Assembly: GCA_048939565.1 (NCBI GenBank)
Contig: JBHLPJ010000015.1
Coordinates: forward strand, 1-15,789
DNA length: 15,789 nucleotides
From: Promethearchaeota archaeon
GTDB taxonomy: Archaea; Asgardarchaeota; Odinarchaeia; Odinarchaeales; JBHLKK01
Direction: 5' to 3'
Part shown: one piece after another, positions 1 through 15,789 of the stretch
Position numbering within the stretch: the first letter of the stretch is position 1
How the letters are laid out: each line of letters starts with the position of its first letter
Notes under the pieces: generated by a model
What the model saw: the letters and a program-made list of their open reading frames with translations, nothing else
What the model was told of the DNA's origin: nothing
The model's database searches: none
Position numbers and translations under genes: made by a program

Positions 1-88
1 TTATTCTTCTATAGTTGTGATTGCCGATTCTAAGTTCTCCCATCTTATCGATTTTTAGGTGCGGATATTTGGAAAGTAGGAACAAAGG

Positions 89-961
89 TCATCCTTCCTC
101 TACCAAAACGTCTAGGACAGCATGATAAACATTTGGTGCAAAGGTCTTGACAAACTTCCAATTTCTCAGTTTAGCTATTTTGCCAAAATCTAAGGCCACA
201 TCCTCTATTTCCTCCAATAGAACAGTAGGTGGATCTGTCTTATGCATTAATCCCTCGTAGTGAATGATTGTGCCATTGGGTTTTGTGATATTCATTGCGG
301 CGGGAAGATAATCCCGTGGACTGGGTAAATACCCCATGAGTATTCTGTCTGCTGTGGTTGCCAATTTCGGTGCCTCAATAGAGCAGTCACCCAAAATCGG
401 ATGGATTTTTTCATTAACCTTGTTCAAAAGAATGTTCTCACACAGATACTTGTATGAGATGGGATTTAGTTCTATTGCATGGATGGCTTTAGGATTAGCG
501 TGCCGCGAAATTATTATGGAGAAGTATCCAATCCCTGCAAACATGTCAACAATTACTTCACCATCTCTGACAAGATCAGCAAGTCTTCTTCTTTCACTGA
601 TGTTGCCTTTGGCAAACATGATTCTCTTGACGTCCAGTTTAAAAAGGCAATCATGTTCTCTGTGTATAGTCTCAGTATTCTTGTCCCCTGCTACTACCTC
701 CAGATTAGGAGTACGATGTTTTCCTGAAATGCCTCCGATCTTAACACATACGCTTCTACACTTTGGAACTGTACTCAATAGATTGCTTCCAATTGATTGC
801 CTAAATGGTAGGAGTTCTTTATGGATATTAACTATAATGATGTCACCAATTCTTTGAAAGCCTCGTGGGAGTAGTTCAAGTAGGTTTTCGTTGAGTTCCC
901 CTTCTAAGCCAGTTCTAAGTTTGTCATAGAATCCTCCCAAATTGCATCCCACATCAAACAT
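89..961 (-). CDS. Trm5/Taw2 (TYW2)-family SAM-dependent tRNA modification enzyme
   Basis: The ORF track gives 89..967 from a GTG. The first ATG is at 961 (third codon). Class-I methyltransferase motif VIVDMFAGIGYFSI, N-terminal LPRGFQRIGDIIIV element and C-terminal ADRILMGYLP motif are typical of archaeal Trm5/Taw2. The size (about 290 aa) fits Taw2 better than Trm5b. Confidence 0.85.
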   Translation of the reverse strand: MFDVGCNLGGFYDKLRTGLEGELNENLLELLPRGFQRIGDIIIVNIHKELLPFRQSIGSNLLSTVPKCRSVCVKIGGISGKHRTPNLEVVAGDKNTETIHREHDCLFKLDVKRIMFAKGNISERRRLADLVRDGEVIVDMFAGIGYFSIIISRHANPKAIHAIELNPISYKYLCENILLNKVNEKIHPILGDCSIEAPKLATTADRILMGYLPSPRDYLPAAMNITKPNGTIIHYEGLMHKTDPPTVLLEEIEDVALDFGKIAKLRNWKFVKTFAPNVYHAVLDVLVEEG

Positions 962-979
962 AATCACATTATGTTCAAG

Positions 980-1273
980 AAAAGAGTGGGTCAGGTGTAC
1001 CCCACAAACTAACGCTCAACCTCCTAGACGGGGCAGTATGCCCTTCTCAGTTGAGTTCTCTCATAGTGGGGCCTTACCCTGACATGAAGCCGATGTACCG
1101 CACGTGGGTTTGCCCCCACTCATCCAATGACGATAAGCCAACTGTCGTGTAAGAGTCCTTTCAGTGCGGGCATTATACGGCTTCCAGCTCTGGTGTCACC
1201 ATCCTTTTGCTCCAACCCTCATCGGAAGATCTCGGGTCAGTCCTCGATGGAAGGCAGCTATTCCTTCATTGCC
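980..1273 (-). ncRNA. Structured ncRNA of about 290 nt, tentatively an RNase P RNA with rearranged (circularly permuted) domain order
   Basis: GC-rich island with no ORF in an AT-rich genome. On the minus strand, a TTTTTATC TATA box (1295-1302) sits about 26 nt upstream of G1272/G1273, and a CUCUUUUCUU run (977-986) follows the last helix. Nested helices: 1164-1169/1098-1103 (CCGCAC/GUGCGG) and 1178-1184/1086-1092 (GAAGCCG/CGGCUUC). Several local hairpins. Minus-strand 1131-1150 reads ACACGACAGUUGGCUUAUCG, close to the RNase P CR-V consensus (E. coli CACGACAGAACCCGGCUUAUCG). Strand and family are not certain. Confidence 0.5.
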
Positions 1274-1294
1274 AAGTAAGAGTGTGAGTAGGAA

Positions 1295-1302
1295 GATAAA
1301 AA
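1295..1302 (-). promoter_or_regulatory. TATA box (TTTTTATC on the minus strand) for the structured ncRNA
   Basis: AT-rich octamer centred about 26 nt upstream of the first G of the GC-rich RNA. The same octamer precedes the aminopeptidase gene at 11834-11841. Confidence 0.5.
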
Positions 1303-1492
1303 TGTATCTTTGCAGGGATTTTTGCTAAGAATACAAAGACGGCCCATTATTCCATTTCTCAAGCTTAATTGTTTCAATCAGCCAATAATACCCGAAAAGT
1401 TTATTAAAGCTAATTTTTGCTATCTGTTGGAGGAAATTTTAATAAGGGGATTTCTTCTCCTTATCGTGTTAATATGTTCGAGGTTGAAAATA

Positions 1493-2611
1493 ATGCAGTT
1501 TGGTAACGATCTGTTATCTACAATCCTGTATATGGTATTTATAGGTGTAATCTTCGTGCAGATGCTGTTTGGACAACGGATCCAGATGTGGGGATATATA
1601 AAGCAAATTGAAGCTGCAGTGCGGAAACTGGAAATCATGGCATTGAGCGGCAGAGAGATAACTGTGAATACAGTAAAAGAAGTCGGTAAGTCACCCAAAG
1701 ATCCAGCATCTAGGATATCAGAGTTTTTGGAGTTCTTTACGATTGAGCCTGTTGCCAAAGATCCTGCCGGAGTTCTAAAGAGACTCGAACATCTCATAAA
1801 TGTCAGAAAGAACCAGTTTGAAGATCTGGTTTTAAGGATAGCGCCTGAGGCAAATGTTGCTGAATCTCTAAATCTAGAAAACCTAATTGAAGCAGCCATA
1901 GCTGTAAATTATATCTTCCGAGTAGTTCGTCACTATCTGCTACTCGGGAAAAAACAGAAAAGCTTACTTCTTATCATGCAGATCCAGATGCAACTCCCAG
2001 AGATCATGAGAATTGCGAATGCTTACTTTAACGCACTAAAGGCATTTTCCTTAGGTAAGCCAATCGGAGACGGAATAGGGGCACTTGTTGTAGCCAGCAT
2101 AGTGGATGAAAACAGAAAATCAGCTGGGTTCGAAGAGATTCCTGATATTGCCAAGAATACAGGGGCATACAAGATGGATTTTGAAGGACGAACATTATTC
2201 CTGATTAAGGCCACAGGTCCTGGTGGGAGCGTTGGAAAGCCTGGCGAGGCGATAAAACTCATCACCGAGCAACAGAAAGGCAAAATAGCGAGAATAATAA
2301 CGATAGATGCAGCACTGAAACTCGAAGGAGATAAGAGCGGAGAACTCGCAGAAGGTGTAGGAGCAGCAATAGGCGGTTTTGGTGTTGAAAAGTTCAAGAT
2401 GGAAGACACAGGTCTTTTGCATAAGATACCGCTAGATGCGCTAATAATTAAGGAGGCCATTGAAGAAGCAGTTACACCCTTGAAAAAGGAAATTGCGGAA
2501 TCTGCTGAAAAAGTTGTAGAACGAGTCAAGAGAATTATTCGTGAAAGAACAAAACCAAATGACGTTCTGATAATTGCAGGAATAGGAAACACAATGGGAG
2601 TTGGATTCTGA
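1493..2611 (+). CDS. DUF1512-like archaeal membrane-anchored protein of unknown function
   Basis: The ORF track starts at a TTG at 1310. The first in-frame ATG is at 1493, preceded by GAGGT (1480-1484), giving 372 aa with an N-terminal TM helix (LLSTILYMVFIGVIFVQMLF). The family is assigned from memory of DUF1512 size and architecture and is unverified. Confidence 0.8.
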   Translation: MQFGNDLLSTILYMVFIGVIFVQMLFGQRIQMWGYIKQIEAAVRKLEIMALSGREITVNTVKEVGKSPKDPASRISEFLEFFTIEPVAKDPAGVLKRLEHLINVRKNQFEDLVLRIAPEANVAESLNLENLIEAAIAVNYIFRVVRHYLLLGKKQKSLLLIMQIQMQLPEIMRIANAYFNALKAFSLGKPIGDGIGALVVASIVDENRKSAGFEEIPDIAKNTGAYKMDFEGRTLFLIKATGPGGSVGKPGEAIKLITEQQKGKIARIITIDAALKLEGDKSGELAEGVGAAIGGFGVEKFKMEDTGLLHKIPLDALIIKEAIEEAVTPLKKEIAESAEKVVERVKRIIRERTKPNDVLIIAGIGNTMGVGF

Positions 2612-2612
2612 A

Positions 2613-2990
2613 ATGTCTGAAGAGCAAAAAGGATCTAGATCATCAAGGTTGATCATAATAGCAATATCCGTTGTCATGCTAGCTGCTGGAGGCTTCTTGA
2701 TTTATTGGGGAATCACGCAGGGCGGAGATTTCTTGATGATAATGCTGGGATTAATACTGATGTCATTTGTTTTCTCCTTCCTGAATGTCGGTGGTAGGAC
2801 TGCCTATCCGGCAAGAGCTGATCATCAAACACTGTCAATAATAAAATGTCGGGCATGTGATTTCACTGAAATTAGAGATTTTGAGAGAGGAGACTACATA
2901 TTCAAGGAAGTTGGAGATTGCAGAGAGTGTCAGGGCAAAGCCTTCATCAAGACAATATATACTGTGCCACTTAGGAAAGAGAAAGAATAG
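2613..2990 (+). CDS. Small membrane protein with a C-terminal CxxC...CxxC zinc ribbon
   Basis: The ATG at 2613 lies 1 nt after the TGA (2609-2611) of the upstream gene. Two predicted TM helices (LIIIAISVVMLAAGGFLIYWGI, FLMIMLGLILMSFVFSFL) are followed by CRAC...CREC. Confidence 0.7.
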   Translation: MSEEQKGSRSSRLIIIAISVVMLAAGGFLIYWGITQGGDFLMIMLGLILMSFVFSFLNVGGRTAYPARADHQTLSIIKCRACDFTEIRDFERGDYIFKEVGDCRECQGKAFIKTIYTVPLRKEKE

Positions 2991-3115
2991 CTCTTCTCAT
3001 TCCTAATCTTTGTTTGACATATAACCTGCATAACTTGGATCTGAGATTTTGTCAGGAAGACTCGCGGAGGCGGGTGAAATCCAAATAAACTAGACTGAGA
3101 CTATAGACTTCATCC

Positions 3116-3123
3116 TTAAATAT
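3116..3123 (+). promoter_or_regulatory. TATA box (TTAAATAT) upstream of the PPAT gene, inside a tandem AAATATCC repeat
   Basis: It is centred about 27-30 nt upstream of the TTG at 3150. AAATATCC-GG-AAATATCC spans 3118-3135. Confidence 0.4.
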
Positions 3124-3149
3124 CCGGAAATATCCTGGTTCATCGGAAT

Positions 3150-3674
3150 TTGTACAGATCATTAAGGGCAGTGGTCTTTTTGGGAGACCGTAACAAAAGC
3201 AAATTTAACTGTGTAGGTTTTGCAGGCACATTTGATCGTTTCCATGCAGGACATAAAACCGCACTTCTGAAAGCGCTTGAACTAGGCAAAAAGGTGATTC
3301 TAGGTCTAACAACTGAAGAATTGCTGAAGGGAAAGGCTGAAAAAGATAGAATCCTGCCATTCGAGACTAGAAAGGCAGAGATAAAGAGATTCTTGGAAGA
3401 AGAAGGAGTTGCTGATAGGGTTCGAATAATCCCTCTCAAGGATCCATATGGACCTGCAACATCTAGTAAGGAAATCGAAGCTATAGTGGCTACTAAAGAA
3501 AGCTACGCACGCGTGGAGGAAATCAATCGGATAAGGATTCTGAGGAAACTAGCACCTGTTAAGATTGTTCTGGTCCCTTTGGCTGTCGCCGAGAATGAGA
3601 AACCGATCTCCTCCTCGAGAATAAGAAAGGGTGAGATCGATTCAGAAGGACGCTTGGCAATCCGAAAGAAATAG
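3150..3674 (+). CDS. coaD: Phosphopantetheine adenylyltransferase (archaeal PPAT, cytidylyltransferase superfamily)
   Basis: GFAGTFDRFHAGH (a GxFDxxHxGH nucleotidyltransferase motif), a C-terminal ISSSRIRKGEID motif, about 170 aa. No ATG precedes the motif. Start candidates are TTG 3150 or GTG 3171. Confidence 0.8.
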   Translation: MYRSLRAVVFLGDRNKSKFNCVGFAGTFDRFHAGHKTALLKALELGKKVILGLTTEELLKGKAEKDRILPFETRKAEIKRFLEEEGVADRVRIIPLKDPYGPATSSKEIEAIVATKESYARVEEINRIRILRKLAPVKIVLVPLAVAENEKPISSSRIRKGEIDSEGRLAIRKK

Positions 3675-3684
3675 GGTAAGATTT

Positions 3685-3700
3685 GCAAAATTCTTATATA
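3685..3700 (+). promoter_or_regulatory. BRE/TATA promoter (GCAAAA-TTC-TTATATA) of the permuted 5S gene
   Basis: The TATA box at 3694-3700 is centred about 26 nt upstream of 3724, where the leader-trailer helix begins. Confidence 0.6.
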
Positions 3701-3723
3701 GTGTTTAGAGTTTTTAGATTCCT

Positions 3724-3875
3724 TGTGTGACATCGCGTGAAAGTTAAGCTCTCGTGCGATCTTACCTGTACTGCGGTGCGCGAGCCCGTGGGAAAGTAAG
3801 ATGCTGCTGGTTCGCCAGCGGCCATAGGCGGGAGGAAACACCCGTACCCATTAGAACACGGAACGGTGTCACACA
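3724..3875 (+). other. Bulge-helix-bulge processing stem enclosing the 5S rRNA
   Basis: Outer helix 3724-3735/3864-3875 (12 bp, one G-U). Central 4-bp helix 3736-3739 (CGUG)/3857-3860 (CACG). Three-nt bulges AAA (3740-3742) and GAA (3861-3863), each 3' of the central helix, as in tRNA-intron BHB motifs. The inner helix is weak. Confidence 0.75.
3742..3862 (+). rRNA. 5S rRNA, circularly permuted gene (3' half 3742-3810, UUCG cap 3811-3814, 5' half 3815-3862)
   Basis: 3815-3862 is CCAGCGGCCAUAGGCGGGAGGAAACACCCGUACCCAUUAGAACACGGA, the canonical 5S 5' part. 3742-3810 is AGUUAAGCUCUCGUGCGAUCUUACCUGUACUGCGGUGCGCGAGCCCGUGGGAAAGUAAGAUGCUGCUGG, the canonical 3' part. Helices: I 3815-3822/3803-3810, II 3828-3834/3749-3755, III 3842-3845/3858-3861, V 3759-3765/3796-3802. 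Confidence 0.85.
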
Positions 3876-3984
3876 CTCTTCTAGAAAGACAATCCCCTCT
3901 TCTTCTTTATGTCAATTCTCATAGTGAATTACAGCCTTTATTGGAGAGCAGACATAATCTTGAAGTTTGTGTCTACCGATACAA

Positions 3985-3992
3985 TTTTATAT
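3985..3992 (+). promoter_or_regulatory. TATA box (TTTTATAT) of tRNA-Trp
   Basis: It is centred about 27 nt upstream of G4017, the first acceptor nucleotide. Confidence 0.55.
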
Positions 3993-4054
3993 TTCAAGAT
4001 TTTACAAGTCCTTGAAGGGGTCGTGGTCTAACCAGGTAGGACGACGGGCTCCAG

Positions 4055-4120
4055 ATGTCCTAGGCAATGGACTTGCTGACAAGCGGATGAAGAGCCTCTG
4101 GAGCGGTCCACTCCGAAGAA
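4055..4120 (+). other. tRNA-Trp intron 1 (canonical position 37/38, 66 nt)
   Basis: Relaxed BHB. The anticodon stem is the outer helix. The central helix 4049-4052 (CUCC)/4115-4118 (GAAG) has one C-A mismatch. Bulges are AGA (4053-4055) and AAA (4119-4121). The boundary is ambiguous by 1 nt because 4055 and 4121 are both A. Confidence 0.75.
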
Positions 4121-4129
4121 ACCCGTTGG

Positions 4130-4159
4130 ATTAACAGACGTGCTGTCTGTTAAGACGAA
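4130..4159 (+). other. tRNA-Trp intron 2 (variable loop, position 46/47, 30 nt)
   Basis: Central helix 4124-4127 (CGUU)/4154-4157 (GACG). The 5' bulge is GGA (4128-4130). The inner helix is a perfect 9-bp hairpin 4131-4139/4145-4153. The 3' bulge is AAU (4158-4160). Splicing leaves the variable loop UGGUU. The outer helix is weak. Confidence 0.65.
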
Positions 4160-4172
4160 TTGTGGGTTCAAA

Positions 4173-4197
4173 ACCAAGATAAGAAACTTGGAGAAAA
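4173..4197 (+). other. tRNA-Trp intron 3 (T loop, position 59/60, 25 nt)
   Basis: The T stem is the outer helix. The central helix 4167-4170 (UUCA)/4192-4195 (AGAA) has 3 of 4 pairs. Bulges are AAA (4171-4173) and AAU (4196-4198). The inner helix is CCAAG/CUUGG (4174-4178/4187-4191). Splicing restores the T loop UUCAAAU. Confidence 0.75.
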
Positions 4198-4219
4198 TCC
4201 CACCGACCCCACCAAATTG

Positions 4220-4225
4220 TTTTTT
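4220..4225 (+). terminator. T6 run terminating the tRNA-Trp transcript
   Basis: TTTTTT lies 6 nt after the encoded CCA. Oligo-T is the usual archaeal termination signal. Confidence 0.55.
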
Positions 4226-4292
4226 AATGGACACGTTCTAAGTTATTATCCTTCCAAAGAAATGTAGAAGGCAAAATCCAAGAGGGATCAGA

Positions 4293-6224
4293 ATGAAGGG
4301 AACATTAACACATAAGATATTGAAGGAACATCTGGTGGAAGGAAGTCTTGAAGCAGGCAATGAAATCGCCGTAAGAATAGATCGAACCCTGACTCAGGAC
4401 GCCACAGGAACGATGGCATACCTTCAGTTTGAAGCACTTGAAATACCCAGCGTAAAAACCGAATTATCGGTCAGTTATGTAGACCATAATACGCTTCAGA
4501 CGGATTTTATGAATGCAGATGATCATATATATCTTCAAACCGTCGCGGCAAAGCACGGGATCTATTTTTCAAGACCAGGCAATGGTATTTGCCATCAGGT
4601 AAATCTTGAACGGTTTTCCCGGCCCGGAAGGACTTTGTTAGGATCAGATTCCCATACACCTACAGCAGGCGGAGTAGGGATGCTTGCTATCGGTGCAGGT
4701 GGATTGGATGTGGCCGCTGCAATGGGCGGAGCTCCTTTTTATTTGGAGGTGCCAAGAGTTGTGGGTGTAAGGCTAACTGGAAAAAGACGACCTTGGATTG
4801 CTGCAAAGGATATTATTCTGGAAGTCCTTAGGACCATCGGTGTGAAGGGAGGAGTAGGCAAGGTTTTAGAATATTCCGGAGATGGAGTCGAGGACTTAGA
4901 CGTATATGAAAGAGCTACAATAACAAACATGGGAGCCGAAACAGGGGCAACGACTTCAATATTTCCTTCAAACAAAGCAACAAAGGATTTTTTCGTATTG
5001 CAGGAAAGATTAGACGAATGGGAAGAACTAATACCCGACGATGACGCACAATATGATGAAATCATTGAGATCGATCTATCACGAATAGAGCCATTGGTAG
5101 CAACCCCGCATAGCCCAGGAAATGTATCTAAGATCAGTGAAATAGAAGGGTTGAAGGTTCAGCAAGTGGCTATTGGAAGTTGTACTAATTCATCCTTGAA
5201 AGATCTTATGATAGTAGCAGCAATCCTAAGGGGTAAGAAAGTACATCCTAACCTAAGTTTGGTTATATCACCAGGTTCACGTCAGGTTCTTGAAGAAATA
5301 GCAAGGAATGGCGATTTGGCAGATTTGATTTCATCCGGTGCCCGAATAATAGAGAGCGCCTGTGGGCCGTGCATTGGTATGGGGCAAGCGCCTCCTTCCG
5401 GTAGTGTCTCCGTGAGAACATTTAATAGGAATTTCGAGGGGCGTAGCGGTACGAGGGATGCTCAATTGTTCCTTGTAAGCCCAGAAACAGCGGCTGCAAC
5501 GGCCATATTTGGAGTACTAACGGATCCACGTAAGTTGGGCGATTATCCCGAAATCAGGATACCCGATAGAATCAAAATCGACGATGGAATGATATTGCCA
5601 CCATCTTCCAATCCTGAGGAGGTCGAAATAATAAGGGGGCCAAATATCAAACCACTGCCCAAAAAAGGTCCACTTGAAGATGATCTCCATTTTGAGGTGT
5701 TATTGCGTGTAGGAGACAACATAACAACAGATCATATAATGCCAGCTGGGGCAAAGATACTTCCTCTGAGAAGTAACGTGCCAGCCATCAGTGAGTACGT
5801 GTTCGAGCGGGTTGATTCCTCCTTCGTTTCTCGAGCCAAGGAGAAAGGTGGGGGTTTTGTCGTAGGTGGAGAGAACTATGGACAGGGCTCCAGTAGAGAG
5901 CATGCAGCTCTAGGCCCCATGTATTTAGGAGTTAGGGCGGTTGTGGTCAAGTCATTTGCCAGAATACATAAAGCCAACCTGGTTAATTTTGGAATTCTGC
6001 CTTTGGAGTTTGATGATGCCAAGGATTATGATTCCATCGAGCAAGGTGACAGACTTGCGATTAAAGGGATTAGAGAAACACTAAAAACGGGAGAGACAAG
6101 AATAGTCGCCAAAAATATCTCAAAAGGAAAGGAATTGCTCATGAGAATTGACCTCAGTCCACGATCCAGGGAAATCCTACTGGCAGGCGGGCTTTTAAAC
6201 TATATAAAAGAATCATTCCATTAA
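4293..6224 (+). CDS. acn: Aconitate hydratase (about 640-aa 'Aquifex-type' aconitase, catalytic and swivel domains fused)
   Basis: Motifs GSDSHT, IGSCTNSS, CGPCIGMG, NRNFEGRSG and the C-terminal swivel motif GENYGQGSSREHAA. ATG start with an upstream GAGGG. Confidence 0.9.
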   Translation: MKGTLTHKILKEHLVEGSLEAGNEIAVRIDRTLTQDATGTMAYLQFEALEIPSVKTELSVSYVDHNTLQTDFMNADDHIYLQTVAAKHGIYFSRPGNGICHQVNLERFSRPGRTLLGSDSHTPTAGGVGMLAIGAGGLDVAAAMGGAPFYLEVPRVVGVRLTGKRRPWIAAKDIILEVLRTIGVKGGVGKVLEYSGDGVEDLDVYERATITNMGAETGATTSIFPSNKATKDFFVLQERLDEWEELIPDDDAQYDEIIEIDLSRIEPLVATPHSPGNVSKISEIEGLKVQQVAIGSCTNSSLKDLMIVAAILRGKKVHPNLSLVISPGSRQVLEEIARNGDLADLISSGARIIESACGPCIGMGQAPPSGSVSVRTFNRNFEGRSGTRDAQLFLVSPETAAATAIFGVLTDPRKLGDYPEIRIPDRIKIDDGMILPPSSNPEEVEIIRGPNIKPLPKKGPLEDDLHFEVLLRVGDNITTDHIMPAGAKILPLRSNVPAISEYVFERVDSSFVSRAKEKGGGFVVGGENYGQGSSREHAALGPMYLGVRAVVVKSFARIHKANLVNFGILPLEFDDAKDYDSIEQGDRLAIKGIRETLKTGETRIVAKNISKGKELLMRIDLSPRSREILLAGGLLNYIKESFH

Positions 6225-6249
6225 TTAGCGAATAAAGGAGGAGTAGATC

Positions 6250-7521
6250 ATGGCCAGAAAAGCGATTAGGGAATATGACGGAAAGAGATTGCTGGCACAG
6301 TATTTACCAGAATATGCAAAAGGCAGATTTTCTTATCCGGGAAAAATTGTTTCTGTGAATCCTCAAACCGACATAAAAAAGCTCATTTCCGAGAATCCTT
6401 GGTTGAGAACCGATAAGCTGGTGGTCAAAGTAGATCAGTTGGTGGGAAAAAGGTTAAAGAACAACTTAGTTTTGCTCAATGCAAATGTTGACGAGGTAAC
6501 TAAGTTTATTCAAGAGAGAATGAATAGTACAGTAGCTGTAGGTAACTTAGAAGGAATTCTAACTCATTTCTTAATTGAGCCATTCGTTCCCCATGAAAGA
6601 GAATATTTTGTGGCTATAAGGGCCACACGTGATGGCGATATAATAAATTTCTCAACCGAGGGTGGGATAGACATCGAAGAGAAGTGGGGAAGCGTTGTCT
6701 CTATCGAAATTCCAATTCTTGAATCAATTGAAAATATCGACATTATTGGTGAGCTTCCGTCAGAGCTATCTGTTCAAGTGAGGGGGTTATTTGATGAGTT
6801 CTTGAAAGCATTATACAGGCTTTACAGCGATCTTGGTTTTGCTTACTTAGAAATAAATCCTCTTGTCGTAAACAATAGCACATTCATTCCACTTGATCTC
6901 AAAGCAAGACTGGACGACGCCGCGATGTTTGAAATGGGTGCAAAATGGGGGAATATAGAGTTCCCGGCTCCGTTCGGAAGAGCCCTTACTCCTGAAGAGG
7001 AGTATGTTAATGACCTGGATGAAACAACTGGAGCCTCGCTGAAACTCACAGTTCTTAACCCTAAAGGACGCATTTGGCTGCTGGTCGCCGGTGGGGGTGC
7101 AAGCGTAGTATATACGGATACTGTTACAGATTTTGGCTTCTCAGATGAACTGGCAAACTATGGAGAATATAGTGGAAACCCTGATGAAGAACACACGTAC
7201 CTCTACGCCAAAACAATCATAGATCTTATGACGAGAGAGAAAGATCCAAAAGGAAGAGACAAGATTCTTCTAATTGGTGGGGGGATTGCAAACTTCACTG
7301 ATGTTGCTCAGACTTTCAAGGGAATCATAAGAGCCTTGAAAGAGGCAAAACAGAAACTACAGACTACGAGAGTTCAAATTTATGTTAGACGCGGTGGTCC
7401 CAATTATGAGGTAGGATTAAGGCTTATGAGGGAGTTGGGAAAAGAGTTAGGCGTTCCTATCCAAGTTTACGGACCTGAAACTCATATGACCAAAATAGTT
7501 TCCTTAGCACTCAAAGAGTGA
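6250..7521 (+). CDS. aclB: ATP-citrate lyase beta subunit (ATP-grasp, SucC-like)
   Basis: 423 aa starting MARKAIREYDGKRLL, typical of the ACL small subunit. A strong SD (AAGGAGGAG) precedes it. It lies immediately upstream of the large subunit. Confidence 0.9.
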   Translation: MARKAIREYDGKRLLAQYLPEYAKGRFSYPGKIVSVNPQTDIKKLISENPWLRTDKLVVKVDQLVGKRLKNNLVLLNANVDEVTKFIQERMNSTVAVGNLEGILTHFLIEPFVPHEREYFVAIRATRDGDIINFSTEGGIDIEEKWGSVVSIEIPILESIENIDIIGELPSELSVQVRGLFDEFLKALYRLYSDLGFAYLEINPLVVNNSTFIPLDLKARLDDAAMFEMGAKWGNIEFPAPFGRALTPEEEYVNDLDETTGASLKLTVLNPKGRIWLLVAGGGASVVYTDTVTDFGFSDELANYGEYSGNPDEEHTYLYAKTIIDLMTREKDPKGRDKILLIGGGIANFTDVAQTFKGIIRALKEAKQKLQTTRVQIYVRRGGPNYEVGLRLMRELGKELGVPIQVYGPETHMTKIVSLALKE

Positions 7522-7533
7522 AACTATGGGTGA

Positions 7534-9393
7534 ATGGTAATGAAAAGGGCAGATTATATTCTGTTTGATAAGAAAACCCAAGCATTTATCTACAGCCTTC
7601 AAGCTAATGCAATTCAGCGCATGCTGGATTTTGACCATATCTGCAAAAGAGAAAAACCTAGTGTGGCTGCAGTTGTCGATCCATTCAGATCCGGACTGCA
7701 CAAGGTATTTTGGGGAAACAAAGAGATTCTGATACCAGTCTATGGCACCATAAAAGAGGCCGTAAGAAATCATCCGGATGTTGATGTAATGATCAATTTT
7801 GCATCTTTTAGGTCTGCATATCCTACAACCTACGAAGCACTAGAAGAGAAGGCTATCAGAGTCGTTGTAATCATTGCTGAGGGCATTCCTGAAACAAAAA
7901 CAAAGAAGCTGATTGCTATTGCAAAGAAGAACAATAAGACAATTATTGGGCCGGCAACAGTTGGAGGGTTGGTTGCCGGAGCATTCAAGATTGGCAATAC
8001 TGCCGGAGCTATTGAAAATATCGTTGCTGCAAAGTTATATAGACCGGGTTCTGTAGGTGTTGTTTCGAAGTCTGGTGGACTTCTAAACGAGATTTTCAAT
8101 ATGGTTGCATTGAACTCAAATGGCGTTTTTGAAGGAGTGGCCATAGGTGGAGACAGATATCCTGGCTCCACACTTTTCGATCATATAATGAGATATGAAG
8201 CAAACCCTGAAATAAAAATGATAGTCGCTTTGGGCGAAGTTGGGGGTATAGACGAGTACCAAATAGTGGAAGCTCTGAAGCAAGGAAAGATTACTAAACA
8301 ACTTGTTATGTGGGTAATTGGAACAGCTGCGACAGTTTTTCCAACCGGAGTCCAATTTGGACACGCAGGCGCGATGGCTGAAAGCAGGTTAGAAAATGCT
8401 GACGCAAAGAATCGGGCTTTAAAAGAAGCAGGTGCAGTAGTTCCAAATTCATTTGATGATTTTGGAGAAAAAATCCATCAGGTGTATGAAGAGCTAAAGT
8501 CAAAAGGTGAGATTCCTGAAGTAGAAGAATTTGATGTCCCTCATATCCCAATGCCTTATCAAGTTGCTTTATCAAAGGGCATCATAAGAAAGCCTGCAAA
8601 CTTCGTAACTACAATATCAGATGATCGAGGAGAAGAGCCCACCTACGTGGGAATACCTATAAGTGAGATCATTGAAGAGAATTATTCTATTGGAGATATA
8701 ATAGGTCTGCTTTGGTTCAGAAAGAAGCTGCCAAAGTTCGCAACAGAATTCATCGAGATAGTCCTGAAAATTGTTGCAGATCATGGACCAGCTGTATCAG
8801 GGGCGCATAATGCCATTGTTGCTGCTAGAGCTGGCAAAGACCTTATTTCTGCACTCTGCAGCGGTCTCTTGACAGTTGGTCCGCGATTTGGAGGGGCGAT
8901 CGACGGCGCAGCACGCTATTTCGGTCAAGCAAAGGATTCAGGAATGAAACCTGCAGATTTCGTAGATGATATGAAGGCCAAAGGAATTTATATCCCAGGA
9001 ATTGGCCACAGGATAAAAAGCGTGGAGAATCCCGACAAGCGTGTGGAACTGCTTAAGGATTTTGCGCGTAAAAACTTTCCAAAAACTGATTATCTGGATT
9101 ATGCTCTTGAAGTCGAGAATCTAACGACGCAAAAAAGAAACACCTTGATTCTAAATGTTGATGGGTGTGTTGGCATTCTGTTCTTGGATATGCTTAAAGG
9201 GACGGGTATGTTCACAGACCATGAGATAAGAGAGATGGTCGAGATTGGATACCTTAACACCATGTTTGTATTAGGAAGAAGTATAGGGATTATTGGGCAT
9301 ATTCTCGATCAAAAGCGTCTCAAAGCTGGCTTATACAGACATCCATGGGATGATATTCTCTATCACATAGAGAGACAAGGGAGTGATGAGTGA
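7534..9393 (+). CDS. aclA: ATP-citrate lyase alpha subunit (CoA-binding/SucD-like domain plus a citrate-synthase-like citryl-CoA lyase domain)
   Basis: 619 aa. Phosphohistidine loop [10 protein letters not shown]-terminal citrate-synthase-like segment ([12 protein letters not shown]...GPRFGGA...PGIGHRIKS). This indicates a true two-subunit ACL rather than separate CCS and CCL enzymes. Confidence 0.9.
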
Positions 9394-10631
9394 TGAATAA
9401 GAAATTGGAGCACCTAAAAGATCCGACTGAGGGGACGTGTATCGAAGTTATTGATAATAGACTGCAAGTACCAGACAATCCCGTCATTTCGTTTATCGAA
9501 GGAGATGGTGTAGGTCACGATATAACCAAGGCTATGCTGGTGGTTGTGAACGCTGCAGTTGAAAAGGCATATTACGGGCGCAGAAAAATAGCTTGGTACG
9601 AGATATTTGCAGGCGAGAAAGCCAAAGCCTTGTATGGCGAGTATCTGCCTAAAGAAACTCTCGACGCAATCCGGAAATATATTGTAGCAATAAAGGGACC
9701 CCTAACAACGCCAGTTGGAGGAGGGTACAGAAGCCTTAACGTGACTATAAGGCAGGAACTCGATTTATATGCATGTGTAAGACCAGTAAGAGGCATGAGG
9801 GGGGTACCTGCACCAATTAAGAGACCAGAGCTAGTAGATATGGTAGTTTTTCGTGAAAATATCGAGGATGTCTATGCAGGTATTGAATGGCGAGCAAATA
9901 CACCTGAAAGTCGTAAGTTTATCGAATTTCTTAGCAATGAGATGGGAGTATCAATTCCCTCAGATTCAGGAATAGGGGTCAAGCCAATTAGCAAGACTAG
10001 AACCTACAACATTGTGCGCAAATCAATTAATTATGCAATTGAGAACAAAAGAAGAAGCGTTACGATAATGCACAAGGGTAACATCATGAAGTTCACTGAG
10101 GGGGCCTTTAGAGAGTGGGGATATGAAGTGGCAAATAATGAGTTTAGAAATCATATAGTAACCGAGGAGGAACTGATCAGTGGCGAATCAACTGACGGCA
10201 AAGTTGTTATTAAAGACAGGATTGCAGATGCGATGTTTCAGCAGGTACTACTAAGGCCAGAAGAATACGATGTCATAACTACGTCTAACTTAAACGGTGA
10301 TTATATATCTGACGCGTTGGCTGCTCAAATCGGTGGATTGGGAATGGCCCCTGGAGGAAACATTGGCGACTACCTTGCTGTTTTTGAGGCTACACATGGC
10401 ACTGCTCCAAAATATGCAGGATTGGATAAAGTAAATCCAGGATCCCTGATTCTCTCGGCGGTTATGATGCTTCGCTATATCGGATGGAATGAAGCAGGCG
10501 ATCTGATCGAGAAAGCTCTTGAAGAAACCATACTGCAAAAAAGGGTTACTTACGATCTTGAACGTCAAATGGAAAATGCGACACTCCTAAAGACTTCAGA
10601 ATTTGCCAAAGCAGTTGTTGAAAATCTCTAA
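9393..10631 (+). CDS. icd: Isocitrate dehydrogenase (NADP-type homodimeric IDH)
   Basis: [21 protein letters not shown] and [27 protein letters not shown] motifs, about 412 aa. The ATG at 9393 shares its A with the aclA TGA stop (an upstream GTG at 9390 is also in frame). Confidence 0.9.
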
Positions 10632-10647
10632 AAAAGAGAGTGAGAAG

Positions 10648-11808
10648 TTATAGAATCCTCCCTTTTTCAAGAATCAACCGTTTGCTGCCATCGAGATAGG
10701 TGACTTCCATGGTTGCTCTAGGAACAGTTACAAAATCCCAGTGAACCGTAGATTCACTAGTCCCCCCATAACTGCCGGAATTAAAGCCAATGGCAACGTG
10801 AACAGATCCACCAATCTTCTCATCAGTAAGAATGTAGCCAACGGCCTTTTTGATTTTGGGATTAAGACCAATCCCGAGTTCTCCAAAATTGGTTGTTCTT
10901 ACAGTCTTATAGCGTTCAGAGTCTATAGCAATTCCTCGTTCAATGGCTTCTCTGAAGTGTTTTAAACCAACTTCAGCTGTACACTCATCCATAACAAGAC
11001 GACCATCTCTGAATACTAGCCTTAGGTTACGGACATACTCTCCTGTGCGCCGTTCTCGTGTAAGAGGACAGAAAAGCGTTCCTTCACCAACGGTTTCGTG
11101 AGGAGCGATGAAGACCTCGCCGGCAGGGATATTGCTCCCCGTATCGTTATTCGCAACATCTTCGTCACTTATTAGACCATCATCAAGTTTGATTTGTCGT
11201 CCTTTAACATGCAGCGTAAGATCTGTGCCCATATCATCATTTATATATACCGTGTCAGCATTCGTTAGAAGCTCTTTAAGACGCAGGCAGTTGGATTCCA
11301 GTTCATCATAGTCTATCAGCATACCTCCAACTATAAGCTCTTCAAGTTCTTCATATGGAATATTGAATTCTTTGGCTGCTTCTGGAGTGGGGTATCCCAT
11401 GTACAACCAGCGTTTGTTTTCCAGAATCTCCTTTCTTATTGGTTCACTCGACTTTTGGTTCGCAACGATCTTTTCTGGTGGGAATCTCTTTTGGATAGCC
11501 GGATCTTTGGGAAGTTCCAGAACAATATAGACATCAATTGCCTTAACCAGTGACAAATAGTGAGCAGGGGTAGGTTCCATATATTTGGCCGGCACTTCTC
11601 GATAGATTCTCTCAGTTAGGTCATCGCTAGTAAAGTTGGTGAAAATTTGAGCGCCCTTCATGAATGCATGAAATGCTATGGCTTCAGCTAGCTGGTAATT
11701 GTGGATTCCGGACCTGACAAGTAGATTGTCACCCTCTTTTATATTGACAGTTCTTACTGCAACCTTAGCCAATTGCTCGATTTGATCTTTTGTTATCATA
11801 TTAACCAC
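10648..11808 (-). CDS. M29-family aminopeptidase (aminopeptidase T / PepS-like)
   Basis: About 385 aa. The C-terminal GGSVHVAIG...STVHWDFV metal-site region and overall layout are typical of M29. GTG at 11808 (possibly leaderless, with a TATA box about 27 nt upstream). An alternative ATG is at 11799. Confidence 0.8.
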   Translation of the reverse strand: MVNMITKDQIEQLAKVAVRTVNIKEGDNLLVRSGIHNYQLAEAIAFHAFMKGAQIFTNFTSDDLTERIYREVPAKYMEPTPAHYLSLVKAIDVYIVLELPKDPAIQKRFPPEKIVANQKSSEPIRKEILENKRWLYMGYPTPEAAKEFNIPYEELEELIVGGMLIDYDELESNCLRLKELLTNADTVYINDDMGTDLTLHVKGRQIKLDDGLISDEDVANNDTGSNIPAGEVFIAPHETVGEGTLFCPLTRERRTGEYVRNLRLVFRDGRLVMDECTAEVGLKHFREAIERGIAIDSERYKTVRTTNFGELGIGLNPKIKKAVGYILTDEKIGGSVHVAIGFNSGSYGGTSESTVHWDFVTVPRATMEVTYLDGSKRLILEKGRIL

Positions 11809-11833
11809 AGGGAATCATTCTTGTAACATGAAT

Positions 11834-11841
11834 GATAAAAA
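11834..11841 (-). promoter_or_regulatory. TATA box (TTTTTATC on the minus strand) of the aminopeptidase gene
   Basis: It is centred about 27-30 nt upstream of the GTG at 11808, next to the inverted repeat ATCATTC/GAATGAT (11815-11821/11831-11837). Confidence 0.45.
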
Positions 11842-11932
11842 TCATACGGTTTTACGCTTGAGCAGGGAGCAAGATTAGATCTCCTGAAAGGAATCAATTT
11901 GAGAAGCCTAAGCATTTTGACGAATTTGCACA

Positions 11933-11939
11933 TTTAAAT
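11933..11939 (+). promoter_or_regulatory. TATA box (TTTAAAT) of the ABC transporter operon
   Basis: An AT-rich box in the divergent intergenic region. It implies transcription starting near 11960, downstream of the ORF-track start at 11939. Confidence 0.4.
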
Positions 11940-12004
11940 TGGATAAGCCTCATAACTGGACTTATCTAGGGCAAACTCTTCAGTTGATCACCGGGGTTCA
12001 AGAA

Positions 12005-12712
12005 TTGAGTCAAAAGAGGGTTATATTGGAAACAAGGGATCTTACAAAATACTATGGAAAGAAAGAGATTACTGTTCCAGCATTGATTAACGCATCTATG
12101 AAATTGCATGCCGGTGAGCCAACCTCAATTATGGGTCCCAGCGGTTCGGGTAAAACCACTCTTCTTAATCTGATTGGCCTCTTGGATAAGCCAACCAGCG
12201 GAGAGATATTCATAGACGGAAGAGATGTCACAAAACTGAACGAGAAAGAAATAGTGAAATTGAGACGATATTCGATGGGTTTTGTCTTTCAGTTCTACAA
12301 CTTAATCAGTGTATTGACGGCCTTAGAAAATGTTGAACTGCCCATGTTGATTGCAGGTGTGTCTAAAGATGAACGCAAAAGACGGGCAGAGGATTTATTG
12401 GAAACAATAGGATTAAAGGAGAGAGCCAATCATTTGCCAGATGAGCTCAGTGGCGGCGAACAACAACGGGTGGCAGTGGCGCGTGCACTCGCCAACAATC
12501 CCTCAATAATACTTGCTGATGAACCCACCGGTGATCTTGATAGTAAATCTGGAAAGACAGTAGTCCAGCTCATGGCGAATCTATGCCGTGATAGGAATAT
12601 TGGAATGATTATGGTAACACATGATGAAGCGATGTCAAGACTGACAGATAGGATTATCTTTCTACAGGATGGCAAGATTGTAGGTGAAGAAAGACCCAAT
12701 CAGGAAGAATGA
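12005..12712 (+). CDS. ABC transporter ATP-binding protein (MacB/LolD/FtsE-like)
   Basis: Walker A GPSGSGKT, signature [15 protein letters not shown], Walker [13 protein letters not shown]-loop VTHD. No ATG precedes Walker A at a sensible distance. The TTG at 12005 gives the usual short N-terminus (in-frame TTGs at 11939 and 11984 are also possible). Confidence 0.85.
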
Positions 12713-15348
12713 AGATGCATATGTATGGTATATCAATAAGAGGAATGAGAAAAAGAAGAACTCGGGCAGTACTGACCATGATCTGTATTCTGATTGGAGT
12801 TACTGTCTTTTCAGGTACAAATGTTGCCGCAGACGGTATTGAGTACGCATATGTGAGTCAATTACTTGAGACTGTGGGGGATGTTGATATCGATATTAGA
12901 AACGCGACGTGGGGTACCATAGAAAATATTGACCAAGTAATGGCTCAAGTTGAGAATATAGAAGGGGTTCAAGGTGCATCACCACGGATCACCGAGACCC
13001 AATCATTTGAGCATAATGGAACATCGTATCAATTTGTATTGTTAGCATTCGACCCTGTGAAGGATGCCATGTTTGGTGAAATTGATCCCCCGTCGGCAAT
13101 CGAAGAAATGTATAATAATAATTGCTTGATAAACGATTTTGCCTCAGAAAGATATAACCTCACTTCGGGAGATGTAATAAATCTAATTATCATGGAATAT
13201 ACACCGCTCCCCCATCTGATAAAGAATGTCACACTAAATATTAGAAGTGTTGTAAATGTTACGGGAAAGTTTTCTGGCGCATGGATCAGTCCTACGGTCT
13301 TGCTTGACTTAGCAACAGCCCAGCAGATTTATGATACGGAGGGAGGGGCAAATCATATTGCAGTGAAGGTCAGGAATGTTCTCAAGGTGGAAGATGTTGT
13401 CTCCAGGATAGAGAACTCACTAGGATCCGACTTTTGGGTGTACTCTCAAAAAGAGCAAATACTGAAAGACGCTGAAGCAAATGTAGTCATGGTTAGAGTT
13501 GCCATGTCAGTGTTTGCAGGCATATCTCTTGCTGTCACCGCAGTCTTGATTGTTAACGTAATGTTGATGAACGTTACTGAAAGAAAACGTGAATTGGGTA
13601 TTTTAAGGGCAATAGGAGCATCAAGATCACAGATTTTTCGATTCGTTCTCTTTGAAACAACGGTTTATGGAATCATTGGTTCTCTAATTGGAGCTGTTTT
13701 TGGAATTCTACTTAGCACACTAATGCTACAAATCGCAAGTCATACCTTTGCCAATTTGGTGAGCTTGGGAGAGATTCAGTTGATCATAAACCCGTTCACC
13801 CTTTTGCTGAGTTTTGGTGTAGGGATGCTGTTCGTAACGATTGGGGCGATCTATCCAGCATACTCCGCAGCTAGGGTAGATGTTCTGGGCGTCATCAGAC
13901 CCAGGATGGAGGGTGTGAGAAAGCAAAAGATAAGCAAAAGTATGGTAGTAGGAGGAATAATACTCATCGTACTTGGATACTTCCTTTTGGCAAGCTTTGG
14001 GCTGGATTTGATGATGACACTTCTCATGATTCCTGTGCAACTGACGGTAACAGCCATGGTTACAGCGGGGCTTATTCTGGCATTTGGGGGAGCGCTATAC
14101 TATGTTGCCAAGGGAATTGTACTAATGCTGAAACCTCTGGTAACCAGTTCACAGGCTATTATTGAAAGAAACGTATCCAGAAATAGACGCAGGACTGGAT
14201 TAACGTTCACCATGATTACAATAGGCTTGGTGTTTGTTGTATTTTTCAGTTCACTTTCAGGAACTCTGCTTGCAACGTTTTCGTCTGCGATAAAGATCTT
14301 TGTCGGAAGCGATATTAGGATATCAACCTCTGAGACAACACCGTTCACCTATGATCAGACTATAGAAAGTATTGACGGTATCTATTTATCATCTCCATTT
14401 GTTCACATGGGAGAATCCCTATCTAATCATACAGGGTACTATGTAGGCATGATATTTGTAAATGCATCAAAATACCATAAGATAGTTGAACAGTTCAGTA
14501 CTCTTAAAGGACCCCCAACCGAAACAGCATTCAATCAACTTCTTAGCGATAACATGAGCATCATAATCTCAGATGATTTGGCCAATAATAGGAGTATAGA
14601 AGTTGGGGACTCTCTATGGATAAGCACATGGGTGAACTTAACGCAGATCCCGGTGGAATGCAAAGTAGTTGCGACAACAAACAGTTTCTATGGATTCCCA
14701 CAATATATGTTTGAAATGCCAGGTTACACAGATGCGTTTGGGGTTTATGCAAGTCTCGAAACGCTTATGGAATTATTCAATATAACCGAAGCACGAGATT
14801 TTATGGTTAGGGTCGAGAATAACGTAGATCCAATTGAAGTTGCTGAAGATGTAGAAAACAGGCTGGGCCTAGATTTCACAAATGTGGGAGTGATCTCATC
14901 AGAAGAAAGAGAGTTATTGATCGGAGACATTATTGGGCAATTCATGAATATACTTTACTTCTTCGTTGGTTTTGCGCTAGCTGTGGCAGCATTAGGGATG
15001 GCCACCAGCATGATAGTATCGGTAACTGAGAGGAAGAGAGAGATAGCCATTTTAAAGGCTGTTGGTATGAGTAGGGCACAAGTTATGAAGATGATTATGG
15101 GAGAAGCCATAGCGATAACTATTATAGGTGTTGCTGTGGGCATTTTGGGTGGGTTACTGCTTTGGTACCTATTCTTATCTCAAGTAGTCTGGCAGTCATC
15201 AATTATTTTCCTCCCGATGCCTTTTGTGATACCTTTGGAAACGATCATTATTGCAACAGTTATATGTATTTCAATTGCATTGGGAGCTTCGTTTTATCCC
15301 GCCAAAAAGGCGATGGGTTTGGAAATAGTAGAGGCCATGAGAAAGTAG
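12709..15348 (+). CDS. ABC transporter permease with two FtsX/MacB-type domains
   Basis: 879 aa. The ATG overlaps the ATPase stop (ATGA). Two repeats of an extracytoplasmic domain followed by an FtsX TM bundle, each with the ERKRE(L/I)xILxAxG motif (near aa 291 and aa 773). Confidence 0.85.
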   Translation: MKMHMYGISIRGMRKRRTRAVLTMICILIGVTVFSGTNVAADGIEYAYVSQLLETVGDVDIDIRNATWGTIENIDQVMAQVENIEGVQGASPRITETQSFEHNGTSYQFVLLAFDPVKDAMFGEIDPPSAIEEMYNNNCLINDFASERYNLTSGDVINLIIMEYTPLPHLIKNVTLNIRSVVNVTGKFSGAWISPTVLLDLATAQQIYDTEGGANHIAVKVRNVLKVEDVVSRIENSLGSDFWVYSQKEQILKDAEANVVMVRVAMSVFAGISLAVTAVLIVNVMLMNVTERKRELGILRAIGASRSQIFRFVLFETTVYGIIGSLIGAVFGILLSTLMLQIASHTFANLVSLGEIQLIINPFTLLLSFGVGMLFVTIGAIYPAYSAARVDVLGVIRPRMEGVRKQKISKSMVVGGIILIVLGYFLLASFGLDLMMTLLMIPVQLTVTAMVTAGLILAFGGALYYVAKGIVLMLKPLVTSSQAIIERNVSRNRRRTGLTFTMITIGLVFVVFFSSLSGTLLATFSSAIKIFVGSDIRISTSETTPFTYDQTIESIDGIYLSSPFVHMGESLSNHTGYYVGMIFVNASKYHKIVEQFSTLKGPPTETAFNQLLSDNMSIIISDDLANNRSIEVGDSLWISTWVNLTQIPVECKVVATTNSFYGFPQYMFEMPGYTDAFGVYASLETLMELFNITEARDFMVRVENNVDPIEVAEDVENRLGLDFTNVGVISSEERELLIGDIIGQFMNILYFFVGFALAVAALGMATSMIVSVTERKREIAILKAVGMSRAQVMKMIMGEAIAITIIGVAVGILGGLLLWYLFLSQVVWQSSIIFLPMPFVIPLETIIIATVICISIALGASFYPAKKAMGLEIVEAMRK

Positions 15349-15355
15349 AAGGCAA

Positions 15356-15789
15356 TTACACATTGCTTTTCTCTTTCAATCCTGTGCTACCTGAGACATC
15401 AGTTTTTGGATAGCGAACAAACGCCAGAAGCGCGGCAGAAAGCAGTGCCAAAATCGCTCCATATATGAAGGTGGCAACAGGATTTACATACTCCCAAAGC
15501 AGCCCGGCAAAAATACCTGCCGGTAATGTTGACAGGCTTATGGCGGTGTGGAAAGTACCTAGAGCTGTTCCTCGCAATTCGCTTTCCACCAAATCAGAAG
15601 CCAATGCTCTCTGCGTTCCTTCAATTAATGCATTAACCAAGCCGTATAAGGCAAAAACGATAATTAGTAATTCCAGAGAGCTTGGAAGAATGATAGATAT
15701 GCAAGTTATTCCGAAAAGCACGTATCCTAAGAGAAGAACAGGCTTCCGTCCAATCTTGTCTGAGATCATGCCGCTCGGTATGGAGAATA
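15356..15789 (-). CDS. MFS transporter, C-terminal part (5' end outside the window)
   Basis: Hydrophobic TM-rich sequence with the MFS loop motif SDKIGRKP. The frame stays open upstream of the listed Met to the window edge (…FSIPSGMISDKIGRKP). Confidence 0.7.
   Translation of the reverse strand, partial: FSIPSGMISDKIGRKPVLLLGYVLFGITCISIILPSSLELLIIVFALYGLVNALIEGTQRALASDLVESELRGTALGTFHTAISLSTLPAGIFAGLLWEYVNPVATFIYGAILALLSAALLAFVRYPKTDVSGSTGLKEKSNV

What the first reader, a model, noticed from the sequence alone, without database searches (positions are those of the whole stretch)
3724..3875. Circularly permuted 5S rRNA gene with a BHB that predicts a circular mature 5S rRNA
In genomic order the two halves of a good archaeal 5S rRNA are swapped. 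Positions 3742-3810 carry AGUUAAGC, the helix II 3' strand, helix V, the loop E / helix IV region and the helix I 3' strand GCUGCUGG. Positions 3815-3862 carry the helix I 5' strand CCAGCGGC, CAUAG, helix II, loop B, helix III and loop C (ACCCAUUAGAAC), ending in CACGGA. The natural termini (helix I, 8 bp) are covalently closed by a UUCG tetraloop (3811-3814). The new ends fall between helix III and helix II. Leader 3724-3735 pairs with trailer 3864-3875 (12 bp). A 4-bp helix follows (3736-3739/3857-3860), with 3-nt bulges AAA (3740-3742) and GAA (3861-3863), each 3' of the central helix, which is the geometry of archaeal splicing-endonuclease substrates. Cutting after the second bulge nucleotide on both strands releases 3742-3862 (121 nt). 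Joining A3862 to A3742 recreates CACGGA-AGUUAAGC, the conserved 5S junction. The only way to obtain a canonical 5S fold from this locus is therefore excision plus circularisation, giving a covalently closed 5S. As far as I recall, the same logic applies to permuted tRNA genes and the permuted Thermoproteus SRP RNA, and I recall permuted 5S only from some organelle genomes. I cannot check whether an archaeal case has been described.
Basis: partly seen in the sequence, partly recalled or inferred. Interest (0 to 1): 0.92.

Follow-up and report, generated by a model that had tools for sequence, protein, structure and literature searches.

The report
Permuted 5S rRNA gene, Asgard archaea
In this Asgard archaeon and at least four related lineages the 5S ribosomal RNA gene has its two halves in swapped order, flanked by a conserved splicing-type cut-and-join signal, so a normal 5S fold can form only if the transcript is cut out and closed into a ring; no such archaeal gene turned up in the literature searched.

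Summary
Rfam finds no 5S at its curated threshold. In permissive mode it gives two sub-threshold half hits in swapped order.

A covariance model built only from 15 ordinary archaeal 5S rRNAs, which I permuted in silico, hits the native locus end to end at exactly 3742-3862 (105.9 bits). Real colinear 5S genes score only 26-42 bits with that model.

The same architecture occurs in eight distinct sequences from five Asgard lineages, taken from NCBI MAGs and from Logan, ENA and JGI assemblies. Across them:
- The 12-bp leader-trailer helix has compensatory changes at 7 of its 12 pairs.
- The 4-bp central helix CGUG/CACG and the bulges AAA and GAA never vary.
- Helix I is always closed by a 3-4 nt loop.
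- A TATA box lies 27-31 nt upstream of the leader helix.

In one lineage the gene sits beside the 23S rRNA gene.

The most likely pathway is cleavage by the splicing endonuclease, RtcB ligation into a 121-nt circle, and refolding of helix III. No RNA evidence exists, so whether the final form is circular is an inference. Eight literature searches found no archaeal precedent. The closest analogue is the permuted, circular SRP RNA of Thermoproteus.

One correction: the break lies in the AA bulge of helix III, not between helices II and III.

The parts
3685..3700 (+). Putative archaeal promoter: BRE-like GCAAAA followed by the TATA box TTCTTATATA. Its position implies a transcript start at about 3722-3725.
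   Evidence: Sequence. A TATA-like element lies 27-31 nt upstream of the first leader-helix nucleotide in all five lineages (the L046 distance was counted by hand). The function is inferred from position, not tested.
3724..3735 (+). Leader: 5' strand of the 12-bp outer helix (h) of the BHB. It is discarded after cleavage.
   Evidence: Pairs with 3864-3875. Of the 12 pairs, 7 have compensatory double changes and 97.9% of cells are paired across 8 sequences. The helix is formed in the MFE and centroid folds.
3736..3739 (+). 5' strand (CGUG) of the central 4-bp helix of the BHB.
   Evidence: Pairs with CACG at 3857-3860. It is invariant in all 8 sequences although it is not part of the 5S sequence. 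It is present in the MFE fold.
3740..3742 (+). 5' three-nucleotide bulge AAA. The predicted cut is between 3741 and 3742, so A3742 becomes the first nucleotide of the excised RNA.
   Evidence: Invariant in all sequences. The cut position follows from the established rule for archaeal splicing endonuclease, which cuts after the second bulge nucleotide (my own knowledge, not tested here). R1 places the 5S start at exactly 3742.
3742..3810 (+). 3' half of the 5S rRNA: second A of the helix III bulge, lower helix III strand GU, loop B, helix II 3' strand, helix V, loop E region, helix IV, loop D, and helix I 3' strand GCUGCUGG.
   Evidence: RF00001 aligns model positions of roughly 60-120 here. 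The profile of colinear 5S matches its positions 48-116. R1 alignment. Compensatory changes occur in helices II, V and I.
3811..3814 (+). UUCG tetraloop that covalently closes helix I where an ordinary 5S has its 5' and 3' ends.
   Evidence: The loop is UUCG in three lineages, UUU in L046 and GCCG in L061, and is always 3-4 nt.
3815..3862 (+). 5' half of the 5S rRNA: helix I 5' strand CCAGCGGC, loop A CAUAG, helix II 5' strand, GAAAC, helix III, loop C (an 11-nt version, CCCAUUAGAAC), the helix III 3' strand ACGG, and the first A of the AA bulge.
   Evidence: RF00001 aligns model positions of roughly 1-58 here. The profile of colinear 5S matches its positions 5-50. R1 ends at exactly 3862.
3857..3860 (+). 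3' strand (CACG) of the central BHB helix. It overlaps the helix III 3' strand ACGG (3858-3861), so the BHB and helix III are mutually exclusive folds.
   Evidence: The constrained folds differ by 0-3.7 kcal/mol across five sequences.
3861..3863 (+). 3' three-nucleotide bulge GAA. The predicted cut is between 3862 and 3863, so A3862 becomes the last nucleotide of the excised RNA.
   Evidence: Invariant. It appears as a 3-nt bulge in the MFE fold. Joining A3862 to A3742 gives CACGGAAGUUAAGC, as in colinear archaeal 5S rRNAs.
3864..3875 (+). Trailer: 3' strand of the outer BHB helix.
   Evidence: See the leader.
3876..3909 (+). Pyrimidine/T-rich tract, the likely termination region. It is weaker in the window than in its relatives.
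   Evidence: Five of the six other lineages/variants examined have a run of 4-5 T starting 4-9 nt after the trailer; L061 has one only at +43. The window has only CTCTTCT and then TCTTCTTCTTT. Inference only.

Best explanation
This is the organism's 5S rRNA gene in circularly permuted form.

1. A dedicated promoter drives a transcript of about 155-190 nt in which the 3' half of 5S precedes the 5' half. The normal ends of helix I are joined by a UUCG tetraloop (shown by sequence and by homology in permuted order).
2. The leader and trailer pair into a 12-bp helix. This stacks on a 4-bp helix flanked by two 3-nt bulges, which is a bulge-helix-bulge motif (shown by covariation and by folding).
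3. The archaeal splicing endonuclease cuts after the second nucleotide of each bulge and releases nucleotides 3742-3862 (inferred).
4. The RNA ligase RtcB joins A3862 to A3742, just as it circularises tRNA introns and pre-16S/23S rRNA. The product is a 121-nt covalently closed circle (inferred).
5. The CACG segment, freed from the leader, re-pairs with CCGU to form helix III. The ligation junction then sits in the conserved AA bulge of helix III (inferred from the mutually exclusive pairings).
6. The circle enters the large ribosomal subunit as it is (inferred; this is the least certain step).
For: - **It is a 5S only in permuted order.** Rfam gives two swapped sub-threshold half hits. A profile of colinear 5S gives one full hit of 80-87.5 bits on rotated sequences against two half hits of about 29-36 bits on native sequences. 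A covariance model built from 15 non-Asgard 5S rRNAs permuted in silico hits the native locus at 3742-3862 over its full length with 105.9 bits. True colinear genes get only 26-42 bits with that model.
- **It is conserved.** The same architecture occurs in NCBI MAGs (GCA_048886265.1, GCA_048939465.1 and others), in Logan and ENA assemblies, and in JGI metagenomes. These represent five lineages and eight distinct sequences, scoring 93-110.6 bits.
- **It covaries.** 94.9% of cells are paired and 18 pairs have changes on both sides, which 0 of 500 shuffles reach. The leader-trailer helix has 7 of 12 pairs compensatory. Helices I, II and V each have 3-4 compensatory pairs. The central helix and both bulges are invariant, even though the leader CGUG and two of the AAA nucleotides are not 5S sequence.
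- **It folds as predicted.** The MFE fold of the window precursor forms the outer helix, the central helix and the 3-nt bulge (-64.7 kcal/mol, z = -3.78). The BHB and helix III conformers lie within 0-3.7 kcal/mol of each other. The circular sequence folds into the 5S three-way junction in 4 of 5 lineages.
- **The junction sequence is robust.** Symmetric cleavage after bulge nucleotide 1, 2 or 3 gives the same CACGGAAGUUAAGC (read directly from the sequence).
- **It looks like its own transcription unit.** A TATA box lies 27-31 nt before the leader helix in every lineage, and a T run follows the trailer in most.
- **Its genomic context fits.** In L045/L047 the gene lies about 670 nt from the 23S rRNA gene.
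- **There is precedent.** The permuted SRP RNA of Thermoproteus is cut at a BHB by the splicing endonuclease and functions as a circle (PMC4731332). E. coli ribosomes tolerate a 5S whose native ends are linked by a tetraloop (PMC7283268). Minor circular forms of ordinary 5S rRNA were seen in Sulfolobus and Halobacterium (PMC3326292).
Against: - No RNA data of any kind were available. Transcription, cleavage, ligation and ribosome incorporation are all untested.
- In the window clade the inner flanking helix of the BHB starts with a G.A mismatch, so the 5' site is a relaxed BHB. The type of splicing endonuclease in this organism, and hence how tolerant it is, is unknown.
- The BHB competes with helix III for the same nucleotides. 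In the thermodynamic ensemble the central helix has only 0.01-0.49 probability, depending on the lineage.
- Whole genomes could not be searched, so a second, colinear 5S elsewhere cannot be excluded.
- The window has no clear oligo-T terminator directly after the trailer.
Confidence: 0.7

Rival explanations
1. The circle is only an intermediate. After BHB cleavage and ligation, an endonuclease opens the loop that closes helix I. The mature 5S is then an ordinary linear molecule with conventional ends, as happens with permuted tRNA genes and with circular pre-16S/23S rRNA.
For: Permuted tRNA genes and archaeal pre-rRNAs go through circular intermediates that are then opened (PMC3978253; PMC12918454; PMC7758197). 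The loop sequence is not conserved: it is UUCG, UUU or GCCG. Its identity therefore does not seem to be needed in the ribosome.
Against: The linker is only 3-4 nt in all five lineages, and in three of them it is the very stable C(UUCG)G tetraloop. There is no spacer, no second BHB and no conserved sequence that could direct a nuclease. The closest analogue, Thermoproteus SRP RNA, stays circular, and circular 23S rRNA is reported within mature archaeal ribosomes (abstract, PMC12918454).
Confidence: 0.15
2. The RNA is cut at the BHB but not ligated, or is simply trimmed. The ribosome would then contain a linear, permuted 5S with its ends in helix III, like the permuted mitochondrial 5S of brown algae, which is permuted in the final product.
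For: Organellar permuted 5S rRNAs work as linear permuted molecules (PMC4267664). The two ends would be held together by the helix III pairs on either side of the AA bulge.
Against: The cut ends are exactly the substrates RtcB joins (5'-OH and 2',3'-cyclic phosphate; established knowledge). The two half-bulges add up precisely to the conserved AA of helix III. That precision would not be needed if the ends stayed open. Simple trimming also would not require a covarying 12-bp leader-trailer helix and an invariant BHB.
Confidence: 0.08
3. The locus is a rearranged relic or regulatory decoy, and a normal colinear 5S gene elsewhere in the genome supplies the ribosome.
For: Whole genomes of these organisms could not be scanned, and MAGs often lack rRNA genes.
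Against: - The locus has been kept across five lineages, with compensatory changes in every 5S helix and full conservation of the functional loops. That indicates selection for a working 5S fold.
- It has its own promoter-like element and lies next to the 23S gene in one lineage.
- The genome scan with a 5'-half pattern that catches both arrangements found only the permuted copy in the one clade genome it reached, alongside 27 colinear genes from other archaea.
- No colinear 5S was found in about 80 kb of inspected flanking DNA.
Confidence: 0.04
4. The arrangement is an assembly artefact, for example the mis-joining of two tandem 5S copies.
For: None was found. I considered it only because the window comes from an automated Logan assembly.
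Against: The identical arrangement appears in independent assemblies from different samples, assemblers and databases, on contigs of up to 154 kb.
Confidence: 0.01

Closest known systems
Permuted, circular SRP RNA of Thermoproteus (Plagens et al. 2015, eLife; PMC4731332)
   Same: It is a permuted gene for a universal structural RNA. The leader and trailer of the primary transcript form a BHB, the tRNA splicing endonuclease cuts it, ligation gives a circle, and the circle is the functional form.
   Different: It is a different RNA (SRP RNA, not 5S rRNA) in a different lineage (Thermoproteales, with a heterotetrameric relaxed-specificity endonuclease). The junction lies near a functional loop of helix 8 rather than in a helix bulge. 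It has been shown experimentally, whereas the case here rests on sequence alone.
Circularly permuted tRNA genes (Cyanidioschyzon merolae and others; Soma 2014, PMC3978253)
   Same: The 3' half is encoded upstream of the 5' half in one transcript. A BHB forms at the junction of the new ends, and expression goes through a circular RNA (abstract).
   Different: The tRNA circle is re-opened at the linker by the tRNA end-processing enzymes to give a linear tRNA. Here the linker is a 3-4 nt hairpin loop with no evident processing signal.
Circular pre-16S/pre-23S rRNA, circular or permuted mature 23S rRNA in archaea (PMC12918454, PMC7758197, bioRxiv 10.64898/2026.03.23.713588)
   Same: A BHB in a processing stem made of leader and trailer, followed by endonuclease and ligase, gives a circular rRNA. 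For 23S, the circle or a permuted derivative is reported in ribosomes.
   Different: Those genes are colinear, and any permutation arises after transcription. The literature states that this pathway applies to 16S and 23S 'but not 5S rRNAs' (PMC12918454). Here the gene itself is permuted, so circularisation is obligatory to obtain the fold.
Permuted mitochondrial 5S rRNA of brown algae and other stramenopiles (Valach et al. 2014, PMC4267664; Rfam mtPerm-5S)
   Same: It is a 5S rRNA in which helix I is replaced or closed by a hairpin and the ends lie elsewhere.
   Different: It is organellar. The ends lie at the junction of domains alpha and gamma (loop A), not in helix III. There is no BHB and no ligation, and the final product is linear and permuted.
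Minor circular forms of colinear 5S rRNA in Sulfolobus and Halobacterium (Danan et al. 2012, PMC3326292)
   Same: These are circles of about 123 nt with the topology of a 5S whose helix I ends are joined.
   Different: The gene is colinear. The circles are of low abundance and uncertain meaning (an intermediate or a degradation step), and they were not validated by RT-PCR. No BHB was described.

Membership tests
5S rRNA (Rfam RF00001) | Full-length match to the 5S covariance model at or above the curated threshold (38 bits) in genomic order | tested here: not met
   No hit at gathering threshold. There are two half hits of 26.6 and 16.5 bits in swapped order. The same failure occurs in L059 and L061.
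5S rRNA (Rfam RF00001) | Full-length match in sequence and secondary structure once the circular permutation is allowed for | tested here: met
   Model R1, built from 15 canonical archaeal 5S rRNAs permuted in silico, scores 105.9 bits over model positions 1-124 at 3742-3862. Rotated sequences give 80-87.5 bits full-length against a profile of colinear 5S. For comparison, canonical archaeal 5S genes score 64.6-98.1 bits with RF00001.
5S rRNA (Rfam RF00001) | Helices I-V maintained by compensatory substitutions, and conserved loops A, B, C and E | tested here: met
   Helices I, II and V have 3, 4 and 4 pairs respectively with changes on both sides. Helices III and IV are invariant. CAUAG (CACAG in L061), GUUAAGC, ACACCCG and CCCAU (CUCAU in L061) are conserved.
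5S rRNA (Rfam RF00001) | Present in the large ribosomal subunit | not testable with these tools
   No RNA or ribosome data were available.
Bulge-helix-bulge substrate of the archaeal splicing endonuclease | A central 4-bp helix flanked by two 3-nt bulges on opposite strands, each 3' of its strand of the helix | tested here: met
   CGUG (3736-3739) pairs with CACG (3857-3860), with bulges 3740-3742 and 3861-3863. All are invariant in 8 sequences and are present in the MFE fold.
Bulge-helix-bulge substrate of the archaeal splicing endonuclease | An outer flanking helix h of at least 2 bp | tested here: met
   The helix is 12 bp, with 7 pairs compensatory and 97.9% of cells paired.
Bulge-helix-bulge substrate of the archaeal splicing endonuclease | An inner flanking helix h' of at least 2 bp continuous with the central helix | tested here: inconclusive
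   L044 and L046 have G-C, U-A, U.G. The window clade, L059 and L061 have G.A, then U-A and U.G (helix 3). ViennaRNA prefers GUU paired with AAC of the lower helix III instead.
Bulge-helix-bulge substrate of the archaeal splicing endonuclease | Cleavage by the endonuclease at the predicted phosphates, with the endonuclease and RtcB encoded in the genome | not testable with these tools
   Neither gene lies in the window or its 27-kb contig. A 175-aa endonuclease gene was seen in an Asgardarchaeia MAG (L052), but that genome was not shown to carry a permuted 5S.
Permuted non-coding RNA genes expressed through circularisation (permuted tRNA, Thermoproteus SRP RNA) | The 3' part is encoded upstream of the 5' part in one transcription unit, with the native termini joined by a short linker | tested here: met
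   The linker is 3-4 nt in all lineages. A single promoter-like element lies upstream.
Permuted non-coding RNA genes expressed through circularisation (permuted tRNA, Thermoproteus SRP RNA) | Ligation at the processing motif restores the canonical sequence and fold | tested here: met
   Joining 3862 to 3742 gives CACGGAAGUUAAGC, as in the colinear genes. The circular sequence folds into the 5S three-way junction in 4 of 5 lineages.
Permuted non-coding RNA genes expressed through circularisation (permuted tRNA, Thermoproteus SRP RNA) | A circular RNA or junction reads observed | not testable with these tools
Organellar permuted 5S rRNA (mtPerm-5S) | Ends at the junction of domains alpha and gamma, helix I replaced by a terminal hairpin, linear final product, no processing motif | tested here: not met
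   Here the break is in the AA bulge of helix III (domain beta) and a BHB flanks it. For the organellar description see PMC4267664. The locus is not a member of this family.

The most novel reading that the evidence does not exclude
A whole clade of Asgard archaea has no colinear 5S gene at all. Its nearest named relatives are Odinarchaeia, and its MAGs are labelled Promethearchaeota or Hodarchaeota. On this reading the clade builds its ribosomes with a covalently closed circular 5S rRNA made by the tRNA-splicing machinery from a permuted gene.

This would be the first permuted rRNA gene in archaea and the first ribosome with an obligatorily circular 5S. It would also explain why standard tools report 5S as missing in some Asgard genomes. 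One example is the closed Heimdallarchaeum genomes, where 5S 'could not be predicted' (PMC8813620). That link is a lead only and was not tested.
Probability: 0.6. Interest if true: 0.9.

Novelty: new variant of a known kind. Interest (0 to 1): 0.85.

Why it matters
- **A supposed exception falls.** 5S rRNA is regarded as the one archaeal rRNA that does not go through BHB cleavage and circularisation (PMC12918454). Its gene is regarded as trivially recognisable in archaeal genomes (PMC4267664, abstract). Here both assumptions fail in a lineage of the archaea closest to eukaryotes.
- **A third ribosomal RNA for the splicing machinery.** If the RNA behaves as the sequence predicts, the tRNA-splicing endonuclease and ligase have a further essential ribosomal substrate. 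It would also be a second natural example, after Thermoproteus SRP RNA, of a universal RNA that functions as a circle.
- **A natural counterpart to an engineered 5S.** It would parallel the engineered 5S with tetraloop-closed ends that works in E. coli.
- **A practical consequence for annotation.** Rfam/Infernal-based annotation misses these genes. Genomes of this clade will be scored as lacking 5S, and so cannot meet genome-quality standards that require all three rRNAs (my own knowledge of the MIMAG criteria).
- **A cheap remedy.** A permuted covariance model such as R1 finds these genes with 93-110 bits and could be run over all archaeal genomes.

Tried and rejected
1. **Synteny walks from the PPAT gene to distant homologues** (P0006, P0014). 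The neighbourhood is not conserved and no 5S was present.
2. **Synteny walks from RpoB of the L045 lineage to its closest relatives.** These are labelled Odinarchaeota (L053, L054) and Asgardarchaeia (L052), plus unnamed ones (L055, L056). None has a permuted or colinear 5S near RpoB. I therefore could not say whether those genomes have the permuted form.
3. **IMG/VR scans.** The permuted pattern gave nothing. A 16-mer spanning the 5' BHB junction gave two hits, both chance, since R1 finds nothing there.
4. **L048 from the metagenome scan.** This is a chance match in coding-like DNA.
5. **The ORF at 3503-3841 on the minus strand (112 aa), which overlaps the locus.** I treated it as spurious because the region is explained by a conserved structured RNA. 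It was not tested further.
6. **A quick co-fold of the 23S flanks in L047, looking for a classical BHB in its processing stem.** It shows a long stem, but I did not resolve a clean 3-4-3 motif and did not pursue it.
7. **Searching a rotated sequence directly with Rfam.** The tools do not allow this. I replaced it with the mirror-image model R1 and an nhmmer profile.
Full report
**What is at the locus**

- The leader TGTGTGACATCG (3724-3735) is complementary to the trailer CGGTGTCACACA (3864-3875): 11 Watson-Crick pairs and one G-U.
- CGTG (3736-3739) pairs with CACG (3857-3860).
- AAA (3740-3742) and GAA (3861-3863) are unpaired. Each lies 3' of its strand of the 4-bp helix.

Between the bulges lie, in this order, the 3' half of a 5S rRNA (3742-3810), a TTCG loop (3811-3814) and the 5' half (3815-3862). 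ARAGORN finds no tRNA in the window, and Rfam at its curated thresholds finds no RNA family at all.

**Is it a 5S, and only in permuted order?**

In permissive mode Rfam RF00001 gives two sub-threshold hits. The first, 3697-3812 (26.6 bits), aligns only the 3' half of the model convincingly. The second, 3814-3907 (16.5 bits), aligns only the 5' half.

The tools cannot search a rotated sequence with Rfam, so I ran two equivalent tests.

- *Profile test.* I built an nhmmer profile from 15 ordinary archaeal 5S genes. These came from a genome scan and score 64.6-98.1 bits with RF00001. Rotated sequences give one hit of 80-87.5 bits across the whole profile. Native sequences give two hits of about 29-36 bits in swapped order. 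Of 200 shuffles, the best scores 1.1 bits.
- *Mirror-image covariance model.* I permuted those 15 canonical sequences in silico by cutting in GGA|AGU and joining the natural ends with UUCG, then aligned them (A2). RNAalifold recovered the 5S helices in permuted order, with 20 of 33 pairs covarying. I then built covariance model R1. R1 contains no Asgard sequence. It hits the native window at exactly 3742-3862 over model positions 1-124 with 105.9 bits (E = 1e-22). Genuine colinear 5S genes score only 26-42 bits as half hits.

The boundaries R1 reports coincide to the nucleotide with the cleavage sites predicted from the bulges.

**Source organism and relatives**

The window is part of a 27-kb Logan contig from SRR30758825. 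Names attached to close homologues place it among Asgard archaea.
- PPAT: 99% and 79% identity to proteins of 'Promethearchaeota archaeon' MAGs.
- TyrRS: 92% ('Hodarchaeota'), 88% ('Promethearchaeota'), then 63-65% to Odinarchaeia.

The MAG labels are inconsistent. I therefore call it an Asgard lineage whose nearest named relatives are Odinarchaeia.

The gene order PPAT, permuted 5S, aconitase is kept in several NCBI MAGs and in Logan and ENA contigs. All of these carry the permuted locus, in four sequence variants.

A permutation-specific pattern scan of JGI metagenomes found two further lineages.
- L044/L045/L047, whose RpoB is 78% identical to Odinarchaeota and Asgardarchaeia proteins.
- L046, which has a profilin-like ORF next door.

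Synteny walks from TyrRS found two more, each on a contig of about 150 kb (152 and 154 kb) and each invisible to Rfam.
- L059: 110.6 bits with R1.
- L061: 93 bits.

**Covariation**

I aligned the eight distinct precursors (A4) and counted pairs for the precursor structure.
- 94.9% of cells form standard pairs (shuffles: 85.1 +/- 1.0).
- 18 pairs have changes on both sides (shuffles: 9.2 +/- 1.7). None of 500 shuffles reaches either value.
- Structures slid by 1-3 columns give 30-47% pairing and at most 4 such pairs.

The leader-trailer helix is the most variable part in sequence. For example, the leader/trailer pairs are TGTGTGACATCG/CGGTGTCACACA, GTGGTAGCACCG/CGGTGCTACTAC, TTGGTGGCATCG/CGATGCCACCGC and ATGGTAGTATCG/CGATACTACCGC. 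Yet 97.9% of its cells are paired, with compensatory changes at 7 of its 12 positions.

Helices I, II and V of the 5S carry 3, 4 and 4 compensatory pairs. The central helix and both bulges never vary. The leader's CGUG and the first two A of the AAA bulge are not 5S sequence, so their invariance beside a freely varying leader points to selection on the BHB itself.

With only five lineages these statistics are modest in depth, but they are consistent throughout.

**The BHB in detail**

The geometry is the canonical one. On each strand the order is outer or inner helix, then the central helix, then a 3-nt bulge 3' of it. Cleavage after the second bulge nucleotide is the established rule for the archaeal enzyme (my own knowledge). 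Applied here, it releases A3742...A3862, which is 121 nt.

Symmetric cleavage after bulge nucleotide 1, 2 or 3 would give the same ligated sequence, CACGGAAGUUAAGC. That is the sequence found in colinear archaeal 5S genes.

- The junction lies in the conserved AA bulge inside helix III. In the Rfam consensus, 'uCgg AA gu' has the AA unpaired between paired segments. It does not lie between helices II and III.
- The central helix uses CACG (3857-3860), which overlaps the helix III strand ACGG (3858-3861). The BHB and helix III therefore cannot coexist, and the RNA must refold after the leader is removed.

ViennaRNA puts the two conformers within 0-3.7 kcal/mol of each other in five precursors. 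The BHB conformer is the MFE for the window, L014 and L044.

The inner flanking helix is G-C, U-A, U.G in L044 and L046. In the window clade, L059 and L061 it begins with G.A. There the 5' site is a somewhat relaxed BHB.

**Transcription unit and context**

A BRE/TATA-like element lies 27-31 nt upstream of the first leader-helix nucleotide in all five lineages. A run of 4-5 T follows the trailer within 4-9 nt in five of the six other lineages/variants examined. L061 has such a run only at +43, and the window itself has only a pyrimidine-rich tract. This suggests a compact, self-contained unit whose transcript starts at the base of the processing helix. That is inference.

In L045/L047 the archaeal 23S rRNA gene (2935 bits) lies about 670 nt away on the other strand. 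There is no colinear 5S in the 272 nt after its 3' end.

No colinear 5S was found in any of the following:
- the window;
- the 20-kb extension L001;
- the 21-kb loci L059 and L061;
- the GTDB representative genome H2M.186, where a 5'-half pattern that catches both arrangements found only the permuted copy, alongside 27 colinear genes from other archaea.

Whole genomes could not be searched.

**Mechanism and rivals**

The best-supported pathway has five steps:
1. transcription;
2. leader-trailer pairing into a BHB;
3. cleavage by the splicing endonuclease;
4. RtcB ligation into a 121-nt circle;
5. refolding of helix III and use as a circle.

| Claim | My estimate |
|---|---|
| The locus is a genuine, selected, permuted 5S gene | about 0.97 |
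| It is matured by BHB cleavage and ligation | about 0.85 |
| The whole chain holds, including a circular final form | about 0.7 |

The main rival, at about 0.15, is re-opening of the circle at the helix I loop. Permuted tRNAs and pre-16S/23S rRNAs behave this way. Against it, the linker is only 3-4 nt in every lineage (UUCG three times, UUU, GCCG) and carries no recognisable signal.

A cut but unligated, nicked 5S is unlikely (about 0.08). A relic beside a normal gene (about 0.04) and an assembly artefact (about 0.01) are less likely still. The reasons are given under the rival explanations.

Closure of helix I by a tetraloop is compatible with ribosome function in E. coli (PMC7283268).

**Comparison with what is known**

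Eight full-text searches found permuted 5S only in organelles (PMC4267664). These were, whose hit list led to the review read. In the organellar case the ends lie at loop A and the product stays linear.
- A 2023 review of natural RNA permutations lists 5S only through that reference (PMC10085705).
- A 2026 paper states that circularisation applies to archaeal 16S and 23S 'but not 5S rRNAs' (PMC12918454).
- Danan et al. saw minor circles of ordinary 5S in Sulfolobus and Halobacterium, of unclear meaning.
- The closest mechanistic analogue is the permuted, circular SRP RNA of Thermoproteus (PMC4731332).

I therefore class the finding as a new variant of a known kind: a BHB-dependent permuted RNA gene, here applied for the first time to a ribosomal RNA gene. 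The library holds only open-access papers and preprints, so a description elsewhere cannot be excluded.

**Verdict**

The finding is of high interest (0.85). What is missing is RNA evidence. The junction sequence to look for is ...CCCAUUAGAACACGGA|AGUUAAGCUCUCG....

Noticed in passing
window 4293-10631: Directly downstream of the 5S locus lies a co-oriented cluster. It encodes aconitase, both subunits of ATP-citrate lyase (ATP-grasp/citrate-binding and CoA-ligase/citrate-synthase domains) and isocitrate dehydrogenase. That is a reverse-TCA-type gene set in an Asgard archaeon.
   Followed up: no
L047 273-3356 (minus strand); L045 6373-9456: An archaeal 23S rRNA gene (about 2935 bits) lies about 670 nt from the permuted 5S and is transcribed divergently. 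No 16S lies upstream of it in the DNA held, so the rRNA genes appear unlinked. ORFs listed inside it (for example L045 6385-6825) are spurious. Its flanks form a long processing stem in which I did not resolve a clean BHB.
   Followed up: partly
L046 6966-7100 (minus strand): A 135-nt tRNA that evidently contains an intron (Rfam 49.4 bits; ARAGORN misses it) starts about 12 nt after the T5 run that follows the permuted 5S trailer. Two substrates of the splicing endonuclease therefore sit side by side.
   Followed up: partly
L047 4480-4575 and 4744-4852 (same in L045): Two long tRNA genes lie downstream of the permuted 5S. ARAGORN calls one, of 93-96 nt, tRNA-SeC (anticodon TCA). The other is 109 nt and presumably contains an intron.
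   Followed up: no
L046 6411-6824: A 137-aa ORF next to the permuted 5S has a weak profilin match (PF00235, E = 3.4e-4, below the curated cut-off). That fits an Asgard origin for this contig.
   Followed up: no
L052 1283-1810: A 175-aa tRNA-intron endonuclease gene (PF02778 + PF01974), of the size of the homotetrameric type, lies near rpoB in an Asgardarchaeia MAG (GCA_054384735.1). No 5S of either kind was found in that 11-kb locus.
   Followed up: no
window 3848-3853 and the colinear genes L016-L043: The window clade has an 11-nt loop C (CCCAUUAGAAC), one nucleotide shorter than the Rfam consensus. The other four permuted lineages have the usual 12 nt. The short form also occurs in colinear 5S genes of Methanomassiliicoccales, Hydrothermarchaeota, several DPANN groups and some Nitrososphaeria.
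   Followed up: partly
window 3503-3841 (minus strand): A 112-aa GTG-started ORF overlaps most of the 5S locus on the opposite strand. A gene caller could annotate it as a hypothetical protein and so mask the RNA gene.
   Followed up: no
MAG names: Near-identical organisms carry different phylum labels in NCBI: 'Promethearchaeota archaeon' and 'Candidatus Hodarchaeota archaeon'. The next-closest named proteins are from Odinarchaeia. The taxonomic placement of this clade therefore needs a proper phylogeny.
   Followed up: no
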